Shown here: one piece after another, positions 1-64,000 of the stretch
Layout: every line of letters starts with the position of its first letter
How positions within the stretch are numbered: position 1 is the first letter of the stretch
Assembly (NCBI GenBank): GCA_021325275.1
Contig: JAJPHL010000035.1
Location: 54,916 to 118,915, forward strand
Direction: 5' to 3'
Origin: Terriglobia bacterium
GTDB taxonomy: Bacteria; Acidobacteriota; Terriglobia; JAJPHL01
DNA: 64,000 nt
The notes under the pieces: model-generated
The model's input: the letters and a program-made list of their open reading frames with translations, nothing else
Databases searched by the model: none
What the model was told of the DNA's origin: nothing
Translations under genes and position numbers: made by a program

Positions 1-327
1 ATGCTTAAAGAAGCCGCTAGCCGCAGGGGAAGAAAGAACTCCCTGGTTCTGGCGCGTGTCTTCGGCCGAACAGGGCGCCGTGAAGAAGCTCGCAGGTTGA
101 TTGCGGAAGCTGAAAAGACCGGAGGAGGAGATTCCTATGCACTGCCTCTGGCCTACGCCGCAATCGGCGACAATGGGCGGGCCCTGAATTACTTGGAAAG
201 GGAGTTTGACCAGCGCAATCTTGTGATCTTCATCAAGTTCGATCCACTCTTCGACGGTCTGCGTGCCGAGCCCAGGTTCCAGGCGCTGATGGAACGCTTG
301 AAGATTCCCGACCGCACGGCCAGATAG
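1..327 (+). CDS. 3'-terminal fragment of a TPR-like repeat protein; the ORF starts upstream of the window
   Basis: ORF is open from the window edge. The C-terminal sequence has TPR-like helix-pair character (ARRLIAEAEKTG..YALPLAYAAIGDNGRALNYLEREF). No specific family recognised. Confidence 0.35.
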   Translation: MLKEAASRRGRKNSLVLARVFGRTGRREEARRLIAEAEKTGGGDSYALPLAYAAIGDNGRALNYLEREFDQRNLVIFIKFDPLFDGLRAEPRFQALMERLKIPDRTAR

Positions 328-432
328 CCAGTATGTCTTCTGACAACTCCAGGCGTGGACCGACAAGGAGCAATAGAAGTTTTATCCACGATGAGGATGG
401 GCCAAGAGCCACGGGTCGGACAATGCTAAGAA

Positions 433-507
<75 letters not shown>

Positions 508-761
508 GTATCGGACCGATTAAAACAGTATACATCAAAAACCGAAGGCCTTCGCCGATGAGGACGGAGGCCTTGGTCATTTTCCCGATCTTGTTCAGTC
601 TAAGCCGCGACCGCTCCACGCTATTGGTTTGGTCCGGCCGCAGGTGAATCGGGCGTCAGTCGCAATGACTTGTGATGCCCATCGGTGCAGCGCGATTCGT
701 AAACCGTTTCGAGCGCGTCTCGGTCCAGCTAGATTCACGGTAACGCCGCGGCGTTTTCTTG

Positions 762-2066
762 TCAAGCTTGTTTCGAACGCTCCAACGCTTGTAACGCCAA
801 TCCGCGAGCTACCGACGTGAACTCGTTGCCCGAGCGCAATCGCGCGACGCCGAAGCGCGACTCGAAAATCCGCCGCACCGCGGGCACAAACGACGAGCCG
901 CCGGTCAGGAACACCATGTTCACGTCCTTCGCGTTCACGCGCGCCGACTTCAGGAGGGCGTCGACACAACTTTCCACCAAGTGCAATTCCTCGGCGATCC
1001 AACTCTCAAACGACGAGCGCTTCACGTTCGCTTCAATCTCGATGGGACCATCGGCAAACTGGAAAACCGCCGCCGGACCACTCGACAAATCGCACTTCAC
1101 TTTCTGCACCGCGCGATGCAGGTGATATCCCAGGTCGTTGCGGATCAGATACCTCAACGCGGCGATCTTCCGCGGTTCCACGGCGTAACGATGCAACTCG
1201 TCGAGCATGTTCATTACCTCGCGGCCCTTCAGCAGCGAGAGATGATGCCAGCGCTCCAGTCGCGAGTAAATCCACGTCGGCACCGGCATCATTTTTTCGA
1301 GCGAACGATATTCGGATCCCGCGCCTAGCGCCGGCGACACAAGGTGACGCACCAACTTCGCGTCGAAGGCATCGCCGGCCACGCCGACGCCCGCGTTGCC
1401 CAGCAAATCCGCAGCGGAGCGGCCGCGTTTGCGGATGGTGGGTCCTACGTGGATCAGCGAAAAATCGCTCGTGCCGCCGCCGAAATCGCCGATCAGGATC
1501 AACTCATCGTGATCGAGCGTGGACTCGTAGAAATGTGCGGCCGCCACCGGCTCCATTTCAAAATCCACCGACTCGAAGCCGGCTTGACGGAACGATTCGC
1601 GCAAGCGCGCTTCGGCGTAGGCGTTGTCGTCCGCGTTTTCCGCGCCCACGAATTGCACCGGACGGCCCACGACTGCCGCGCGGATTGCCTCGCCGAATTG
1701 CACTTCCGATTTTTGGCGTAATTCACGCAGAATGCGCGCGATCAGTTCTTCGAGTTTGCGGCGGCGTCCAAAAACGTCGGTGGTCGTGAGGGTGCGACTG
1801 CTTAAGAACGACTTCAGCGATTGAATCAAGCGGCCCTTCGTGTCGGCCGCCAGATATTGCTCGATGCCCTCGGGGCCGCTCCACGACTTCACGCTATTCG
1901 CGCCGTGTTCTTTGATTTTCTCGAGATAAAGAAGCGATCGATACGCGTCCGTGACGCCGCCGAACGACGGGAACTCGGCCATTTGGACGCGGCCATTCGA
2001 GTCGACGCACGCGACGGAGCTATTGGTGGTGCCGAAGTCGATGCCGAACGCGGAAGTTTTCGTCAT
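762..2066 (-). CDS. Hsp70-family protein (YegD/StbA-like actin-fold ATPase)
   Basis: Phosphate-1 motif GIDFGTTNSSVA at the N-terminus, GDFGGGTSDFSL, and a C-terminal LTGGSSFVPAV. The length (434 aa) and the lack of a substrate-binding-domain lid fit the YegD-type Hsp70 homologs. Confidence 0.8.
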   Translation of the reverse strand: MTKTSAFGIDFGTTNSSVACVDSNGRVQMAEFPSFGGVTDAYRSLLYLEKIKEHGANSVKSWSGPEGIEQYLAADTKGRLIQSLKSFLSSRTLTTTDVFGRRRKLEELIARILRELRQKSEVQFGEAIRAAVVGRPVQFVGAENADDNAYAEARLRESFRQAGFESVDFEMEPVAAAHFYESTLDHDELILIGDFGGGTSDFSLIHVGPTIRKRGRSAADLLGNAGVGVAGDAFDAKLVRHLVSPALGAGSEYRSLEKMMPVPTWIYSRLERWHHLSLLKGREVMNMLDELHRYAVEPRKIAALRYLIRNDLGYHLHRAVQKVKCDLSSGPAAVFQFADGPIEIEANVKRSSFESWIAEELHLVESCVDALLKSARVNAKDVNMVFLTGGSSFVPAVRRIFESRFGVARLRSGNEFTSVARGLALQALERSKQA

Positions 2067-3572
2067 TTAGCGCGCGATGTCCGCCCAATCGCGATCGTAA
2101 TATCGCACCAGCACTTGATCGTTCAGGCGATTCGCTTCCGCTTGCACCGGGCGCATGTCCGTCGGAAAATCGAAAAGCTCGCGCAAACCCGCGACCGTTA
2201 GAAATCGCAGGCCCGGCGGCAAGGACTCAGGCGGCGCGTAGACACCGCGCTCCTCTGCGCTCGCGATCATGTAACCCCATTCGCCGAACGACGGCACGTA
2301 CACGTGATACGGATACGCGCGCAGGCCCGCTTGTTTCAAGGTCTCCGCGATGCACCAATACGATTGCCGCGCGAAAAGCGGCGACGTGCTTTGGATCACC
2401 GCCAAGCCGTTGTGTGTGAGATGACGGCCCATCAAACGATAAAACGCCGTGGTGTACAACTTCCCCAACGAGTAATTCGTGGGATCGGGAAAATCCACCA
2501 CGATGAAATCGTAGTAATCGCTGTGATCTCCGAGCCACACAAAGGCATCAGCGTTGATCACGTGAACTTTCGGCGAGAGCAGCGAGCCGCCATTCAACTG
2601 CTTCAAATACGGATGCGTGGAAAACAGGTGCGTCATCTCGGGATCGAGATCCACCAGCGTGATGCTCTCAAGATTCGGATAGCGCAGCAGCTCGCGGACC
2701 GCCAAGCCGTCGCCGCCGCCGAGCACCAGCACGCGGCGCGCACCGGGGACGGCGGAGAGTCCCGGATGCACCAACGCTTCGTGATAGCGATACTCATCGC
2801 GTGAGCTGAATTGCAGATGGCCGCTGAGGAAAAGGCGCACGTCGTCTTTCCATCGCGTTAGGACAATGCGCTGATACGGCGTGGCGCGAGAGAAAATCAC
2901 TTCATCGGAGTAGAGCGAATTGTCAGCCGCCGACGAAATGCGGTCGGCGAACACCGTACCGGCGCCGAGCATCGCCAAGACCACCGCGCATGACGCACGT
3001 AGGCCGCCGGTGTGACCAATCTGGTCTTTAAAGATAAACGTCGACCACAACGCGACGGCCGCGTTGACGATCCCGAACGCCAGCGCCGCGCGCACCAAGC
3101 CCATTTTCGGCACGAGCCACACGGGAAACAACAGCGACGCGCCGAGCGCGCCGAGATAGTCGAACGTCAACACGTGCGCGACCACGTCCTTGAAGTTGAA
3201 TCGATCGCGAAGAATGCGCATCAGCAGCGGGATTTCCAATCCCACCAAAGCGCCGATGCCGATCACCAGCGCGTACAGCGCCAGGCGAAACGCCTGCGTA
3301 TACGCGAACGCCAGAAACATGATCGACGACGAAAATCCGCCGAGCAATCCCACCATCAGCTCGACGGCGATGAATCGTGCGACTAATCCGCGCGCGATGA
3401 AGCGCGACATGCCGCTGCCGATACCCATCGCGAACAGGTAGCAGCCGATGACGGTGGAAAATTGGAAGATGCTGTCGCCGAGGAGATAGCTCGCCAACGT
3501 GCCGGCGATCAGCTCATAGACCAAGCCGCACGCAGCGATCAGAAAAACCGATACGAAGAGAACGATAGGCAT
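2067..3572 (-). CDS. Polyamine aminopropyltransferase (spermidine synthase-like) fused to an N-terminal multi-TM membrane domain
   Basis: The C-terminal half has the spermidine synthase signature VLVLGGGDGLAVRELLRYP...VDLDPEM...FDFIVVDFPDP...LNGGSLLSPKVHV. The N-terminal ~230 aa form about 7 hydrophobic helices. Start placed at MPIVLFVS (3572); the track ORF extends to 3770 only by reading through the upstream REP palindrome. Confidence 0.8.
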   Translation of the reverse strand: MPIVLFVSVFLIAACGLVYELIAGTLASYLLGDSIFQFSTVIGCYLFAMGIGSGMSRFIARGLVARFIAVELMVGLLGGFSSSIMFLAFAYTQAFRLALYALVIGIGALVGLEIPLLMRILRDRFNFKDVVAHVLTFDYLGALGASLLFPVWLVPKMGLVRAALAFGIVNAAVALWSTFIFKDQIGHTGGLRASCAVVLAMLGAGTVFADRISSAADNSLYSDEVIFSRATPYQRIVLTRWKDDVRLFLSGHLQFSSRDEYRYHEALVHPGLSAVPGARRVLVLGGGDGLAVRELLRYPNLESITLVDLDPEMTHLFSTHPYLKQLNGGSLLSPKVHVINADAFVWLGDHSDYYDFIVVDFPDPTNYSLGKLYTTAFYRLMGRHLTHNGLAVIQSTSPLFARQSYWCIAETLKQAGLRAYPYHVYVPSFGEWGYMIASAEERGVYAPPESLPPGLRFLTVAGLRELFDFPTDMRPVQAEANRLNDQVLVRYYDRDWADIAR

Positions 3573-3586
3573 GAGGACCGGAAAAA

Positions 3587-3672
3587 GCAACCGCAGATGA
3601 ACGCAGATAAACGCAGATGGAGATGCAAGGTTTGGTCTTATCGGCGTCCATCTGCGTTCATCTGCGGTTGCT
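3587..3672. repeat. REP-like long palindromic element, family A copy 1 (arms GCAACCGCAGATGAACGCAGATAAACGCAGATGG / CCATCTGCGTTCATCTGCGGTTGC)
   Basis: Near-perfect inverted repeat around a ~25-nt loop. The same element recurs at 33316-33392 and 38621-38700. It lies in the intergenic gap between the DUF350 and speE-like genes. Confidence 0.8.
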
Positions 3673-3681
3673 TTTCTTGTT

Positions 3682-3900
3682 TTAGTGTACCGACGCGGCG
3701 ATGATGATGCACATTCCCAGCGACATCGCGCCGAGCAGAATCGCCAGCGCCAGGTTCTTCTCCACCACAATCTCCTTCCAGAGATGATACGGCGTGATCT
3801 TGTCGATGATCACGAACGCCGCGAAGAAAATCGCGATGCCTAGGAACGAGTAGATCGCCGCGTTCAGCAGATTGCCGGCCATGGAATTGGGATTCGGCAT
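3682..3900 (-). CDS. DUF350-family small membrane protein (YjfL-like, 2 TM helices)
   Basis: 72 aa with two hydrophobic helices (AIYSFLGIAIFFAAFVII / LALAILLGAMSLGMCIIIAA). Resemblance to E. coli YjfL-type proteins, and it sits inside a polyamine/SPFH module. Confidence 0.55.
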   Translation of the reverse strand: MPNPNSMAGNLLNAAIYSFLGIAIFFAAFVIIDKITPYHLWKEIVVEKNLALAILLGAMSLGMCIIIAASVH

Positions 3901-3903
3901 AGT

Positions 3904-4089
3904 CTATTTCCCTCCGATGTAACGAAAGTAACTGGCGAAGTGCGAGCGATACGCGCCGGGATTATCGCGCACCGTGTTCGGCACGTCTTTCAGCTCGTTC
4001 ACCTTGTTCAGGCTCCAGCCGCGATATTGCGCCGTGCCCGCGAGCAAGAGCGTCAGCAGTCCGTACGCGAGATACAAAGGATGTCGCAT
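3904..4089 (-). CDS. Small hypothetical membrane protein (61 aa, one N-terminal TM helix)
   Basis: Reading frame is tightly packed between the neighbouring genes with 4-nt spacing to each. N-terminal hydrophobic helix LYLAYGLLTLLLAGTA. No family recognised. Confidence 0.4.
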   Translation of the reverse strand: MRHPLYLAYGLLTLLLAGTAQYRGWSLNKVNELKDVPNTVRDNPGAYRSHFASYFRYIGGK

Positions 4090-5453
4090 CAGTCGTCATC
4101 TCCTGAAGAAGAAAACACGCTGGCTGCGCCGCGGCCCGAGTAATCGCTCTCCATCCAGCGATGTCCTTCGAACGCCGCCGAGCGCCATTGCACAATGATA
4201 GGCGGAATCAGCAGTGCGAAGAAAGCGAGAAGGAAAAACGTGAGATTGGGCACGTCGCGGCGCAAGCGCAGATGATAGTGCAAATCGTAGGCGGCGTCGG
4301 GCGTTTCCGGCTCCACGCGCAAGTAGTAGCGGCCCGGCGGCACCGAGGGAATCGTGGCGGTGTCGCTCTTGCTTCCCTCCGAACCGTCGGAATCGGTGTA
4401 GTAGCTGACCTCGCGTCCGAAGTCGTACGCCTTGTTGTTGTCCTGATCGATCAGCGCGAAATTGAAGTATGCCCAGTTGTTGTAGATGTCGGTGTCGAGG
4501 TTCAACTCCACGTTCGACGTGCGTCCGGTCAGTTCAAATGGTTCGGTGACGAACGAGGGCTCGCCCGCGCCGCGGCGGAACGAGTAGTCGTGCGAGAAAA
4601 TTTCCTTGTTCGACGAAAGCGCAATGGAGCCGATAGCCGCCACGAGCAGTGCCAACAGCAGCAATCCGAAACTTCCCCAAATTCCTTTGGCGCGCGCCGC
4701 GTAGGGATTCGGTTGATCCGCGAAGATACCGGCGGGCGGCGGCAATCGCGGAATCTTGAACGCTTGTTCGATCTCCGAGGCGGCCATGTACGTGCTCAGC
4801 GACCACGTGATTTCCTCCGCGCCTGCTTCGGCGGTGGTGGCTTCCGAGGACAACATGTGCGGCGGCGCGATGTAATCGCGAACCTCGGCGACGTCGCCGG
4901 AGTGCACTTCCCACGGAAATTCGCCGACCACGAAGGTGGTCTGTGCTTGCGCCGTTTGGAAATGCGTGTAGGTTTCGCCTTGCAGGATCACCGCGGGCTT
5001 GCCCATGTGACTCGATCCCAGGGGAAGCGCCTGCACCGTGCGCACGAAATTCCAGTGACCTTGATAGTGCGTCAGGTAGCGGAATCCCTGATACGGATTG
5101 AACAGCAGATGCTCGCTCCAGGAGTACGCCACGCCGTCCACTTCGATGGTGCGCACTTGCGCGCCGATCACTTCCCAAATTTGCCCGGCCATTCGCCCGC
5201 GGCTGCCGAGCGGTACGAGCGGCTGAAAGCGCATCTTGCTTTCGAATTGCGAGAGGACTTGGTAGTTTTCGTCCTTCGCGTCGAGGACGGAATGGCAACT
5301 GTCGCAGACGATGGACAAGCTGTGTCCGGCGGCGCGCATCGTGAGCGACGCGCCGCAGTTCGGGCAATTCAGCGCGCGCGTGAGTGCCACAGCTCCGGAT
5401 GGTCCGCCGGGCCCATCCAGCCGCACGTCGGCTTTTGATTCGCCCGTTGGCAT
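4089..5453 (-). CDS. DUF4178-family protein (YdjH-like) with N-terminal CxxC...CxxC zinc ribbon, a central TM helix and a C-terminal extension
   Basis: Zinc ribbon LNCPNCGASL...IVCDSCHSVLD followed by the DUF4178-like beta-rich region (QIWEVIGAQVRTIEVDGVAYSWSEHLLFNP), and a TM helix GSFGLLLLALLVAAIGSIAL. Confidence 0.6.
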   Translation of the reverse strand: MPTGESKADVRLDGPGGPSGAVALTRALNCPNCGASLTMRAAGHSLSIVCDSCHSVLDAKDENYQVLSQFESKMRFQPLVPLGSRGRMAGQIWEVIGAQVRTIEVDGVAYSWSEHLLFNPYQGFRYLTHYQGHWNFVRTVQALPLGSSHMGKPAVILQGETYTHFQTAQAQTTFVVGEFPWEVHSGDVAEVRDYIAPPHMLSSEATTAEAGAEEITWSLSTYMAASEIEQAFKIPRLPPPAGIFADQPNPYAARAKGIWGSFGLLLLALLVAAIGSIALSSNKEIFSHDYSFRRGAGEPSFVTEPFELTGRTSNVELNLDTDIYNNWAYFNFALIDQDNNKAYDFGREVSYYTDSDGSEGSKSDTATIPSVPPGRYYLRVEPETPDAAYDLHYHLRLRRDVPNLTFFLLAFFALLIPPIIVQWRSAAFEGHRWMESDYSGRGAASVFSSSGDDD

Positions 5454-5460
5454 CAGTTCG

Positions 5461-6096
5461 TCACCATTTTTCGAACAACCGAACGTTCTTCAACTGCAAC
5501 GCATCGTACTCGATCGATTCGCCGACGAAGAGCAGCGGTGTCGATTCGCTGTAGTCGATGGTGGCGAAATGCGCGTCGGGCGACTTCAAATCCGCAAACG
5601 TCACTTTCGATTTGTCCCAGTATTCGAACGGCAATTCACCTTGCACTCCGGCGTAGTTCGCCACCGTGATTGTCGTCACCGAGTATTGTTGATTGAACCA
5701 AGCGAACGTTTGCATCGGCTGGAGATTGCCGGCGGGCGGCAGCGGACTCGGCGGCGCGTGCTGAAAGGAAATCGCGAAGTCGAGTTGCGCATCCGAAAGC
5801 CAACCAGACGTCCCGTCGTTGAACGCGAGATGCCACTCATTCCATCCGCCGCGCTCGTATTCATAAATAATTCGGCCGACGACCACGAATGCTTTTTGCC
5901 GGTAGACTCCCTCGGCGCCGATCTGGATCGGCGACGCGTCGAGGGGAAGATCGGCGATTTCGCCGACCTTTTGCCAATTCACATCGCGACGCACGATGAT
6001 CGATTTGCAGTAAGGGCAAGTGGTCTGCACCGCCGCCGACCAAAGGAATTCCACCGGCGCGCCGCAGTTCGGGCAATTGGCCGTTTTCGCGGGCAT
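5461..6096 (-). CDS. DUF4178-family protein (second, shorter paralog) with N-terminal zinc ribbon
   Basis: Start at MPAKTANCPNCGAP (6096). Zinc ribbon ANCPNCGAP...TCPYCKS, then a DUF4178-like region (FVVVGRIIYEYERGGWNEWHLAFNDGTSGWL). The track ORF extends to 6318 through a frame without a convincing start. Confidence 0.6.
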   Translation of the reverse strand: MPAKTANCPNCGAPVEFLWSAAVQTTCPYCKSIIVRRDVNWQKVGEIADLPLDASPIQIGAEGVYRQKAFVVVGRIIYEYERGGWNEWHLAFNDGTSGWLSDAQLDFAISFQHAPPSPLPPAGNLQPMQTFAWFNQQYSVTTITVANYAGVQGELPFEYWDKSKVTFADLKSPDAHFATIDYSESTPLLFVGESIEYDALQLKNVRLFEKW

Positions 6097-6101
6097 ACGT
6101 G

Positions 6102-6449
6102 TTACGGTTCGTACGGACGATCGACGTGGCGCACGCGCACATCGGCGGCGGCCACGGCGTCGCGCAAGGCCGCGGTAAAATCGCCTTCCGGCCGCGGCTT
6201 GCAGCAAAAAAGATTCAGGCACAGTGTGCCGTACTCGGGAAACGTGTGGCACGCGAGATGCGATTCCGCGAGCAGCCACAGTCCGGTGATGCCGCCGGGT
6301 CCCGCGAAGCGATGCCACGTGGCGTCTTCAATGGGATGCAGCGACATTTCTTCCACGATGCGGCGAAAGAGCGCTTGCATGCGCGCGAGATCGCACAACG
6401 CCGCAGGATCGCAGCCGTACGCTTCAATGATCCATTCGCATCCGCTCAT
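6102..6449 (-). CDS. speH: S-adenosylmethionine decarboxylase proenzyme, pyruvoyl-dependent (SpeH/SpeD class 1)
   Basis: 115 aa with the self-processing motif LLAESHLACHTFPE; the E|S cleavage site generates the pyruvoyl group. The YGC...L..L motif near the N-terminus is typical of small archaeal/bacterial AdoMetDC. Confidence 0.8.
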   Translation of the reverse strand: MSGCEWIIEAYGCDPAALCDLARMQALFRRIVEEMSLHPIEDATWHRFAGPGGITGLWLLAESHLACHTFPEYGTLCLNLFCCKPRPEGDFTAALRDAVAAADVRVRHVDRPYEP

Positions 6450-6476
6450 CGCGCCTTGATTTTAGCCTGCTTTAAC

Positions 6477-7505
6477 CTAACCCTGAGCTGCCCCGCACTC
6501 CGGACAGAATTTCGACTTGCGTGGAATCGGCTTGCCGCACTCCATGCAGAATTTCGTTTCCGCACTCGCCGCCGAGCCGCCACCGCTTGGCGCGACCGGC
6601 GGTGCCGCTCCCGCGGGCGCCGTGGGTGCGCTTCCTCCGCCATCCGGCGGATGAATCGCTTGCATCATCGTTTGCGCCATCGCGAGTCCCGCGCCCAATC
6701 CCGCGCCGATGCCCGCCGCGCCTCCGCCTTCGTTCGCCGCGGCGATCGGCATCGATTGCGCCACTTGAAATTGCGTGTACTTGCCCATGTCGCCGACCAT
6801 GCGCATGCCGATGCCTTCGTCGAGGCGCTTCTGCAACTCTTCCGGCAGTGAAAGATTCTCCACGACAAACGTGTCGAGCGCCAAACCCATTTCCTGCATC
6901 CACGGCTTCAGTTGCTCGGCGATTTTCTGGGCCACCAGTCCTTGATTCGCGGCCATGTCGAGGAACGGCACATTGGATCCGCCGAACGCGTCGGTCATCT
7001 TGGCGACGATCGTGTTGCGAAGCTGACCTTCCAGATCGGCCACGCTGTAGGTGTCGCGTGTGCCGCTGACTTTGGTATGAAACGTCCGCGCGTCGGCGAT
7101 TTTGTAGGAGTAAATGCCGAAAGCGCGCACGCGCACCGCGCCAAAATCCTTGTCGCGGATGGTGATGGGCTGCTGCGTGCCCCAGTGCTGATTCGTTTGC
7201 AAGCGCGTGGAGAAGAAGTACACGTCCGTCTTGAACGGCGACTTGAACATCTTGTCCCAATTCATCAAGTCGGTGAGGATGGGCATGTTTTGCGTGGTGA
7301 GTTTGTATGTTCCCGGCCCGTACACATCGGCCATGCGGCCTTCGTTCACCAGCGCCGCCACTTCCGACTCGCGCACGATCAGCATGCCGCCGTTCTGGAT
7401 TTCCATATCCTCCACAGGGAAGCGCCAGGCAAGCACGCCCTCGGTCGCTTCGGTCCACTGAAGAATGTCGATGAATTGTTTCTTGAGGAAATCCTTGATG
7501 GACAT
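6477..7505 (-). CDS. SPFH/band-7 family protein (PF13421-like, YdjI-like) with C-terminal Cys4 zinc ribbon
   Basis: N-terminus MSIKDFLKKQFIDILQWTE...VLAWRFP is characteristic of Band_7_1 SPFH proteins. Gly/Ala-rich linker, then CMECGKPIPRKSKFCPECG. Confidence 0.7.
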   Translation of the reverse strand: MSIKDFLKKQFIDILQWTEATEGVLAWRFPVEDMEIQNGGMLIVRESEVAALVNEGRMADVYGPGTYKLTTQNMPILTDLMNWDKMFKSPFKTDVYFFSTRLQTNQHWGTQQPITIRDKDFGAVRVRAFGIYSYKIADARTFHTKVSGTRDTYSVADLEGQLRNTIVAKMTDAFGGSNVPFLDMAANQGLVAQKIAEQLKPWMQEMGLALDTFVVENLSLPEELQKRLDEGIGMRMVGDMGKYTQFQVAQSMPIAAANEGGGAAGIGAGLGAGLAMAQTMMQAIHPPDGGGSAPTAPAGAAPPVAPSGGGSAASAETKFCMECGKPIPRKSKFCPECGAAQG

Positions 7506-7573
7506 GACGGCCTCCAAGGGCAGTATATACCGCCCGGTTTCAGTTACCGATGTCTGTTACGGAGGCGCGACGG

Positions 7574-8854
7574 TTAAAGTTCCGTGGCCACATCAACCTT
7601 GAAACGGCCTTTGCTGACATGCACATCGAGGCGATCGCCCGGCTGAACCTGCGAGGGATCGCGCACCAAGCTGCCGTCGGCGCCGGCCACGAGCGCATAT
7701 CCGCGATCGAGTACGGCTTGCGGTCCAAGCTGCTGCAACGCGGCGGCGGATAGGGTGAGGCGCGAGCGTTCACGCTCCAAACGCAGATGCACAGCGTGGC
7801 GCAATCGCGTAGCGAGATCGGCGGCACGCACACTTCCAGCATGCAGTCTTTGGCGGACATCTTGGCGCATCAGGCGGCGGTCCAGTTCGTCCACCGCGCG
7901 CCAGAACCTTTGCACGCGATACGCGGCCGCTTTTTCCAGCGCGAGACGCAGCGAGTCGATGCGGCGATGCAGATCCACTTTGCTTGCGATCACGAGTTCC
8001 GCGGCGGCCGAGGGCGTCGGCGCGCGGAAGTCCGAGACAAAATCGGCGATGGTGAAATCGGTCTCGTGGCCGATGGCGGAAATCACCGGGATGCGCGACG
8101 CCACGATGGCGCGCGCGATCGCTTCTTCGTTAAATGTCCAGAGATCTTCGAGAGATCCGCCGCCGCGCGCCAGAATAATCACGTCGACCTCGCCGCGAAG
8201 CTGCCGGTCTCCCGGCAAACTAAAGTATTTCAACGCTTGGACGATTTGCTCCACCGCGCCTTCGCCCTGCACGCGCACCGGATAAAGGAGCAAGTGCAGA
8301 TTCTCGAATCGCCGCTGGAGAATCGTGATCATGTCGGCGATCGCCGCGCCCGAGGGTGAGGTGATGAGTCCGATGCGTTGCGGCAGCGCGGGAATCGGCC
8401 GCTTGCGCGATTGTTCAAACAGTCCTTCTTTGGCGAGACGTTGCTTGAGTTGCTCGAACGCCAATTGCAGCGCGCCGAATCCGGCGGGCTCCATATGTTC
8501 GACAATGATTTGGTATTCGCCGCGCTGCTCGTAGACCGTGAGGCGTCCGCGCGCGGTGACGCGCAGGCCGTCGGCCGGCTTCAGCCGCGAGAGTCGCAGG
8601 GAACTGCGGAACATGACGGCGCGAAGCTGCGCCGTGTGATCCTTCAATGTGAAGTAACAGTGTCCGGACGCGGCGGACTTGAGTCCCGAGATTTCGCCTT
8701 CCACCCAAACGTCGGCGAACTCGCCCTCCAGCGCGTCTTTGATCGCTTGCGTGAGGTCGGCGACGGTGTAGATGGAGCGCAATTTGGAGTGCGGCGACTT
8801 GTCGCCGCTTTGGATGCCCGCGGCTTGACGCGGGCCGGGGTGCAAGCAGTTCAA
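7574..8854 (-). CDS. xseA: Exodeoxyribonuclease VII large subunit
   Basis: OB-fold N-terminus (IYTVADLTQAIKDALEGEFADVWVEGEISGLK), catalytic region RGGGSLEDLWTFNEE, coiled-coil C-terminus. Confidence 0.85.
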   Translation of the reverse strand: MNCLHPGPRQAAGIQSGDKSPHSKLRSIYTVADLTQAIKDALEGEFADVWVEGEISGLKSAASGHCYFTLKDHTAQLRAVMFRSSLRLSRLKPADGLRVTARGRLTVYEQRGEYQIIVEHMEPAGFGALQLAFEQLKQRLAKEGLFEQSRKRPIPALPQRIGLITSPSGAAIADMITILQRRFENLHLLLYPVRVQGEGAVEQIVQALKYFSLPGDRQLRGEVDVIILARGGGSLEDLWTFNEEAIARAIVASRIPVISAIGHETDFTIADFVSDFRAPTPSAAAELVIASKVDLHRRIDSLRLALEKAAAYRVQRFWRAVDELDRRLMRQDVRQRLHAGSVRAADLATRLRHAVHLRLERERSRLTLSAAALQQLGPQAVLDRGYALVAGADGSLVRDPSQVQPGDRLDVHVSKGRFKVDVATEL

Positions 8855-8915
8855 AGCAGGCGCGCGGTCAAGCCTCGCGCGTCGAAAGCGGCGTCAAGCC
8901 GCCGCACTCCAAGAA

Positions 8916-9329
8916 TTACATCACTTCAAATGCGTTGAAGAAGTACGACATCTCGAACTTCGCCGTCTCCGGCGCATCGGACCCGTGGATCACGTTGCGT
9001 TCAATCGACTCCGCGTACATCTTGCGGATCGTTCCCACCGTCGCATTCGCCGGATTCGTCGCGCCCATCACGTCGCGCAAACGGGAAATCGCGTCTTCGC
9101 GTTCCAAAATCATCGGCACGATGGGACCTTCGGTCATGAACTTCGTCAAGCTCGCGAAAAACGGGCGCTCGCGATGCACCGCGTAAAATCCTTCGGCTTC
9201 GGCCAGCGTCAAATGCACCATCTTCAGCGCAACGATGCGAAATCCTTCTTCCTGCAAACGCGCCACGATTTTTCCAGTGAGTCCGTTCGCCACCGCGTCT
9301 GGCTTGATGATTGAGAATGTGCGTTCCAT
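8916..9329 (-). CDS. ndk: Nucleoside-diphosphate kinase
   Basis: [13 protein letters not shown]...[12 protein letters not shown] with active-site His; canonical 137 aa. Confidence 0.95.
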
Positions 9330-9336
9330 ATTTGAG

Positions 9337-10212
9337 TTATTTTTTCCCGATTCGTTTGGCGAGCGCCTCGCCCATTTCCGCCGGCGACTTCACCACGGTA
9401 ATCCCCGCCGCCGTCATCGCTTTCATCTTGTCTTCCGCCGTGCCCTTGCCGCCCGAAATGATCGCACCCGCGTGCCCCATCCGTCGTCCCGGCGGCGCGG
9501 TTTGTCCGGCGACAAATCCCACCACCGGCTTCTTCATGTGCTTCCCGACGTACTCGGCGGCCTGCTCCTCGCCGTTTCCGCCGATTTCGCCGATCATGAT
9601 CACGGCGTCGGTCTCGGGATCCTCGTTGAACAAGCGCATCGCGTCAATGTGCGTGGTGCCGATGATCGGATCGCCGCCAATGCCGATGCACGTCGATTGT
9701 CCGATGCCCAGCGCGGTCAGTTGACCCACGGCTTCGTACGTGAGCGTCCCGCTGCGCGACACGACGCCGACGCGTCCAGGCAAGTGAATGTGCCCCGGCA
9801 TGATTCCAATTTTGCATTTGCCCGGCGAGATAATGCCCGGACAATTCGGTCCAATGAGCCGCGACGACGTTTGCTTCAACACGGCGTGCGCGCGAACCAT
9901 GTCCATCGTGGGAATGCCTTCCGTGATGCAGACGATCAGGGGGATTCCGGCATCGGCCGCTTCCATGATCGCTTCCGCGGCGAACATCGGCGGAACGAAA
10001 ACCACGGACGCATTCGGCTGCACTTCACGCACCGCGTCGGCGACGGTGTTGAACACCGGCAAGCCTTCGTGTTTCGTGCCGCCTTTCCCGGGCGTCACGC
10101 CGCCGACCACTTTGGTTCCGTACGCGATCGCTTGCTGCGCATGGAACGTTCCTTCCTTGCCCGTGAATCCTTGCACCAGGAGGCGCGTGTTTTCGTTGAC
10201 CTGAATGCTCAT
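9337..10212 (-). CDS. sucD: Succinyl-CoA synthetase alpha subunit
   Basis: [32 protein letters not shown], active-site His loop SRSGTLTYE. Confidence 0.95.
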
Positions 10213-11390
10213 CGCGCACCTCCCGCTTGATTTCCAGCAGCCGCCGCCACGACTTTTTCCGCGGCGTCCTTCATGTCTTTCGCCACCGTGAATGCCAATC
10301 CGGATTTCTCGAGAATCTCGCGACCTTCTTTCACGTTCGTTCCTTCCATGCGCACGACAACGGGCAACGTCATCCCCAGCGCTTTCACGGCGTCCACCAC
10401 GCCGTTGGCCAGGCGATCGCAGCGCAAGATGCCGCCGAATACGTTGATCAACACGGCCCTCACGTTGGGATCGCTCATCAAAATGCGGAAGGCGTTTTTC
10501 ACTTGCTCGGCGTTCGCGCCGCCGCCCACGTCGAGGAAATTTGCGGGACTGCCGCCGGCGTACTTGATGATGTCCATGGTTGCCATCGCCAAGCCCGCGC
10601 CGTTCACCATGCAGCCGACGCTTCCGTCGAGCTTGATGTAGTTCAAGCTGTACTTGGCCGCTTCGATTTCGAGCGGCTCTTCTTCGTTCAAGTCGCGAAG
10701 TCCCGCGAATTCGGGATGGCGCGACATGGCGTTGTCGTCGAAACTGAACTTGGCGTCGAGCGCGATCACGCGATTGTCTTCGGTGAGAATCAACGGATTG
10801 ATTTCCGCCAGCGACGCGTCGGTTGCTTCAAACGCTTTCGCCAGCGCCGTCAACGTCGCCGAACCCGCCTTGATCGCTTCATTCGGCAATCCCAAACCGA
10901 AGGCCAGGCGGCGCGCTTGATAGCCTTGCAATCCCAGGCCCGGGCGCACCGGCTCTTTCAAAATCAATTCCGGAGTTTTCGCGGCGACTTCTTCAATCTC
11001 CATGCCGCCGGCCGAACTCGCCATGAACACGGGGCATCCGTAGCCGCGATCGATCACCAATCCCGCGTACAATTCCTTTTTGATCGGCAGCGTTTCCTCG
11101 ACGAGCACGCGATGTACCTTGCGTCCTTCGGGACCGGTTTGATGCGTGACCAGCGTCATGCCGAGAATTTGTCCGGCGATGCGCGCGGCGTCGTCGGGAC
11201 CATTGGCCAACTTCACGCCGCCACCCTTACCGCGTCCGCCGGCGTGAATTTGCGCCTTCACCACGACGCGTCCACCCAGACGTCCGGCGATGTCGGCGGC
11301 TTCTTCCGGCGTGTCGGCGACGTCGCCGCGAGGAACGGGCACACCGAACTTCTTCAGGGTTTCCTTGGCTTGGTATTCGTGAATTTTCAT
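10209..11390 (-). CDS. sucC: Succinyl-CoA synthetase beta subunit
   Basis: [23 protein letters not shown]-grasp domain; 4-nt overlap with sucD. Confidence 0.95.
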
Positions 11391-11550
11391 GGATGCTTGA
11401 AAGAGAGCCTATCGCAAGGTGCTAGAATGCTCTAGTTTAACACGGGTATTAGCCACCGAGACACGGAGAACACCGAGGAAAAACACCGACATCTCTCGCG
11501 GTTTTGTTTTCTCCGTGATCTCGATGTCTCGGTGCCTAATTTGGTTTTTT

Positions 11551-12600
11551 ATGCTCCACGAGGCCTTACACAAACTCGTTCACCACCACGCCGACCTGAC
11601 GCGCGAGGAATCGCGCGCCGTGATGGAGGAAATCCTTTCGGGACGCGAAGGGGATCCGCTGATCGCCGCGTTTCTCGCCGCGCTGGCCGTAAAAGGCGAA
11701 GCGGTGGAAGAATTGGTGGGCTTCGCGCAGGCGATTCGCGCGCGCGCCGTCGATCTCGGGATTCGAGTCGGCGAGGATTTGAGCGGCACCGAACGCGAGG
11801 CGCTCGTCGACACCTGCGGCACAGGTGGCGACGTGTCGGGGACATTCAACATTTCTACGGCTGTGTCATTTGTTGTCGCCGGGGCGGGCGTAAGGGTCGC
11901 CAAACACGGGAATCGCTCGGCCACGAGCAAGTGCGGCAGCGCCGACGTGATGGAAGCGCTTGGCGTGCGCCTCGATATGCCGGCGGCACGGCTGCATGAG
12001 GCGCTCGATCAAGTGGGGATTGTGTTTTTGTTCGCGCAGGCGATGCATTCGGCCATGAAGTACGCGGCGCCCGCGCGTCGCGCGCTGCGCCCGCTGCGAA
12101 CCGCCTTCAATTTGCTGGGACCGCTCACCAATCCCGCGGGCGCGTCGGCGCAAGTGGTCGGCGTGTACGAGAAGAAGTCGGCGGAAAAGCTCGCAGTGGC
12201 GTTGCGCGAACTCGGCGTGCAGCGCGCGTTCGTGGTGCACGGCCTCGACGGCCTCGACGAAATCACCACGACCACGGGAACGTACGTGGCGGAAGTGGGC
12301 ATCGACGGCGTGCGCTTCAGCTTCATCGCGCCGGAAGATTTCGGCGTGCCGCGCGCGACCATCGCTGACCTTGCGGGCAGCGACAACGCGCAGGAAAACG
12401 CGGTGCTGGTGCTCGACGTGCTGTCGGGCAAGCCGGGCCCGCGCCGCGACATCGTGCTGGTGAACGCGTCGGCGGCGCTGGTGGCCGCGGGCCGCGCGCG
12501 CGACTGGCTGGAAGGCGTCGCGATGGCCGCCGCGTCAATCGATTCGGGCGCGGCGCAGCGGAAGCTCACGATGCTGGCGGAGTTCTCGCAGCAGGCGTAA
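11551..12600 (+). CDS. trpD: Anthranilate phosphoribosyltransferase
   Basis: CGTGGDVSGTFNISTAVSFVVAGAGVRVAKHGNRSATSKCGSADVMEALG and the LTNPAGA motif. Start placed at MLHEALHKL (11551). Confidence 0.9.
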   Translation: MLHEALHKLVHHHADLTREESRAVMEEILSGREGDPLIAAFLAALAVKGEAVEELVGFAQAIRARAVDLGIRVGEDLSGTEREALVDTCGTGGDVSGTFNISTAVSFVVAGAGVRVAKHGNRSATSKCGSADVMEALGVRLDMPAARLHEALDQVGIVFLFAQAMHSAMKYAAPARRALRPLRTAFNLLGPLTNPAGASAQVVGVYEKKSAEKLAVALRELGVQRAFVVHGLDGLDEITTTTGTYVAEVGIDGVRFSFIAPEDFGVPRATIADLAGSDNAQENAVLVLDVLSGKPGPRRDIVLVNASAALVAAGRARDWLEGVAMAAASIDSGAAQRKLTMLAEFSQQA

Positions 12601-12688
12601 GACTTTTCAACCAGAAAGACACAAAGGACACAAAGAAAACCTTGATCCGGCGGTTATTACGTGCCACGATATTACGCGAGGCGTAATA

Positions 12689-13489
12689 ATGAAACGATGG
12701 CTTTGGATTCTCGCGGTGATGGCTGCGGCGCATCCCGCCTGTGCGCAACAAATGGGCGTGCGCGATTTCATCGCGGCGGCCAAAACGCAAAAACGCGCGC
12801 CTCTCGAATTCGAAGCAGCCTCGATTCATCCCACCGATCCGAAAGAACGCGGACAATACATGCTGCCGCGATCGCCCGTCCAAAACGAAGTGTTCGGCAC
12901 TACTTTGAAAGTGATGATCTGGGTAGTGTACCGGGTGACGCCGAGCCAGGTGGCGGGCGGACCGGATTGGATCGATAAGGAACGTTGGAACATCATCGGG
13001 AAAGCGGCGCGTCCGTCTTCGCGCGATCAACTCGCCGAGATGTTCGAGACATTACTGGCCAACCGCTTTCAACTGAAGTTCCACATCGAGTCGCGCAAAT
13101 TGCCGGCGCTCGTGTTGACCGTGGCGAAGCCCGGCAAACTCAAGGTGAACACGGCGAATTTGTCGGACTTCGACCGCTTGCCGATTCGCATGACGACGTT
13201 CGGCAAGTTCAGCGCCGAAGCCTGCGACATTCCGTACTTCACTTGGTGGATGGCGTCGAACATTTTGCACCAACCGGTGATCAATCGCACCAACCTCACT
13301 GAGAAGTACGACTTCAACGTACAGTTCGATCCGCGCCTGACCGTCAATCCCGATGACGAATCGAGCAACGCTACCGCGCTGCCTTCGCCTTACAGCGCGT
13401 TCAAAGACCAGCTCGGATTGAAACTGTCGAGAGGGACGGGGGCCGTCGACGTGATCGTGATCGATCACGCCGAAAAGCCGTCGAACTAG
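12689..13489 (+). CDS. TIGR03435-family protein (Acidobacteria-specific, 'Soli' C-terminal domain), signal peptide
   Basis: Signal peptide MKRWLWILAVMAAAHPACAQ. Family hallmarks: EFEAASIHPTDP, FQLKFH, LPALVLTVAKPGKLK, and the terminal GTGAVDVIVIDHAEKPS. Confidence 0.7.
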   Translation: MKRWLWILAVMAAAHPACAQQMGVRDFIAAAKTQKRAPLEFEAASIHPTDPKERGQYMLPRSPVQNEVFGTTLKVMIWVVYRVTPSQVAGGPDWIDKERWNIIGKAARPSSRDQLAEMFETLLANRFQLKFHIESRKLPALVLTVAKPGKLKVNTANLSDFDRLPIRMTTFGKFSAEACDIPYFTWWMASNILHQPVINRTNLTEKYDFNVQFDPRLTVNPDDESSNATALPSPYSAFKDQLGLKLSRGTGAVDVIVIDHAEKPSN

Positions 13490-15891
13490 CTTCCAATCGC
13501 GATCGCCTGAATGTATTCTTCGAGCGACTGCTGCGCTTTGTCGACCGCGTCCTGCAACTTTTGCGTTTCCGATTTGATCTGCGCCAAGCGATCCTCTTGC
13601 TCTTCCATTTGCCGGATGTAGCGCTGGCGCAGCGTCGTTTCGTCTTTGTGGTCGGGATTTAGTCTCGACAAGTTGTCGCGCAACCGGCTTTGATCCTTCT
13701 CGATCCCGCTTTTTTCGTTCGCGAGCGCTTGAAGCTTGTTGTTCTGCTCGGCAATCGCCGACTGCCGGCGGATCACTTCCCGAATCGCCTTTTCCGTCGC
13801 AGGGTCAAGCGACTTTTCGGTGAACCATGTGGAAATGTCGTCTTCGTCGATGTCGGAGATTTTGTAAGTGGTTTCGACGGGGTTCGATTCCTGCACCACA
13901 AGCTGCGTGGTGGTTTTCGGCTTTACCTCCACGCGGAAACGGTAGAATCCCGCGGTCGTTTCCGCGGGATCGGGCGTATCGACGAGCTTCCAGCCGGGCC
14001 GCAGCGTGTGTTCCACCACAACCACGCGCGGTTTGTCATCGTTATTGCGGATCACGTACGTTTTTTTCTCGCGCGCCTGGCGTGTTTGCGTCATCACGCC
14101 GTGAATGATCGTGGTTTTCGCCAGCCGCTCCTTCTCGCTATCGAGCGCGGAGGTGATCGCGAGCCCCGAATCGAGCGCGTAACTCAGCAGGCGGCGCTCG
14201 CCGGGATGGATCGCGTCGGTCAAGCCTTCGCCGGCGAAGGCGTTCGAGTCGATCACGTTGAACGATCCGGAGTCGAGTGTGAGTGGGCTCGAGTTTTTCA
14301 GCCACACCGCCAGGCGCGGACGACGGTCGCGGCCCGCCTCGTTGTAGACCACCACTTTTTCACCGTCGATTTCTGAGTTGACGATCGGCAGAAGCGCCGA
14401 TTGATTGCGGTGAATCGTCACGGGCTGGCGGATCTTGTATTCGAACTGATCGCCAACGGGTTGCGCGTCGGCGACTTCGGTGTCGCTTTCGCGAATCATG
14501 TTGCTCAGCGTTAAGCCTGGCTTCGGGGCGTAAACGACGTCCTCCTTGAGCCAGCGCGTGTTCCGCGACGACGAGACCGTCGCGTTCGACGTTTCCAGTG
14601 ACTGTAGGCTTTGAGCTGTCACCGTGACCGTCTCCGCTGTTGATCCCACGCTCAGCGCTGGATTCAAAGACGTCGCGCGTCCCGCCGTGACATTGACATT
14701 GGAGACTGCCATGTCTTTAAAACCGCGCATCGCGACTTTCACGGCGTACTTCCCGGGATCGAGTGTGGCTTCGAATCTCCCGTTGCTATCCGTGAAGACT
14801 TGCCGCATGTGTCCCTGGCCGTCGATAGATACCGTCGCACCGGGGATCACCGCGCCGGTGGCGTCAGTCACCGTTCCTGAAATCCCCGACGCGCCCGCTG
14901 GAAGCTCTAGCGTCGCTTCGTGCGTTTGCGGCGACACTTCAAATCCTTGCGCCATCGGGATCACGGGACGCCGCCCGTAAATCGGCTGCGACAAATTCTG
15001 GATGAAACTCACTGGCTGCCCGGCGACGAGTGAGAGGTCTACGTTCTCCCAATCGTTCGCCGTGGTGTTGTCGACAATCGCCCAGCCTTGCAGAAACGGC
15101 TTGCGTTGCGCGTCGAGCACCAAGCGATACGTCGTCTTCCAAATCGGCGACTCCGACGTGTAGCTGACCAGCAATCCGCGATCGCCGGCGCCTGTCGTGG
15201 CGATGCGCAGGCGACGCGAGTCGCGTTGATGCGCGGAGTCGAGCACGGTGAGATAGTCGCGCAGTTCCGCGGCGAGTTCCGGCTTCACGAGTCTCACACC
15301 CGCCGTCGACGGCAGTTCGATGGTGCGAACTTCGCCGTGCTGCGTGAGGAGATTCAACTGCATCGTTTGTCCAATGATGTATTCACCCGATTTTTTCTGG
15401 CGAATTTCGGCGCCCATCAATCTTCCGACGACCGGCGCGGCCGGCGCGCCACCGGTAGCCGGAGGCACCGCAACTTCTACCTCCGCGCCGGGAATGCGAT
15501 TGAGGAAATCGATCAACCCTTGCGCCGGATCGACCTTCACAGGAAGATCGCTCAGCCGCCGCGCGACGGATTCCGCCGAATCGTAGGTGATCGCGCCGAT
15601 TTGTCCGCGCCCGCGATCGATCACGGTGAGCGATTTCAGCACGTCGTCGAGCTGGCGGCTCGGCAGCAGAATCTCGACGTTTTGATTGCCCGTGACACGG
15701 CCGTCGTGCTCGAAGTATCCGAGGCCGTTTTTGTACAAAACCACTCGCTTGACCGGCAAGTCCTGCGGCCACAACGAACTTGCTCCAAAAAGCAGAAAGG
15801 CCGCCAGCGTGGCGGCCGTACGGAAACACAAAGATGTGCGACTCTGGCTAGAAGTCATGTTGCCCCCACCCGTTGCATGGCCTGTATGCAA
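13486..15891 (-). CDS. DUF4139 / TIGR02231-family large secreted protein with an inserted carboxypeptidase-regulatory-like beta-sandwich domain and a C-terminal coiled coil
   Basis: N-terminal VVLYKNGLGYFEH, central ISGTVTDATGAVIPGATVSIDG...GRFEATLDPGKYAVKV (CarbopepD_reg-like), DUF4139-like middle region, coiled-coil tail. Confidence 0.6.
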   Translation of the reverse strand: MHTGHATGGGNMTSSQSRTSLCFRTAATLAAFLLFGASSLWPQDLPVKRVVLYKNGLGYFEHDGRVTGNQNVEILLPSRQLDDVLKSLTVIDRGRGQIGAITYDSAESVARRLSDLPVKVDPAQGLIDFLNRIPGAEVEVAVPPATGGAPAAPVVGRLMGAEIRQKKSGEYIIGQTMQLNLLTQHGEVRTIELPSTAGVRLVKPELAAELRDYLTVLDSAHQRDSRRLRIATTGAGDRGLLVSYTSESPIWKTTYRLVLDAQRKPFLQGWAIVDNTTANDWENVDLSLVAGQPVSFIQNLSQPIYGRRPVIPMAQGFEVSPQTHEATLELPAGASGISGTVTDATGAVIPGATVSIDGQGHMRQVFTDSNGRFEATLDPGKYAVKVAMRGFKDMAVSNVNVTAGRATSLNPALSVGSTAETVTVTAQSLQSLETSNATVSSSRNTRWLKEDVVYAPKPGLTLSNMIRESDTEVADAQPVGDQFEYKIRQPVTIHRNQSALLPIVNSEIDGEKVVVYNEAGRDRRPRLAVWLKNSSPLTLDSGSFNVIDSNAFAGEGLTDAIHPGERRLLSYALDSGLAITSALDSEKERLAKTTIIHGVMTQTRQAREKKTYVIRNNDDKPRVVVVEHTLRPGWKLVDTPDPAETTAGFYRFRVEVKPKTTTQLVVQESNPVETTYKISDIDEDDISTWFTEKSLDPATEKAIREVIRRQSAIAEQNNKLQALANEKSGIEKDQSRLRDNLSRLNPDHKDETTLRQRYIRQMEEQEDRLAQIKSETQKLQDAVDKAQQSLEEYIQAIAIGS

Positions 15892-15939
15892 CTCTTGAGG
15901 CGTGAGACGCCTTACGCAACCGCAAGGTTCCAGGAAAAG

Positions 15940-16530
15940 TTACGCGGCCGTACCGCGCAGACCCAATTCGTCCGCCGCGCCCTGAAGCGCCTGGATGCAA
16001 AACTGTACGTGATCGGCGAGTTCCACGCCCATCGCCGCCGCGCCGTTGCGGATGTCGTCGCGATTCACGGAGCGCGCGAACGCTTTGTCCTTCATCTTCT
16101 TGATCACCGAGGGCGCTTCCACTTCGAAGATGCTCTTGTTGGGCTTCACAAGGGCGCACGCCGTCAGGAATCCCGCCAGTTCGTCGCAGGCGAAGAGCGC
16201 TTTTTCGAGCGGCGTCTCGCGCGACACGCCGCTGTACTCGGCGTGCGACAAGATCGCGCGCCGGAAAAACGGCGGATAGCCGCGGTCTTCCAGGATTTTC
16301 TCGCCGACAAAGGGGTGTTCCTGCGGCGTGGGGAATTGATCGTAGTCGAAATCGTGCAGCAGCCCGACGAGTCCCCAGGCTTCTTCGTTGGCGGGATCGA
16401 GTTTCTTGGCGTAGGCGCGCATGCACGCCTCCACGGCCAGGGCGTGCTTGATCAAACTTTCATTTTTGGTGTATTCGTGCAGCAAGGCCAGCGATGTAGC
16501 GCGGTCCAATTCCTTCGGTAGGCTTTCCAT
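15940..16530 (-). CDS. HD-domain (HDIG) phosphohydrolase
   Basis: H..HDxD metal-binding motif (HALAVEACM...GLLHDFDYD), ~196 aa. Confidence 0.75.
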   Translation of the reverse strand: MESLPKELDRATSLALLHEYTKNESLIKHALAVEACMRAYAKKLDPANEEAWGLVGLLHDFDYDQFPTPQEHPFVGEKILEDRGYPPFFRRAILSHAEYSGVSRETPLEKALFACDELAGFLTACALVKPNKSIFEVEAPSVIKKMKDKAFARSVNRDDIRNGAAAMGVELADHVQFCIQALQGAADELGLRGTAA

Positions 16531-16646
16531 GCGTAAAAATGTACCATAGCAGGCACGGCGGGCCGCCGATGGTCAAACAATTCACTTTCAAAATGTTCCG
16601 TGTTGTGCGAGGATAGCTCTCGGCGATTCACCTCGACGCGCTACGT

Positions 16647-17354
16647 ATGGCCACTTCCGTACGCGTTGAAACCATCCCTGTTACCAGCACGCCCGCCGGG
16701 AAGCTCCCGCCGATGAACGGCGCGGAGATTTCCGCGAGCCACATTGCCGCTCCCATCCCTGTTCAGGACAAAGACACCTCATCACCCGATGCTCGTCCTG
16801 TCGTGCGGTGCGACCGCTGCCGGCTGGTTCAGTTTCGGGCCTCCCACAATCGTTGCCGCCGCTGCATGATGCCGTTCGTGGTGGCCGCGCCTCCGCCGCC
16901 GGAACCGGTGGTGGAAGCCGAAGCCCATCCCGACATCGCCGCCGGCGTGCGCGCCTGGCGACAGCAGCGCGGCCTCACGCAGAAGCAACTCGCCTTCGCC
17001 GCGCATCTGCCGCGCACCTACATCTCGCGCATCGAGAACGGCCGCATTCTGCCCGGACTCTCCACGCTCGAGCGGGTCGCGGGCGCGTTGCACGTAGGAC
17101 TCGCGGCGCTGCTCGATCGACGCGGGTGCAACGGACACGGTCCAAACGGCAACGCCCTTCATCCGAATGGAAACGGCCACGCCTTCGTTCCCGATCCCGC
17201 CGTTTACGACACGGCGTCTGGAAACGGTCACGCGGTGATGAACGAGAACGAGGCGTTCTTACGCCAGATGGTCCGCTACTGCCGGCGCATGACGGTGGTG
17301 CAGCGCGCCGCGGTGATCGATCGCGTGAAGGCACTGGCGACGGCTGGACATTAG
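16647..17354 (+). CDS. XRE-family HTH transcriptional regulator with N-terminal CxxC...CxxC zinc ribbon and an (NGH)-repeat linker
   Basis: CDRCRLVQF...HNRCRRC; HTH WRQQRGLTQKQLAFAAHLPRTYISRIENGRILP; linker NGHGPNGNALHPNGNGHAF...SGNGHAV. Confidence 0.7.
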   Translation: MATSVRVETIPVTSTPAGKLPPMNGAEISASHIAAPIPVQDKDTSSPDARPVVRCDRCRLVQFRASHNRCRRCMMPFVVAAPPPPEPVVEAEAHPDIAAGVRAWRQQRGLTQKQLAFAAHLPRTYISRIENGRILPGLSTLERVAGALHVGLAALLDRRGCNGHGPNGNALHPNGNGHAFVPDPAVYDTASGNGHAVMNENEAFLRQMVRYCRRMTVVQRAAVIDRVKALATAGH

Positions 17355-17938
17355 GTCGTCAACAAACGATAGAGCGCGGCCACGGGCAAGCCCATCACGT
17401 TGTAGTAGCAGCCTTCGATTCGCTCGATAAACTTGGCCGCGCCGCCTTGGATTCCGTAGGCGCCCGCTTTGTCGCGCGGTTCACCCGTCGCGACATAGGC
17501 AGCGATTTCCTCATCGCTCATCGGCCCAAAGTACACGCGCGTGGACGCTACTTCCTCACGACGCGCGCCTCCCGCGCCTCCATCGAGGGGAACAACGCAA
17601 ATGGCCGTGAGCACGTCGTGCGCGCGACCGGCGAGCGATCGCAACATTTCCGCGGCGTGCGCGTCCGATTGCGGCTTGCCGAGCGCGCGGTGATCGAGGA
17701 TTACTTCGGTGTCCGCGCCCAACACCACGGCCCCCGGCCGCGTGCCCGCCGCGCGCGCGACATCTTGCGCTTTTTCCCGCGCCAATCGCGCGACATATTG
17801 CTCGCCGGTTTCCCCGGCGATTTGCTTTTCCTCAACTCTACTGGCGCGTACTTCAAACTGCACGCCCACAAGCGACAGCAACTCGCGGCGTCGCGGTGAC
17901 GCTGAGGCCAGGACCACATAAGGCAGCGCGTTGGGCAT
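17351..17938 (-). CDS. maf: Maf-family nucleoside-triphosphate pyrophosphatase (septum formation protein)
   Basis: VVLASASPRRRELL...GAYGIQG motifs. Convergent 4-nt overlap with the XRE gene. Confidence 0.85.
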   Translation of the reverse strand: MPNALPYVVLASASPRRRELLSLVGVQFEVRASRVEEKQIAGETGEQYVARLAREKAQDVARAAGTRPGAVVLGADTEVILDHRALGKPQSDAHAAEMLRSLAGRAHDVLTAICVVPLDGGAGGARREEVASTRVYFGPMSDEEIAAYVATGEPRDKAGAYGIQGGAAKFIERIEGCYYNVMGLPVAALYRLLTT

Positions 17939-17961
17939 TTGAAAGGTATACACTATTTCGC

Positions 17962-20076
17962 ATGTTCAGCACCCACACCCGCTCTATCCTTGCTTTCGCC
18001 GCCGTGGCCGCCTGCGCGCTGCCGGGCTTTTCGCCCAAACTGGTGGCCCAGAAGCATCCCATGACCATCGAAGACATCCAGAAATTCCGCGAAGTGCGCG
18101 ACGCCCAATGCTCGCCCGATGGCAAGCAAGTGGCCTACGTCGTCTCGCAAATCGACGTGAAGGAAGATCGCAGCAATTCGCACATCTGGATGATCGGCTA
18201 CGACGGCTCGAACGATCGCCAAATGACCTCGAGCACCGATAGCGAGAGCGGGCCGCGCTTCAGTCCTGACGGGAAGTATCTGTCGTTCACGTCGTCGCGC
18301 ACGGGACCGGCGCGCGGGAATCAAGTGTGGCTGCTCGATCGCAACGGCGGCGAAGCGTTTCAGCTTACTGACGTCAAGGGACGCTTGCAAGGCTACGAGT
18401 GGTCGCCGGATTCCAAGCGCCTCGCGCTTGTCGTCGGCGATCCCGATCCGGATGCGCCGGATGGTCCCGAAGGCGGTGGCGGAGGCGCACCGGCCGCGGG
18501 AGGTCGTGGCGGAGCGGGACGTGGCGGCGCCGCGCCGAAGCCGATCGTCATCGATCGCTACAAGTTCAAGCAAGACGGCCAGGGATATTTGCTTTCCGGC
18601 CGTCACAGCTACGTTTATCTCTTCGACATCGCAACGAAGAAAACGGAGCGCCTAACGAAATCGAAATTCGATGAAGCATCGCCCGCGTGGTCGCCGGACG
18701 GATCGAAGATCGCGTTCACGAGCAATCGCAATCCCGATGCCGACCGTGAACCGTCCACGCAAATCTTTATCGCGGAATCAAAGCCGGGCTCGATAGAGAA
18801 AGCGATCACGCCGGCGACGTCCCGCGGCGGTCGCGGACGCCCCGAGTGGTCGCTGGACGCCAAGTGGATCGCGTATCTTGAGGGCGAAGCGGATAAGAAG
18901 TTTGCCGCGTACGGCCAGGAACATTTGAATTTGGTAGCCACCGACGGCAACTCCGCGCCGATCCGCCAAGCGATTTCAGACGCGCTCGACCGCAGCGTGT
19001 CGTCGCCGAAATTCACAGCGGACTCGATCACGTTCCTGGTGACGGACGATATGTCGGAATATCCCGCGCGCATGCGGCTGGGCCGCAGCGATGTGGAGAA
19101 GCTGCTGCCCGAACCGGTAGTGGTTTCCGCGCCGAACACGGCGGGAGCGTGTTCCATCGTGATGGCCGGAGGCACGCAGAAGCACCAAGAGATTTACGCG
19201 TTTGAAAACAGCAAACTGCGGCAATTGACGCATCAGAACGACGCGCTGTTCGACACGCTCGATCTCGGCCAAGTGGAAAAAGTCAGTTTCAAGAGCAAGG
19301 ACGGCACCGAAGTTCACGGCTTGCTGACCATGCCGGTAGGTTATAAAGCCGGACAAAAGGTTCCGCTTCTGCTGCGCATTCACGGCGGACCGAATTCGCA
19401 GGAAGCGTATCGTTTCTCCACCGAGCATCAGTTTTTCGCGGCTAACGGCTACGCGGTGCTGGCGGTCAACTATCGCGGCAGCGCGGGACGCGGCCAGAAA
19501 TTCTCGCGCGCCATCGCCGCCGACTGGGGACATCTGGAGGTAGAGGATTTGATCGCGGGCGTCAATCACGTGATCGAGATGGGCGTGGCCGATCCCAACA
19601 AGTTGGGCGTCGGCGGATGGAGCTATGGCGGCATTCTCACCGACTACATGATCGCCAGCGACACGCGCTTCAAAGGCGCGACCTCGGGCGCGGGCACCGC
19701 CTTCACCGTGGCGTTCTACGGAACGGATCAGTACATTTTGCAATACGACTACGAGATCGGACCACCGTGGCAGGAAGAAGCGTGGAAAACGTATCAGAAA
19801 ATTTCCTATCCGTTCCTCCACGCGGATCGCATCAAGACGCCGACGATTTTCTTCGGCGGCGAGCGCGACTTCAACGTGCCGGTGCAAGGCGGTCAGCAGA
19901 TGTATCAAGCCCTGCGCAGCTTGGGCATCGACACGCGCCTGGTGATTTATCCGAACGAGACGCACGGCATTTCGCGCCCAAGCTACGTGAAGGATCGCTA
20001 CCAGCGGTATCTGGCGTGGTACGACAAATACGTGAAAGGCACCGAGACCGCGAAGCAACCGATCGAAGACAAGTAA
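17962..20076 (+). CDS. S9-family serine peptidase (prolyl oligopeptidase / dipeptidyl aminopeptidase-like) with N-terminal beta-propeller and signal peptide
   Basis: Repeated PDGK...SPDG propeller blades, then GWSYGG nucleophile elbow and a C-terminal Asp/His (NETHGI). Start at MFSTHTRSILAFAAVAA (signal peptide). Confidence 0.85.
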   Translation: MFSTHTRSILAFAAVAACALPGFSPKLVAQKHPMTIEDIQKFREVRDAQCSPDGKQVAYVVSQIDVKEDRSNSHIWMIGYDGSNDRQMTSSTDSESGPRFSPDGKYLSFTSSRTGPARGNQVWLLDRNGGEAFQLTDVKGRLQGYEWSPDSKRLALVVGDPDPDAPDGPEGGGGGAPAAGGRGGAGRGGAAPKPIVIDRYKFKQDGQGYLLSGRHSYVYLFDIATKKTERLTKSKFDEASPAWSPDGSKIAFTSNRNPDADREPSTQIFIAESKPGSIEKAITPATSRGGRGRPEWSLDAKWIAYLEGEADKKFAAYGQEHLNLVATDGNSAPIRQAISDALDRSVSSPKFTADSITFLVTDDMSEYPARMRLGRSDVEKLLPEPVVVSAPNTAGACSIVMAGGTQKHQEIYAFENSKLRQLTHQNDALFDTLDLGQVEKVSFKSKDGTEVHGLLTMPVGYKAGQKVPLLLRIHGGPNSQEAYRFSTEHQFFAANGYAVLAVNYRGSAGRGQKFSRAIAADWGHLEVEDLIAGVNHVIEMGVADPNKLGVGGWSYGGILTDYMIASDTRFKGATSGAGTAFTVAFYGTDQYILQYDYEIGPPWQEEAWKTYQKISYPFLHADRIKTPTIFFGGERDFNVPVQGGQQMYQALRSLGIDTRLVIYPNETHGISRPSYVKDRYQRYLAWYDKYVKGTETAKQPIEDK

Positions 20077-20088
20077 GGTTAACAGCGG

Positions 20089-21000
20089 ATGGCGGAAGCC
20101 CTTTGCCTCGGCGAGTTGCTCGTCGATTTCGTTGCGCTTACTTCGGGCGTTCGCTTGGCCGATGCGGTGGAGTTTCGCCGCGCGGCGGGCGGCGCGCCGG
20201 CGAACGTGGCCGTTGGCTTGGCGCGTCTCGGCGTCGAAACCGCGTTGATCGCCAAGGTGGGCGCGGATGAATTTGGCCGATTCCTGCGGAAAACCATCGA
20301 AGACGAAGGCATCGATACATCAGGATTGGTCAGCGCCAAGCGCGCGCAAACGGCGCTGGCGTTTGTGTCGCTCGATTCTTCCAACGAACGTTCGTTCGAG
20401 TTTCACGGCGATCCGTCACCGGACGCGCTACTCGCGCCTGGCGATTTGCGCGAGCGTCCCTGGCGTGGCGCGCGCGTCTTCCACTACGGCAGCATCAGCT
20501 TGATCGCGGAACCAAGCCGCGCGGCGACACTTGCCGCCATCGCGCGCGCGAGAAAGCGCGGATTGTTGGTGAGTTGCGATCCGAATTTGCGCTTGGCTCT
20601 GTGGCCGTCCCCCTCGGCGGCTCGCGCGGGAATGCGTTTGGCATTGCGTCACGCCGACGTGGTGAAGATCAGCGAAGAGGAAGTGGATTTTCTCGGGAAG
20701 ATGCCCCACGCAAAGCTGGTTGTAGTTACGCGAGGACCCCAGGGCGGCACGGTCTTCCAAGACGGCAAGCGTGTTTCCGATTTTCCGGCGTTCCGCGTAA
20801 AATCGATCGACTCCACCGGCGCGGGCGATGCCTTCACGGCGGGGCTGCTCTATGGCTTGCTGCGCGAAAAGCCCATCGCGGAGACAATCCGCATCGCCGC
20901 AGCGTGTGGTGCGCTCGTCACGTTGCGCCGGGGCGCGATTCCCGCGATGCCGGGACTTCCGGCGGTCATGCGATTAGCACGAAGCCGCGAAAGCCGGTGA
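20089..21000 (+). CDS. PfkB-family carbohydrate kinase (fructokinase-like)
   Basis: GGAPANVAVGLARLG N-terminal motif; C-terminal DSTGAGDAFTAGLLYGL anion hole. Confidence 0.85.
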   Translation: MAEALCLGELLVDFVALTSGVRLADAVEFRRAAGGAPANVAVGLARLGVETALIAKVGADEFGRFLRKTIEDEGIDTSGLVSAKRAQTALAFVSLDSSNERSFEFHGDPSPDALLAPGDLRERPWRGARVFHYGSISLIAEPSRAATLAAIARARKRGLLVSCDPNLRLALWPSPSAARAGMRLALRHADVVKISEEEVDFLGKMPHAKLVVVTRGPQGGTVFQDGKRVSDFPAFRVKSIDSTGAGDAFTAGLLYGLLREKPIAETIRIAAACGALVTLRRGAIPAMPGLPAVMRLARSRESR

Positions 21001-21176
21001 ACAACCGTTTCGAGGCGCGGCTGACAAGCCGTCGCAGTCCAAATGTGATATCTCTTCATATTGAATCTTGCGAACAGCGGCTTGTGTTAAGCTGCTGTTA
21101 TTTTTCCGCGCTTGCGGCAAAAGCGTAGCGCGTTGCGCCGCTCGGCGGCGCGCAATCAAAACTTGGGAGTGGACAC

Positions 21177-23306
21177 TTGGCACTGAAACTGTACGACGGA
21201 AAAGACATTCGCAACGTCGGAGTCGCTGGGCACGGCGGCTCCGGCAAAACCTCTTTGGTCTCCGCACTTCTTTATACCGCCGGTTCAGTCGACCGGCTGG
21301 GCCGCGTCGACGACGGCACGACCGTCACCGATTACGACGAAGAAGAGATTGCCCGCAAAGTATCGATCTCCACGGGCGTCGCGTACGCCGAATGGGCGGC
21401 CGGCGGCGGCAAGGTGAAAATCAACCTGCTCGACACACCCGGCTACAACATCTTTATCGGTGAAACGCGCGCCAGCATCGTGGCCGCCGATTCCGTGCTG
21501 GTGGTGGTCGACGCGGTGGCCGGCGTGGAAGTGCAAACGGAAAAAGTGTGGTCGTTCGCCGAAGAGTTCGGCCAGGCGCGCGCGCTGGTGGTGAATCGCC
21601 TGGATCGCGAGCGCGCTGGATTCGATCGCGCAGTGGAATCGATCCAAAACGCCTTCGGACGCGGCGCCGTGGCGATCCAGATGCCGCTGGGCGAGGAGAA
21701 AAATGCGCGCGGCATCGTGGACTTGATCGGTATGAAGGCGTACACCTACGATTCCGGCGGAAACGGCAAGGGTAAGGAAGAAGCGATACCCGCGAATCTG
21801 GCCGACGCCGCGCAAGCCGCACACGAAAAGCTGGTGGAAGCAGCGGCCGAAGGCGACGACGCGCTGCTCGAGGAGTTTTTCGACAAAGGAACATTGCCCG
21901 TCGAGCATATTGTCGACGGTTTGAAGAAAGCGATCGCCGCGGGACGTTTGTTCCCCATCCTGTGCGCGTGCGGCGGGAAGAATTTGGGCAGCGATCACAT
22001 CCTGAGTTTCCTCACGAACTTCATGCCGTCGGCCGCCGATCGCGGCACGGTGAAAGGCGCGGCCAAGCCGGGTGGAGAGCTCGACGTGACGCGCAAGATC
22101 ACCAACGACGAGGCGCTTTCCGTCTACGTTTACAAAACCGTCGCCGATCCCTTCGCTGGACGCCTGACGTACTTCAAAGTTCAATCGGGCGTGCTGAAAT
22201 CCGACGCCACGCTGACCAATTTCGTGCGCAGTTCGGAAGAACGCATGGCGCATATCGGTGTGCTTCTGGGAAAAGAGCAAGTACCGGTGCAGGAATTGCG
22301 CGCCGGCGATTTGGGCGTGGTCGCGAAATTGAAGGACACCGTGACCGGCGACACCCTGGGCGCGGTGAAGTCCACGCCGATTTTCTATCCGCCGGTGTCG
22401 CTGCCCGAGCCGCTGATCAAGTTCGCGATCGAAGCCAAGTCGCGTGCGGATGAAGATCGCATGGGCGTGGCGCTGCACAAGATTCTTGAGGAAGACCGGT
22501 CGCTGCGCTTCGAGCGCGATCCGCAAACCAAGGACTTTTTGCTCGGCGGATCGGGCCAGCAGCATATTGAAGTGATCGTTTCCAAGTTGAAGAAGCGCTA
22601 TCACGTCGAAGTGACGCTGAAAGCGCCGCGCGTGCCGTATCGCGAGACCATCCGCGGCAAGGCCGACGTGGAAGGGAAGCACAAGAAGCAGTCGGGCGGT
22701 CACGGACAATTCGGCGTTTGCAACGTGAAGATGGAGCCGTTGGTGCGCGGCGGTGGGTTCGAATTCGTCAACGACATTTTCGGCGGCTCGATCCCCAGGA
22801 ACTTCATTCCGGCGGTGGAAAAAGGCATCGTGGAATCGGCGGCGCGCGGCTATCTCGCGGGATTCCCGGTGGTCGATTTCAGGGCCACGGTCTATGACGG
22901 AAAGTATCACGACGTCGACAGCTCGGAAATGGCGTTCAAGATCGCCGGATCGCTGGCATTCAAGGCGGCAATGGCAGTCGCGAAACCGGTGTTGCTCGAG
23001 CCGGTGATGAACGTTGAAGTATACGCGCCCGACACGTACTCCGGCGATCTGATGGGCGATCTGAACTCGCGCCGCGGGCGAATCCAGGGCATGGACAACA
23101 AAGGATCGATGACGGTGATCCGCGCGCAGGTCCCAATGGCGGAAATGCTCACCTACGCCACCGATCTGACGTCAAAGACGCAGGGCCGCGCCAGTTATCA
23201 CATGGAATTCGACCATTACGACACGGTCCCCGGCCCGATCGCGGATAAGGTGATCGCCGCTGCGAAGGCCGCCAAGGCCGGTCAGGTCGAGCCGGAAGAG
23301 GAATAG
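21177..23306 (+). CDS. Elongation factor G paralog (EF-G2-like translational GTPase)
   Basis: Full five-domain EF-G architecture (DTPGY, NRLDR, G' domain, domain IV loop KKQSGGHGQFG). G1 P-loop is degenerate: GVAGHGGSGKT instead of AHIDAGKT. Apparent TTG start. Confidence 0.85.
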   Translation: MALKLYDGKDIRNVGVAGHGGSGKTSLVSALLYTAGSVDRLGRVDDGTTVTDYDEEEIARKVSISTGVAYAEWAAGGGKVKINLLDTPGYNIFIGETRASIVAADSVLVVVDAVAGVEVQTEKVWSFAEEFGQARALVVNRLDRERAGFDRAVESIQNAFGRGAVAIQMPLGEEKNARGIVDLIGMKAYTYDSGGNGKGKEEAIPANLADAAQAAHEKLVEAAAEGDDALLEEFFDKGTLPVEHIVDGLKKAIAAGRLFPILCACGGKNLGSDHILSFLTNFMPSAADRGTVKGAAKPGGELDVTRKITNDEALSVYVYKTVADPFAGRLTYFKVQSGVLKSDATLTNFVRSSEERMAHIGVLLGKEQVPVQELRAGDLGVVAKLKDTVTGDTLGAVKSTPIFYPPVSLPEPLIKFAIEAKSRADEDRMGVALHKILEEDRSLRFERDPQTKDFLLGGSGQQHIEVIVSKLKKRYHVEVTLKAPRVPYRETIRGKADVEGKHKKQSGGHGQFGVCNVKMEPLVRGGGFEFVNDIFGGSIPRNFIPAVEKGIVESAARGYLAGFPVVDFRATVYDGKYHDVDSSEMAFKIAGSLAFKAAMAVAKPVLLEPVMNVEVYAPDTYSGDLMGDLNSRRGRIQGMDNKGSMTVIRAQVPMAEMLTYATDLTSKTQGRASYHMEFDHYDTVPGPIADKVIAAAKAAKAGQVEPEEE

Positions 23307-23447
23307 CAACGCGCCCAGTACGTGGTGGAAGTGAAATTCACTAAGGATAACGCCGCGCTTAATGCCACGTACCCGCGCTTAATGATCCTCCCGCAGAAGT
23401 TCGTTCAGCGTTGAATACGCACGGTCCGGAGGTGCCTGCACCACTTT

Positions 23448-23459
23448 CACCAATTGGTG
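23448..23459. promoter_or_regulatory. Perfect 12-bp palindrome CACCAATTGGTG 14 bp upstream of vapB; candidate antitoxin operator
   Basis: Perfect dyad immediately upstream of the TA operon start. A shorter GGTGC..GCACC dyad sits just 5' of it. Confidence 0.4.
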
Positions 23460-23472
23460 CTAGGATAGACGC

Positions 23473-23709
23473 ATGAAACGCGCCACGATCACGGTTCCCA
23501 AGGATTTGGCGGCGGCCGTTGACGGTTATGTTCAGGCCCAGGAGACGCCTCCCGCCTTCACGGCGGTCGTCCAAACGGCATTGCGGCATTTCCTGGCCGA
23601 GCGCGGCTACTTGCGGTCACGCGTGCCCCTCCGAATTACTCCGGCGACGCGCGGAAGTGGCCGACGGGACGTAAGCGAAGCGCATGATCGCTACCTCGCC
23701 GGCAAATGA
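23473..23709 (+). CDS. Type II antitoxin (VapB-like, RHH/CopG-type N-terminus)
   Basis: 78 aa. N-terminus MKRATITVPKDLAAAVDGYV is typical of ribbon-helix-helix antitoxins. 4-nt ATGA overlap with the downstream PIN gene. Confidence 0.6.
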   Translation: MKRATITVPKDLAAAVDGYVQAQETPPAFTAVVQTALRHFLAERGYLRSRVPLRITPATRGSGRRDVSEAHDRYLAGK

Positions 23710-24113
23710 GGCGCGCCGTACTCGCTGACGCCGGCCCTTTGTATGCTGCCGCTGATCCTGACGACGCACACCATCATCGTGCTCAACGCGAGCTGAAGCG
23801 GCTGGCACGGGATAAACGCGAAGTGTTCGTTGCCTATCCAACGCTGGCCGAGGCCTACACTCTGGTGCTTAGGCGGCTCGGAAAACAGACCGCTACGCAG
23901 TGGCTGAACGACGTGGTGACCGGCACCGCCGTCCTCAATCCAACGCCCGAGGATTACCATGCCGCGATCAAGGCGCTCTCATCGTTCCCGGATCAAGCGA
24001 TCTCGTTATTCGACGCAACAGTGGCCGCGATGGGCAACCGCTTAGGAGTCGAGATTTGGACATACGATCACCACTTCGACATCATGCAAGCGCCGGTTTG
24101 GCATGCAGAGTAA
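23706..24113 (+). CDS. vapC: PIN-domain toxin (VapC)
   Basis: LADAGPLYAAAD (first acidic residue), ...FDATVAAMG..., C-terminal IWTYDHHFD; 135 aa. Confidence 0.8.
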   Translation: MRRAVLADAGPLYAAADPDDAHHHRAQRELKRLARDKREVFVAYPTLAEAYTLVLRRLGKQTATQWLNDVVTGTAVLNPTPEDYHAAIKALSSFPDQAISLFDATVAAMGNRLGVEIWTYDHHFDIMQAPVWHAE

Positions 24114-24247
24114 TCCGCCCCTAACCAGTACCAAGGTCCCGGCGTCCTAAAGATGAAACTAGGCATTGACTTTGTGAATCTTGTGTTAGCATGGCCCCTG
24201 AGTTGCTTTCCGGGTATTGAGGTCTTAGGTTCGTTTTGTAATTTCTA

Positions 24248-26167
24248 ATGCCGCGCCACCGGAACCCAGTTCGTCGCCTCAAGCATGTAACGCTCGCTCT
24301 CGTGGTGTGCGCGACCCTGTCGGTTCCCGCGATCGCCCAGAAACAGAAGAAGAAAAAGGCCCAAGAAGCCGCGCCGGTTCCGCCGCCGCAGTTCGTCGCC
24401 GTTCAGGACAAGCTCCCCGCCGGTCCTTGGTCTTCGTTCCCGCTGCCCGCCGTTCTTCCCCCCGTCGATCCCGTTAAGGAACTCCTTAGTAAGGTGCGGA
24501 CCTCATACGCCGCCGGCGTCGAGGCGTACCAAAGCGGGCACCTCGGCAAGGCACGCATCGAGTTCGACCATGCCGTCGAGATCATGCTGACCTCTGGAAT
24601 GCACCTGCGGGCGAACCCGGACCTGGAGCGCGAGTACGAATCACTGGTGGATCATGTCAACGGCTTCGAAGTTTCCGCGCTGACCGAAGGCGACGGCTTT
24701 ACCGAGCGCAAGCCGGTCACCGCCGCCATCGACGAAGTGGCCGACATCGACCTTCCCAAGGTAGACATGCAGCAGGTCGACGCCCGCATCCGCGACTTGG
24801 TGGAAAAAGGCCTGCGCGACACGCGGTCGGACCTGCCGTTGATGATCAACGACGAGGTCCTCCGCTACATCAACTTCTTCTCCGGGCGCGGACGCGGCGG
24901 CATCCAGGCTGGATGGCGGCGCGCCGGGCGCTATCGCGAGATGATCTCGCGCGTTCTGCGGGAAGAAGGCGTTCCTCAGGACCTGATCTATTTGGCGCAG
25001 GCGGAATCGGCCTTTCACCCCACCGCGCTATCGCGGGCAGGAGCACGCGGGATGTGGCAGTTCATGGCTTACACGGGTAAGGTCTATGGCTTGAAAGCCG
25101 ACTGGTGGGTCGATCCGCGCCAGGACCCCGAAGCCGCCACGCGAGCCGCCGCGCATCACTTGCACGACCTTTATCGCCAGTTCGGCGACTGGTATCTGGC
25201 GATGGCGGCCTACAATTCGGGACCCCAAAACGTCTCGCGGGCCATCGAACGCACCGGATACGCCGACTTCTGGGAGCTGTATCGTCGCAACCAATTGCCG
25301 CGGGAAACCAAGAACTACGTGCCGATCATCTTGGCGGTGACGATCATGGCCAAGAATCCGGCGGCGTATGGACTAACCGAAGTTGAGCCGGATCCGGCGG
25401 TGCCCACTGAAACGGTGAAGCTGACGACGCCCACCGATCTGCGCTTGATAGCCGAAACCATCGACTGCACGGTCGAGCAATTGCAGGATTTGAACCCCAG
25501 CCTCTTGCGCTGGGTAACGCCGAAGCAGGACGAATTCGACTTGCGCCTACCCGCCGGTTCGCGCGACCGCTTCCTGGAGCAGATCGCGGCGATCCCCGAG
25601 GACAAGCGCGTTTGGTGGCGCTGGCATCGCGTGGCCGACGGAGAGTCGCTGGCGCAGATCGCCAAGCAGTACAAGACCACCAGCACGGCCATCGCGGAAG
25701 TAAACAACATTCAGGATGCCAAGACCGCGGACTTGGCTCCCGGAAGCCGCCTGGTAATTCCGATCACTCCAAAGAATTCCTCGTTGTTGGCCGCCGCCAT
25801 GGAAGGCTCGAAGACGCGCTCGGTAAGCCTGCACTACAAGGTTCGCAAAGGCGACACCATCGCCGTTGTAGCCGATCGCTTTGGCGTGGAGAAAGACGAT
25901 GTGCTGAAGTGGAACGGATTGAAAACAAGCACGTTATCGCCAGGTAGAGTGCTGACGATCCGGGCGGTCCAGAGCGGTCCGGCGCCTTCGGTTTCGGCGT
26001 CGCACAAGAAGTCCAGCCATTCGCTCGTGGCTACCGCGCATCACGGCACGGCCACTCACCACCACACCACCGTGAAAGCCGCTGCGCACCTGCCTGCAAA
26101 ATCCTCGCCCAAACTGGTCGCCAAAGGATCGGCGCCCCGGTCGAGCGCGGCTCTTGCGGATCACTAA
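24248..26167 (+). CDS. Membrane-bound lytic murein transglycosylase D-like (SLT domain + two LysM domains)
   Basis: SLT catalytic region LAQAESAFHPTALSRAGARGMWQFM...AAYNSGPQNV. LysM domains HRVADGESLAQIAKQY and YKVRKGDTIAVVADRF. Signal peptide present. Confidence 0.85.
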   Translation: MPRHRNPVRRLKHVTLALVVCATLSVPAIAQKQKKKKAQEAAPVPPPQFVAVQDKLPAGPWSSFPLPAVLPPVDPVKELLSKVRTSYAAGVEAYQSGHLGKARIEFDHAVEIMLTSGMHLRANPDLEREYESLVDHVNGFEVSALTEGDGFTERKPVTAAIDEVADIDLPKVDMQQVDARIRDLVEKGLRDTRSDLPLMINDEVLRYINFFSGRGRGGIQAGWRRAGRYREMISRVLREEGVPQDLIYLAQAESAFHPTALSRAGARGMWQFMAYTGKVYGLKADWWVDPRQDPEAATRAAAHHLHDLYRQFGDWYLAMAAYNSGPQNVSRAIERTGYADFWELYRRNQLPRETKNYVPIILAVTIMAKNPAAYGLTEVEPDPAVPTETVKLTTPTDLRLIAETIDCTVEQLQDLNPSLLRWVTPKQDEFDLRLPAGSRDRFLEQIAAIPEDKRVWWRWHRVADGESLAQIAKQYKTTSTAIAEVNNIQDAKTADLAPGSRLVIPITPKNSSLLAAAMEGSKTRSVSLHYKVRKGDTIAVVADRFGVEKDDVLKWNGLKTSTLSPGRVLTIRAVQSGPAPSVSASHKKSSHSLVATAHHGTATHHHTTVKAAAHLPAKSSPKLVAKGSAPRSSAALADH

Positions 26168-26207
26168 ACTTTTTCCTCAAAAAGTATCGTTCTCAGTCGG
26201 CTTTTTC

Positions 26208-26236
26208 TTGACAGCGCACGTCGCACTGCGTTAATT
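26208..26236 (+). promoter_or_regulatory. Sigma70-type promoter (TTGACA - 17 nt - TTAATT) for the histone-like gene
   Basis: Consensus -35 TTGACA at 26208-26213, 17-nt spacer, -10 TTAATT at 26231-26236. GGAG Shine-Dalgarno at 26254-57, ATG at 26267. Confidence 0.45.
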
Positions 26237-26266
26237 TCCAACTCGATCCATTTGGAGTCCCGAACT

Positions 26267-26581
26267 ATGCCTTTTGAATACGAACGCGAAGAGGAAGAGT
26301 TGGAGGAACTGGAAGCGGGATCCGAATACGAAGCCGAGGAGGAAGAGATGGACGAAATGGAAGGAACCATGGGCGAAGTAAGCGCCCCAGTGGAGTCTGC
26401 TCCGGTCGACGTGCCCGCTCCAGCAGCCCCCAAACCGAAAGCCAAGCCCAAGGCCAAGGCAAAGCCAAAGGCCAAACCCAAAGCCAAGGCCAAGCCCAAG
26501 GCGAAGAAGGCCGCGAAGAAGCCGGCCAAGAAAGCCAAGAAGGCTGCCAAGAAACCGGCCAAGAAGAAAAAGAAGAAGTAG
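26267..26581 (+). CDS. Histone H1-like lysine/alanine/proline-rich protein with acidic N-terminal half
   Basis: N-terminus MPFEYEREEEELEELEAGSEYEAEEEEMDEME is highly acidic. C-terminus is (KAKPKA)n then AKKPAKKAKKAAKKPAKKKKKK. Codon periodicity is clean and a strong promoter/RBS lies upstream. Confidence 0.6.
   Translation: MPFEYEREEEELEELEAGSEYEAEEEEMDEMEGTMGEVSAPVESAPVDVPAPAAPKPKAKPKAKAKPKAKPKAKAKPKAKKAAKKPAKKAKKAAKKPAKKKKKK
26434..26505 (+). repeat. Tandem 18-nt repeat (AAGCCCAAGGCCAAGGCA-like) encoding KAKPKA units
   Basis: About four degenerate 18-nt units inside the histone-like gene. Confidence 0.6.
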
Positions 26582-26680
26582 TCCTGATTCTCCGCTCCGC
26601 GTCTCCGCTTGAGGCGAGTTGTTCCTTGCATCAGGCGGAGTCGCGGCGTTCTTTTCCCTCCCGTTGCGCCAACCACTGCC

Positions 26681-28171
26681 ATGAAAACCAGATCTCTCCT
26701 GTTGCTCTGCGCCGCTTGCACGGCGGTCGCCTTCGCGCAGCCTCCCAACAACGCCAATCGTATCGGACTCTTCGAAGATCACGGCGACATCGGCGCCGTG
26801 CTGCATAAAGGATCGTCGGAATACGACGCGGCGGTGAACAAGTACACGCTCACCGGCAGCGGCGAGAATGTCTGGGCCACTTCGGACGCCATGCAGTTCG
26901 CGTGGCGCCGCGTGGCGGGCGGGGACGTGACCATGTCGGCGGAAATCGCCTTCGCCAACTCGGGCGGCGAGCATCACAAGAAAGCCATGCTGATGATCCG
27001 GCAATCGCTCGACCCCGACTCCGCGTACGTCGACGCCGTGCTGCACGGCAATGGTCTGGTGTCGCTGCAAATGCGCGACGCCAAGGGCGCGGTGACGCAT
27101 CAAATAGAAGAAACTTCCACCGGCGCGAAGCGCCTGAGCATCCGCAAAATCGGATCGTACTTCGTGCTGATGCTTTCCAACAGCGCGGAAGAACTGCGTC
27201 CCGCGGGCGGGGCTTTTCGGCTGGTGCTACAAGAGCCCTTCTACGTGGGCATTGGCGTCTGCGCGCACAACAAAGACGCCAGTGAAACGGCCACGTTCCG
27301 CAACATGGAGTTGAGTGTGCGCACTCCCAAACTGTACAGCACGCTGGAGACAATGTCGGTGCCCGGTGGCGATCGCCAAGTGGTCTACGTGGTTGACAGC
27401 CGTATCGAAGCGCCGAACTGGACGCACGACGGAAAATGGCTGCTCTTCAATGGCAACGGCCGCTTGCAGAAGATTTCCCCCGATCCTGCGGCGGGCGCGA
27501 AGCCGGAAATGGTCGACACCGGATTCGCGAATCGCTTGAACAACGATCATGGGCTCTCGCCCGACGGCGCCATGCTGGCCTTCAGCGACAATTCGCAAGA
27601 GGACAAGCATTCTCTCGTGTACACGATGCCGTTATCGGGCGGCACGCCGAAGCGCATCACCAAAGAATCGCCGTCGTATTGGCACGGATGGTCGCCGGAC
27701 GGAAAAACGCTGGTCTATGCGGCGGTGCGCAACAACGATTTCGACGTTTTCTCCATCTCTGCCGATGGCGGCGAAGAAAAACGGCTCACGTCCACGCCCG
27801 GCACCGACGACGGTCCCGAATTCACGCCCGACGGCAAATACATTTACTTCAACTCCGAGCGCACCGGTCACATGCAAATCTGGCGGATGAAACCCGACGG
27901 CAGCGAGCAGGAGCAAGTCACCAACGACGAATACAACAATTGGTTTCCGCACTTTTCTCCCGACGGAAAAACGCTGGTGATGCTCAGCTACGAGCCGGAA
28001 GTCACCGGGCATCCGGAGAACAAAGATGTGCTGCTGCGGCTGATGAACGTGAACGACAAGAAAATCACCGTACTCACGCGCTTGTTCGGCGGACAAGGAA
28101 CTATCAACGTACCGTCGTGGTCGCCCGATGGAAAACGGATCGCCTTCGTCAGCTATCAACTGATACCCTAG
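26681..28171 (+). CDS. Secreted protein with N-terminal uncharacterised domain and C-terminal TolB-like WD40 beta-propeller
   Basis: Signal peptide MKTRSLLLLCAACTAVAFAQ. Five C-terminal repeats of the type SPDG..L.F....DVF/IW (LSPDGAMLAF, WSPDGKTLVY, FTPDGKYIYF, FSPDGKTLVM, WSPDGKRIAF). Confidence 0.7.
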   Translation: MKTRSLLLLCAACTAVAFAQPPNNANRIGLFEDHGDIGAVLHKGSSEYDAAVNKYTLTGSGENVWATSDAMQFAWRRVAGGDVTMSAEIAFANSGGEHHKKAMLMIRQSLDPDSAYVDAVLHGNGLVSLQMRDAKGAVTHQIEETSTGAKRLSIRKIGSYFVLMLSNSAEELRPAGGAFRLVLQEPFYVGIGVCAHNKDASETATFRNMELSVRTPKLYSTLETMSVPGGDRQVVYVVDSRIEAPNWTHDGKWLLFNGNGRLQKISPDPAAGAKPEMVDTGFANRLNNDHGLSPDGAMLAFSDNSQEDKHSLVYTMPLSGGTPKRITKESPSYWHGWSPDGKTLVYAAVRNNDFDVFSISADGGEEKRLTSTPGTDDGPEFTPDGKYIYFNSERTGHMQIWRMKPDGSEQEQVTNDEYNNWFPHFSPDGKTLVMLSYEPEVTGHPENKDVLLRLMNVNDKKITVLTRLFGGQGTINVPSWSPDGKRIAFVSYQLIP

Positions 28172-28178
28172 CAAGCGC

Positions 28179-30134
28179 GTGCGATTCACCATTCTCTTCC
28201 TCGCGGTAGCGGCCGTCGGGCAAACACCCGACTCTTCAATCAACGCGGGCCGCGTCACATTCGAAAAAAGCTGCGGCAAGTGTCACGGCGGCGACGGCAA
28301 CGGCGGCGAAATGGGTCCCGCGATTCTCTATCGCCTGCCGGCGCGCAACGACTCGGAACTCGCCGTGCTAATCCGCGCAGGACTCCCTGAGCGCGGCATG
28401 CCGCCGGTGCCCATTGCCGAGGCCGACATGCCGGCGCTGGTGCGTTTTCTGCGCACCATTCAACGCGCCGATCGTCCCGTGGTTCGGAGAAAAGTAACGC
28501 TCGCCGGCGGATTGTCGCTGGAAGGCGAAGTGCTCAATGAAGGTGTCAACGATTTGCAGCTTCGCACCGACGATCATCGCGTGCATCTATTGCGCCGCGC
28601 GGCCAACCAGACTTTCCGCCAAGTCACATCGGAGCACGATTGGCCCAACTACGACGGCGTGCCCGGTGGAAATCGTTACACGTCGATGACCGAGATCAAC
28701 AAATCCACCGTCGGGCATCTCTCGCCTGCGTGGATGTTCAATATTCCGAACGGTGGACACTTGCAGGGAACTCCGGCTGTCTCGGGCGGAATCATGTACG
28801 TGACGGTGGCCAACGAGTGCTACGCGCTCGACGCGGGTACCGGACGCATGATCTGGCACTTCCGGCGCAAATCGACGCGCGGACCCACCGAAGCCACCGG
28901 CGGCGCGACAAATAGAGGGGCTGTTGTGGCCGGTGACCGCGTCTTCATGGACACCGACGAAGCGCACATCATCGCCTTGGATCGTTTCACAGGCTGGCTT
29001 CTCTGGGAAACGACCATCGCCGACTGGCGAGAGAATTACTTCACAACTTCCGCGCCGCAAATCGCGGGGAATTTCGTGTTGACCGGAGTGGCAGGCGGCG
29101 AGCACGGGTCCAACGGATTTGTCGCGGCCTTCGAGCAATCCACCGGCCGCGAGGTCTGGCGGTTTTGGACCGTCCCGAAACCCGGCGACCCGCAATCCGA
29201 AACATGGCGCGGCATCGATCTCGCGCATGGCGGCGCGCCGACTTGGTTCACCGGTACCTACGATCCGGAGCTCGACGTCGTTTATTGGCCGGCGGGAAAT
29301 CCCAGCAAGGAATACAACGGCGACGAGCGCGCGGGCGACAATCTCTACTCCGATTCTCTGCTGGCGCTCGATCGCAAGACGGGAAAGTTGAAATGGTATT
29401 ACCAATTCACGCCGCACGATTTGTGGGATTGGGATGCCACGGAAACTTCGGTCCTGGTGAATGCCGAATGGCAAGGACGCCCGAGCAAACTGCTACTCCA
29501 CGCCGATCGCAATGGATTTTTCTACGTCTTCGATCGCGCCACCGGCGAATTGCTGCTCTGGAAACCGTTTGTGAAAAAACTCACCTGGGCCAGCGGCATC
29601 GACGCGCAAGGACGTCCGGTGAAAAATCCCAACCAGGAGCCGACCAAGGAAGGCACGCTCGTTTGTCCGTCGCAGGACGGCGCGACGAATTGGTTTTCGC
29701 CGTCGTTCAATCCCGCAACGGGTCTGTACTACGTCCAGACGTTCGAGAAATGCAGCGTCTACACCAAACGCGACGGCGACGTTTGGGAAGCCGGCAAACT
29801 GTATCTCGGCGGATCCCAGCGCACCGCGGAGGAATTGCAGCCGGAACGCGTCTTGAAAGCGATCGATATTCACACCGGCGCGATCGCCTGGGAACTGCCG
29901 CAGCCGGGATCGGCGAATTCCTGGGGAGGCACGCTCGCGACCGCCAGCGGTCTGGTGATTTTTGCCGAGGAAAGCGGAGCGCTCGCCGCGGCCGACGCCG
30001 TGTCGGGCAAACTGCTATGGAGTTTCCCAGTGAATGCGGGATGGCGCGCGTCGCCGATGACGTACATGTTCGACGGCAAGCAATACATCGCCATCGCCGC
30101 GGGACCGGATATCATTTCATTTGCATTGAGGTAA
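28179..30134 (+). CDS. Cytochrome c domain fused to a PQQ-dependent dehydrogenase-like eight-bladed beta-propeller
   Basis: N-terminal haem-binding CGKCHG (CxxCH) and a later Met ligand region (GMPPVP). Then PQQ-propeller features (W-motif repeats, DAGTGRMIWHF, DRKTGKLKWYY, DAVSGKLLWSF). Confidence 0.65.
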   Translation: MRFTILFLAVAAVGQTPDSSINAGRVTFEKSCGKCHGGDGNGGEMGPAILYRLPARNDSELAVLIRAGLPERGMPPVPIAEADMPALVRFLRTIQRADRPVVRRKVTLAGGLSLEGEVLNEGVNDLQLRTDDHRVHLLRRAANQTFRQVTSEHDWPNYDGVPGGNRYTSMTEINKSTVGHLSPAWMFNIPNGGHLQGTPAVSGGIMYVTVANECYALDAGTGRMIWHFRRKSTRGPTEATGGATNRGAVVAGDRVFMDTDEAHIIALDRFTGWLLWETTIADWRENYFTTSAPQIAGNFVLTGVAGGEHGSNGFVAAFEQSTGREVWRFWTVPKPGDPQSETWRGIDLAHGGAPTWFTGTYDPELDVVYWPAGNPSKEYNGDERAGDNLYSDSLLALDRKTGKLKWYYQFTPHDLWDWDATETSVLVNAEWQGRPSKLLLHADRNGFFYVFDRATGELLLWKPFVKKLTWASGIDAQGRPVKNPNQEPTKEGTLVCPSQDGATNWFSPSFNPATGLYYVQTFEKCSVYTKRDGDVWEAGKLYLGGSQRTAEELQPERVLKAIDIHTGAIAWELPQPGSANSWGGTLATASGLVIFAEESGALAAADAVSGKLLWSFPVNAGWRASPMTYMFDGKQYIAIAAGPDIISFALR

Positions 30135-30138
30135 TCCG

Positions 30139-32136
30139 ATGAAGCCACTTGTCGCTCTCACCAGCCTGCTGGTTGCCGCCGCGCTCGGCGCGCAGAGTTC
30201 GTATTTCATGTACGTCGGCACGTTCACGCGCACCGGCAGCAAGGGAATTTACGCGTTCCGCTATAACCCCAGCGATGGCAAAGCGACGCCGATGGGTTTG
30301 GCCGCCGAAGCTTCGAATCCCACGTTTCTCGCCGTGCATCCGAATCACCGATTCTTGTACGCGGTGAATGAAGACAACGAATATCAAGGCCAGCCGGCCG
30401 GAAGCGTCAGCGCGTATGCGATCAACTCGGCGACGGGCGCGTTGAAGTTGCTGAACCGCGTGTCGTCGAAAGGCACAGGACCATGCCACGTCTCGCTCGA
30501 TCACACCGCGAAGTGGCTCTTCGTGTCCAACTACGCCGGCGGCAGCGTCGCCGTGTATCCGGTTCACGACGATGGATCCCTCGGCGAAGCCACGGCGTTT
30601 TTTCAACACGCCGGGAAAAGCGCGCATCCGCAGCGGCAGTCGGGACCGCATGCACACGAAGCGATCATCGCGCCCGACAATCGGCGCGTGCTGGTCGCCG
30701 ATCTCGGTCTCGACGAAGTTTTGAGCTACAAGCTCGATCGCACGGCCGGCCTTGTGCCCGATACGCCGCCGTTTACGAAAGTCGCGCCGGGCACGGGACC
30801 GCGTCACTTGGTTTTCAGCGCCAACGGACAATTCGTTTACTCGCTGAACGAACTGGCCTCCAACATCATCGTCTTTCGCTACGACGCTGCGTCGGGTGCG
30901 CTCAGCGAAGTACAGACGATCACGACTTTGCCCAAGGAATTTACGGGAACCAATTCGACGGCCGAAATCGAGTTGCCTCCTAGCGGCAAATTCCTTTACG
31001 CGTCAAATCGAGGGGCCGATTCGATTGCCAGTTTCGCCATCGACACAACCACCGGCAAGCTGACACCCCTCGGTTGGACGGCGACGCGCGGAAAAACGCC
31101 GCGCAATTTCGCACTCGATCCCACAGGATCGTTCTTGATCGCCGCGAATCAGGACACCAATAACTTGGTGATGTTTCGCGTCGACCGCGCCACCGGTGCG
31201 CTCTCACCCACCGGCGACACCTTCGCCGTGCCCGCGCCTGTGTCGATCGTTTTCGCTGCGGCAATCGAGCCGCCGCCGCCCGCGGCAACCAACCCGCCGG
31301 GACGCGCCGCGGAAATCCGTTTGTGGCCGAACGGCGCGCCAGGATTCGAGAATCTCGCGGCCCCGGAAGTGTCGCGGCCGTCGACCACGCCGAAATATGC
31401 GGGACTCGCCGCGAACTACACGGTCACGCATGACCCATCGATCTTCGTTTTCCTGCCGCCGAAGGAAAAAGCCACGGGCGCGGCGGTGGTGGTCGCGCCG
31501 GGCGGCGGTCACACACAAGTGGTGATCGAAAAAGAAGGTTGGGAAATCGCCGACTGGCTGAACTCGCAAGGCATCGCCGCGTTCGTGCTGAAGTATCGAC
31601 TGGCGCGCGCGCCGGGATCGCCGTATACGATCGCCAAAGAGGCGCACGCCGACGCCGTGCGCTCAATGCGCCTGGTGCGGAGTCACGCGAAGGAATGGGG
31701 AATCGATCCCGCGCGCATCGGCTTCATGGGATTTTCCGCGGGCGGCGAGATTGCCGGAATGATGGAGGCGAAATTCGACGCGGGTAACAGCGCGGCGGCG
31801 GACGCGATCGAACGCGCCAGTTCGCGTCCCGATTTCAACGTGCTCGTGTATCCCGCGTATCGTCCCGGCGCCAATCCGGCATCGCCCGACGCCGCGCTGT
31901 TTCCGATACCGGCCAATGCGCCGCCGGCGTTTCTGATCTGCGCCGACGACGATCGCTCGCACGTGGAAGCGACCGCGCGACTCTATCTCGAACTCGAGGC
32001 GCAGAAGATTCCTTCGGAAATGCACATCTACGCGTCGGGCGGCCACGGCTTCGCCCTGCGTCAGTCGCCGAAACCGGTGAGCGGCTGGCCGGAGCGTTTG
32101 AAGGAATGGTTCGCAGAGAGAGGAATTTCAAAATAG
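30139..32136 (+). CDS. Lactonase (7-bladed beta-propeller, 6-phosphogluconolactonase/PF10282-like) fused to a C-terminal alpha/beta-hydrolase esterase domain
   Basis: N-terminal YVGTF...[27 protein letters not shown] lactonase hallmarks. C-terminal VVVAPGGGH..., [13 protein letters not shown] (GxSxG), [14 protein letters not shown]. Confidence 0.7.
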
Positions 32137-32246
32137 GCGCGGAGGCTAGTCCCGACGGCGCGCCTGCACAACTGCGCACCGCAACCAGACACTCGCGCGA
32201 TTTCCTTCGTGGTAGCATCCTGCTGTTAACAAACGGAGGTTCACCC

Positions 32247-33305
32247 ATGTCTCTTGCGAGCAGATTCTTCTTCCTGGCCGCGGCCGCGTTGGCGGTCGGA
32301 ACAGTCGTCGCCATCGCGCAACCTGTCGTACTCTCAGGCGTTCCCTGCGCCACGCCCACGTATCTGCACTGCCCGGACGAAGGTTGCTCAAGCGCCATCG
32401 TCATCAATCAAGGACCGGCCGTGGAAATGAAAACGCGCCGGACGTATTTCATCGACTATCCGTGCGACCTCCAAAAGGGCGAGAAGGTTACCTTCATCCT
32501 GGCGCTGCACGGCGCGGGATCGTACGGCAACTGGCAGCGGAATTATTTTCCCCTGATGGATTACAAAGAAAAATACCGTCTGGTGATCGCCACGCCGAAT
32601 TCGCCCACGCATGTGTGGTCGCAGGCCGACGACGAATACTTGCAAAACATCGTGACGTCGGTGGTGGATCAACTCGGCAAGCAGAACATCAAGGCGTTCT
32701 GGCTGGTCGGACACTCCCAAGGCGGCATGACCTCGAATCGCATCGTGCGCACGCCGTTCTTCGAGGAGCGCGTCGACGGATGGCTCAGTCTTTCGGGCGG
32801 CCGACTCGGCGGAAATCCTGGACGCGCGGGAAGTTTCGGCGCTGGACGCGCCACCGCAACCGCGGCAGCGGCAACTCCCGCCGCCGCGACTATGGCGCAA
32901 GCGATGGCGGCGCTACGCGAAGCGCCGTCGAACGAGTTTTCCTTCATTTACGAAACGGGACAGCGCGAAATGGACGACAAGGGAATGCCGGAATCGTCCG
33001 AATGGGCCAAGAAGCTTGGCTGCGGCGCGCGTGGCGCCTCGCGCGAAGTCGTCGATACGAAAGCGGGCTATGTTTTCGATAGCACGCGCCAGAATCCGCC
33101 GAATCCTTCTTGGGGATTGCAGCCCGCGCCGGGCAAAGCGATGGTCACCGCGTACGAAGGATGTAAGGACGGACGTGTGGTTGCCGACGTGGTGCGCATC
33201 GACAAAGGACACACCGAGGGACTCGAACCGCATGTCACCGAGGAACTCGTGAAGTTGTTGGTGAGCGCGAAAGGTGGGAAGGTCACGGCCATGCACGGAG
33301 AGTAA
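32247..33305 (+). CDS. Secreted alpha/beta-hydrolase (esterase / PHB-depolymerase-like)
   Basis: Signal peptide [18 protein letters not shown] after a [20 protein letters not shown] oxyanion region and GHSQGG nucleophile elbow. Confidence 0.65.
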
Positions 33306-33315
33306 CTCGGAAAAA

Positions 33316-33392
33316 AGCAACCGCCGATGAACGCAGATAAACGCAGATGAAGCATCGGTTTTATCCGCGTTCATCTGCGTTCATCTGCGGTT
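33316..33392. repeat. REP-like palindromic element, family A copy 2
   Basis: GCAACCGCCGATGAACGCAGATAAACGCAGATGAAGC ... GCGTTCATCTGCGTTCATCTGCGGTTG. Lies between the convergent esterase and degP genes. Confidence 0.8.
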
Positions 33393-33403
33393 GGGTTTCG
33401 TTC

Positions 33404-34918
33404 TTACACCGCCAAGAACATGGTCTGCCCGTGGCGATTCACAAGCAGCACCGGCTCATCGCCTGCACTGTGCATCGCTTGACGGAACTGCGAGACCGTC
33501 GTCACCGGCTTGCGATTCACTTCTTGAATCACGTCACCGGACCGCAAGCCCGCCGCCGCCGCTTGGCTTGAGGGACTCACGTCGGTTACAACCACTCCGG
33601 TGGTTCCCGAAGCGACTCCCGCCTGCCGGCGAGTCTGCGCGTCGAGAGTCTCCACCGAAATGCCTTGCACCGAAGCGCTGTCCGCCGACTCGTTGTCACC
33701 ACCACGCCGGCCCGGACGTTCGTTGCTGGCTTGTTCTTCTTTGTTCGGATACTCGGCCAAGCGCACGCTCAAGTCGCGCTCCGATCCGTTGCGCAGCACG
33801 CGCAGTTTCACGGTGGCGCCCGGTTCCATCATCGAGATCGTGTTGCGCAGGGTGTTGCCGTCGAGCACCGCTTTGCCGTTCACGTCGAGAATGATGTCGC
33901 CCTTCTCGACTCCCGCTTTGATCGCGGGGCCATCGGGGCTGACGTCGCCGACCAGCGCTCCGGTCATACCGTGCGCACCAAACGATTTCGCAATCGCCGG
34001 CGTTACGTCCTGCGCCATCACGCCGAGATACGCGCGCGTGACTTTGCCGTTCTTCAAGATGGCGTCCATCACCGTGCGCGCCAAATTCACGGGCACGGCA
34101 AATCCGATGCCGTGGCTCGCGCCTTCGCCGCCGCCGGTGACGATCGCCGTGTTAATGCCGATCAACTCGCCGCGATCGTTGATGAGCGCGCCGCCCGAGT
34201 TACCGGGATTGATCGGCGCGTCGGTCTGCAGAAAGTCCTCGTAATCTTCGATGCCCAATCCGCCGCGGCCCATCGCGCTAATGATGCCGCTGGTCACCGT
34301 TTGACCCACGCCGAAGGGATCGCCCATGGCGAGCGCCGTGTCGCCGATTTGCACTTTCGACGAATCGCCGAGAGTCATCACCGGCAAATTCGACGCGTCA
34401 ATCTTCAGCACCGCGACGTCGGTCTTCGAGTCGGTGCCGATGACGCGCGCCTTGAACTCGCGCTTGTCGCCGAGGGTGACGCGCACGTCGGTGGCGCCAT
34501 CGACAACGTGATTGTTCGTGAGAATGTAGCCCTCGGGGCTCACGATGACGCCCGAGCCGAGGCTCTGTTCACGCCGTTCGCGCGGAATGGTAAAACGCCC
34601 GTTGTTACCTTGTTCGCCGAAGAATTGGCGGAAGAGCTCGTCCATTGGGACTTCGCCGTTGCCGCCTCGCTGCATTTTCACGACCTTCGAGGAAGAAATG
34701 TTGACGACCGCAGGAAGCGCACGCTTCACGATGGGCGCGAAAGTTGCGCGCGCCGGTCCTTCGTTCGCGTCGGCGAGTTTAAATGTCGCCGGAGGATTCT
34801 TCGCGAGCTCACGGCCCGCTTGGGTTACGCCCGCAACCGCTGCCCCTCCCAACACAAATGCCAACGCGGCGCTCAAAGCCAAATGCTTCGCGCCGCTCGA
34901 TACAGGATGGAAATTCAT
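33404..34918 (-). CDS. degP: Periplasmic serine endoprotease DegP/HtrA family with two PDZ domains
   Basis: Catalytic triad context TNNHVVDGA, D, GNSGGALIN; two PDZ regions; signal peptide. Confidence 0.9.
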   Translation of the reverse strand: MNFHPVSSGAKHLALSAALAFVLGGAAVAGVTQAGRELAKNPPATFKLADANEGPARATFAPIVKRALPAVVNISSSKVVKMQRGGNGEVPMDELFRQFFGEQGNNGRFTIPRERREQSLGSGVIVSPEGYILTNNHVVDGATDVRVTLGDKREFKARVIGTDSKTDVAVLKIDASNLPVMTLGDSSKVQIGDTALAMGDPFGVGQTVTSGIISAMGRGGLGIEDYEDFLQTDAPINPGNSGGALINDRGELIGINTAIVTGGGEGASHGIGFAVPVNLARTVMDAILKNGKVTRAYLGVMAQDVTPAIAKSFGAHGMTGALVGDVSPDGPAIKAGVEKGDIILDVNGKAVLDGNTLRNTISMMEPGATVKLRVLRNGSERDLSVRLAEYPNKEEQASNERPGRRGGDNESADSASVQGISVETLDAQTRRQAGVASGTTGVVVTDVSPSSQAAAAGLRSGDVIQEVNRKPVTTVSQFRQAMHSAGDEPVLLVNRHGQTMFLAV

Positions 34919-35042
34919 AAGGTTGTCTCCTTCATATTGGTTGCCTTTTCTTGGCCTTCCATTGCGATAGACGTGTCAGGCGGAGGTCGGCTTATCCCGG
35001 CGAGTAGGGATAAGCGGCCGGGGAAAGTAGGTATTCTTGGCG

Positions 35043-35705
35043 TTACGAAATGATGCCCTTGCGGACAGCGTAAAGGATCAGCTCGGGGATTCCGCGCAGA
35101 TTCAGCTTTTTCATAATGCTGGCGCGGTGCGTCTCCACCGTGTAGACAGAGAGATGCAGCAGGTCGGCAATTTCTTTGTTCGATTTTCCTTCAGCCACCA
35201 GTTGCAGAATCTGGCGCTCGCGCGGCGAAAGCAGTTCGAAGGAGTCTTCCGCGCCGGTGCGTTGCAGCTTGCGCATGTAATCTTCGAGCAGAACTTTGCT
35301 CACCGCCGGGCTGAAATACGATTTTCCCGCGACCACCGCGCGCACCGCGCGCACCAGATCGGCTTCGGCGGAGTCTTTCAGCAAATACGATCGCGCGCCC
35401 GCGCGAAGCGCGCGCAAAATGTAACCTTCGTCCGAGTGCATGCTGAGGATGACGATGGCGATCTCGGGAAATCGCGCGCTCACTTGCCGGCTGGCTTCGA
35501 TTCCGTTCAAGTTGGGCATGCCGATGTCCATCACGAGAACATTGGGCTTCAGTTTTTCCGCGAGGCCGACCGCTTCGCGGCCGTCGCCCGCTTCGCCGAC
35601 AACGCGCAATCCTTCCTGCTGCTCCAACACCAACCGCAGTCCGGCGCGCATCACCACGTGATCGTCGGCCAGCACAATTCGGATTGGATTTAGTTCCGGC
35701 ATCAC
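35043..35705 (-). CDS. Two-component response regulator, NarL/FixJ family (REC + LuxR-type HTH)
   Basis: Phospho-acceptor region IVLADDHVVMRAGL...VLVMDIGMP; C-terminal LSPRERQILQLVAEGKSNKEIA. Confidence 0.9.
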   Translation of the reverse strand: MMPELNPIRIVLADDHVVMRAGLRLVLEQQEGLRVVGEAGDGREAVGLAEKLKPNVLVMDIGMPNLNGIEASRQVSARFPEIAIVILSMHSDEGYILRALRAGARSYLLKDSAEADLVRAVRAVVAGKSYFSPAVSKVLLEDYMRKLQRTGAEDSFELLSPRERQILQLVAEGKSNKEIADLLHLSVYTVETHRASIMKKLNLRGIPELILYAVRKGIIS

Positions 35706-37033
35706 GCTGCGGGCAGCGGCAACACGGCGCGGACGATGGTGCCCGCGCCGGCCTGCGAGTCGATGGTGAGCGTTCCGCCTAAATCTTTCACGCGCTCGCC
35801 CATCCCGACGAGTCCCAAGCCGCGCGTGTGGGGATCGAACCCGCGGCCGTCGTCTTGCACACTGACGCTCAACTGATCGTGAGCAAGCTGCACGTCGATT
35901 CTCGCATGCGACGCACCGGAATGCCGCGACACGTTGTGCAGCGCTTCCTGCACCACGCGATAAACGCAGGTACGGTAGGAATCAGGCAACAAATTGTCGG
36001 GAATATCCTCGGCGAAAACCTCCACTTCCGCCGTGCCTTGCCGCGAAACTTCGCGCGCTTGCCATTCGAGCGCGGGAATCAGTCCTAGATCGTCGAGCAT
36101 CGAGGGACGAAGCAACAGCGCCATACTGCGCACCGATTGGATCACGTGTTCCGCTTCGCCCTTGATCTTGCCCACCAGCGTGCCCGCTTGTTCTTCGCTC
36201 GGAACCAGCGCCGAGAGGCGGCCGACGTCGACCAGCAACGATCCCAGCGATTGTCCGATTTCGTCGTGCAACTCGCGGGACAGCGCCTTCCGCTCGGACT
36301 CCTGCGTTTCCACGAGGCGGGCCGAAAGCTTCTTCAGTTCGCTGCGATTCTCCGAGATTTCGAGATAGCGCAACTGCGCCTCGCGCTGCAATTTCAAAAT
36401 GTACGCGAGACTTCCCAGCGCGATCATCAATCCCGACGCCAGCGCGACAGCCAGCAACAGCAAGCTTCGGGCGCGCAGCGACCCAAAACGTTCCTCGAGC
36501 ACGCTATCGTTTTGATGGAGCGCGCCGGCGTTGAGCGCCTGCAGACCTTGCGCGGACGCCAGCACTGTGTCGCCGTCGGCGGCCAGCAATTGTTGTATCG
36601 CGGCGGCGCGCTTGCTAGGATCGTTGCCCAGCGCCGATTGCATCGCCGCACGATGGCGCGCCAGGGTGACGTAGATGCGCCGCAAAACGATTTCTTCGTC
36701 GGATGTCAGTGGATGCGGGTAATGCTCGACGACTTCGACAACTTGCGTGACTTCGGGGAGTTCCTTTTTCTGTTGCTCCTGCTCGGCGGCGGTGGCCGCT
36801 AATTCGCGGCGCGCTTTCACGGCGTAATCGCGATACGCGGTGCTGATCTGCTCGGCCATGCGCATGCGCTGCGCGTAGTCGGATTGTACGCGCTGGTGTT
36901 CTGCATTCAGCTCGCCAAGCAGTCGCATGACCTCCCAGCCGGACCCAACCATCAGCAGCAACATGGCGCCGAAGGCGCAGAACAGCACCAGTTTCAGGCG
37001 CCGGACGCGGCGATCGCCAAGATCTTCCGCCAT
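35702..37033 (-). CDS. Sensor histidine kinase (HisKA_3 / NarX-like) with TM segments and HATPase_c
   Basis: H-box RELHDEIGQSLGSLL; ATPase motifs DDGRGF and GLGLVGMGERV. 4-nt overlap with the response regulator gene. Confidence 0.85.
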   Translation of the reverse strand: MAEDLGDRRVRRLKLVLFCAFGAMLLLMVGSGWEVMRLLGELNAEHQRVQSDYAQRMRMAEQISTAYRDYAVKARRELAATAAEQEQQKKELPEVTQVVEVVEHYPHPLTSDEEIVLRRIYVTLARHRAAMQSALGNDPSKRAAAIQQLLAADGDTVLASAQGLQALNAGALHQNDSVLEERFGSLRARSLLLLAVALASGLMIALGSLAYILKLQREAQLRYLEISENRSELKKLSARLVETQESERKALSRELHDEIGQSLGSLLVDVGRLSALVPSEEQAGTLVGKIKGEAEHVIQSVRSMALLLRPSMLDDLGLIPALEWQAREVSRQGTAEVEVFAEDIPDNLLPDSYRTCVYRVVQEALHNVSRHSGASHARIDVQLAHDQLSVSVQDDGRGFDPHTRGLGLVGMGERVKDLGGTLTIDSQAGAGTIVRAVLPLPAA

Positions 37034-37051
37034 GCTTCTATTTTAAATCGG

Positions 37052-38701
37052 TTAGTGGGAAGCGGTGCGCGCGGGGCCGTACAGCACCTTTCCAGGACGC
37101 GCGGCCGTAACCGTTTTCCCGTCGAAAACCACTTCGCCGTTCACGATCACGGTGGAAAAGCCTTCGGCATATTGGTGCGGCTTGTCGAACGTGGCGAGAT
37201 CGCGCACACGGTCGGGATCGAAGACCGCGATGTCAGCCTTCATGCCTTCGCGCAACAATCCACGATCCGCCAATCCGAGGCGCTGCGCGGGAAGCGTGGT
37301 CATGCGCCGCACTGCGTCTTCCAGGGTGATCACTTTCTTCTCGCGCACGTACACGCCCAACACGCGGGCCCACGTTCCGTAGCTCCGGGGATGCGGCGCT
37401 TCTTTGCCGAAATTCGGAATTTCGCCGTCGGAGGCGATCATCGTGCCCGGATAACGCAGAATTCGCACCAGATCGTCTTCACTGATGGCGTGAAAAACGC
37501 CTTGGCAGCCGCCTTTCTCGACGATCCACAGCGCGGCCTCGGCGGCATTCTCGACCGTCGGGGAATTTCCGCGAAGTTGGGCGACCTCCGCTAAATTCTT
37601 TCCCGCGAGTGACGTATCCCAGTCGCAGCGCGACAACACTACGTTCTTGGGATCGCCGCCGCCGCGTTCTTCGCGAATCAAGCGCGCCGCTTCCGTTGCG
37701 ATTCGGGCGCGCGTCGCCTGATCCTTCAGGCGTTCGAGGACGCGCGCGCGTCCGCCTTCTTGCGCCCATGACGGAAACAGCGCCGCCTGAATGCTGGTGC
37801 TCGACGCCGTGTACGGATACTGATCCACAGACGCGTCCACGCCGCGGCGTCGCGCTTCTTCGATCAAGCGAATCGTCTCCGCGCTCTGTCCCCAGTACGT
37901 CTTGCCGATGATCTTGTGATGCGTCACTTGCGTCGGTAATCCGCCGTTCTCGCCGATGGCAATGGTTTCCTTGACGCTATCGACCACGTGCGACGCTTCG
38001 TCGCGCATATGAGAAATATAAATCCCGCCAAAACGTCCGGCCACGCGCGCGAGATCCGTGACTTCCTCGGTTGAGCTGAAACTCCCCGGCACGTAGAACA
38101 ATCCCGAGCTGAGACCGAACGCGCCGTCCTTCATTCCCTGCTCGACAAGCGCGCGCATTTGGGCCATTTCCTCGGGCGACGGCTTGCGGTCAACTTGGCC
38201 CATCACGGCTTCGCGCACCGAGCCTTGGCCGAGGAACGCGCCGATGTTCACGGATTTTCGCAACGCCTCGAGCTGCGCGAAGAACGGGGCGATCGGCACG
38301 GGTGAACTACCGTCGGGTCCTTCGATCAGCGTGGTGACACCTTGGCGAATGTAATTGTCAGCGGTGGGAACGTTGAAAATGTTGCGGCGCGCGTGACTGT
38401 GGATGTCGATGAATCCCGGCGCGACGACTTCGCTGTGTACGTCGATGGTTTGCCGCGCCGGTTCGTCGATCTTGTAGGCGATCCGCGCGATGCGGTCGCC
38501 GCGAATCGCAACGTCGGCGTGATACCAAGGATTCCCGCTGCCGTCGATGACACGCGCGTTCTTCAGCAGCAGATCATATGGTTGCGCTTGCGCGAACAAG
38601 ATGCAGGAAAAAAGAAAAATGCAACCGCAGATAAACGCGGATAAACGCAGATGGGCGATTGGTTTATGTCTGCGTTCGTCTGCGTTCATCTGCGGTTGCA
38701 T
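37052..38701 (-). CDS. D-aminoacylase / N-acyl-D-amino-acid deacylase (amidohydrolase superfamily), secreted
   Basis: LLKNARVIDGSG...ADVAIRGDRIARI, metal site GFIDIHSH, catalytic region ISHMRDE. The first ~27 codons of the track ORF are encoded by REP copy 3 and are probably not translated; the true start is likely a non-ATG codon before the signal peptide IFLFSCILFAQA (~38620). Confidence 0.8.
   Translation of the reverse strand: MQPQMNADERRHKPIAHLRLSAFICGCIFLFSCILFAQAQPYDLLLKNARVIDGSGNPWYHADVAIRGDRIARIAYKIDEPARQTIDVHSEVVAPGFIDIHSHARRNIFNVPTADNYIRQGVTTLIEGPDGSSPVPIAPFFAQLEALRKSVNIGAFLGQGSVREAVMGQVDRKPSPEEMAQMRALVEQGMKDGAFGLSSGLFYVPGSFSSTEEVTDLARVAGRFGGIYISHMRDEASHVVDSVKETIAIGENGGLPTQVTHHKIIGKTYWGQSAETIRLIEEARRRGVDASVDQYPYTASSTSIQAALFPSWAQEGGRARVLERLKDQATRARIATEAARLIREERGGGDPKNVVLSRCDWDTSLAGKNLAEVAQLRGNSPTVENAAEAALWIVEKGGCQGVFHAISEDDLVRILRYPGTMIASDGEIPNFGKEAPHPRSYGTWARVLGVYVREKKVITLEDAVRRMTTLPAQRLGLADRGLLREGMKADIAVFDPDRVRDLATFDKPHQYAEGFSTVIVNGEVVFDGKTVTAARPGKVLYGPARTASH
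38621..38700. repeat. REP-like palindromic element, family A copy 3
   Basis: GCAACCGCAGATAAACGCGGATAAACGCAGATGG ... TCTGCGTTCGTCTGCGTTCATCTGCGGTTGC. Lies between pepA and the D-aminoacylase gene, same strand. Confidence 0.8.
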
Positions 38702-40156
38702 TTAGCTTTTCTCGAAGCCCATCGCCAACTCGATCAATGACCGCACGGCGATCCCCGACGATCCCTTGGCGATAAACGCCTTGTTGTCGTCGATCCACGC
38801 GCAGCCGGCGATATCGAGGTGAATCCATGGCGTGTCGGCGACAAATTCCTTTAGGAACCACGCCGCGGTGATCGCGCCGCCGTAGCGTCCGCCGGTGTTT
38901 AGAAGGTCCGCGACCATGCCTTTGATTTGCTCGCGGTAGTCGTCGTCCATCGGCATGGGCCACATTTTTTCGCCGGCGGTTTTGGCGCACTTCAAGAAGC
39001 GTTCCTGATACGCTTCGTCGTTCGTGAAGACGCCGACGTTCACTTTGCCGAGCGCGACGCTGATCGCGCCCGTCAGCGTGGCCGCGTCGATCAAATGCGT
39101 GCAGCCTTGCAGCCGCGCGTAGTGCAAAGCGTCGGCGAGAATCAAACGGCCTTCGGCGTCGGTGTTGATAATCTCAATCGACTTGCCGGACATCGCGATG
39201 CGCACGTCGCCGGGTTTTTGCGCCTTGCCGTCGGGCATATTCTCGGTGGCGGGCACGAAACACTGAATGCGCACCGCCGGTTTCAGCAGCGCGATCGCGC
39301 GCATCGCGCCGAGCATCGCCGCGCCGCCGGCCATGTCGTACTTCATCAGATCCATGGAGTCGGCCGGCTTGATGGAGATGCCGCCGGTATCGAACGTCAC
39401 ACCCTTTCCGACCAGTCCCAGCACGCGGTCCGTCACCGCCGTCTCGGGGTTGTAGCGCAGGTGAATGAACTTGGGCGGCTCCTCGCTCCCCAGCGACACC
39501 GAAAGGAACGAGCCCATCTTCAGTTCCTCGCAGCGCGCGCGGTCGAGGATTTCGCATTCCAATCCCACTTCCGCGGCCATGGCGCGGGCGCGTTCCGCCA
39601 GAATCGTGGGCGTCATGTAGTTGCCCGGCTCGTTCACCAAGTCGCGCGTGAAATTCTGCGAATCTCCGATGATGCGCCCGCGTTCGAGCGCCGCGCGCGT
39701 TTCCGCCGTCGCCGCCGCGGCCACGTGAAATGCGCCCACGTGCTTGTCGTCGGCGCGACCGTCGGTCTTGTAGCGGCCGGGATCGAAGTCGGCGACCAGC
39801 GCGCCTTCCACAGACGCTTGCACCGCCGCGCCGGGATCCGCTACGCCGTCGGGAACAAACGTCATATTGGCAAGCGACTTCGGTTTCAGCAAGCGCACCG
39901 CGACTCCCGCCGCGCGGCGCAGTTCGTATGTTCCGAATTTCTCGCGCTTCCCTCCGCCAATCGCGATGACGCGCTTCGTCGCGATTCCGACGACGTTGTG
40001 GAAGGTGGCCGTCTCGTACAATTTTGTCGGCAGATCGCCGGTTGCGCTCAGCGGCGCCAGCGCGGGGTGCGACGGCGTTTCTTTGTCGAACGCGACAAAT
40101 GCCAGCGCGTCGGTGGAAATGCTTTCGATAGGTTGGTGGTTGAGTTGAATGTCCAT
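38702..40156 (-). CDS. pepA: Leucyl aminopeptidase (M17 family)
   Basis: NTDAEGRLILADAL, VGKGVTFDTGGISIKP, MKYDMAGGAA. Confidence 0.9.
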   Translation of the reverse strand: MDIQLNHQPIESISTDALAFVAFDKETPSHPALAPLSATGDLPTKLYETATFHNVVGIATKRVIAIGGGKREKFGTYELRRAAGVAVRLLKPKSLANMTFVPDGVADPGAAVQASVEGALVADFDPGRYKTDGRADDKHVGAFHVAAAATAETRAALERGRIIGDSQNFTRDLVNEPGNYMTPTILAERARAMAAEVGLECEILDRARCEELKMGSFLSVSLGSEEPPKFIHLRYNPETAVTDRVLGLVGKGVTFDTGGISIKPADSMDLMKYDMAGGAAMLGAMRAIALLKPAVRIQCFVPATENMPDGKAQKPGDVRIAMSGKSIEIINTDAEGRLILADALHYARLQGCTHLIDAATLTGAISVALGKVNVGVFTNDEAYQERFLKCAKTAGEKMWPMPMDDDYREQIKGMVADLLNTGGRYGGAITAAWFLKEFVADTPWIHLDIAGCAWIDDNKAFIAKGSSGIAVRSLIELAMGFEKS

Positions 40157-40165
40157 AAGTTCGGG

Positions 40166-40678
40166 TTAGTGGTTGTAGCGGGCTTTCGAGGAGTTCACGG
40201 CTCGCTTGGCTTCCATGTCCGCCTCGCGGCGGCGAATGGTTTCGCGCTTGTCCCACTCTTTCTTGCCCTTGGCGACGGCCACTTCGGCCTTGATTCGTCC
40301 CCGCTTCAAGTATACCCGCAACGGAATCAAGGTCACGCCGCCCTCGCGCGTGGTTCCCTGCAGGCGATGAAGCTGCGCCTTGTGGACCAGCAGTTTTCTG
40401 GTCCGGAGCGCTTCGTGATTCATGTAATTTCCGTGGCTATAGGGGCTGATGTTGCAGTTCATCAGCCACAATTCGCCGCCCTTGAGCTGCGCGTAGGCGT
40501 CCACCAGACTCACGCGGCCGTTCCGCGCCGACTTCACTTCTGTGCCGGTGAGCACGATGCCCGCTTCGAAGCGATCCTGGAAGAAATAGTCGTGGTGGGC
40601 GCGCCGATTCACTCCGAGGTCGCGCTCGGGGGCGTCTCCCTTGGCCTTTTCTGCTTTGGAATCATGTGGTTTGCTCAT
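40166..40678 (-). CDS. smpB: SsrA-binding protein
   Basis: NRRAHHDYF...GIVLTGTEVKS...NISPY; the basic C-terminal tail is typical. Confidence 0.9.
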   Translation of the reverse strand: MSKPHDSKAEKAKGDAPERDLGVNRRAHHDYFFQDRFEAGIVLTGTEVKSARNGRVSLVDAYAQLKGGELWLMNCNISPYSHGNYMNHEALRTRKLLVHKAQLHRLQGTTREGGVTLIPLRVYLKRGRIKAEVAVAKGKKEWDKRETIRRREADMEAKRAVNSSKARYNH

Positions 40679-40752
40679 ATCGAAAGGCCGAAAAACAGGT
40701 CAACGACTCGGGCGTAGGTATCGTCTTATCTCAAGAAGTCCGGAAGAACAGA

Positions 40753-43293
40753 ATGTTAACACAGTCTTTTTGCGCCCTCGTCGCGCCCCGCCATTTCCAT
40801 CAGCGACTCGCCCGAACCCGTATTGTGGTCGCTTTCATTCTCGCGTTTCTCATGGCCGCTCCTCCCGCACCCGCGTCGGTGTTTGGAGGCGCGGGCAGCG
40901 GCGAATTCAAGGCCGCACAGAAGGCCGAAGCCGCCGGCAATCTCGACCTTGCCACCGAGCTTTATCAAAAAGCCTTCGAAAAAGACCGCAAGAACATGAA
41001 CTACGAAACGGCCTTGCGCCGCACACGCTTTGCGGCGGGCATGAAGCACGTGGACAACGGTCACAAGCTGCGCGACCAGAACAAACTGGACGAAGCGCTC
41101 GAGGAATTCCGCAAAGCGCGGTTGATCGATCCTTCTACCTCGATCAGCGAGCAGGAAATCAACCGGACGCTGCAAATGATCGAGACGCTGAAGGCCAACG
41201 CCGCCGCCGAACCGCTGACGCCGCAGCAAAAAGAGAAAAAAGAATACGAGATTCGCATGCAGCGCGCCGAAGGGCCGCCGGAGTTGAAGCCGTTTTCGCG
41301 CTCGCCCATCAACGTGCGCATGACCAACGAGTCGAAAACAATTTTCGAGACCATCGGGCGGTTGGCCGGCGTCAACGTGCTCACCGATCCCGATTATCAG
41401 AGTCGCCGGATCACGGTGGACCTGGCGAACAGCACGCTGGAAGACGCCCTCGACTACGCCAGCATTCTCTCGAAAACAAAGTGGGCGCCGCTGAACGAAA
41501 ACACCATCGTGATCTATCAGGACAGTCGCGCGCGCGACCATGATCCGCTGATCATGAAGACGTTCTACCTCACCAACACCGTGAAGGACACCGAGATCAC
41601 CGAAATCACGCAGGTGTTGCGCAACATGCTTGAGAACATCAAGCTGATGCAGGTGAATTCGCAGAACGCCATCGTGATCCGCGCCACGCCGGACCAAATG
41701 GCGGTGGCGGAAAAAATTATCGCCGATATCGACAAGGCGAAGTCGGAAGTGGTGGTCGATGTAACGGTGTTGGCCGTGGAGCGCGACTTGAGCAAAACGC
41801 TCGGCATCACGCCCGTTTCCGGCGGCGCGCCGGGACTCACGCTGCCGGCCTCGTTCACCGGCGGCATCGCGGGCGCGGCCGCTTCCACGGTGGGCACGAC
41901 CACCGGCAACACAACCACCACCCCAACGACGGGCACGGGAACCACCGGCAGCACCACCGGAAACGTGATTCCCTTAAGCCAGCTTCCGCATCTCAGCATC
42001 AATCAGTGGAGCACCACGCTGCCCGGCGCGTCGCTCACCGCGATCCTGAGCGATGGTCACACCAAGATTCTGCAGAATCCGCAAGTGCGCGCCTCGGATG
42101 GACAAACCGCGAAACTCCGCGTGGGCGAACGCGTGCCGATCGCCACGGGAACTTTTTCCACCGGCATCGTCGCCACGGGCGGATTGCCCGCCGCACAAAC
42201 GTCGTTCCAGTACACCGACGTCGGCGTGATCATGGAAATTACGCCGCGCGTCAACGGAATCCATGAAGTGTCGTTGAAGCTGGTGATCGAAATTTCCGCA
42301 GTGAACTCCTACGTCACGATCGGCGGCGTGCAACAGCCGGTGATCGGGCAGCGCCGCGTGGAACAGGATATTCGCCTGAAGGAAGGCGAGATCAACGTGC
42401 TCGGCGGAATTATCCAGGATCAAACGTCGATCACCAAGGCGGGCGTACCGCTCTTGGGATCGCTGCCGTTGATCGGACACTTCTTCTCGCAGGATCAAAC
42501 CACGGTCTCGCAAAGTGAAGTGCTGATCGTGCTGACGCCGCACATCGTGCGCAGCGCGGATGTTTCCGAGCTGAACCTGCGCGGCATCGACACCGGCACC
42601 GCGACGAACACGCAAGTGCGCTATCGCGGCGTCGCGATGCAGGAAACGGCGCCGGGTGCGCCACCTACGAATACACCAAGTTCCGCGCCGAATGCGCCGG
42701 CAGCGACAGGCACCACGTCTCCATTGTCTGGCGCGCCGTCCGGCGCAGTGCCTGGCGCGCCGGCCACGGGTGGTGGTGCCGCGGTTGGTGCAGCGCCGAC
42801 GCCGGGCGTGTCGGCGGTGCCTGGTGCAGCGGCCAATCCAACAGCTCCGGCGGCGGTGGATGCGTCAACAGGTCCGATGCAGTTGCGTTTCCGCGAAAAC
42901 AATGTGAACGCCGTGGTTGGTACGAGCTTCTCGCTGAATCTTGAATTGGTGAATGCGCAAGACGTGAACGCCGTGCCGTTCCAGTTGCGCTTCGATCCGA
43001 AAGTGCTGAAGTTGCTGACCACCGTCTCCGGCGACTTCCTCGACAAAGACGGCCAGCGCTCCAGCATGGTCCCGACCATCGACGCCAACACAGGCACCGG
43101 CATGATCGCGCTGACGCGTCCACCGACTGCGCCGGGTGTTTCCGGCACGGGACGTCTGGTAACGCTGACCTTCGAGCCGATCGCCGCCGGTTCGGCGTCG
43201 GTGCAGGTGTTCGGCGGGACGGCGCGAGGTCCCGGGCATGAACCGAAACCATTGGCGGCCTCCGCGGCGTCCATTACAGTGAAAGACAAATGA
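40753..43293 (+). CDS. Secretin (GspD/PilQ superfamily) with N-terminal TPR-like region and C-terminal cohesin-like beta-sandwich domain
   Basis: Secretin core (ILQNPQVRASDGQTAKLRVGERVPI, VIMEITPRVNGIHEVSLKLVIEIS, VPLLGSLPLIGHFFSQDQT...VLIVLTPHIV). Thr/Gly-rich linker and a Pro/Ala-rich spacer. C-terminal ~150 aa resemble type-I cohesin (MQLRFRENNVNAVVGTSFSLNLELVNAQDVNAVPFQLRFDPKVLKL...GTGRLVTLTFEPIAAGSASV). Confidence 0.7.
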   Translation: MLTQSFCALVAPRHFHQRLARTRIVVAFILAFLMAAPPAPASVFGGAGSGEFKAAQKAEAAGNLDLATELYQKAFEKDRKNMNYETALRRTRFAAGMKHVDNGHKLRDQNKLDEALEEFRKARLIDPSTSISEQEINRTLQMIETLKANAAAEPLTPQQKEKKEYEIRMQRAEGPPELKPFSRSPINVRMTNESKTIFETIGRLAGVNVLTDPDYQSRRITVDLANSTLEDALDYASILSKTKWAPLNENTIVIYQDSRARDHDPLIMKTFYLTNTVKDTEITEITQVLRNMLENIKLMQVNSQNAIVIRATPDQMAVAEKIIADIDKAKSEVVVDVTVLAVERDLSKTLGITPVSGGAPGLTLPASFTGGIAGAAASTVGTTTGNTTTTPTTGTGTTGSTTGNVIPLSQLPHLSINQWSTTLPGASLTAILSDGHTKILQNPQVRASDGQTAKLRVGERVPIATGTFSTGIVATGGLPAAQTSFQYTDVGVIMEITPRVNGIHEVSLKLVIEISAVNSYVTIGGVQQPVIGQRRVEQDIRLKEGEINVLGGIIQDQTSITKAGVPLLGSLPLIGHFFSQDQTTVSQSEVLIVLTPHIVRSADVSELNLRGIDTGTATNTQVRYRGVAMQETAPGAPPTNTPSSAPNAPAATGTTSPLSGAPSGAVPGAPATGGGAAVGAAPTPGVSAVPGAAANPTAPAAVDASTGPMQLRFRENNVNAVVGTSFSLNLELVNAQDVNAVPFQLRFDPKVLKLLTTVSGDFLDKDGQRSSMVPTIDANTGTGMIALTRPPTAPGVSGTGRLVTLTFEPIAAGSASVQVFGGTARGPGHEPKPLAASAASITVKDK

Positions 43294-43772
43294 TGCGGCT
43301 GGCTTTTCAATCGCGGCAAGCGAGCGAGCGCGGCATGTCGCTCGTGGAGTTGATCGTGTCCTGCACGATCCTCCTGGTGCTAACGATGCTGGCGCTGCCT
43401 CTGGCGCGCGTGCGCATCAAGCGCTCGAAGGAAGCGGAACTGCGCTACGATCTGCGCGAAATGCGCGAGGCGATCAATCGCTACAAGGACGCTTCCGATC
43501 GCGGATTGATTCAGGTGAAGGTCGGCACGGAGGGTTATCCGCCGGATTTGGAAACGCTGGTGAAGGGCGTCGACGTCGTGGGTCAGGTGGACAAGAAATT
43601 CCGCTTTCTGCGGCGCATTCCCATGGACCCCATGACCCATTCCACCGAGTGGGGCATGCGCTCGATGCAGGACGATCCCACGTCCAGCTCGTTTGGCGGA
43701 CAAAACGTTTTCGATGTATTCACGAAGAGTCAGGACAAGGCGCTCGATGGAACGAAATATGCAGACTGGTAA
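43290..43772 (+). CDS. Type IV pilin / type II pseudopilin-like protein (prepilin N-terminal methylation motif)
   Basis: Leader then G|MSLVELIVSCTILLVLTMLAL (a G/FTLIE-type variant with Glu at +5). Overlaps the secretin stop by 4 nt. Confidence 0.55.
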   Translation: MMRLAFQSRQASERGMSLVELIVSCTILLVLTMLALPLARVRIKRSKEAELRYDLREMREAINRYKDASDRGLIQVKVGTEGYPPDLETLVKGVDVVGQVDKKFRFLRRIPMDPMTHSTEWGMRSMQDDPTSSSFGGQNVFDVFTKSQDKALDGTKYADW

Positions 43773-44157
43773 CGCGCGGCGCGGCTTCACGATCCTCGAA
43801 CTGGTGGTCGTCATGGCGATCATCGTGACGCTGGTGGCCATTGGTGTGCCCACGTACACCAAGTCGATCATCCGCGCGCGCGAGGCCGTGCTGCACGATC
43901 AGCTCTTCACCATGCGTCAAATGATCGACGAATACACAATGGACAAACAGCAAGCGCCGCAGTCGCTCGACGACCTGGTTTCCGAAGGCTATTTGCGCGA
44001 AATCCCCAAGGATCCGATTACGAACTCGCGTTCGTCGTGGAAAATCGACATGGAGGATTCTCTGAAAGCCGCCGACCAAACACAGCCCGGCATGGTGGAC
44101 GTTCACAGCGGCGCGACCGGCACGTCCCTCGACGGGACGGCGTATTCCACTTGGTAG
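43759..44157 (+). CDS. Type IV pilin / pseudopilin-like protein (canonical GFTILE prepilin motif)
   Basis: MQTGNARRG|FTILELVVVMAIIVTLVAIGVP. Start chosen at the Met giving a short leader; the track ORF extends upstream to 43693 (TTG). Confidence 0.6.
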   Translation: MQTGNARRGFTILELVVVMAIIVTLVAIGVPTYTKSIIRAREAVLHDQLFTMRQMIDEYTMDKQQAPQSLDDLVSEGYLREIPKDPITNSRSSWKIDMEDSLKAADQTQPGMVDVHSGATGTSLDGTAYSTW

Positions 44158-44194
44158 CGTCACTGGAACACGGAAAAGGCCTGTTCCAATAACG

Positions 44195-46093
44195 CTAGTC
44201 TTCCAGCATCCGCCGGATACGCATCAATTCCCCCAGCGACCAAGCTTGGAACGGACATCCCGCCGGTGTGTGCGGCGCGTCGCCGTCGGCAATTTCCGGA
44301 ACGTGACCGAGGCCGTATTCTTCGAGTCGCGCTCGCAGCGGTTCGAAGAAGCGCACGCGTGCTTCGTTCTTCGCCGCGGCCGAATCAAAAGCCGAACTTC
44401 GGCTGGATGGGCCTGCCGATTCGTTGCGCACGCGCAGCCACGCTTCCACGAACGCTCCCATGAGCCACGGCCACGCGGTGCCATTGTGGTATGCGGCGTC
44501 GCGATCGGCGGGCGATCCGGTGTAGTGCGGCGCGTATCCGGGCGATCCGGGCGCGAGCGTGCGCAATCCCAGCGGCGTGAGCAGGCGTTTTTCTACGGCG
44601 TCCACCACGCGACGCGCCGGCGGGCCCGAGAGAATCGCCAACGGCAATCCGCCGACGGCGAAAATCTGATTCGGCCGGAACGATTCGTCCGCGGGATCGG
44701 CGACGTCCAGCAAATATCCGCGCGACTCGCTCCAGAATTTCGCGAAGAACGCCGCGCACCCGCGCTCGAATTCGTCGGTGCGTCCGGCGAGTTTCAACGC
44801 GTTCAACCACAGTGCTTGAATTTCCACGGGCTTGCCGACACGCGGCGTCATCGCGTGGCCGTTGGCGCGCGCGTCCATCCATGTAAGCTGCGATCCCGGC
44901 TCGCCGGCGGCCAACAATCCGTCGGCATCCATGCGGATTCCAAAGCGCGTGCCCGCGGTGTAGCCGTCGAGGATCGCGTGGGCCGCGGCGACGATGCGCT
45001 TCTTGTCTTCCCGGCCCAAAGCCAAGCGGCGAATCGTCTCAAAGGCGGCGATCACGAACCACAGCGACGCGTCGACGGAGTTGTACTCGGGAGCGCTCCC
45101 GAAATCGGCGAAGCGATTCGGCAGCATGCCTTGCGAAACGCATCCTGACCACTCGCGCAGGATCGCGGCAGCGACTTTGGGTCCGCACAAACCGCGCACG
45201 GAAATGAATGTGTCGCGCCCCCAGTCGGTGAACCAGGGATAGCCCGCGACAATCGTTTGCCCCTTACCGCGGCGGACCACGTAGGCGCGCGCCGCGCGAT
45301 CCATCGCGTCGCGCAACGGCCGGCGCCGACGCGCTTCCGACACCATGATCACGCGATGGGCGGGCGCGTTGCGATCGGTGGATAGCGTGATGAAGGAATC
45401 GGTGGACGTTAGGTCGAACCACAACGCGCCCGGCACAGCGAGGTCTTCGGTGGCATCGAGTCCGCGATGCGCTTCTTGAGTGTAGAAGAAGTGGCGATAC
45501 CAATTGGGCGCGTGTTCGTAAGACCCGTTGGTCCGCACGCAAATTTCCGGCACGCCGTCATAGGGGCGCCAAACGAGCAGCGCGCCGGGCTTCCCGGCAT
45601 TTTCGGTGCGCTCGGGATCGAAGCGAAACGCGGGATTCTCTTTGTGCAGCGCGTGATAGTCGCGTCCGGAAAACAGCAGACGTACGCACAATCGCGCCGG
45701 ACTCTTTGACCCGCTGGTCGCCGCGCCCATGAGTCGCCAGCGCATCGTGACCGTCGGCGAGTTCTGCACGGCGACGATTTCGTGTTCCACGCGCGTGCCA
45801 TCGTCAAGGCGATAGATCCAGCGCGGCCAGGGGCGATAGTGAAACTCGCGAATGCGCTGCGCGCCGTCGGGATGCACCACGTCACCGGCATAGCGCTGCG
45901 AGGAAATCGGATACGTGCCGGCGCTGGTGGTTACCGACGCTTCCAGTCCGTTCACCAGCACGAATCGGCCGGTCGGAGGAGTTGTGGCCGCCAGCAGCAG
46001 CGCGTGATAGCGCCGCGTGCGGATTCCGCAAACCGTGCCGGAGGCGAATCCGCCAAGACCATCGGTTTCCAGCCACTCGGAGTCAGGATGCAT
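44195..46093 (-). CDS. Glycogen debranching enzyme-family protein (amylo-alpha-1,6-glucosidase, GDE_N_bis + GDE_C / six-hairpin glycosidase)
   Basis: WLETDGLGGFASGT...RRYHALL N-domain. Catalytic-domain motif YPWFTDWGRDTFISVRGL, LWFVIAAFE. Confidence 0.8.
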   Translation of the reverse strand: MHPDSEWLETDGLGGFASGTVCGIRTRRYHALLLAATTPPTGRFVLVNGLEASVTTSAGTYPISSQRYAGDVVHPDGAQRIREFHYRPWPRWIYRLDDGTRVEHEIVAVQNSPTVTMRWRLMGAATSGSKSPARLCVRLLFSGRDYHALHKENPAFRFDPERTENAGKPGALLVWRPYDGVPEICVRTNGSYEHAPNWYRHFFYTQEAHRGLDATEDLAVPGALWFDLTSTDSFITLSTDRNAPAHRVIMVSEARRRRPLRDAMDRAARAYVVRRGKGQTIVAGYPWFTDWGRDTFISVRGLCGPKVAAAILREWSGCVSQGMLPNRFADFGSAPEYNSVDASLWFVIAAFETIRRLALGREDKKRIVAAAHAILDGYTAGTRFGIRMDADGLLAAGEPGSQLTWMDARANGHAMTPRVGKPVEIQALWLNALKLAGRTDEFERGCAAFFAKFWSESRGYLLDVADPADESFRPNQIFAVGGLPLAILSGPPARRVVDAVEKRLLTPLGLRTLAPGSPGYAPHYTGSPADRDAAYHNGTAWPWLMGAFVEAWLRVRNESAGPSSRSSAFDSAAAKNEARVRFFEPLRARLEEYGLGHVPEIADGDAPHTPAGCPFQAWSLGELMRIRRMLED

Positions 46094-46375
46094 GGCCTAC
46101 GCAATCTAAGGTAGCATTATTGAATGGCTCACAGTTTTTCTCCGAACGAGCACGAGTTGGAGCCGCAACCGGCATCGGGCCGATCCGGCCGCGGAGGGAC
46201 GCGCCGCCCTCGTACGGCGGCCGCCGTCCTCGAAATGCCCGATCCGCCCGAGCGCACGCGCACCAGCACCTTGATGGATCGCTTGCGCGGATTGTTCTCG
46301 CGAAGGCGGAAGCGGAAATAGGTCGAGCGGGCAAGCGCCGATAGCGATATCGATCTCATAAAGCGGTGTGTCCAG

Positions 46376-46503
46376 GTTTTCTCTGCGCCTCTGCGTCTCT
46401 GCGGTGAAAGAACCGCTCGTGGGTGAAATCCTCGTGGGACACGGGCGTAACGACAGGCCTCAGGGGTTTTTCACCGCAGAGACGCAGAGACGCAGAGAAA
46501 ACC
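46376..46503. repeat. REP-like palindromic element, family B (arms GGTTTTCTCTGCGCCTCTGCGTCTCTGCGGTGAAA / TTTCACCGCAGAGACGCAGAGACGCAGAGAAAACC, ~57-nt loop)
   Basis: 35-nt near-perfect inverted arms. The unit CGCAGAGA x3 echoes the CGCAGATn x3 of family A. The loop carries a CTCGTGGG x2 direct repeat. Lies between GDE and aguB, about 58 nt upstream of the aguB start. Confidence 0.75.
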
Positions 46504-46560
46504 TGTTCGGACTCCGCCCGCGATCTGCACAACGCCAGATTCGCGATAAACTATCGAGCG

Positions 46561-47466
46561 ATGCCGCAATCTCGAAACGTCACGGTTGGCGCGATTCAGA
46601 TGAGCATGTCCCGGGATGTGCGCGAAAACTTGCGCAAAGCCGCAGATCTCGTCGCCGAAGCCGCGAAGCGCGGCGCGCAAATCGTCTGCCTACCGGAACT
46701 TTTCGGATCGCAATACTTTTGCCAGATCGAAGACGGCGCGCACTTCGACCTCGCCGAGCCGCTCTCCGGCCCGACGACCGAAACCATGTCGCGCGTTGCG
46801 AAACAAGCCGGCGTCGTTCTCGTGGTTCCGTTCTTCGAGCGCCGTGCCGCCGGCGTTTATCACAACAGCGCCGTGATTCTGGAACGCGACGGCTCCATCG
46901 CCGGGCATTATCGCAAAATGCACATTCCCGACGATCCGTCGTACTACGAAAAGTTTTATTTCACACCCGGCGATCTCGGTTTTCGGGCCATCGACACTTC
47001 GGTGGGGCGCGTCGGCGTGTTGATTTGCTGGGATCAGTGGTATCCGGAAGGGGCGCGGCTCACGGCGCTGCAAGGCGCGGAGATTTTGTTTTACCCCACG
47101 GCGATCGGGTGCTTGCCGATGGATCGCGGCGAGTACGGCGACGCGCAACGCGACGCCTGGCGCACGATTCAGCGAAGCCATGCCATCGCGAACGGTGTGT
47201 TCGTGGCCGCCGTAAATCGCGTGGGGCATGAGACGCCGAATGCGACGTCGCCCGGCATCGACTTTTGGGGATCGTCGTTCCTCTGCGATCCCATCGGCGC
47301 CGTCCTACAGCACGCCGGCGAGAAAGAGCAAATCCTCATCGCCGAATGCGATTTGAATCGCGTGGAAACGATCCGCCGCGATTGGCCTTTCCTGCGCGAT
47401 CGCCGCATCGACGCGTACGGCGGAATCACCGAGCGTTTCATCGATGCGCCACAGGGAGAGCGATAG
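46561..47466 (+). CDS. aguB: N-carbamoylputrescine amidase (CN-hydrolase family)
   Basis: VTVGAIQMSMS...QIVCLPELF (Glu), RKMHIPD (Lys), LICWDQWYPE (Cys) catalytic triad; about 300 aa. Confidence 0.85.
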   Translation: MPQSRNVTVGAIQMSMSRDVRENLRKAADLVAEAAKRGAQIVCLPELFGSQYFCQIEDGAHFDLAEPLSGPTTETMSRVAKQAGVVLVVPFFERRAAGVYHNSAVILERDGSIAGHYRKMHIPDDPSYYEKFYFTPGDLGFRAIDTSVGRVGVLICWDQWYPEGARLTALQGAEILFYPTAIGCLPMDRGEYGDAQRDAWRTIQRSHAIANGVFVAAVNRVGHETPNATSPGIDFWGSSFLCDPIGAVLQHAGEKEQILIAECDLNRVETIRRDWPFLRDRRIDAYGGITERFIDAPQGER

Positions 47467-48522
47467 TTGACGCCGTTCGAACTGGGATTCCGCTTCCCCG
47501 CCGAATGGACGCCGCACGCCGCCACTTGGATCGGCTGGCCGCACAACGAATCCGATTGGCCCAAACGATTTGAAAAAATCCCGGCCGTGTACGTCGAGAT
47601 CGTGCGGGGACTGGTGCGCGGCGGCGAGAACGTCAACATTCTCGTGAACTCGGCAGCGCACGAACAAGGAGCCGTGACGCTGCTCGCGCTGGGGGGCGTC
47701 GACATCTCAACGGTGAGATTCTTCCGGTGGCCGACAAATCGCGGATGGCTGCGTGACTTTGGGGCGATTTGCGTGCGGAACGGGAAAACGGGGGAAGTCG
47801 CACCGATTCGTTTTCGCTTCAACGCCTGGGCCCGCTACGACGATTACGAGCTCGACGATGCGGCCGGCGCGGAAATCGTGAAGACAATCGGCGGGCGAGT
47901 CTTCACCGCCAATCTCGACGGACGCGATGTTGTCCTCGAAGGCGGCGGCATCGACGCCAACGGTCTCGGCACACTGCTCACGACGGAAGAATGGCTGCTC
48001 GATCCCAAGACGCAAGTGCGCAATCCCGGCTTCACGCGCCGCGATTACGAACAGCTCTTCCACGATTACCTCGGCGCAACCAACGTTCTGTGGCTCGGCA
48101 AAGGCGTCGCCGGGGACGACACGCATGGTCACGTGGACGACATCTGCCGCTTTGTGAACGAGAAAACCGTGGTCCTGGCGATGGAATACGATTCCAGCGA
48201 CGAGAACTACCGGCCGCTGCAAGAAAATCGCGAGCGCGCGCGCGGCTTCCGCACCGAGTCCGGTGAAAAAATTGAAGTGGTGGAACTGCCGCTTCCCTCC
48301 GCGATCACGCAGGACGACGAACGCTTCCCGGCGAGCTACGCGAATTTCTACATCGCGAATTCCGCCGTGCTCGTGCCGGCGTTCGATCATCCCAACGACG
48401 CGAAAGCGCTCGGCATCCTCAGTGAATTATTCACCGGCCGCACGATCATCCCGATCGCCGCGGAAGATTTAGTGCTCGGCAACGGCACACTCCACTGCTT
48501 GAGTCACGAACAGCCGCGTTAA
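47467..48522 (+). CDS. aguA: Agmatine deiminase (agmatine iminohydrolase, PAD-porphyromonas-type family)
   Basis: FRFPAEWTPHAATWIGWPHN, HVDD, C-terminal GNGTLHCLSHEQP (catalytic Cys). Apparent TTG start directly after the aguB stop. Confidence 0.85.
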   Translation: MTPFELGFRFPAEWTPHAATWIGWPHNESDWPKRFEKIPAVYVEIVRGLVRGGENVNILVNSAAHEQGAVTLLALGGVDISTVRFFRWPTNRGWLRDFGAICVRNGKTGEVAPIRFRFNAWARYDDYELDDAAGAEIVKTIGGRVFTANLDGRDVVLEGGGIDANGLGTLLTTEEWLLDPKTQVRNPGFTRRDYEQLFHDYLGATNVLWLGKGVAGDDTHGHVDDICRFVNEKTVVLAMEYDSSDENYRPLQENRERARGFRTESGEKIEVVELPLPSAITQDDERFPASYANFYIANSAVLVPAFDHPNDAKALGILSELFTGRTIIPIAAEDLVLGNGTLHCLSHEQPR

Positions 48523-48629
48523 TCCACTTCATCACGATTATTCATTGGATGTTTCACGGGCGGCGGCGTTAACGTTGCTGCAACGAAAGACATTGAACAG
48601 GGCTCTGGGGTTGTTCGTGGAGGCTGGAA

Positions 48630-49028
48630 ATGAATTCAACTGCCCTGAAAGAAGTCATCGCGATTCTCCGGCCGGAACGTTGGCCGGCGGTGAAGAGCCG
48701 CTTGGACCGCTTGCCCGTGGCGTATTCGCAATGCCGCGTGCTCGGCCGCCGCCGTCATGGATCGCTGCGGTACCTGCCGCGAACCGGCGCCCGCCCCACC
48801 GTGATCAACCATCTTCCGCAGCGCATGATCTGCTGCGAGGTGGAGGAATCACTGCTCGATTGGGTGTTGCAAGCGTTCCAAGCGGATTGCACGGGCCGCG
48901 CCGGTGACGGTTTCGTTTTCGTGTTGCCGGTGGAGGCATCTTACCCGCTGGACGCGGAAAGTTTCGTGACGCTCGGCGCGCCGTCGCCGATTCCGGCCAC
49001 GGGGAACATCGTTCATGCAGCCCGGTAA
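48630..49028 (+). CDS. Divergent P-II (GlnB)-like signal-transduction protein
   Basis: LKEVIAILRPERWPAVKSRLDRL...VLGRRRHGS...DGFVFVLPVE follows the P-II beta-alpha-beta fold pattern. The T-loop is GRRRHGS rather than GRQKG. GGAGG RBS upstream. Overlaps the nirA start by 14 nt. Confidence 0.5.
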   Translation: MNSTALKEVIAILRPERWPAVKSRLDRLPVAYSQCRVLGRRRHGSLRYLPRTGARPTVINHLPQRMICCEVEESLLDWVLQAFQADCTGRAGDGFVFVLPVEASYPLDAESFVTLGAPSPIPATGNIVHAAR

Positions 49029-50640
49029 TAACCCCATCGAGACATATAAGGCGGCACTGGGCGGCCATCCGCTGCGAATTCGGGAGCACGTCCCGCGCAT
49101 CATCGCCGAGACCGCCGGCTTGGCGGCAGATGACTGGGACAAACTTGCGCCCTCCGATAAAGAAATGCTGAAATGGCTGGGCGTCTTCTTCCGCAAGCCG
49201 ACGCCCGGCAAGTTCATGATGCGCATCCGTATGCCCAACGGATTCGCCACCAGCGCGCAACTGGCCGCCATCGCCGATTTGTCCAAAAAGCTGGGCGACA
49301 ATACCGTCGACGTCACCACGCGCCAGCAACTGGAACTGCGCGGTTTCACGCTCCAAGGACTGCCCGAGATTTGGGAACGCCTGCGCGGTCTCGATTTGCG
49401 CTCGCTACAAACCGGGCAAGACAACGTCCGCAATCTGAATGGTTGCGCACTCGCTGGATTGACCCCGCACGAATTGCTGGATGCTTCTTCCATCGTCTTC
49501 GAGTTGGATCGCATCATTGTCGGCAAAGAAGGCAATCCGGAATACGCCAACCTGCCGCGGAAATTCAACGTGGTGGTGACCGGCTGCCGCGAAAACTGCA
49601 CGCACGCCGAAACGCAAGACGTCGCGCTCATTCCAGCCAGCAAGGATGGCCGCCTGGGATTCCATGTGCTGGCCGGCGGGAAAATGGGATCGGGCGGTTT
49701 CACGATCGCCAAGAACCTCGACTGGTTCGTTCCGCCGGAGCGCGCCGTGGAGACGGTTTTGGCGATCGTCCAACTGTTTCGCGACGAGGGTCCGCGCGAC
49801 GCGCGCACAAAAGTCCGTCTGGCGTTTCTCATCGCGGATTGGGGGTTGGAATCGTTCAAGGAGAAAGTGCGGGCGCGGTTGAACTGGGAGCCGGAGCCGC
49901 GCGGCGAGGATGCCCGATCCAAGAGGCACAACGATCATCTCGGAGTGCAGGAGCAGCGCGCGAGCGATCTTTGTTCGGTCGGCTTGGTGATTCCCGTCGG
50001 CCGCACAAGGCCCGCCGGATTGCGCGAACTCGCTCGTCTGGCCGATGAATACGGCAACGGCGAAGTCCGCCTGACCACGGCGCAGAACGCCATCATCGTG
50101 AATGTTCCGCGCGGACGCGTAGAAAGACTCTTGGCGGAACCGCTCTTGAAAGAATGGCCCGCCGCGCCCTCGCGTTTTCAACGAGGCTTAGTAAGTTGCG
50201 TCGGCACCGAATACTGCAATCTGGCGCTGATCGACACCAAGAATCGCTCGATGGAAGTGTCGCGCGCGCTGGACCAAATGCTCGGCGGACAAACCGAAGC
50301 GGGCGACGCCCCAACCATTCATTGGTCGGGATGTCCGGCTGGATGCGGCAACCACGCCGTGGCGGATATCGGCTTGCGCGGCACCAAAGTCAACGTGAAT
50401 GGCGAAAGCAAAGACGCCGTGGCGATCTACGTGGGCGGCCGGAGCGGCCCACAATCGCGCGCCGCCACTCAAATCATGGACCTGGTGCCCTGCGACGAAG
50501 TGTTGCCGGACGTTTTGGCCACCGTGATTCGTCATCTGGACTTGTTCAAAAAAGTGCAGCGCGATCCCGAAGCGAAGTCGCGCGTGCTGATGGTACCGGA
50601 AGAGCAATCTTTTCCCAGCGAAGGGAGTTGTACGGAATGA
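49015..50640 (+). CDS. nirA: Ferredoxin-nitrite reductase / sulfite reductase hemoprotein-family protein (sirohaem + [4Fe-4S])
   Basis: Two NIR_SIR ferredoxin-like halves. Cluster/sirohaem cysteines VSCVGTEYCN and HWSGCPAGCGN. Assigned as nitrite reductase from the FNT channel and P-II context. Confidence 0.75.
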   Translation: MQPGNNPIETYKAALGGHPLRIREHVPRIIAETAGLAADDWDKLAPSDKEMLKWLGVFFRKPTPGKFMMRIRMPNGFATSAQLAAIADLSKKLGDNTVDVTTRQQLELRGFTLQGLPEIWERLRGLDLRSLQTGQDNVRNLNGCALAGLTPHELLDASSIVFELDRIIVGKEGNPEYANLPRKFNVVVTGCRENCTHAETQDVALIPASKDGRLGFHVLAGGKMGSGGFTIAKNLDWFVPPERAVETVLAIVQLFRDEGPRDARTKVRLAFLIADWGLESFKEKVRARLNWEPEPRGEDARSKRHNDHLGVQEQRASDLCSVGLVIPVGRTRPAGLRELARLADEYGNGEVRLTTAQNAIIVNVPRGRVERLLAEPLLKEWPAAPSRFQRGLVSCVGTEYCNLALIDTKNRSMEVSRALDQMLGGQTEAGDAPTIHWSGCPAGCGNHAVADIGLRGTKVNVNGESKDAVAIYVGGRSGPQSRAATQIMDLVPCDEVLPDVLATVIRHLDLFKKVQRDPEAKSRVLMVPEEQSFPSEGSCTE

Positions 50641-50954
50641 AGATGATTCGCGCCATGATCCGGCCGGAGAACGAAGAGTTGGTGACGCAGGCGTTGGATG
50701 AAGCCAACATCGCCGGGTTCACCAAGTGGGACGTCTTGGGACGCGGCAAACAGAAGGGAATTCAAGTCGGCGCCGCGGTCTATCCCGAAATTCCGAAGCT
50801 CAGTCTGCTTCTGGTGGTGGAAGACGAGCAAGTGCCGAAGGTGGTGCAAGCGATTCAAAAGGGCGCGCGCACCGGGCATCCCGGCGATGGACGCATCTTC
50901 GTCAGCGACGTGGATTCCGCTTACACAATTCGAACCGGAAAAACTGAACGATAG
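50637..50954 (+). CDS. Nitrogen regulatory protein P-II family
   Basis: MKMIRAMIRPENEELVTQALDEANIAGFTKWDVLGRGKQKG (T-loop) ...GDGRIFVSDVDSAYTIRTGK; 105 aa. ATGA overlap with nirA. Confidence 0.8.
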   Translation: MKMIRAMIRPENEELVTQALDEANIAGFTKWDVLGRGKQKGIQVGAAVYPEIPKLSLLLVVEDEQVPKVVQAIQKGARTGHPGDGRIFVSDVDSAYTIRTGKTER

Positions 50955-50964
50955 AGAGGACGTT

Positions 50965-51825
50965 ATGGCAGACGATTACGTAAAACCCAATGAACTGATG
51001 GCCGAAGCCTTGGCCGCCGCGGAGCGTAAAGCCGCGTTGCCGGTGCGCGATCTTCTGCTGCGCGGCGCACTGGCCGGCGCTTTTCTCGGCTATGCGACGT
51101 CGCTGGTATTCGTGGTGGTATCGCAGGGCGTCGCGCCGATCGTCGGCGCGATTCTTTTTCCGGTGGGCTTCGTGATTCTTGTGTTGCTGGGCTTGGAACT
51201 CGCCACCGGAAATTTTGCGATCCTCACGCAAGGGTGTTTGTCGGGGCGAGTGCGCGGCTCCGGTTTATTGCGCAATTGGGCGTGGGTCTATCTCGGCAAT
51301 CTGCTGGGCAGCATGTTCTACGCCGCGCTCTTCTATGCGGCGATCACGAGTTTCGGCGCCACCGATGGCGGTCCGCTGGGCGAATTGGTGCGTCAAGCCG
51401 CGCAGAAGAAGACGCTGGCCTATGCCGCGCTCGGCACACGCGGTTGGGCCACGGCATTCGTCAAAGCAATACTCTGCAACTGGATGGTGACACTCGGCAC
51501 GATGCTGGCCTTTGTGTCGCGCTCCACGCTGGGCAAGATCGCCGCGATGTGGCTGCCCATTCTGACGTTCTTCGCGCACGGCTATGAACACTCCATCGTC
51601 AACATGTTCGTGATCCCCGCGGGGATGCTGCTGAAAGCTCCGATCTCGCCGGCCACTTGGTGGCTCTGGAATCAGATTCCCGTGACGTTGGGAAACATCC
51701 TGGGCGGCGCAGTCTTAACGGCATGGGCTTTGCACCTGACCTATCAACAACCCGCGCCGTCGCGATTGGAAAAAACGGAGCTTGCCGCCATCCCGGTGGC
51801 CATCCCACTCTCATCGGAGGAATAA
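50965..51825 (+). CDS. Formate/nitrite transporter (FNT) family channel
   Basis: Six TM segments. FNT signature regions LAGAFLGYATSLV, GLELATGNF, NWMVTLGTMLA, HSIVNMF. Confidence 0.85.
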   Translation: MADDYVKPNELMAEALAAAERKAALPVRDLLLRGALAGAFLGYATSLVFVVVSQGVAPIVGAILFPVGFVILVLLGLELATGNFAILTQGCLSGRVRGSGLLRNWAWVYLGNLLGSMFYAALFYAAITSFGATDGGPLGELVRQAAQKKTLAYAALGTRGWATAFVKAILCNWMVTLGTMLAFVSRSTLGKIAAMWLPILTFFAHGYEHSIVNMFVIPAGMLLKAPISPATWWLWNQIPVTLGNILGGAVLTAWALHLTYQQPAPSRLEKTELAAIPVAIPLSSEE

Positions 51826-51827
51826 TT

Positions 51828-53219
51828 ATGTCCCTACGGCCCGTTCTCTCGCTGGTGGTGTGCGCGACGTGCTTGATTGTCGCGGTTGGAGCGTCCGCCC
51901 AGGATTCCGCCGTCGTTCTGGCGCGTATCCTGGCCGAAAAAGGAATCATCACCAAGAGCGACTTGGCGCGGGTCGAGTCGGCCGGCGGCGACAAGTCGCA
52001 AGTCTTGACGCAAGTCGCAGCTTCCGCTCTCACGCAGAAGGAGAAGCCCCCGGCGGCGGTCGCTGCTTCCTCGGCGGCATCCTCCCCGGCTGAGAAAACC
52101 GCAAACGGGCCGATCACTTTTTACGGGTCAATCCTCTGGAACTCTTACCTGAACACTTCGCTCACCAACAACGCCGATGTTCCGCTGTTTGCTGGAAAGC
52201 AAGGGTCGGACGCGGCCGGCAATGACAAGAATTTCGGCATGACAGTCCGGCAATCGCGCCTGGGCTTGCGCTTTAACGGACCTGAAGTGGCCGGCGCGAA
52301 GTCGAGCGCCGTTGTGGAAACCGATTTCTTCGGCGGTCAAGCGTCGCTGGCCAACGGCATCGCCATGGATCTTGTTCGGCTGCGTCTGGCGTATGGAAGA
52401 TTGGATTGGACCAGCGCATCGCTCGTCGCCGGACAAGATTGGTCGGTGTTCGCGCCGCTCAACCCGACGTCATTGGCAAGTTTTGCGATTCCCGCGATGG
52501 CGGCCTCGGGCAATCCCTGGAGCAGGACGCCGCAAGTGCGCGGCGAATGGCGGGACAAATCGCTTCTGTGGCAGATGGCCGCCACCGATCCCAACATCGG
52601 CGACTATCCGGCCGCTTTCGCCACTTCGCGCACGCCGGCGATCGGCGAACGTGGACGCTTGCCTGCATTCGATTCCCGGTTGGCTTGGACGCACCGCATG
52701 AATGGACAACAAGCTTCACTCGGCGTGAGCTCGCACTATAGCCGCGGCAAAAACGCCGGCGCGATCGGCACGCGCAATGTGGAACAAGGTGTCGATTCCT
52801 GGGGAGTGGCGCTCGATTACATTGTTCCCTTGCATCGGCGATTGATATTGTCGGGCGAGATCTTCGAGGGCCGCGCCCTGGGCGCCTTCAGCGTCGGCCT
52901 GGGACAAGGCGTATTGGCCGTGGGAACCCCCGGCGCGCACGGCGTGGGAGCGGCCGGCGGGTGGAGTCAGGCGCAAATCCAACTGTCGCCGCGCTGGCAA
53001 TGGAACACGTCGTATGGTTTGGAGTCGGACGAAGCCGCCAATCTGACGGCGGGCGCCCGGAACCGCAACTCAACGCTGATGACCAACTTGATGTACAAGC
53101 TCTCGCCGCAATTCACCGTAGCGGGAGAATACCGGCGGTTGTTCACCGATTTCTACAATCAGCAACCGTTCAACGAACGCGGCGATCATTTCAACCTGGC
53201 GGTCGGGTACATTTTCTAA
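51828..53219 (+). CDS. Outer-membrane beta-barrel porin (putative anion-selective), signal peptide
   Basis: Signal peptide MSLRPVLSLVVCATCLIVAVGASAQ after a GGAGG RBS 3 nt past the FNT stop. Alternating amphipathic beta-strands and an aromatic C-terminal residue (GYIF). Confidence 0.5.
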   Translation: MSLRPVLSLVVCATCLIVAVGASAQDSAVVLARILAEKGIITKSDLARVESAGGDKSQVLTQVAASALTQKEKPPAAVAASSAASSPAEKTANGPITFYGSILWNSYLNTSLTNNADVPLFAGKQGSDAAGNDKNFGMTVRQSRLGLRFNGPEVAGAKSSAVVETDFFGGQASLANGIAMDLVRLRLAYGRLDWTSASLVAGQDWSVFAPLNPTSLASFAIPAMAASGNPWSRTPQVRGEWRDKSLLWQMAATDPNIGDYPAAFATSRTPAIGERGRLPAFDSRLAWTHRMNGQQASLGVSSHYSRGKNAGAIGTRNVEQGVDSWGVALDYIVPLHRRLILSGEIFEGRALGAFSVGLGQGVLAVGTPGAHGVGAAGGWSQAQIQLSPRWQWNTSYGLESDEAANLTAGARNRNSTLMTNLMYKLSPQFTVAGEYRRLFTDFYNQQPFNERGDHFNLAVGYIF

Positions 53220-53237
53220 TTATGGAGTGCGGCGGAA

Positions 53238-54239
53238 TTAGTCCACGTGCGCGTCGCGCAGGAACGCCGCTGCTTCTTCCGGTGGCGTGGGATTAATGTA
53301 GAATCCCGTTCCCCATTCGAATTCCGCGACTTTCGTGAGCTTGGGCATCAACTCGATGTGCCAGTGATAATAATCGTTGGTCGACTCCATCACCGGCGAC
53401 GTGTGGATCACTAGGTTGTACGCCGGGGATTCCAGCGCCTGATTCAACTTGCCGAGCACGTTTTTCAGCGCGCGCGCCAATCCTTCGTAGTGACCCGAAG
53501 GCGAGTTCTCCACCGCCGACTCGTGCTGCTTCGGTAGAATACACGTCTCGAACGGGAAACGCGGCGCCCACGGCGCAACGGTGAGAAAATCCGTGGAGTC
53601 TTCGATCACGCGCACCTGCGATTGCAATTCCTGGCGGATGATGTCGCAAAAAATGCAACGTTCTTTTTGACCGTAAAACGCCTTCGCCCCGTCCATCTCC
53701 TCGCGCACATAGCTCGGCACAATCGGCAGCGCGATCAACTGGCTGTGCGGATGTTCCAACGACGCGCCGGCCGGTTCGCCGTGATTCTTGAAAATTAAAA
53801 TGTAGCGGAAACGTTTGTCTTTTTTCAGATCGAGAATGCGATCGCGAAACGCCCACAACACGTCTTCCACGCCTTTCAGGGGCAGCGTGGCCAGCGATTG
53901 CATGTGGTCCGGCGACTCGATGATCACTTCATGCGCGCCGATGCCGTTCATCTTGTCGAACATGCCTTCGCCGCGCCGCGCCAATTCGCCTTCGATGCCA
54001 AGCGCGGGAAATTTATTCGGCACTACGCGCACGGTCCAGCCGGGCGTGTTCGGCGCGCCGCCGTTCGGGCGATAGGCCATGATCTCGCGCGGCGTGCGGT
54101 CTTCTTGTCCCGGACAAAATGGGCAGAAGCCGCCTTGCGGCACGACTTTTTCGCGTAAGAAATCGCTGGGACGGCGCGCGCGATCGGTGGAAATAATCAC
54201 CCAGCGCCCCGTCACCGGGTCCTTGCGTAACTCGGGCAT
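53238..54239 (-). CDS. galT: Galactose-1-phosphate uridylyltransferase (HIT superfamily)
   Basis: Zinc knuckle CPFCPG; VVPNKFPAL; active-site HPHSQLIAL. Confidence 0.85.
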   Translation of the reverse strand: MPELRKDPVTGRWVIISTDRARRPSDFLREKVVPQGGFCPFCPGQEDRTPREIMAYRPNGGAPNTPGWTVRVVPNKFPALGIEGELARRGEGMFDKMNGIGAHEVIIESPDHMQSLATLPLKGVEDVLWAFRDRILDLKKDKRFRYILIFKNHGEPAGASLEHPHSQLIALPIVPSYVREEMDGAKAFYGQKERCIFCDIIRQELQSQVRVIEDSTDFLTVAPWAPRFPFETCILPKQHESAVENSPSGHYEGLARALKNVLGKLNQALESPAYNLVIHTSPVMESTNDYYHWHIELMPKLTKVAEFEWGTGFYINPTPPEEAAAFLRDAHVD

Positions 54240-54763
54240 TACTTGACGACCTCCAACTCAAAAGTAATCACCTTGCCTCGAACCAGAAAACACAAATAGT
54301 ATTCCCAGAAGCGCCGGAAGCGCCGCGAATGATTCACCAGGAACTCGAATCCCAGCCAGCGCCAGAACGCCAGCAAGCGCACGTGCACGCGGCGTTCTTT
54401 CAATTTGTCCTTCGTGTAGTAGCCAAACCCGGCGTTATCGTCACCAAAGTGCCGAAAGCTGAAACTGTTCAAATGCCATCGATGCGTGGGATCGCACCAC
54501 GAACTGAAATCGGTGTAGTGCGGTGTGACGAGCACAATCACACCGCCGGGACGCGCCAGGCGATGCAATTCCTTCATCGTGGCCATCACGTCGCCCACGT
54601 GTTCGATCACGTGCACGCCGCGGATTTCCTCGAAGACGCTGTCGCGGAACGGATACGGTGGACGATCCAAATCGCACAGCACGTCGGCGGCGGTGTCGGG
54701 ATTGTTGTCGATGCCGATCGAACCGGGATATTTGTTGCGTCCACAACCGATGTCGAGAATCAC
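54239..54763 (-). CDS. Class I SAM-dependent methyltransferase
   Basis: ILDIGCGRNKY (motif I), acidic motif II, VIEHV. Confidence 0.7.
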   Translation of the reverse strand: MILDIGCGRNKYPGSIGIDNNPDTAADVLCDLDRPPYPFRDSVFEEIRGVHVIEHVGDVMATMKELHRLARPGGVIVLVTPHYTDFSSWCDPTHRWHLNSFSFRHFGDDNAGFGYYTKDKLKERRVHVRLLAFWRWLGFEFLVNHSRRFRRFWEYYLCFLVRGKVITFELEVVK

Positions 54764-54921
54764 GAAGAAGATTTCACCACAAAGACACTAAGAACACAAA
54801 GAAAACCGCGCGGCGCCCAGCGACAGCGCGGGGGCGGCGGCGATGGCGGATGAATCCTTATCGCACTTCGCGGCATCTGATAGATTTACGCAAGGGAGAT
54901 TTCAACCAGGGAGGATTTGTC

Positions 54922-55827
54922 ATGTCCATTCGTCCCGTGAAAAAACTATCCAAGGCCCAACCGACACTGGAGGGCGCGGGCGTGCATCTGCGGCGCGCGT
55001 TCGGTTTTCACAACACTTCGGACTACGATCCGTTTCTGCTGTTCGACGATTTCCGCAACGACGTTCCGCGCGATTATCTCGCGGGATTCCCCTGGCACCC
55101 GCATCGCGGCATCGAGACGATCACGTACGTGCTCGCGGGAACCGTGGAGCACGGCGACAGCATGGGGAATCGCGGCGCTATCGGCGCGGGCGACGTGCAG
55201 TGGATGACCGCGGGCAGCGGCATCATCCATCAGGAAATGCCCAAGGGCGACAACGTGGGGCGCATGCACGGTTTTCAGTTGTGGGCGAACTTGCCGGCGT
55301 CGATGAAAATGACTCCGCCACGCTATCAAGAAGTGAAGACCGGGGACATTCCGGAAATCACCGACGACGACGGCACGCAAGTGCGCCTGGTGTGCGGAAG
55401 TTTTTGGGGCCGGCGCGGACCGGTGGACGGAATCGCGGCCGATCCCATTTACATCGACGTGTCGGTGCCGCCGGGCGTGCGCCGGACTCTGCCTGTAGAA
55501 ACTTCCCGGCATGCTTTTGCTTATGTCTTTTCCGGCGCGGGGAAATTCTGCAACGCCTCGGGACCGCTCGCGGTGCCGACCGAAGGAGTCGGCTGGGCCG
55601 ACACAACGCCGCCGGCCGACGCCGGCAATCGCTCGTTGATCCTGTTCGATCGCGGCGACGAAGTGGAAGTGCAGGCCGGTGAGGACGGCATCCGCTTTTT
55701 GTTGGTTTCCGGAAAACCGCTGCAAGAACCGGTCGCGTGGTACGGACCAATCGTGATGAACACGCAGCAGCAACTTCAGCAGGCCTACCAGGAATTGGAA
55801 AAAGGCACGTTCTTGAAAACGAAATGA
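54922..55827 (+). CDS. Pirin-family protein (bicupin)
   Basis: GFPWHPHRGIETITYVLAGTVEHGDSMGN metal-binding His motif; GGGAGG RBS upstream. Confidence 0.9.
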   Translation: MSIRPVKKLSKAQPTLEGAGVHLRRAFGFHNTSDYDPFLLFDDFRNDVPRDYLAGFPWHPHRGIETITYVLAGTVEHGDSMGNRGAIGAGDVQWMTAGSGIIHQEMPKGDNVGRMHGFQLWANLPASMKMTPPRYQEVKTGDIPEITDDDGTQVRLVCGSFWGRRGPVDGIAADPIYIDVSVPPGVRRTLPVETSRHAFAYVFSGAGKFCNASGPLAVPTEGVGWADTTPPADAGNRSLILFDRGDEVEVQAGEDGIRFLLVSGKPLQEPVAWYGPIVMNTQQQLQQAYQELEKGTFLKTK

Positions 55828-56771
55828 CACTCGTCGTCATCGCCGATCCCGGCGCACCCTACTTGCGCCTCCTGGAACGGCTTCCCAAAGACGTGTGCGT
55901 CCAGGTCGGCAGCGATCCGGCGTTTCTGCGCGAAGCGGCCGCGGGCGCCGACGTGCTTCTGAGCGACATCACCGGCGGATCGCTCGAACCGGTCTTCGTG
56001 CACGCGAAAAACGTGCGCTGGGTTCACTCGCTCGCCGCGGGCGTCGACAAGATTCTGTTCCCGGCGCTCATCGAGAGTCCCGTGCCGCTGACGAATTCGC
56101 GCGGCGTATTCAAAGACGCGCTGGCCGAGTTCGTCATCGCCGCGATTTTGTTTTTCGCCAAGGATCTGCGGCGTTTGGTGCGACAACAGGAAGCTCACGT
56201 TTGGGATCAATTCGACATTCCCATGGTCCGCGGACAAGTTCTCGGCATCATCGGCTACGGCGAGATCGGACGCGCCACGGCAAAACTGGCGGCCGCGCTC
56301 GGGATGCGCGTGGTTGCGATGCGGCGGTGCGACGCGCCGGTGGAAGCGCCGGTGGAACGCGTCTACGCCCGCGAAGAATTGCACGCCATGCTCGCGGCTT
56401 GCGACTACGTTGTGCTCTGCGCGCCGCTTACGCCCGAAACGCGCGGCGTGATCGACGGGGCGGCATTGCGCGCCATGAAGTCAAGCGCGGTGCTGATCAA
56501 TATTGGCCGTGGACCGCTGGTGGTCGAAGCGGATTTGATCGGGGCACTCGCCAATCGCCTCCGGGGAGCCGCGCTCGACGTGTACGATCGAGAACCGCTG
56601 CCGCCAGACCATCCTTATTACACCATGGGGAACGTGCTGCTCTCGCCGCATTCGGCCGACCACGCGGTCGGCTGGGCGTCATGGTCGATGCTGAAGTTTT
56701 TGGAAAACTTTGAGCGTTTCTACAACGGCCGTGAACTATTGAACGTGGTCGACAAGCGCGCCGGTTACTGA
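55824..56771 (+). CDS. D-isomer-specific 2-hydroxyacid dehydrogenase (NAD-binding)
   Basis: GIIGYGEIGRATAKLAAALGMRV Rossmann motif; catalytic RG...E...H (SPHSADH). ATGA overlap with the pirin gene. Confidence 0.85.
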   Translation: MTLVVIADPGAPYLRLLERLPKDVCVQVGSDPAFLREAAAGADVLLSDITGGSLEPVFVHAKNVRWVHSLAAGVDKILFPALIESPVPLTNSRGVFKDALAEFVIAAILFFAKDLRRLVRQQEAHVWDQFDIPMVRGQVLGIIGYGEIGRATAKLAAALGMRVVAMRRCDAPVEAPVERVYAREELHAMLAACDYVVLCAPLTPETRGVIDGAALRAMKSSAVLINIGRGPLVVEADLIGALANRLRGAALDVYDREPLPPDHPYYTMGNVLLSPHSADHAVGWASWSMLKFLENFERFYNGRELLNVVDKRAGY

Positions 56772-57475
56772 ACGGCTTCCTGCGCCTTACGCTGCGTCCA
56801 CAGTTTCACGCCGCCGAGTAATCCCGCGATGTTCGGAACGATTTGGGTTTTCGGCGGCAGCGCGCCTTCGATCTTGGCGGCATTCCCGCCGCCGATATAG
56901 AGGCGATCGTAGTTGAAAAGCGCTTCCATCGTCGCGATCGCTTGGCGCAGACGCTTGTTCCACTTCTTGCGTCCCAATTTTTTCAAGCCCTTTTTGCCCA
57001 GCAGATCTTCGTAACTCTGGTTATCGCGAAATGGATGATGGCCGAGTTCGATGTTCGGCACCATCATGCCTTCCACAAACAGCGCCGATCCCATCCCGGT
57101 GCCGAGCGTGATCACCATTTCTACGCCGCGTCCCTTGATCGCGCCGAATCCTTGCATGTCGGCGTCGTTTGTTACCTGAACCGGTTTGTGCAAGCGCTTC
57201 TCGAGCTCGCGCTTCAAGTTGTGCAGCACCCAGCGGGGATGCAGATTCGCCGCCGTGTAGATCACGCCCTTGCGCACGACACCGGGAAATCCCACCGACA
57301 CGCGATCGAACGCGGGTTGCTTCGCGGCTTGCTCGCCAATCACTTTCATGCAAGCGGCGGGCGTCGCGGGATCGGGCGTAAGCGAGCGCAAACGTTCGCT
57401 GACCGGTTTTCCCCGTTGGTCGAGCACGATGGTTTTGATCCCCGTGCCACCGATGTCGATGCACAGGATCTTCAC
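56765..57475 (-). CDS. ROK-family sugar kinase (polyphosphate/ATP glucokinase-like)
   Basis: ILCIDIGGTGIK N-terminus, DADMQGFG, LGTGMGSAL. Start assigned to a GTG at 57475; the track ORF extends to 57760 without a credible start or homology. Confidence 0.7.
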   Translation of the reverse strand: MKILCIDIGGTGIKTIVLDQRGKPVSERLRSLTPDPATPAACMKVIGEQAAKQPAFDRVSVGFPGVVRKGVIYTAANLHPRWVLHNLKRELEKRLHKPVQVTNDADMQGFGAIKGRGVEMVITLGTGMGSALFVEGMMVPNIELGHHPFRDNQSYEDLLGKKGLKKLGRKKWNKRLRQAIATMEALFNYDRLYIGGGNAAKIEGALPPKTQIVPNIAGLLGGVKLWTQRKAQEAVQ

Positions 57476-58782
57476 TGCGCGAGCTCCACTTTCACGACGG
57501 TATCGTAGGGATCCCGTCCCTCGGGCAGCTTGAACACTTCGTGATCGAGATACGTCGAGTGACTCACAGCCGTGCCCCGGCCCAAGATTTGGGCGCTCTT
57601 CACGGCGCGCGGCAGTTTCGGAATCGCGATGACGGAATCGGGCCAATCGAAGATGTGCAGATAAACGACGTTGCCTTTTTGTGTGGTCACGCCCCAAGGA
57701 CGCGCCGTGATCGGGCCGGCCGTGGTTCCGTAAACACTCTCGCCGTTCCTCCCCATCCAATCGCCCACTTGCTGCAAGCGCTCGACAAATTCCGGTTGAA
57801 TCTTTCCATTCGGCATCGGGCCGATGTTCAGCAGGAAGTTGGCATTCAGCGCCGCGGCCTTCACCAAATACTGCACCAACTGACGCGGCGACTTGAATCG
57901 CTTGTCGCTCGAGTTATAGCCCCACGCGCCGTTGATCGTCTCGCAAGTTTCGAGCGGCAGTTCGCCCACTTTCGATTCGCTGTTGAAATCGGCGGTGTGC
58001 CCGCCCGGCAAATCCTTCTCGAACATTTGAAAATCTTCGCCGGGGTTCGGCAGGCGATGATGATTGTTGCCGATCAACGCGGCGGGCTGCAAATCGTGAA
58101 TCAATTGATAGGTTTGTCCCAATCGCCAATTCGCATCGGGACGATCCCACCAGCCGTCGAACCAGATTCCGCCAATCGGTCCATAGTTCGTGAGCAGTTC
58201 GCGGAGCTGGCCGTCCATGAAATCGAGATACTTGTTGAAGTCGCCGCTTTCGGGACGGCCCGCGGTCACGCCGGTGCCTCCGCGCGGAAAATAATCGGGC
58301 GAATGCCAATCGAGCTGCGAGTGATAGAAGAACAATTTAATGCCCTGGCGGCGGCATTCTTCCGCCAACATTTTCAGCGGGTCTTTCTTGTACGGTGTGG
58401 CGTCGACGATATTCCAAGGCGAGAGCTTCGTTTGGAACATCGCGAAGCCGTCGTGATGTTTGCTGGTGATGGTGATGTACTTCATGCCCGCGGCCTTCGC
58501 GAGCGAAACCCACTCGGCGGCGTTGAAGTCGGTGGGATTGAAGCGCGGGGCAAGCTTTTCGTACTCGGTGACGGGCATTTTGTCGTTGTTCATCACCCAT
58601 TCGCCCTTTCCCAGCACCGAGTAGACGCCCCAGTGAATGAACATGCCGAAGCGCGCTTGCTGGAACCATTGGCGCGCTTGCAAATTGTCAGGCGACGGGC
58701 GATATCCAGGTTGGGCCTGCAGCAGCAGAGAGAAAACACAGAGGAGAATCGCAAGACGTGCGGCGTGCTTCATGCGCCGCAT
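57472..58782 (-). CDS. Alpha-L-fucosidase (GH29), secreted
   Basis: WFQQARFGMFIHWGVYSV, MKYITITSKHHDGFAMF, catalytic Asp region. Signal peptide from MRRMKHAARLAILL. Confidence 0.85.
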   Translation of the reverse strand: MRRMKHAARLAILLCVFSLLLQAQPGYRPSPDNLQARQWFQQARFGMFIHWGVYSVLGKGEWVMNNDKMPVTEYEKLAPRFNPTDFNAAEWVSLAKAAGMKYITITSKHHDGFAMFQTKLSPWNIVDATPYKKDPLKMLAEECRRQGIKLFFYHSQLDWHSPDYFPRGGTGVTAGRPESGDFNKYLDFMDGQLRELLTNYGPIGGIWFDGWWDRPDANWRLGQTYQLIHDLQPAALIGNNHHRLPNPGEDFQMFEKDLPGGHTADFNSESKVGELPLETCETINGAWGYNSSDKRFKSPRQLVQYLVKAAALNANFLLNIGPMPNGKIQPEFVERLQQVGDWMGRNGESVYGTTAGPITARPWGVTTQKGNVVYLHIFDWPDSVIAIPKLPRAVKSAQILGRGTAVSHSTYLDHEVFKLPEGRDPYDTVVKVELAQ

Positions 58783-58792
58783 CGTATCATAG

Positions 58793-59428
58793 TTGACGAT
58801 GATGCTCGATTGGCCGGCGCGCGTGTCTCGGCATTTCCGCGAAGCGCGAATGCAGCGTTTTTTGCGCGAAATTCCGCTGACTCCCGAGACGCGCGTGCTC
58901 GACGTAGGCGGTGCGCCGGAAACGTGGGCGAATCTGCCGCTGCGTCCCCGCGTGGTCATCCTGAATATGCCGCGCGCCGCGGAAGCATTTGGAGAGATTC
59001 TCGCAGTCGGCGGAGACGGATGTGCGTTGCCCTTTGCGGATCAATCCTTCGACGTGGTGTTCAGCAATTCGGTGATCGAACACGTGGGAAGCTGGGAAAA
59101 GCAGCAGCGTTTCGCCGCGGAAGTGGCGCGCGTGGGACGCCGCTACTGGGTGCAGACGCCGAATCGCGGATTTCCCGTGGAGACGCACCTGCTCACGCCG
59201 TTCTTGCACTGGCTGCCGCGGGCTCTTCAGGAAATAATTGCACCTCGCTTCACCGTGTGGTCGATGTTGACGAAGGCGAGCGCCGATCAGCGCGCGTGGT
59301 ACGTTCGCCATTTTCTCGACGACATCAAACTGCTCGACGCCGGGCAAGTGTCCGCGCTTTTTCCCGGCGCGACGTTGATTCGCGAACGCGCAGGCGGATT
59401 CGTGAAGTCGCTGATCGCGATGCGATGA
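58793..59428 (+). CDS. Class I SAM-dependent methyltransferase
   Basis: VLDVGGAPE, FADQSFDVVFSNSVIEHV. Confidence 0.7.
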   Translation: MTMMLDWPARVSRHFREARMQRFLREIPLTPETRVLDVGGAPETWANLPLRPRVVILNMPRAAEAFGEILAVGGDGCALPFADQSFDVVFSNSVIEHVGSWEKQQRFAAEVARVGRRYWVQTPNRGFPVETHLLTPFLHWLPRALQEIIAPRFTVWSMLTKASADQRAWYVRHFLDDIKLLDAGQVSALFPGATLIRERAGGFVKSLIAMR

Positions 59429-59618
59429 CCAGCGGCACAGGCCTCCATTGCCTGCCCCATCCGCTCCGCCCCCCCGAGAAAATCGGTTTAAACGAAAGTT
59501 CTATTCCGATAAACCTTGGTTCTAGCTCCTCGGGATCATGCGCGCGAGTGACTACGTAAGCTATAGTAGAAACATTATCGACTGGGGTGCGCGCTGCAGG
59601 GCGGGCTCCGGGTTCATC

Positions 59619-62192
59619 ATGTCATTCAAAGGCACGGACACAGCGCCGACGGAATCCGACCGCTCCAAGTGGGATCAACTGGAGCGCAAGGAAGGCCAGT
59701 TGTGGAGCTACGCGCTTTGGCTCGGATTATTGCTGGCCGTGGCGTGGGCCGCCGCCGAGTGGGAACATCTCCGCGCGTTTTCACTGAATCTTACGAGTCT
59801 TCCGGCCGGCGTGGTGGTGTTGATGGTTCTGTTTTTCGTCTACGCGTTCCGGAAACGCCAGGAGATTTTGGAACTGCGCAGTTTCGTCCGCGGAATTCGC
59901 GAACGCGACGAAGCGCCTCCCACCGAGCAGCAACTGGAACGCCTTTTCGCGATCGTCGAAAAATCGCAGCACGGATATCGCGAGCTGATCGATAGCTTCG
60001 ACGACGTAGTGTTCGCGTTCAGTCTCGAAGGCCGCCTGCAAGCGGCCAATCGCGCGCTGGAAGCCGTGCTCGGCGAGCCGATCGGCGCGCTGGTGGGCCG
60101 CAATCTCAGCGAACTGGTCTCCGAACCAACGGCGGAAGACGCCGAGCGCGGACTGTCGCGCTTTCTCGACCGCCGTCATTGGCAAGGCGTATTGAAAGTG
60201 CGAATCCGCAAATCGGGCGGCGTACGTTATTACGATACGATCCTGCAGGCGATCGTCAGCAACGGCGTGGTCACGGGCGTCAGCGTGTTGGCGCGCGACG
60301 TGACGCGAGCGCGCGAAGTGGAAGCGCGCTTCACCGAGCTTTTCGAGACGCTGCAAGAAGGAATCTACGTGCGCTCGGCCGACGGTGAAATGTTGAGCGT
60401 CAATCCCGCGCTGGCGCGAATGCTCGGTTACGAGAACGCCAACGAACTGCTCGGCGTCCGCTGGCAGCAGTTGTGCGAAGCGTCGGTCCACGCAGGACTC
60501 CCTGGGCAGTCGGGAACGCGTCCGCTAACCGGCGAAATCCGCTTGCGCCGCAAAGACGGCGCGACGGTGCTGTGTCAGGCCTACACCACGCCGCTCTACG
60601 ATCCGCAAGGCAACGTGACGCGCTATCAGGGAACGCTGGTCGATATCTCGCAGCGCAAGGAAATGGAAGAGCGCCTGCACAGCGAGCAGGAGTTCGCGCG
60701 GCAACTGGTCACCAGCGTCCCGGACACGATTACGGCGCTCGATCGTGAGGGTCGCTTCACGTTTCTTACGCCTCACTACATGGAGGTCACAGGATATCCG
60801 CCGGAAGAGATGCTCGGCCAGCCGTACGGCGCGAACATCGCGTCGGAGGATTTTGCGCGCGTGCGTGACGCCTTCCAGGACTTGATCGCGGGGCGCTCGC
60901 CGCAAGTTTCCCTCGAGTATCGCGTGAATCATCGCGACGGCCGGCCGCGGACCGTCGCGACGATCGCGTGTCCGCTGACCGACAGCGGTGGGCAAATCAC
61001 GGGCGTCGTCGCGTCGACGCGTGATCTCACCGAGCGGCGGCGCCTGGAACAGCAAATCATGCAAACCGAAAAACTCGCCGCCATGGGTCGCATGATCGCC
61101 GGCGTGGCGCACGAACTGAACAATCCGTTGACCGTGATTCTCGGCGCCAGCGACACGCAAGGCGCGCCGGCGCCCGACGCCGGAAGCAATCGCCGCTTGG
61201 ATTTGATCCAAACGCAAGCCCGGCGCACGGCCGAGATCGTGCAGAATCTTTTATCGTTCTCGCGTCCACCGTCGCCGGAGCGAAAGCCCGTCGACATCGA
61301 CGAATTGATCGCTCGCACGCTGCAACTTTGCGATTATTCGCTGCGGGTCAACTGCATCACCGTCGACGTGGCCTCGGAAAAAGGATTGCCCGCCGTCGCC
61401 GGCGACGCCGCGCAACTCGTGCAGGTGTTCGTAAACCTGGTAGTGAACGCCGAACAAGCGATCCGCGAAGTTCGCGATCGCGGACGCATTCGCATCCGCA
61501 CCGGTGCGGGCGGCGGACAAGTTTGGATCAGCTTTCAAGACGATGGTCCCGGCATCAGTTCGCAAGTGCTGCCGAATATTTTCGACCCGTTCTTCACTAC
61601 GAAGCGTCCGGGACGCGGCACCGGACTGGGCTTGAGCATTTGTCTTTCGATTTTGCGCGAACACGGCGGATCGATCGACGCGCAGCACGGTCCCGTGGAC
61701 GGTGAATTCCCGAGCGGCACCCTCTTCATCGTCACGCTGCCGGAGGCCAAGGGCGCGGTGGTGCATCCCGAAGAGACGCCGGCGCCTTTGCCGTTCCCCG
61801 AATTGCGCGAACGCAGCATTCTCGTAGTGGACGACGAACCGGGCATTCTCGATTTGATCCGCATGACGCTGCAGAATCGCGGAATGATCGTGGAGTGCGC
61901 GCGCAACGCCGACGAAGGATTGCGCGCGCTCGCCACGCGCAAGTTCGACTTCATTCTTTGCGACATGAAGATGCCTCGCGGCAGCGGCAAGGATCTTTAC
62001 GAGCGAGCGCGGCAGCAGTTCGCCACGATACCCACTTACATCTTGATGGCCGGCGATCCCACCGATCCCGTCACCGTGGATTTCGCGCGCGAAGCGAAAG
62101 TCACGCTGCTCGCGAAGCCGTTCACCATCGCCGATTTGCTGCGCGTTTTGGGATCGCCGCAACGCGCGGGTCGCGAGAATCGCGCGTCGTAG
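59619..62192 (+). CDS. Hybrid sensor histidine kinase: TM region, three PAS domains, HisKA, HATPase_c and a C-terminal receiver
   Basis: H-box AGVAHELNNPL; ATPase DDGPGI and GTGLGLSI; receiver ILVVDDEPG...DFILCDMKMP. Confidence 0.8.
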   Translation: MSFKGTDTAPTESDRSKWDQLERKEGQLWSYALWLGLLLAVAWAAAEWEHLRAFSLNLTSLPAGVVVLMVLFFVYAFRKRQEILELRSFVRGIRERDEAPPTEQQLERLFAIVEKSQHGYRELIDSFDDVVFAFSLEGRLQAANRALEAVLGEPIGALVGRNLSELVSEPTAEDAERGLSRFLDRRHWQGVLKVRIRKSGGVRYYDTILQAIVSNGVVTGVSVLARDVTRAREVEARFTELFETLQEGIYVRSADGEMLSVNPALARMLGYENANELLGVRWQQLCEASVHAGLPGQSGTRPLTGEIRLRRKDGATVLCQAYTTPLYDPQGNVTRYQGTLVDISQRKEMEERLHSEQEFARQLVTSVPDTITALDREGRFTFLTPHYMEVTGYPPEEMLGQPYGANIASEDFARVRDAFQDLIAGRSPQVSLEYRVNHRDGRPRTVATIACPLTDSGGQITGVVASTRDLTERRRLEQQIMQTEKLAAMGRMIAGVAHELNNPLTVILGASDTQGAPAPDAGSNRRLDLIQTQARRTAEIVQNLLSFSRPPSPERKPVDIDELIARTLQLCDYSLRVNCITVDVASEKGLPAVAGDAAQLVQVFVNLVVNAEQAIREVRDRGRIRIRTGAGGGQVWISFQDDGPGISSQVLPNIFDPFFTTKRPGRGTGLGLSICLSILREHGGSIDAQHGPVDGEFPSGTLFIVTLPEAKGAVVHPEETPAPLPFPELRERSILVVDDEPGILDLIRMTLQNRGMIVECARNADEGLRALATRKFDFILCDMKMPRGSGKDLYERARQQFATIPTYILMAGDPTDPVTVDFAREAKVTLLAKPFTIADLLRVLGSPQRAGRENRAS

Positions 62193-62267
62193 CCAGGCAA
62201 AGAAGGAGAGATTTGCCGCGGCGGCTAGCATACCCAAGACAACGCGCGTGATAAAGTAGGAATTCCC

Positions 62268-63458
62268 ATGCCTGTGGAAACCGTGAAAATGAAGGCGCGC
62301 GGATTCATCTGCGTGAATTCGCATCCGGAAGGTTGCCGTCGCAACGTGGAGCGCCAAATCGACGTTGTGCGCGGCGCGGGAAAACGCGCCGGATTCAAGA
62401 ACGTGCTCGTTGTCGGCGCGTCCACTGGTTATGGACTCGCCAGTCGCATCGCTGCCGCGTGGGGATTCGGCGCGAAGACTCTCGGCGTGTTTTTCGAGCG
62501 ACCGCCCGAAGGCGGCAAGCCCGCCACCGCGGGATTCTACAACTCAGTGGCGTTTCACGACGCGGCGCGCCGGGGCGGTCTCTATGCCGCGAGCATCAAC
62601 GGCGACGCATTTTCCGACGGCGTGAAGAAGCAAGCCGTGGAAATCATCCGCCGCGGCATGGGCACGGTCGATTTGGTGATTTACAGTTTGGCGTCGCCGC
62701 GCCGCACGCATCCGAAAACGGGTGTGGTGTACAACTCGGCACTGAAACCGATTGGCGCGCCGTTCACTGCGCACACCATCGACCTGAATGCGGAAAAAGT
62801 TGTGGAAGTCACGATCCCGCCGGCCAGCGACGATGAGATCGCCGGCACGGTCGCGGTGATGGGCGGCGAAGATTGGCGCATGTGGATCCACACGCTGCTC
62901 GACGAGAAACTGTTGGCGCCCGGCGCCAGGACGGTGGCGTATTCCTACATCGGACCGTCGGTCACGTGGCCGGTTTATCGCGACGGGACAATTGGTCGCG
63001 CGAAGCAGGACCTGGAGGCCGCGGCCGCTGCGATGCGCGAGGGACTGGGCCAGAACGCCGCGTGGGTCGCGGTGAACAAAGCGGTGGTGACGCAAGCGTC
63101 GGCGGCGATTCCGGTTGTGCCGCTGTACATGAGTCTTTTGCCGCGCGTGATGAAGGCGAAGGGCCTGGAAGAAGGTTGTATCGAGCAAATGGCGCGCTTG
63201 TTCTTCGAGCACATCGCGCCCGATCGTACGCCCACGCTGGACGATGCGCGACGCATTCGCATGGACGATCGCGAGATGCGCGACGACGTGCAAAAAGAAG
63301 TCCTGCGTGATTTTCCAAGCATCACGACGGAAAACTTGCTCACGTCCACCGACTTTCCGAACTTCAAGCGGGAGTTTCAAGGCCTGTTCGGCTTCAACGT
63401 GGATGGCGTCGATTACACGCAACCTGTTGAGACTGACCTAGCGTTGGTAAATCCATAA
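62268..63458 (+). CDS. fabV: Enoyl-[acyl-carrier-protein] reductase (NADH), FabV / trans-2-enoyl-CoA reductase family
   Basis: RGFICVNSHPEGC, VLVVGASTGYGLASRIA, catalytic YSYIGP...K region; about 396 aa. Confidence 0.9.
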   Translation: MPVETVKMKARGFICVNSHPEGCRRNVERQIDVVRGAGKRAGFKNVLVVGASTGYGLASRIAAAWGFGAKTLGVFFERPPEGGKPATAGFYNSVAFHDAARRGGLYAASINGDAFSDGVKKQAVEIIRRGMGTVDLVIYSLASPRRTHPKTGVVYNSALKPIGAPFTAHTIDLNAEKVVEVTIPPASDDEIAGTVAVMGGEDWRMWIHTLLDEKLLAPGARTVAYSYIGPSVTWPVYRDGTIGRAKQDLEAAAAAMREGLGQNAAWVAVNKAVVTQASAAIPVVPLYMSLLPRVMKAKGLEEGCIEQMARLFFEHIAPDRTPTLDDARRIRMDDREMRDDVQKEVLRDFPSITTENLLTSTDFPNFKREFQGLFGFNVDGVDYTQPVETDLALVNP

Positions 63459-63462
63459 CGTT

Positions 63463-64000
63463 ATGAAACGCGTTCGCAAAATTCTCATGATTTTCGCCAT
63501 CGTTCTCGTCGTGCTCATCGCGATTCCAGCAGTGCTTTTCTGGAACGCGCAGCGCAGCTACGCTGCGGCGCATCTCAAAGCCGGCGATCGCGCGCCGGAA
63601 TTCGCGTTGCCCGATCAGAACGGACGCACCGTCCGCTTGGCCGATTACCTCGGGAAGAAGAACGTAGTTCTGGCGTTCTACATCAAGGCCAACACGCCTG
63701 GTTGAACGAAAGAAATGAAGGCGTATCAGGCTGATATCGCCAAACTGGAAGCCGCCGACACCGTGGTGATGGGATTGAGCGTCGATTCGAGCGCCGACAA
63801 TTTGAAATTCGCGAACGATGCAGGATTGAACATGCCGTTGCTTTCCGACACGTCGAAAGAAGTGAGCACGCGATATGGCGTGTTGAATCCCCTGCTGCGA
63901 TTTGCGAATCGCACCACGTTTGTGGTCGATAAGTCCGGCGTGATTCAACACGTCGATGCGGGCGGCGGCGCGGTGGATCCCACGGGCGCAGTGTCGGCAT
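63463..64000 (+). CDS. Membrane-anchored BCP/AhpC-TSA-family peroxiredoxin with in-frame UGA at the peroxidatic-Cys position; candidate selenoprotein, 3'-truncated by the window end
   Basis: TM anchor MKRVRKILMIFAIVLVVLIAIPAVLF. Prx motif GDRAPEFALPDQNGRTVRLADYLGKKNVVLAFYIKANTPG-[TGA 63703-63705]-TKE. The frame stays open to the window end, with further BCP-like sequence (VVMGLSVDSSADNLKFANDAGLNMPLLSD...YGV...RTTFVVDKSGVI). Confidence 0.6.
63720..63741 (+). promoter_or_regulatory. Candidate bacterial SECIS stem-loop (GGCGUAUC-AGGCU-GAUA[U]CGCC) 14 nt downstream of the UGA
   Basis: 8-bp stem with one bulged U and a 5-nt apical loop containing GG. Spacing from the UGA is within the range used by bacterial SelB-dependent elements. 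Confidence 0.3.

Follow-up and report, generated by a model that had tools for sequence, protein, structure and literature searches.

A check of the open reading frames between 2067 and 7517 of the window (the whole stretch of 64,000 nucleotides that was analysed) revealed seven tightly packed, co-directional genes, which run on the minus strand from 7505 to 2067. In gene order, they encode an SPFH/Band_7_1 protein (342 aa, 6477..7505), a class 1b pyruvoyl AdoMetDC homologue (115 aa, 6102..6449), two DUF4178 proteins, namely DUF4178a (211 aa, soluble, 5461..6096) and DUF4178b (454 aa, 4089..5453), a small protein of 61 aa (3904..4089), a half-length DUF350 protein of the YjfL family (72 aa, 3682..3900) and a membrane-anchored polyamine aminopropyltransferase (APT) (501 aa, 2067..3572). 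The intergenic distances are, in this order, 27, 5, 7, -1, 3 and 109 nt; an earlier note on this DNA had correctly described seven packed, co-directional genes, but its spacing of 1-30 nt is wrong for the DUF350-APT junction because of the 109-nt gap there. The AdoMetDC and APT genes are not neighbours inside the module. The start codon of the SPFH gene is the ATG at 7505, with GGAGG upstream, which replaces a TTG at 7517; the lengths of DUF4178a and of the APT are those obtained after start revision and agree with public gene calls and orthologues. The domain assignments of the earlier note (SPFH, AdoMetDC, two DUF4178, DUF350 and APT) were all upheld by a Pfam profile search.

The SPFH protein matches Band_7_1 (PF13421, 1.8e-73, 247 bits) and carries at its C-terminus a Zn_Ribbon_1 (PF13240, 28.1 bits for a cut-off of 25) of the form CxxC-x10-CxxC; no TM segment was found by hydropathy (maximum KD(17) 1.29). 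Together with a Gly/Ala-rich low-complexity stretch as linker, these are the features of a YdjI-type SPFH protein as YdjI is described in PMC8581546, i.e. Band_7_1, no TM anchor, a low-complexity linker and a C-terminal Cys4 ribbon. The AdoMetDC homologue matches AdoMet_dc (PF02675, 7e-24, 84.7 bits) and scores 62.7 bits against the equivalog model TIGR03330, below its cut-off of 75.65. Alignment to the Thermotoga maritima structure 1TLU indicates that the self-cleavage site E62-S63, H68 and C83 are all kept (ESH..H..C), as had been proposed for the pyruvoyl site; the roles of S63, H68 and C83 (T. maritima numbering) are given in PMC10407285. Judging from this alignment, the homologue retains the residues for self-processing and decarboxylation. 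Some SpeD homologues are arginine or ornithine decarboxylases (PMC10407285), and we infer AdoMet as the substrate here only from the linkage with the APT.

The two DUF4178 proteins are paralogous (E 1e-8), with Pfam scores of 58.5 and 64.2 bits for a cut-off of 25. DUF4178a consists of an N-terminal CxxC..CxxC ribbon and a DUF4178 domain (PF13785, 1e-15). DUF4178b (DUF4178, 1.8e-17) comprises, in order, a CxxC..CxxC zinc ribbon, the DUF4178 domain, a TM helix, a beta-sandwich of about 120 aa, the second of its two TM helices and a C-terminal tail with a conserved RWxESDY; the beta-sandwich is predicted to be periplasmic and PPC/collagen-binding-domain-like. Proteins of about 637 aa in other genomes, such as P0067, correspond to a fusion of DUF4178a with DUF4178b. 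The 61-aa protein has no family match in Pfam or NCBIfam, but occupies the equivalent slot in 78/80 related loci (43-74% identity), and its homologues amount to 289 clusters in one search and 118 representatives in another. It has a signal-peptide-like N-terminus and a hydropathy KD(17) of 1.51, and its tail (VRDNPGxYRSHY..RYIGGK) is highly conserved, with a C-terminal GK in 190/207 sequences and, in the family, a small-x-Ala upstream of a conserved YRGW. On these sequence features, it looks like an exported peptide with a signal peptide rather than the TM protein it had been taken for. The DUF350 protein (PF03994, 2.6e-14, 53.9 bits for a cut-off of 26) covers profile positions 2-65 of 133 only and has two TM helices (14-32 and 50-68); the equivalent cluster of Ralstonia encodes a full DUF350 of 132 aa.

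The APT matches the NCBIfam model NF002956/PRK03612 (677.2 bits, cut-off 472, model positions 19-520 of 522) and Spermine_synth (PF01564, 1.9e-35), and scores 26.7 bits against the 'fused MFS/spermidine synthase' model NF037959, below the cut-off of 40. Public annotations call it 'spermidine synthase' or 'polyamine aminopropyltransferase'. Its best PDB relatives are 7xif, 1uir from Thermus thermophilus and the thermospermine synthase 6bq2, and its motifs align with those of solved APTs. GGGDG (G285-G289), D310, D342, D360, D363 and YHE are invariant in an alignment of 20 sequences (73-90% identity), and the catalytic and donor-binding residues are still kept in a divergent set, down to 33% identity; according to these alignments, the APT has lost none of its catalytic or dcAdoMet-binding motifs. 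Its C-terminal APT domain is preceded by seven hydrophobic helices (residues 2-207), in line with the ~7-TM membrane domain proposed earlier, this count being taken from hydropathy and a low-confidence model (pLDDT 55.7). The membrane domain contains four conserved intramembrane acidic residues. A charge bias (K+R 9.4 versus 3.5) is found in 67/67 orthologues and the flank past TM7 is acidic, which leads us to lean towards a periplasmic position of the APT domain. An extracytoplasmic APT domain would require export of dcAdoMet, which has no known precedent, and this counts against that orientation. As far as Li et al. 2019 is summarised in PMC12803844, membrane-APT fusions are uninvolved in spermidine or spermine synthesis, and no activity is reported there for homologous fusions in E. 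coli.

The DUF350-APT gap contains a palindromic repeat element (3583..3675, no strand assigned), an inverted repeat with 36-nt arms and a 21-nt spacer. It is present in three copies in the window (the others at 33322-33389 and 38626-38694), a dispersed repeat search having returned 13 matches versus 0.33 expected. On the mRNA, it would form a hairpin of -63 kcal/mol (z = -10.4), followed by a U-run. In orthologous loci the same gap has a median of 15 nt, versus 109 nt here. On the other side of the APT gene, a gene coding for an Hsp70/YegD-like ATPase (762..2066, minus strand; Pfam HSP70 6.8e-25; PRK11678 212 bits, below the cut-off of 331) abuts the APT stop codon with a gap of 0 nt and is probably co-transcribed with the module here. 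It is not a conserved member, as it does not lie beside the module in the other loci of the 80, and it sits at the position held in 63/80 loci by an eighth gene, after the APT gene, which codes for a Tat-signal flavin amine-oxidase-like protein. An RRxF Tat-like motif is present in 52/58 of the oxidase orthologues, and the resemblance to amine oxidases concerns the FAD-binding N-terminus only. This eighth conserved gene of the relatives, overlooked in the earlier note, is absent from the window. The aguB and aguA genes are genuine, but lie 39 kb from the module on the opposite strand and are not among its conserved neighbours in related loci; their suggested role as putrescine suppliers is not borne out, the more so as fusions of this kind are described as uninvolved in spermidine or spermine synthesis in the summary given by PMC12803844.

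The full set of seven genes is colinear, and on one strand, in 66 of 80 loci from Acidobacteriota and Gemmatimonadota, these loci having been retrieved via DUF4178b alone. This marker gene is carried by at least 594 species genomes, and the operon itself recurs in hundreds of bacteria from soil. Among the 80 loci, SPFH orthologues (56-71% identity) occupy the first position in at least 70, AdoMetDC, the donor-producing enzyme, is co-encoded in nearly all, and the APT shows the highest conservation in the module (64-77% identity); in four to five related loci, SPFH to DUF350 are kept and the APT gene is not adjacent. The cultured Gemmatirosa kalamazoonensis has an identical gene order plus the oxidase, and Novosphingobium sp. 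THN1 keeps the full set, with AdoMetDC shifted to the end. In Ralstonia solanacearum, a cluster encodes DUF350, SPFH-SHOCT, a fused double DUF4178, a 61-aa small protein and speD, and the TM-APT gene lies 5 kb away. On plasmids, DUF4178 and TM-APT are found in nearly identical sets of genera. Synteny beyond this genome, which had been set as a test, is therefore established: given the colinearity in 66/80 loci and the reshuffled sets of Novosphingobium and Ralstonia, the adjacency is not incidental, and the seven genes are a genuine operon and a conserved unit.

This operon type is already in the literature and is not new as a kind. Clusters of AdoMetDC, a membrane-protein/SpdSyn-like fusion and DUF350 were reportedly described by Li, Kurihara, Kim, Liang and Michael (2019, Biochem J 476:2579). 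As far as these clusters are summarised, they share with the module an apparently functional class 1b AdoMetDC, an APT with an N-terminal polytopic membrane domain and DUF350; the fusion here matches PRK03612, not NF037959. Ravi et al. 2024 (PMC11237479) described operons of 7TM-SpdSyn, DUF350 and DUF4178, band-7 variants with AdoMetDC and polyamine oxidase, and PspA-CesT/Tir operons encoding a 7TM-spermidine-synthase-like protein, DUF350, DUF4178 and a lipoprotein (Shewanella AAN56744-7). Thus, the statement that nothing is known for this combination stands for its function but not for the gene combination, whose general form is described in these works. AdoMetDC, 7TM-APT, DUF350 and DUF4178 are co-encoded across lineages, and the module shares with the operons of Ravi et al. 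the last three and a variable slot for a membrane-dynamics protein, and with their band-7 variants AdoMetDC and, in relatives of the copy analysed here, the oxidase. In contrast, (i) it lacks PspA, CesT/Tir and the Ctha_1186 lipoprotein, so that neither the CesT/Tir-PspA dyad (their group 2) nor band-7 + 2TM + SHOCT was found, the band-7 protein bearing a zinc ribbon instead of 2TM+SHOCT, (ii) it has two DUF4178 paralogues, one with the predicted periplasmic beta-sandwich, (iii) its DUF350 has 2 TM segments instead of 4 or 8, and (iv) it includes the 61-aa peptide, which goes unmentioned in that paper. A SHOCT domain does occur in the Ralstonia counterpart.

With pspA-ydjGHI (samGHI) of Bacillus subtilis, the module shares a CxxC-ribbon membrane protein encoded beside an SPFH gene. 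In that species, YdjI was shown experimentally to need YdjG/YdjH for membrane recruitment (PMC8581546). The DUF4178 proteins had been called YdjH-like; however, YdjH is a TPM-domain protein, and it is YdjG that combines zinc ribbons and a TM segment with an uncharacterized domain (PMC11237479), with an N-terminus, MIISYKCPNC, given by a primer (PMC8581546). By their architecture, they are therefore nearer YdjG. No Pfam match to PspA_IM30 or TPM was obtained for the seven or eight products, nor is such a gene present in the conserved flanks, and the polyamine enzymes are absent from the B. subtilis operon. The E. coli operon yjfIJKLMC likewise places DUF350 (YjfL) beside a polyamine-related enzyme homologue and includes a membrane-stress protein, the PspA-family YjfJ, but in place of an APT it encodes a glutathionylspermidine-synthetase-like ATP-grasp ligase, and AdoMetDC, DUF4178 and SPFH are lacking; conversely, the ligase, YjfJ, DUF2170, DUF2491 and DUF1190 were not found here, DUF350 being the only common element. 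In Pseudomonas aeruginosa, PA4773-PA4775 are PmrAB-regulated speD/speE paralogues for surface polyamine, as cited in PMC11107197 (refs 40, 52). They resemble the module as a second, dedicated AdoMetDC/APT pair for the cell envelope and not for bulk polyamine supply, and are an analogue in function only. The enzymes of PA4773-PA4775 are soluble and are not known to have DUF4178, DUF350 or SPFH partners.

The least credible reading of the module is an ordinary housekeeping spermidine operon (speH-speE) among unrelated membrane-protein genes: AdoMetDC and APT are the canonical spermidine pair and the public annotation 'spermidine synthase' agrees with it, but the 66/80 colinearity, the reshuffled co-occurrence in Alpha- and Betaproteobacteria, the non-adjacent enzyme genes and the membrane fusion, with fusions outside spermidine/spermine synthesis according to the summary in PMC12803844, all argue otherwise. 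It is also highly improbable that the APT-like domain is a dcAdoMet/polyamine sensor, not an enzyme, in a purely envelope-stress signalling complex; the association with an SPFH scaffold, a PspA-type theme, and the lack of activity reported for homologous fusions in E. coli (PMC12803844) would suit a sensor, whereas the invariance of all catalytic and donor-binding residues (20 sequences), kept down to 33% identity, and the dedicated donor-producing enzyme in nearly all loci point to catalysis. A possible, though rather unlikely, reading is polyamine synthesis and export, in which a cytoplasmic APT would act on putrescine, agmatine or spermidine, the 7-TM domain and DUF350 would export the product to the periplasm or surface, stabilising the outer membrane, and the oxidase would recycle the surplus; such a system would be similar to that of PA4773-PA4775 for spermidine or norspermidine. 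The intact catalytic domain with broad-specificity APTs (T. thermophilus SpeE, thermospermine synthase) as nearest solved relatives, the conserved intramembrane acidic residues, suited to polycation transport, the periplasmic amine-oxidase-like partner of relatives, the putrescine route via aguBA in the genome and the P. aeruginosa precedent (cited in PMC11107197) are consistent with such export. Against it, the charge bias puts the APT domain outside and not inside, the exported Gly-Lys peptide and the two DUF4178 proteins are left unexplained, and the fusions are described as uninvolved in spermidine/spermine synthesis (Li et al. 2019, as far as given in PMC12803844).

Moderately probable, in our view, is that the module belongs to a widespread family of self-contained, envelope-associated aminopropylation operons. 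In this mechanism, AdoMetDC would make decarboxylated AdoMet in the cytoplasm and the membrane-embedded APT would aminopropylate, at the membrane and perhaps at its outer face, towards which we lean, an acceptor amine that is not the free putrescine of the cytoplasm. A non-putrescine substrate was proposed by Li et al. 2019 and Ravi et al. 2024, and the suggestion of a membrane-proximal, possibly non-polyamine acceptor with an SPFH scaffold agrees with these published hypotheses, as far as they are set out in PMC11237479 and PMC12803844. By analogy with the recruitment of YdjI by YdjG/YdjH, the zinc-ribbon DUF4178 pair may recruit the soluble SPFH-zinc-ribbon protein to the membrane, so that SPFH and the DUF4178 pair would act as scaffold and sensor, with DUF4178b signalling via its predicted periplasmic beta-sandwich. 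DUF350 and the small exported peptide could be accessory membrane or periplasmic components and, in most relatives, the Tat-exported flavin amine-oxidase-like enzyme would work in the periplasm on what the APT makes (turnover or 'eraser'). The likely, putative physiological role of the module would be cell-envelope adjustment under stress.

The region 2067-7517 contains seven ORFs, all encoded on the minus strand, with transcription running from 7505 to 2067. Pfam searches identified an SPFH protein (Band_7_1, 1.8e-73) with a C-terminal zinc ribbon, an AdoMet decarboxylase homologue (AdoMetDC; AdoMet_dc, 7e-24), two DUF4178 proteins with CxxC..CxxC at their N-termini, DUF4178a (1e-15) and DUF4178b (1.8e-17), a DUF350 protein (2.6e-14, on half of the profile only) and a membrane-fused aminopropyltransferase (APT; Spermine_synth, 1.9e-35), which backs every domain call of the earlier note; no Pfam family or model matched the remaining protein, of 61 aa. 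In NCBIfam, APT matched PRK03612 'polyamine aminopropyltransferase' over its full length (677 bits, cut-off 472), and no named match was obtained for the SPFH, DUF4178, DUF350 or small proteins. The SPFH gene starts at ATG 7505, with GGAGG upstream of it, DUF4178a (start 6096) has 211 aa and APT (start 3572, in agreement with all orthologues) has 501 aa; the 285-aa and 567-aa versions of a mechanical ORF list were discarded on the basis of orthologue length. Upstream, sucC, sucD, ndk and xseA are located on the same strand; an Hsp70-like gene and a tRNA-Asn are located downstream. The module region is identical to contig JBAIFZ010001681.1 of MAG GCA_037024795.1, for which the public gene calls agree. 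The intergenic spacings along the module are 27, 5, 7, -1, 3 and 109 nt, followed by 0 nt to the Hsp70-like gene; the uniformly tight gaps previously described thus have one exception, the 109-nt gap, which contains a dispersed palindromic element (3583-3675, between the DUF350 and APT genes; further copies at 33322-33389 and 38626-38694). This element is composed of CGCAGAT(G/A)AA decamers, 36-nt arms and a 21-nt spacer, and the DUF350-APT junction measures about 15 nt in orthologous loci. Because the palindrome folds at -63 kcal/mol in the operon mRNA (z = -10.4), with a U-run after it, it may be involved in transcript attenuation or stabilisation. A scan for promoters and terminators gave no useful information, with 1 promoter-like site versus 2.7 expected.

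At least 1822 proteins of the collection are related to DUF4178b, and a separate scan with one genome per species detected relatives in at least 594 genomes. The best 80 loci were searched with the window's own proteins, and all seven genes were found on one strand and in the same order in 66 of them, contig ends interrupting most of the remaining loci. The 61-aa ORF occupies its slot in 78 of these 80 loci with 43-74% identity and is therefore a real gene. The loci belong mostly to the Acidobacteriota (Bryobacterales, Terriglobales, one Vicinamibacteria and the cultured Occallatibacter savannae) and include four Gemmatimonadota MAGs. Complete records lend independent support: the same gene order is encoded on plasmid 1 of the cultured Gemmatirosa kalamazoonensis, and related clusters are found in Novosphingobium sp. 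THN1, Ralstonia solanacearum and an Alteromonas plasmid. In Novosphingobium sp. THN1 (Alphaproteobacteria), the cluster comprises SPFH, DUF4178a, DUF4178b, small protein, DUF350, APT, an oxidase and AdoMetDC. In Ralstonia solanacearum (Betaproteobacteria), it comprises a full-length DUF350, an SPFH protein with SHOCT, a fused double DUF4178 of 482 aa that has neither the TM nor the periplasmic part, a small protein of 61 aa and speD, the membrane APT gene being located 5 kb from the rest. DUF4178a and DUF4178b are elsewhere a single fusion of about 637 aa (homologues P0005, P0006, P0029, P0034, P0046, P0065, P0067 and others), and on plasmids DUF4178 and membrane APT are found in almost identical genus sets. 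The earlier note had allowed that the adjacency could be incidental to this genome; the synteny in relatives and complete records, the DUF4178 fusions and the plasmid co-occurrence therefore clearly place it beyond this genome, and the seven-gene grouping and the general idea behind it are borne out.

Some module-bearing MAG contigs carry other labels, namely L057 (Patescibacteria), L067 (Saccharimonadales), L004 (Rhodospirillales), L042 (Betaproteobacteria) and L068 (Methylomirabilota). These contigs are probably mis-binned, judging from a protein similarity to the window equal to that of Acidobacteriota proteins, and the labels of L057, L067, L004 and L042 were not retained as phylum breadth. 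Five other loci (L005, L019, L028, L032 and L081) keep the genes from SPFH through DUF350 and have no APT gene in the downstream DNA fetched (about 1 kb in L081, at least 2.9 kb in the other four); in these genomes, APT is elsewhere or lost. A cluster on plasmid MCP49-600 of Alteromonas mediterranea (L087:7935-14593) comprises a membrane-APT, speD, a hypothetical protein, a TelA-like 'toxic anion resistance protein', DUF4178, a second hypothetical protein (510 aa) and a DUF350 protein of 289 aa. Unlike in SPFH/PspA systems, the membrane-stress slot is taken here by the TelA-like protein.

According to flank clustering, an eighth conserved gene immediately follows APT, with the same orientation, in 63 of the 80 loci (L015:16747-18357 and 62 others), with further examples at L084:12591-14051 and L085:9519-11057; no copy was found within the 64-kb window. 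Its product, of about 520 aa, has an FAD/NAD(P)-binding N-terminus, by which alone its closest solved relatives are matched: amine oxidases, L-amino-acid oxidases and the polyamine oxidase Fms1. An RRxF-hydrophobic motif, present in 52 of 58 orthologues about 21 residues ahead of the conserved mature part, is a predicted Tat-type export signal. In the window, the slot of this oxidase is filled by a gene for an Hsp70/YegD-like actin-fold ATPase (762-2066 (-)), which begins at the APT stop codon and adjoins the module in no other locus. This gene, xseA and ndk were not retained as operon members, since they adjoin the module only on this genome's own contigs. Similarly, the downstream pair aguB (CN_hydrolase; 315 bits against TIGR03381, under the cut-off) and aguA (PAD_porph, agmatine deiminase), a two-gene unit at 46423-48522 (+), was rejected as the putrescine supplier formerly suggested: it is unlinked to the module, 39 kb off, on the opposite strand and absent from the conserved neighbours. 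Its flanks, named by translation, are a glycogen-debranching-like gene and a sulfite/nitrite-reductase-like gene.

Both enzymes of the module retain their signature residues. In an alignment to Thermotoga maritima AdoMetDC, the homologue keeps Glu62-Ser63, His68 and Cys83, which are the processing and catalytic residues (PMC10407285). Its score is below the TIGR03330 equivalog cut-off, and AdoMet is therefore proposed as its substrate from context. The APT catalytic domain has as best solved relatives 7xif, Thermus thermophilus SpeE and plant thermospermine synthase (1e-31 to 1e-28), the E. coli and human spermidine synthases giving weaker matches (1e-22 to 1e-19). GGGDG, D310, D342 and the DFPDP loop are invariant in APT, the gene with the highest conservation within the module. 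What the sequence data show is a conserved unit in which both the donor-producing enzyme and the membrane-fused transferase are intact.

The mean hydropathy of 67 orthologues places seven membrane helices in residues 2-207 of APT, in agreement with an AF2 model; this model, built from 20 close homologues, is of low confidence (pLDDT 55.7) and unusable for the membrane fold. E20, E71, E113 and D138 lie inside the helices and are conserved across phyla, down to the 33%-identical Alteromonas protein. Lys plus Arg amount to 9.4 at loops 2-3, 4-5 and 6-7 versus 3.5 on the other side, with a bias in the same direction in 67/67 orthologues and all divergent members, the 20-residue segment C-terminal of helix 7 carries a net charge of -2.9, and the Tritonibacter and Alteromonas proteins have Arg-rich N-termini. 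Under the positive-inside rule, the Lys plus Arg bias suggests a cytoplasmic N-terminus and an extracytoplasmic catalytic domain, which, being derived from simple methods, is a lead and not a result. Such a location is at odds with the cytoplasmic origin of dcAdoMet.

The small protein (3904-4089 (-)) belongs to a narrow family (289 clusters; 118 representatives among 1.84 billion proteins). Its N-terminus, a single basic residue and a moderately hydrophobic stretch of about 15 residues (KD 1.51), is followed by small-x-Ala immediately before a conserved (Q)YRGW; in the family, Ala occupies position -1 in 127 of 163 sequences and G/A/S/T position -3 in 143. A cleavable Sec signal is predicted from this pattern. 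A VRDNPGxYRSHY tail motif is strongly conserved, and among 207 C-termini 198 end in Lys, 190 in Gly-Lys and 172 in GGK. The same-slot proteins of Ralstonia and Novosphingobium have no detectable sequence similarity to this family and end in GGHK and SHK, respectively; same-slot genes are located at L083:8780-8965 and L085:~7530-7673.

The DUF4178b model (pLDDT 80) comprises the ribbon and a DUF4178 beta domain, then a beta-sandwich of 120 aa between two TM helices, and a conserved tail; its ribbon and DUF4178 domain are predicted to be cytoplasmic because they are zinc-binding. The DUF4178 proteins had been called YdjH-like, which is incorrect; YdjH is a TPM protein, and the ribbon-bearing membrane protein is YdjG. 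[quoted passage not shown] Operons with a 7TM spermidine-synthase-like protein, DUF350 and DUF4178, together with PspA-CesT/Tir or, alternatively, with band-7, AdoMetDC and polyamine oxidase, have been reported (Ravi et al. 2024, PMC11237479), with the proposal that they serve polyamine monitoring or 'aminopropylation of other substrates'. Membrane-fused APTs of this kind are reported to take no part in the synthesis of spermidine or spermine (Li et al. 2019, as summarised in PMC12803844). This kind of system is thus already in the literature, where its function is acknowledged as a question, and the view that the combination was unknown is outdated. Outside Li et al. 2019, no description was found of a set that combines a zinc-ribbon band-7 protein, a half DUF350 and a Gly-Lys peptide with two DUF4178 proteins, of which one has a predicted periplasmic domain, and the literature yielded nothing relevant on Rv2597-Rv2601 or on SPFH with AdoMetDC.

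In brief, the mechanism considered probable, with moderate confidence, is one in which AdoMetDC would supply dcAdoMet, the membrane APT would aminopropylate, at the membrane, an amine other than free cytoplasmic putrescine, the zinc-ribbon SPFH protein and the DUF4178 pair would form a scaffold and sensor on the cytoplasmic face, and the oxidase, where present, would turn over the product. We lean towards the outer face of the membrane as the site of aminopropylation because of the co-occurrence of four elements predicted to be extracytoplasmic, namely the APT domain, the beta-sandwich of DUF4178b, the small peptide and the Tat oxidase. The main rival, a synthesis of polyamines coupled to their export for surface protection, is possible and clearly less probable. 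Housekeeping spermidine synthesis is unlikely. A pure sensor role is likewise unlikely for a unit in which both enzymes keep their signature residues.

A more specific form of the aminopropylation mechanism, in which APT acts extracytoplasmically, possibly on the terminal lysine of the small peptide, is speculative and rather improbable. The seven-helix domain, with its four intramembrane acidic residues, would pass dicationic dcAdoMet to a periplasm-facing active site, and the acceptor would be an amine on the envelope side. As acceptor, the epsilon-amine in the C-terminal Gly-Lys of the peptide of about 41 aa, which is co-encoded and predicted to be exported, is the most specific candidate, others being a lipid head-group or a cell-wall amine; the Tat-exported flavin oxidase of most relatives would remove or convert the aminopropyl mark.

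Thousands of bacteria produce decarboxylated AdoMet, have a membrane-fused APT and are not known to contain spermidine. The target of membrane-fused APTs was posed as a question in 2019, and the version of the system in the window is very widespread among soil bacteria (at least 594 species genomes). The comparison provides as handles a fixed partner set, an exported oxidase, a small, predicted exported peptide with an invariant terminal lysine and a predicted outward-facing catalytic domain. Cultured carriers are Occallatibacter savannae, Gemmatirosa kalamazoonensis, Novosphingobium sp. THN1 and Ralstonia solanacearum, the last being genetically tractable. If the extracytoplasmic mechanism were true, APT would be the first extracytoplasmic dcAdoMet-dependent transferase and, with the peptide as acceptor, would perform the first aminopropylation of a protein lysine, a bacterial relative of deoxyhypusine chemistry. 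With an envelope component or the peptide lysine as acceptor, the system would represent a new type of envelope modification, tied to SPFH/PspA-type membrane-stress machinery.

Follow-up and report, generated by a model that had tools for sequence, protein, structure and literature searches.

Palindromic elements in the window

The window, i.e., the whole 64-kb stretch of Acidobacteriota DNA analyzed here, contains several long palindromic elements next to genes of housekeeping type, namely, DUF350/speE-like genes and genes for an alpha/beta hydrolase, HtrA, an amidohydrolase, PepA, a glycogen-debranching enzyme, and AguB. The stretch is part of a JGI soil metagenome contig (Ga0070734_10000171, 175,589 bp), and its assignment to the Acidobacteriota relies on pepA and speE homologs. 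Inspection of the sequence and an inverted-repeat scan recovered the four hairpins of the initial annotation at the same places, with the same gene contexts and division into family A (H1 to H3) and family B (Table 1), and all four were among the five longest inverted repeats of the window. H1 is located inside an operon, between the stop codon of the DUF350 gene (3682) and the start codon of the speE-like gene (3572), both on the minus strand. H2 lies between the convergent genes for an alpha/beta hydrolase (ending at 33305, plus strand) and an HtrA/DegP-like protease (ending at 33404, minus strand), and H3 lies between pepA (38702 to 40156) and an amidohydrolase gene, both on the minus strand. 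The family B hairpin is found between aguB (plus strand) and a divergent open reading frame (ORF) call of 76 aa (minus strand, starting at 46359). All copies had been described as intergenic, which is correct for H1, H2, and the family B hairpin; in contrast, the outer right arm of H3 encodes the end of pepA, namely, its final two codons plus the stop codon.

Table 1 Palindromic elements and solo arms in the window, with predicted RNA folds
Feature	Coordinates	Strand	Description	RNA fold
H1, family A hairpin	3583..3675	.	36-nt arms, 92% complementarity, 21-nt loop (inverted-repeat scan)	dG -62 kcal/mol, z -11 to -12
H2, family A hairpin	33313..33398	.	39-nt arms, 85% complementarity, 8-nt loop	dG -52 to -54 kcal/mol
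H3, family A hairpin	38607..38713	.	45-nt arms, 84% complementarity, 17-nt loop	
Family B hairpin	46373..46505	.	37-42-nt arms, 93% complementarity at 42 nt, 49-59-nt loop	dG -88 to -90 kcal/mol
Further hairpin, same design	11448..11540	.	between sucC (-) and next gene (+); arms GCCACC-(GAGACA/CGGAGAACA/CCGAGGAAA), period ~9	dG -46 kcal/mol, z -6.2
Solo arm	12608..12641	+	CAACC-AGAAAGA-CACAAAGGA-CACAAAGAAAACC; 8 nt past stop of upstream + gene	
Solo arm	54773..54807	+	TTCACC-ACAAAGA-CACTAAGAA-CACAAAGAAAACC	
Mini hairpin	44164..44189	.	TGGAACACGG-AAAAGG-CCTGTTCCAA, 26 nt, 3' of glycogen-debranching gene	

Family A arms are composed of AACC and (CGCAGATnAA)x3, with AAAAGC preceding the AACC in H1, and those of family B consist of (CGCAGAGA)x3 with GAAAACCTG as outer ends. 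Tandem Repeats Finder yielded a period of 10 for family A and of 8 for family B. Compared to family A, family B is built inside out: its CACC ends are directed toward the loop, whereas the AACC ends of family A are directed outward. Motif CGCAGAnnnnCGCAGA (at most one mismatch) occurred 13 times in the window versus 1.07 times expected, a number reached by none of 100 shuffled sequences, and 12 of the 13 occurrences were confined to the three family A hairpins. Each of the window copies exhibited 3 to 6 mismatches between its arms, mostly A/G. The further hairpin, both solo arms, and the 26-nt mini hairpin, a remnant, had been overlooked in the initial annotation.

Predicted RNA folds of the four original hairpins ranged from -52 to -90 kcal/mol (z scores of -7 to -12 versus shuffled sequences) on both strands. 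In the window copies, stems of 33 to 45 bp are bracketed by AAAAGC...GCTTTT(T), and the sequence of A-tract, stem, and U-tract, together with the RNA folding, agrees with the shape of a bidirectional terminator, a role that had been suggested before for the copy between convergent genes. When the window was searched with Rfam, only a tRNA scored above the gathering threshold. A hairpin submitted on its own matched plant miRNA precursors below threshold (30 bits versus 80), a score that we ascribe to its generic hairpin shape.

Window copies are insertions that relatives lack

Comparison with orthologous sites revealed that the window copies were inserted recently and are missing from relatives, and that these insertions went into a zero-length operon spacer (H1) or the 3' end of a gene (H3). 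L286, L287, and L288 carry no insertion at the H1 site, and the TAA of the DUF350 gene directly abuts the TTG start codon of speE there; in two relatives with abutting DUF350 and speE genes, SpeE is 83% and 74% identical to that of the window. The empty site reads CACTAA immediately followed by TTG (L286 and L288). In the window and in L285, a 90% relative, the two genes are instead ∼107 to 110 nt apart, a distance accounted for by the hairpin and a small number of adjacent bases, and the speE start codon is ATG at the filled site versus TTG at the empty one. No duplicated flank indicative of a target-site duplication was present at H1, the one site for which an empty allele is available. The two filled H1 sites also differed from each other. 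In L285 all six units read CGCCGAT, compared to CGCAGAT in five of the six units in the window, where CGCCGAT occupies the loop-proximal sixth. Moreover, the L285 loop aligned better to the flipped H1 of the window (score of 51 versus 36.5), showing that the H1 interior was inverted between the two lineages. These differences between units and loops point to recombination between arms and concerted replacement of units rather than to independent point mutation.

At the H3 site, PepA terminates with ...LAMGFEKS in the window versus ...LAMGFAE in relatives, where other hairpins or none are found at the pepA 3' end; an 89% relative carries a different hairpin at this position. The site 3' of the debranching enzyme gene was encountered in three states: a 98-nt hairpin (L225), the 26-nt remnant (window), and nothing (L227). 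Since copies are missing from orthologous sites in relatives and also occur far beyond the window (see below), the hairpins represent a dispersed, mobile-type repeat, as had been proposed, and not a local duplication.

Near-identical arms occur in bacteria, archaea, and phage-like contigs

To determine the distribution of the arms, a collection of 596 Gb with one genome per GTDB species was scanned with a 19-nt arm pattern (AACCGCAGATRAACGCRGA). The pattern was detected in at least 120 genome contigs, with ∼17 chance matches expected in the whole collection (uniform base composition). A third unit (TnnnCGCnGAT), which is not demanded by the pattern, was present in 90 of 136 cases among the matches listed, versus 0.008 expected. 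Although the hairpins had been suggested to be lineage specific, the matches listed comprised near-identical arms from ∼14 phyla and two domains, including Methanoperedens archaea. Cyanobacterial hosts were numerous, including isolates of Microcoleus, Dolichospermum, Anabaena, and Scytonema. Further hosts belonged to the Planctomycetota, Verrucomicrobiota, alpha-, beta-, and gamma-Proteobacteria, Acidobacteriota, NC10, Desulfobacterales, Chloroflexota, Armatimonadota, Bacteroidota, and Latescibacterota, and one was a spirochaete. Archaeal contigs with arms (∼13 among the matches listed) were assigned to Methanoperedens, Methanosarcinales, or "Methanobacteriota." Many of the arm-bearing genome matches are metagenome-assembled genomes.

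Arms were also found on potentially mobile carriers. The pattern was present in 22 further contigs from IMG/VR, one of which encodes a head-tail adaptor (PHROG 442, E = 7e-22) and harbors 3 or 4 hairpins between structural genes; several copies were thus found on uncultured phage-like contigs. Plasmids and cultured phages were dismissed as carriers, since matches were limited to two cyanobacterial plasmids and none of the INPHARED phages contained the pattern. Units of the family B type were detected in 51 IMG/VR contigs, both in hairpins and as solo arms, and in none of these 51 viral contigs did family B arms flank a GxxExxY gene (see below). The 3' flank of cyanobacterial copies was A-rich, not U-rich.

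The GxxExxY gene and its flanking arms belong to one unit

Arms in this larger set share a common design, in which (A/C)ACC is followed by three tandem units of 8 to 10 nt with a conserved core (variants: CGCAGAT, CACAGAT, CGCCGAT, CGCAGAG, CGCTGAT, CGCAAAT, and CGCAAAACA). Among 152 arm occurrences, 96 were solo, i.e., had no partner within 1.5 kb, and 10 were partnerless with <700 nt of sequence available. Hairpins with loops of up to 60 nt accounted for 25 occurrences, those with loops of 61 to 250 nt for 12, and loops of 251 to 700 nt for 7; in 2 cases the loop exceeded 700 nt and represented two separate hairpins around a host gene. Within the 251- to 700-nt class, 6 of the 7 loops contained one ORF, which was a GxxExxY gene in all six, while the seventh (L113, 350 nt) contained nested arms only. 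The gene is thus carried by only ∼5% of arm occurrences.

The six full elements exhibited the layout arm-GxxExxY-arm, for instance, between carA and carB of Wenzhouxiangella limi. All six loop proteins matched TIGR04256 and PF13366 (PDDEXK_3) with E values of ∼1e-43 (146 bits versus a cutoff of 35 and 141 bits versus a cutoff of 22). The gene (∼130 aa) starts at an ATG inside the left arm, where CAG ATG AAC GCA GAT GAA CGC AGA translates into Q M N A D E R R. The left arm thus supplies the codons for the ∼10 N-terminal residues (MNADERR...), and the gene stops a few bases short of the right arm. Because sampling by arms would have been circular, GxxExxY genes were also collected through the protein alone, by scanning metagenomes with the peptide GFLEKVYENA as the seed, which yielded 80 loci. 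The best inverted repeat between their upstream and downstream flanks was mostly an arm pair of this design. At least three units were present on the left side in 57 and on the right side in 61 of the 80 GxxExxY loci, compared to 8% of background windows from the same loci, and left and right arm types matched in 55 of 57 loci. Likewise, the N termini of 120 database homologs, M(E/K)PQ(M/I)NADERR, correspond to a translated arm. These results demonstrate that the arms and the GxxExxY gene are one unit.

Coupling between arm type and the protein tree was weak (62.5% versus 60.7% identity; nearest neighbors shared their type in 45 of 59 cases), and strong cospecificity of arm and protein was rejected on these grounds. 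Medium-sized loops (62 to 350 nt) gave no match to the GxxExxY profile beyond the arm-encoded residues 1 to 16. This lack of gene remnants indicates that the hairpins did not arise from the gene-bearing form by simple internal deletion, an origin that we had also considered. We likewise discarded recent transposition of a gene-bearing copy: an identical protein was found in 8 of 8 contigs at the same site between ruvB and folK, i.e., with no sign of recent jumps. The gene-bearing element at this site is retained in lineages whose nucleases are 85% identical, which means that some copies are long-lived. No locus was found in both a hairpin-only and a gene-bearing state. In the 64-kb window and the next 9.5 kb, no GxxExxY gene was present. 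A close relative with 88% identical PepA harbors one with CGCAGAT arms, apparently frameshifted, which indicates that the lineage has the gene.

GxxExxY is a predicted minimal PD-(D/E)XK nuclease

The GxxExxY family is large, with 28,915 representatives of 50%-identity clusters (E values up to 0.001). In an alignment of 40 sequences, D77, K89, Q101, and Y105 were invariant and E87 was nearly so (≥90%). The AlphaFold model (pLDDT of 93.7, with lower confidence for the arm-encoded N-terminal tail) displays a minimal alpha/beta nuclease core of the PD-(D/E)XK type (D ... E-x-K). No sequence relative was found in the PDB, and the nearest PDB folds were weak matches (TM of ∼0.5) to the Cas4 protein SSO0001, lambda-exonuclease-like proteins, MGME1, AdnA, tRNA-splicing endonuclease, and Hjc; AdnA/AddB-type nuclease domains and I-Bth0305I were also weakly matched. 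Based on this model, GxxExxY is predicted to be a minimal RecB/Cas4-like PD-(D/E)XK nuclease. Searches with PADLOC and PHROGs gave no match for the protein. In a previous survey, GxxExxY/PDDEXK_3 is listed as "Unknown," with many interphylum transfers, including transfers between bacteria and archaea (PMC3424549). A literature search with the arm sequence, the family names, and the peptide motif retrieved no description of the arm-GxxExxY association.

Nesting, divergence, and placement of arms

Several copies were nested. A CACAGAT hairpin was situated inside a CGCAGAT hairpin (L043), a CGCAGAG hairpin inside a CGCCAAG hairpin (L262/L263), and a further hairpin similarly in a hairpin loop (L091); in L145, the gene was ringed by concentric shells. 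The presence of whole hairpins in the loops of others implies that loops are insertion targets and that arms move together with their interior.

Among 46 aligned elements, identity at variable positions was 0.51 between the two arms of an element and 0.46 between unrelated arms, and 116 of 164 arm differences were transitions. Such similar values suggest that each arm is held to the consensus, as expected for a recognition site, and not to its partner. Arm substitutions had initially been described as compensated. This holds to a small degree, given the mismatches between the arms of each window copy and an own-arm identity barely above that of unrelated arms, and strict compensatory evolution was rejected. 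The L285 ortholog of H1, on the other hand, carries the same core substitution in each of its six units. A register shift of one unit between the arms gave no signal.

Solo arms and hairpins were located mostly just 3' of co-oriented genes (upstream gene co-oriented in 37 versus 19 cases), and only 5 of 49 were located between divergent genes, with rough gene calls underlying these orientation counts. For solo arms, the downstream gene was co-oriented in 23 versus 32 cases. Judged by both ratios, solo arms do not act as 5' leaders or start codon donors of downstream genes, a role that had been suggested by in-frame "MNADERR" extensions of some ORFs (see below).

A probable nuclease-associated superfamily of palindromic elements

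We consider it probable (roughly 0.65) that the hairpins are gene-less, i.e., nonautonomous and REPIN/MITE-like, members of a superfamily of palindromic elements that is associated with a nuclease and spreads horizontally. The candidate for a common binding protein, as judged from gene arrangement, is the GxxExxY (PDDEXK_3) nuclease, whose gene lies between such arms in the full-length elements, and we infer that this nuclease drives mobility. Family B would be connected to it by shared architecture only. In the proposed mechanism, the nuclease, probably as a dimer, would recognize, on each arm, the three units lying on the same face of the helix and cut at or near the center of the palindrome, which might take the form of a duplex, a cruciform, or a single-strand hairpin. 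The element would then be copied or placed by host repair or recombination, and arms, sometimes with the gene, would thereby spread into hairpin loops and gene 3' ends, with gene-less copies being served in trans. As a by-product in this Acidobacteriota genome, the copies would very likely form strong bidirectional terminators or mRNA 3'-end hairpins, because an A-tract and a U-tract surround the 33- to 45-bp stem. Several observations count against this explanation: the gene accompanies few arm occurrences, most arms are solo, and the window itself lacks the gene. The same applies to the viral family B arms without the gene, the loops free of gene remnants, the weak coupling of arm type to the protein tree, and the gene-bearing copy that has stayed between ruvB and folK. 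In addition, a hydrolytic nuclease alone cannot join DNA. More tentatively, and with somewhat more doubt than belief, we suggest that these palindromes constitute a hitherto unrecognized class of selfish elements common to both domains. Such an element would consist of a long palindrome with three iteron-like units per arm and a loop-encoded GxxExxY as its only protein. Repair triggered by the nuclease would copy the element into loops and gene 3' ends, with no target duplication.

In the main rival explanation, the hairpins themselves are the primary replicators, propagated either by some machinery, of the host or otherwise, or by palindrome-prone recombination, and GxxExxY is a separate, homing-endonuclease-like parasite of their loops that uses the arms as homology. 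We regard this as unlikely but worth serious attention, as the rarity of the gene among arm occurrences, the loops without gene remnants, the weak coupling between arm type and protein phylogeny, the demonstrable role of loops as insertion hot spots, and the missing gene link of family B would all be in line with it. What speaks for nuclease-driven spread instead is that all six gene-holding loops hold GxxExxY and nothing else, and that in most homologs the arm encodes the start codon and N terminus of the gene, which argues for a long-standing single unit. Furthermore, nested whole hairpins represent arms that moved with their interior, an outcome not produced by purely homology-driven homing, and no other mobilizing enzyme was seen near the copies. 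If, alternatively, the hairpins were structures selected by the host, such as bidirectional intrinsic terminators or mRNA-stabilizing hairpins, their likeness would reflect functional constraint rather than mobility. A 33- to 45-bp stem, however, far exceeds the needs of a terminator, which would moreover be harmful in the zero-length operon spacer occupied by H1. Orthologous sites are not conserved in relatives with 74 to 89% protein identity, the cyanobacterial 3' flank is rich in A instead of U, and termination does not explain a near-identical noncoding sequence of 30 nt in archaea and a dozen bacterial phyla. Thus, this possibility appears improbable despite the very stable stem between A- and U-tracts on both strands of the window copies, the preferred position 3' of co-oriented genes with few copies between divergent ones, and the relatives that have other hairpins at the same gene ends.

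Even less probable is that the arms are operator- or iteron-like sites at which a host regulator controls the neighboring genes. The 10-bp period does set three cores one helical turn apart on the same face of the helix, and family B and two solo arms are situated upstream of genes. Nevertheless, the neighboring genes are functionally unrelated, solo arms show no preference for positions upstream of co-oriented genes, the same sequence recurs in unrelated phyla and between phage structural genes, and relatives lack the copies at orthologous sites. We assign the lowest credence to the leading idea of the initial annotation, i.e., REP/REPIN elements mobilized by a RAYT. Hairpin-forming inverted doublets that are extragenic and present in many copies do correspond to REPIN architecture (PMC3116915), and REP repeats carry a conserved tetranucleotide tag, GTAG (or CGTC), at one end (PMC3733652). 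In contrast, neither tag was conserved in the 46 aligned elements, and the arms are tandem direct repeats instead of palindromic REP units. No Y1-transposase family was found among the Pfam-annotated calls (L121, L281, L283, and L284) spanning most of the window, and the gene between the arms elsewhere encodes PDDEXK_3 rather than an HUH enzyme. The cross-phylum distribution also differs from the mostly vertical inheritance of RAYT/REPIN pairs. Membership in REP/RAYT systems was hence rejected.

Comparison with known systems

The REPIN/RAYT pair is the closest concept to the hairpin/GxxExxY element. As in REPIN/REPtron systems (PMC3116915, PMC3733652), short extragenic inverted doublets form hairpins in many copies, singlets and doublets coexist, the same repeats flank a small nuclease-type gene, and new copies enter into or beside old ones. 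Unlike in these systems, the protein is of the PD-(D/E)XK type (GxxExxY) and not an HUH tyrosine transposase, the GTAG/CGTC tag is missing, and an arm comprises three tandem units of 8 to 10 nt rather than a small palindrome. Moreover, the gene lies within the hairpin, with its start codon in the arm, its family is huge and multicopy, whereas RAYT/REPIN pairs are largely vertical and single copy, and near-identical arms extend across phyla and domains. With MITEs and their parent insertion sequences, the hairpins have in common that terminal inverted repeats are shared with a gene-bearing form and that copies are short, noncoding, intergenic, and variably present between relatives. They differ in that the one site with an empty allele lacks a target-site duplication, that loops without gene remnants have an interior not derived from a parent, and that their protein falls into no known type of transposase and is unable to join DNA alone. 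The element would therefore work like a REPIN or a MITE yet belong to neither, because their defining features are lacking.

Other systems resemble the element in single aspects. PD-(D/E)XK homing endonucleases such as I-Ssp6803I and I-Bth0305I are likewise small nuclease genes in a defined context that is also found gene-free, with a patchy cross-phylum distribution; here, however, the context is a dispersed multicopy palindrome and not a unique conserved host gene, and whole gene-less hairpins spread as well. In the 23S rRNA intervening sequences of Leptospira and Coxiella, an inverted-repeat stem encloses an ORF of ∼120 to 130 aa, whose family is also multicopy outside rRNA. This ORF encodes a four-helix-bundle protein, lies inside rRNA, and is removed by RNase III excision. 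The long inverted-repeat stem around a small ORF is thus shared, but no rRNA is involved in the elements described here. IS200/IS605 elements are similar in their small protein, the importance of hairpins, and the absence of target-site duplication, but they rely on HUH chemistry, have short subterminal hairpins that differ between the ends, and lack long perfect terminal inverted repeats of tandem units.

Consequences for the protein family and for host genomes

With the arms, GxxExxY/PDDEXK_3, one of the larger families of no known function, gains a defined DNA partner and thereby a testable role. If the nuclease mobilizes the hairpins, this would represent a new enzymatic route to REPIN/MITE-like repeats in bacteria and archaea, without target duplication. 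If the reading as a cross-domain selfish element holds true, the PDDEXK_3 family, with ∼29,000 clusters at 50% identity, would consist of nucleases of mobile elements, and the intergenic hairpins that are widespread in soil and freshwater bacteria would represent its nonautonomous progeny. As very stable hairpins are put into operons and gene ends, termination and mRNA stability should be reshaped in abundant soil phyla.

The elements also give rise to annotation errors, such as ORFs that run through hairpins, "MNADERR" N termini on host genes, and altered gene ends (pepA). In-frame "MNADERR" extensions were observed on argC, livF-like, and amidohydrolase ORFs; one of the three frames through an arm is open in any case.

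Gene ends and phage-like contigs as hairpin sites

In L225, a relative of the window organism (89%), a hairpin of another family was located at the exact site of the window's H3, the family-A hairpin between pepA and an amidohydrolase gene, and a further hairpin was present upstream of aguB (see the table). Gene ends in the lineage of the window organism seem to be slots held by different hairpin families in turn. Two phage-like contigs, L134 (IMGVR_UViG_3300042846_000010) and L133, contained 3 or 4 family-A hairpins within 7 to 11 kb, each positioned between structural genes and immediately ahead of the next start codon. Such contigs could be vehicles for hairpin spread.

Positions of additional hairpins, repeats and the H3-overlapping ORF
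Feature	Sequence	Contig	Position	Strand
Long palindrome, 46-nt arms, 87% complementarity	TTGGAGTGCGGCGACTTGTCGCCGCTTTGG...	Window	8784-8912	
Tandem repeat in coding region	GCCAAG / AAGAAGGCCGCC units	Window	26430-26575	
Amidohydrolase ORF start inside H3 (gene callers)		Window	38577-38701	minus
Hairpin of another family	GTGGGGCAGGCATCCTTGCCTGCCGC...	L225	11454-11523	
Further hairpin		L225	3021-3092	

Gene-bearing elements

Several related Acidobacteriota populations (L289 to L296 and L085) shared one element between ruvB and folK that carries a gene for GxxExxY, a putative PDDEXK_3 nuclease. Its arms are conserved and the nucleases are 85% identical, so it is a long-lived resident copy. In L004, a Methanosarcinales MAG, the GxxExxY gene starts directly after an arm and ends early, at about 25 codons; a short way downstream of this cut-off gene lies an ORF which, judged by eye, resembles an IS66-family transposase. 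The locus suggests a full element that was disrupted in an archaeon. Some members of the GxxExxY family (protein representatives P0241, P0243, P0252 and others) comprise ∼250 to 290 aa, with a tandem pair of GxxExxY domains.

Start codons within hairpins and solo arms

An ATG inside H3 was taken by gene callers as the amidohydrolase start, yielding a product of 549 aa in which the ∼45 N-terminal residues (MQPQMNADERRHKPIAHLRLSAFICGCIFLFSCILFAQAQP) are encoded by the hairpin and are signal-peptide-like; a TTG directly past the hairpin offers an alternative start. At the genome loci L039 and L096, the ATG of a solo arm (lacking its partner) is in frame with a downstream host gene (argC, livF-like), and therefore annotated host proteins may bear an "MNADERR" extension, spurious or real.

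Other repeats in the window

The long palindrome between ndk and the gene for the large subunit of exonuclease VII is of a kind unlike families A and B. Its arms contain no tandem repeats, and it seems to represent a distinct family of dispersed hairpins. The coding-region repeat would encode a low-complexity lysine/alanine-rich stretch.

Follow-up and report, generated by a model that had tools for sequence, protein, structure and literature searches.

The locus considered here lies in a window of 64 kb (the whole stretch of DNA that was analysed, 64,000 nucleotides) and is built around a secretin gene of 846 aa, followed on the same strand by two pseudopilin genes. The stop codon of the secretin and the start codon of pseudopilin 1 share an ATGA overlap, and the ATG of pseudopilin 2 at 43759 overlaps the end of pseudopilin 1 by 14 nt; with these overlapping stop and start codons, the secretin and the two pilins form a three-gene operon. 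It is bordered upstream by the divergent smpB and downstream by a GDE glycosidase gene, so that the arrangement described earlier by a sequence-only reading of this DNA, including the two prepilin-motif genes within the operon, is confirmed. A secretin identical over 846 aa (P0001) is contained in public collections. The features of the locus are as follows:

40166..40678, minus strand: smpB, divergent upstream neighbour (Pfam SmpB)
40753..43293, plus strand: secretin gene, 846 aa (open reading frame; Pfam and NCBIfam matches)
40753..40878, plus strand: signal peptide, aa 1-42 (read from the sequence)
40897..41271, plus strand: TPR-like helical domain with six helices, aa ~49-173 (profile, AF2, Foldseek)
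41308..41520, plus strand: N0-like periplasmic domain, aa ~186-256 (AF2, Foldseek)
41551..41745, plus strand: N1/N3-type ring-building domain (Pfam Secretin_N), aa ~267-331 (Pfam, AF2, Foldseek)
41746..42567, plus strand: secretin core, closest to T2SS GspD, aa ~332-605 (Pfam, phmmer)
41806..41967, plus strand: Thr/Gly/Ser-rich low-complexity insert in the secretin domain, aa 352-405 (composition)
42640..42870, plus strand: Pro/Ala/Gly-rich flexible linker, aa ~630-706 (composition)
42871..43290, plus strand: C-terminal cohesin module, aa ~707-846 (Pfam, profile, AF2, Foldseek)
43290..43772, plus strand: pseudopilin 1, 160 aa, G|MSLVE, GspG-like body (N_methyl 21.8 bits)
43759..44157, plus strand: pseudopilin 2, 132 aa, G|FTILE (N_methyl 24.4 bits; gspG match below cut-off)
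44195..46093, minus strand: GDE glycosidase gene downstream of the pilins

The secretin is composed, from N-terminus to C-terminus, of a signal peptide, TPR-like helices, an N0-like domain, an N1/N3-type domain, a GspD-like core, a Pro/Ala-rich linker and a C-terminal cohesin. The signal peptide is of the ordinary kind, with a basic n-region, the hydrophobic core IVVAFILAFLMAA and a cleavage-type end APA|S, and the N-terminus of the window secretin carries no lipobox of the kind found in HxcQ-like liposecretins. Among 120 homologues, five have a lipobox (L[AST][AG]C-P-[KR]-G) directly before the TPR, and most members are not lipoproteins. The TPR-like domain gives only weak Pfam matches with a single sequence; the family profile searched against the PDB, however, matched consensus TPR proteins with E = 3.6e-24, AF2 predicted six TPR helices, most of the domain reaching pLDDT >90, and CTPR proteins were among the Foldseek matches of the N-terminal model, which spans aa 44-350. 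The best 60 PDB profile matches were all generic or designed TPR proteins, none of them PilF, PilW or TadD.

The TPR-like N-terminus was thus recognised correctly from the sequence, but the further claim that it stands instead of the usual N0-N3 domains has to be withdrawn. In the AF2 model the TPR is followed by an N0-like domain of beta-alpha-beta-beta-alpha-beta-beta topology, for which Foldseek returned the N0 domain of PilQ (4AR0, rmsd 3.1 over 87 columns), and then by an N1/N3-type domain. The latter scores 25.2 bits with Pfam PF03958, under the cut-off of 28.2, and is matched by profile to XcpQ residues 295-339, with which AF2 and Foldseek agree. Taken together, the two domains resemble PilQ N0/N1, XcpQ N0-N2 and MxiD/InvG/EscC N0-N1 (Foldseek, E = 5e-6 to 1e-3). 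That is to say, according to the model the periplasmic stack is cut to two ring domains but is still present, and since an N0 and one N1/N3-type domain remain, the TPR is an extra rather than a substitute for N0-N3.

The core itself is that of a secretin: Pfam Secretin (PF00263) matches aa 433-600 with 139.5 bits against a gathering score of 27.5 (E = 1.1e-40). As for its class, phmmer against the PDB ranked XcpQ 5WLN (92 bits) above PilQ (67), RcpA (56) and pIV (52), and in NCBIfam the score with GspD (TIGR02517, 166.3 bits) exceeded that with PilQ (TIGR02515, 114.6 bits), although the respective equivalog cut-offs of 351.35 and 284.35 were both missed. Because the curated cut-offs for GspD, PilQ, MshL and SctC are all missed, the class of machine can be assigned only tentatively. 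The full set of four domains N0-N1-N2-N3 of GspD is not present, only N0 and one N1/N3-type domain lying between the TPR and the core, and no AMIN domain was detected in the secretin with Pfam. The low-complexity insert recurs across the family with a length of 10-77 aa (median 40) and a composition of T 31%, G 15% and S 12%. The alignment with XcpQ stops at secretin aa ~602, corresponding to XcpQ residue 573 of 624, which is the S-domain boundary; a segment of ~25 aa conserved in the family consensus then follows, and after it come the linker and the cohesin.

The linker (the stretch equivalent to aa 625-709) measures 21-114 aa across the family, with a median of 65, and contains 26% P and 24% A. 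Both its sequence and its predicted fold show the domain behind the linker to be a true cohesin. Pfam PF00963 matches aa 717-815 with 25.2 bits (gathering score 24.1), and the 22 best matches of the family profile among PDB sequences are all cohesins (best E = 1.7e-8), 2XDH being the second best. The AF2 model (pLDDT 96, pTM 0.89) was compared with the PDB by Foldseek, the comparison that had been suggested for this domain, and the best 50 matches were cohesins only, with TM 0.66-0.80 (2XDH, TM 0.78); model and matches agree on the nine-stranded jelly-roll cohesin fold. The spacer and beta-sandwich that had been noticed from the letters are therefore real, the domain being about 140 aa long. 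Gly and Arg positions in it are invariant, and the loops G-FLS-DGQ and RPP-GVSG-G are conserved. Since the seemingly stand-alone cohesin ORFs of the subfamily turned out to be pieces of the secretin gene in frameshifted assemblies, this cohesin subfamily is tied to the secretin. Its nearest relatives outside secretins contain several cohesins and end in T9SS sorting tails; they are probably located outside the cell.

Both pseudopilins show the prepilin motif G|FxxxE with Glu at +5 (G|MSLVE and G|FTILE), score 21.8 and 24.4 bits with N_methyl against a gathering score of 21.2, and are paralogous, with 31-36% identity in alignment. The pilin family profile found GspG 5WDA as its best PDB match (E = 3e-10), and the globular parts also matched soluble GspG domains (E ~1e-3). 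With the gspG model TIGR01710 the two pilins reach 39.8 and 20.9 bits, both under the cut-off of 88.85, the match of pseudopilin 2 having E = 4e-10. Pseudopilin 1 carries a C-terminal LDGTxYxxW, a motif of the pilins that resembles the calcium-site region of GspG.

In order to view the module in its genomic setting, about 90 acidobacterial loci were compared. More than 100 full-length secretin homologues with 38-83% identity have the entire architecture in common, which is therefore no chance product. On the opposite strand upstream, smpB was present in 79 of the 79 loci with enough flank (directly adjacent in 76), and both pilins lay downstream in 72 of 73. Across the loci the pilins are better conserved than the secretin as a whole, with a median best-HSP identity of 64% and 54% against 39%. 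In JGI metagenomes, relatives were encoded by 589 of 600 candidate stretches. The three-gene module is thus ancient and under selection, and it occupies a fixed, vertically inherited position in the core genome, where smpB is a positional marker only and no functional part of the secretin module. The label "orphan" given to the secretin by the sequence-only reading is misleading in this respect, the more so as relatives are already auto-annotated at NCBI as "cohesin domain-containing protein".

What had been said about missing partners agrees with the wider search. The 64-kb window encodes neither an ATPase, a platform or a prepilin peptidase of the T2SS/T4P type nor any other member of the co-encoded T2SS set (GspE, GspF, GspC/L/M, minor pseudopilins), and no GspE/PilB-type Walker A motif occurs in 1.22 Mb of flanks (up to 10 kb each, about 90 loci). 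No pilMNOP genes adjoin the secretin, whose neighbours are smpB and the two pilins. The dockerin search proposed for the genome was carried out on the neighbourhoods, namely the window and 1.2 Mb of flanking DNA, and these contained no double calcium loop of the dockerin type.

The reading that we favour, with a probability of roughly 55%, is that the secretin and the two GspG-type pseudopilins make up the outer-membrane module of an Acidobacteriota-specific T2SS-like (type IV filament) machine, whose secretin bears a TPR and a periplasmic docking cohesin, and whose ATPase, inner-membrane platform and prepilin peptidase would always be encoded elsewhere in the genome. In this view the pore is GspD-like, has a short stack (N0 and one N1/N3-type ring) and would have gained two protein-interaction modules. 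The N-terminal TPR, lipid-anchored in some lineages, may be a built-in assembly, targeting or coupling module; in kind it is like the pilotins PilF and TadD, TPR lipoproteins that assemble secretins (PMC10499894), and a pilotin-like role is suggested on that account. HxcQ is, as cited in PMC12475490, a self-piloting lipidated secretin.

The position of the cohesin is suggested by the topology of its relatives. In solved T2SS secretins the outer membrane holds only the beta-lip/AHL rim, while the remainder, including the S-domain that binds pilotin lipoproteins, is periplasmic (PMC6532946). Because the alignment with XcpQ ends at its residue 573, the linker would leave the core at the start of the S-domain; and because this site is periplasmic in solved secretins, the cohesin is read as a periplasmic docking module and is most likely located there, not outside the cell. 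On its ~65-aa Pro/Ala-rich tether it would sit where other secretins have the pilotin-binding S-domain, and 12-15 copies per pore would form a tethered periplasmic ring just under the outer membrane. We infer that this ring docks a partner, which may serve in assembly or anchoring, or else may be a machine component or cargo.

The sequence-only reading had preferred to place the cohesin outside the cell, at the mouth of the pore, where it would tether dockerin-bearing secreted enzymes in the manner of a cellulosome. The domain is indeed a true cohesin, and its closest relatives outside secretins, with their T9SS export tails, are probably surface proteins. Moreover, scaffoldins typically have Pro/Ala/Thr-rich linkers, and the linker of the secretin family is likewise rich in Pro and Ala. 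However, we know of no secretin that puts its own C-terminus outside, and 12-15 linkers passing through the channel would plug the pore. The tether also conflicts with the exit of the linker at the S-domain position (PMC6532946) and with the want of a dockerin-like motif in the window and its 1.2 Mb flanks, so that it appears very unlikely. Its fallback, a periplasmic or extracellular cap, comes nearer to the evidence in its periplasmic form. A periplasmic cohesin could, for its part, be a cargo receptor that catches dockerin-tagged folded exoproteins and feeds them to the pore, the tag being a modular secretion signal of the T2SS. The long flexible tether (median 65 aa), the conservation of the cohesin along with the pseudopilins, and up to 12-15 copies round each pore, as homologous structures are 12- to 15-mers, would suit such a receptor; yet the point of attachment lies on the outer side of the barrel, a long way from the entrance to the vestibule, and the neighbourhoods searched gave no sign of dockerin-bearing substrates, and we consider it hardly more than a slim chance. 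For a working dockerin receptor in the T2SS pore in general, whose 12-15 cohesins would recognise a dockerin-type tag of cargo or of partner proteins and either recruit folded substrates in the periplasm or hold them at the surface, the odds are still poor; if true, the T2SS of a dominant soil phylum would target or retain proteins by a signal that is modular and encoded in their sequence.

The remaining explanations concern the class of the machine and the ligand of the fold. If the module served a type IVa pilus or a DNA-uptake pseudopilus, the secretin would be an analogue of PilQ/HofQ and the pilins would be ComGC-like. Two periplasmic ring domains as in PilQ, against the four of GspD, and sub-threshold NCBIfam matches (the secretin to PilQ, MshL and HofQ, the pilins to ComGC and ComGE) are consistent with this, but the core scores higher with GspD than with PilQ, the pilins are similar to GspG in their globular parts (5WDA and, at ~1e-3, soluble domains), their LDGTxYxxW resembles the GspG calcium-site region, and both AMIN domains and adjacent pilMNOP genes are missing; a pilus or competence function is accordingly rated as unlikely. 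The jelly-roll fold, in turn, resembles carbohydrate-binding modules, and instead of docking proteins the domain might be a beta-sandwich that binds carbohydrate or has a structural role. It would then fix the pore to peptidoglycan or deal with exopolysaccharide, in place of the AMIN/GspAB-type anchoring of other secretins. The secretin without AMIN domains, the lack of a dockerin partner nearby and the recent implication of secretins in slime/EPS export (PMC12475490) would fit; sequence and fold searches, however, give cohesins specifically and not CBMs, which makes this doubtful as well. The T2SS-like outer-membrane module with a periplasmic cohesin ring is retained as the preferred reading.

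No paper describing a secretin-cohesin fusion was found in a literature search. The accessory contacts of secretins, that is, pilotins, peptidoglycan anchors and inner-membrane couplers, are normally separate proteins; here the pore protein itself carries two generic protein-docking modules, a fusion that has become fixed in an entire class of abundant, little-studied soil bacteria. Naming the partner of the cohesin would reveal how Acidobacteria assemble or load the pore, and the biology of cohesins would then reach into the envelope of Gram-negative cells. Should the partner prove to be cargo, the finding would also touch on T2SS substrate recognition, a problem that is still unsolved. In addition, the adjacency of smpB makes an easy marker for locating the operon in metagenomes.

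Compared with known systems, the secretin is closest to T2SS GspD (XcpQ, 5WLN; TIGR02517), with which it shares the best sequence match of the core, an N0 and an N3-type domain, and GspG-like pseudopilins alongside. It differs in being far under the equivalog cut-off, in having two periplasmic rings instead of four, in the extra N-terminal TPR and in the long linker and cohesin at the S-domain position; moreover, its gene never adjoins gspE, gspF or other gsp cluster genes. With T4aP PilQ (6VE2, 4AV2; TIGR02515) it has in common the short N0 and N1 stack and a secretin core (67 bits), but the score is less than with GspD, AMIN domains and pilMNOP neighbours are missing, and PilQ has no C-terminal module. 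The five of 120 members with a lipobox pair an HxcQ-type lipid anchor with the TPR fold of PilF/TadD (PMC10499894), whereas the window secretin has an ordinary signal peptide; unlike PilF/TadD, the TPR lies inside the secretin polypeptide, with ~6 helices and generic TPR similarity only.

For the cohesin, the best structural matches are the non-cellulosomal cohesins 2XDH (A. fulgidus), 2VO8 and 2JH2 (C. perfringens), with TM 0.78 and E ~1e-9, which are likewise single cohesins outside cellulosomes. In none of them, however, is a secretin or any outer-membrane channel part of the protein, and the loops G-FLS-DGQ and RPP-GVSG-G are the secretin cohesin's own. Finally, Myxococcus xanthus GspD is an essential housekeeping T2SS secretin, on which slime depends and by which sorted surface proteins are exported (PMC12475490); that paper reports no cohesin for it. 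As a precedent for a core, non-virulence T2SS secretin in a soil bacterium (PMC12475490), it agrees with the fixed core-genome position of the Acidobacterial operon.

The operon at 40753-44157 combines a GspD-like secretin pore with two GspG-like pseudopilins, with two further interaction modules built into the pore, a TPR region in front and a cohesin at the end.

Genes of the operon and its divergent neighbour
40753-43293, + strand: secretin, 846 aa, first of the three co-oriented genes in 40753-44157
43290-43772, + strand: pilin 1 (prepilin-type protein), 160 aa
43759-44157, + strand: pilin 2 (prepilin-type protein), 132 aa
40166-40678, - strand: smpB, divergent, 74 nt upstream of the secretin gene

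The three genes form a tightly coupled operon, in which the TGA of the secretin gene overlaps the start ATG of pilin 1 (ATGA junction), and the start ATG of pilin 2 lies 14 nt inside the pilin 1 gene. From the downstream side, a GDE-family glycosidase gene converges on the operon. A functional tie to either neighbour was rejected: smpB, on the opposite strand, is a neighbour conserved in position, and the GDE gene is found downstream in the closest relative only. No sigma-70-like promoter site was found in the promoter scan of the locus, terminator-like sites were at background level in the terminator scan, and the Rfam and tRNA scans gave nothing near the operon.

An identical 846-aa secretin exists in public collections (P0001), and the nearest genome is a Terriglobia MAG with 83% identity. 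The TPR + secretin + cohesin architecture is present in more than 100 full-length proteins (38–83% identity), whose source names are all acidobacterial (Terriglobales, Bryobacteraceae, Koribacter, Acidobacteriaceae), and several of them are named "cohesin domain-containing protein" by NCBI. In the JGI metagenomes, at least 589 relatives were confirmed from the 600 candidate stretches listed. Among 90 non-redundant loci compared, the match extends to the cohesin in 85. Of the 73 loci that reach far enough downstream, 72 have both pilins after the secretin; of those that reach far enough upstream, all 79 have smpB there on the opposite strand, directly adjacent in 76. The gene-call tables of six divergent lineages showed the same layout, usually with a family M17 peptidase beyond smpB. 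The median best-HSP identity is 64% and 54% for the pilins versus 39% for the secretin overall. The module is old, vertically inherited and selected, and is no accident of one genome. The sole locus among the 73 without both pilins downstream (L061:5866-8793) has in their place an 850-aa ORF with repeated "GGGTVTSSDGYINCPGTCSHTY"-type modules.

Since the architecture is present and automatically annotated in databases, the sequence family itself is already known. No description of a secretin-cohesin or TPR-secretin-cohesin fusion was found in the literature, although a mention is possible in the work of Peer et al. (2009), which deals with non-cellulosomal cohesins. These proteins represent a secretin to which putative docking modules have been fused, an arrangement that is kept across Terriglobia.

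Pfam matches the secretin C-terminus to PF00963 (Cohesin) above the gathering score (25.2 versus 24.1 bits). When the C-termini of 37 homologues were combined in a profile, its 22 best PDB sequence matches were all cohesins (best E = 1.7e-8), the second-best being the non-cellulosomal cohesin of Archaeoglobus fulgidus. The AlphaFold2 model of the domain on this 37-homologue alignment is all-beta (pLDDT 96, pTM 0.89), and its 50 best Foldseek PDB matches are again all cohesins (TM up to 0.80), with 2XDH and 2VO8 ranking top. The sequence-only reading had proposed a cohesin-like beta-sandwich here, and this is borne out by all four analyses, according to which the domain is a cohesin. When other architectures were sought with the cohesin profile, most matches of the word-indexed search were pieces of the secretin-cohesin gene itself, and those of the exhaustive search came largely from unrelated multi-cohesin T9SS proteins and yielded no partner. 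Two ORFs on long contigs that looked like stand-alone cohesins were rejected, as they are pieces of the secretin gene produced by frameshifts. Since such copies are accounted for in this way, this cohesin subfamily is found only on this secretin.

In the closest relative, a Terriglobia MAG (L001:10001-12381), a 716-aa cohesin-less secretin (P0004) and a separate 146-aa cohesin ORF (P0132) lie on the same contig, which therefore points to a frameshift within the Pro/Ala-rich linker. In two further loci (L094 and L095) the gene is broken up in the same way, and since their neighbouring genes are split too, the split in such loci is likely an assembly error. Outside secretins, the closest cohesins in the representative library (P0195-P0205) belong to proteins that combine 3–13 tandem cohesins with a CarboxypepD_reg domain and have a T9SS sorting tail at the C-terminus. 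Candidatus Desantisbacteria is the source of some of these proteins, which have the look of scaffoldin-like surface proteins of non-cellulosomal bacteria.

In the 846-aa protein, Pfam gives the secretin domain 139.5 bits, with Secretin_N below threshold and a weak TPR signal. The N-terminus, searched as a profile, matches consensus TPR proteins with E = 3.6e-24, and the AlphaFold2 model has six helices in this region. It had been proposed that the TPR stands in place of the usual N0–N3 domains. This has to be corrected, because an N0-like and then an N1/N3-type domain are modelled behind the TPR helices, and Foldseek aligns this pair with PilQ N0/N1, XcpQ N0–N2 and the N0–N1 pairs of MxiD, InvG and EscC. 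According to the model, the periplasmic stack is shortened to two domains, with the TPR added in front. The core scores 92 bits with XcpQ (GspD of P. aeruginosa), 67 with PilQ, 56 with RcpA and 52 with pIV, and in NCBIfam 166 bits with GspD versus 115 with PilQ, every curated family cut-off being missed; by these scores it is closest to T2SS GspD. The Pro/Ala-rich linker before the cohesin has a family-wide median of 65 aa (range 21–114). The first strand of the secretin domain is directly followed by a Thr/Gly/Ser-rich insert (window 41806-41967, aa 352–405), which is family-wide with a variable length of 10–77 aa and could be a glycosylation tract or flexible loop.

As the sequence-only reading had stated, the two following genes encode prepilin-motif proteins: each has a class III signal motif in which position +5 is Glu (G|MSLVE in pilin 1, G|FTILE in pilin 2), and their genes overlap within the operon. 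They are paralogues with 31–36% identity, sharing the motifs RRIPxDPxT and a C-terminal LDGTxYxxW. The best match for a profile of both is the T2SS major pseudopilin GspG (5WDA, E = 3e-10), and the profile also matches several soluble GspG domains (E about 1e-3 to 8e-3); the GspG equivalog cut-off of NCBIfam is missed by both. In one lineage (L008:12680-13474), pilin 1 reaches 264 aa through a Gly/Ser/Gln-rich insert of about 110 aa in its globular domain.

The rest of the machine is not encoded close to the operon. Among essentially all credible ORFs of the 64-kb window, Pfam scans found none of the missing machine genes, the remaining ORFs being ordinary housekeeping and catabolic genes. By regular expression, no GspE/PilB/PilT Walker A motif was found when 1.22 Mb of related loci were translated in all six frames; with a looser pattern, the only matches were a VirB11-like gene, which lies in an integrated element, and ABC transporters. 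The early remark that no ATPase, platform or peptidase gene is near the operon thus holds in the window and, for the ATPase motif, in the related flanks, so that this separation is itself conserved. No dockerin, sought as paired calcium-binding loops by regular expression, was found in the window or the neighbourhoods of all loci. Elsewhere in the window, a 520-aa ORF (51657-53219, +) with coding-like GC3 of 0.70 and no Pfam match at E <= 0.01 comes after formate/nitrite transporter and sulfite/nitrite reductase genes. At 4089-7517 (-), two neighbouring DUF4178 proteins with zinc-ribbon motifs lie beside an SPFH/Band-7 protein, also zinc-ribbon-bearing, with a spermidine-synthase-domain membrane protein close by, a small cluster that looks conserved.

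The type of machine, and likewise the location and partner of the cohesin, we infer from these comparisons. A T4P or competence machine instead of a T2SS is a rival that would suit the two-domain periplasmic stack and the weak ComGC and HofQ matches; however, the core is GspD-like and the pilins are GspG-like. As for the location, the core alignment with XcpQ stops at aa ~602, which corresponds to XcpQ residue 573 of 624, and the linker therefore exits the core at the start of the S-domain. Solved structures of T2SS secretins place only the beta-lip/AHL rim in the outer membrane, and the S-domain is periplasmic and binds pilotin lipoproteins (PMC6532946). Because the linker exits at this position, the cohesins would probably be suspended in the periplasm by flexible linkers, 12–15 ringed about each pore. 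The extracellular, cellulosome-like tether at the pore suggested earlier is improbable, as it requires the secretin C-terminus to pass across the outer membrane. To our knowledge, this occurs in no known secretin.

A periplasmic cohesin may serve as a docking site that replaces or extends the function of the S-domain, and its putative partner could be an assembly factor, an anchoring factor or a machine component. It is possible that the beta-sandwich binds glycan or peptidoglycan instead, but neither the PDB profile search nor Foldseek gave a hint of this. A role of the cohesin as cargo receptor is also possible, and is the most interesting reading remaining.

For T4P and Tad secretins, the pilotin is a TPR lipoprotein (PilF, TadD); the TPR groove of TadD binds the secretin tail (PMC10499894). 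The simplest reading of the TPR would be a built-in pilotin-like or coupling module; it resembles known pilotins only generically. HxcQ, as cited in PMC12475490, is self-piloting via an N-terminal lipid anchor. The window secretin and most relatives have ordinary signal peptides, and 5 of 120 family members have a lipobox directly before the TPR; this subclade (P0040, P0047, P0061, P0082 and P0090, e.g., L011:10001-12271), with the motif L-[AST]-[AG]-C-P-[KR]-G, would be lipidated "liposecretins". It has been reported that GspD of Myxococcus xanthus is essential (PMC12475490), and the fixed core-genome position of the operon would fit a comparable housekeeping function.
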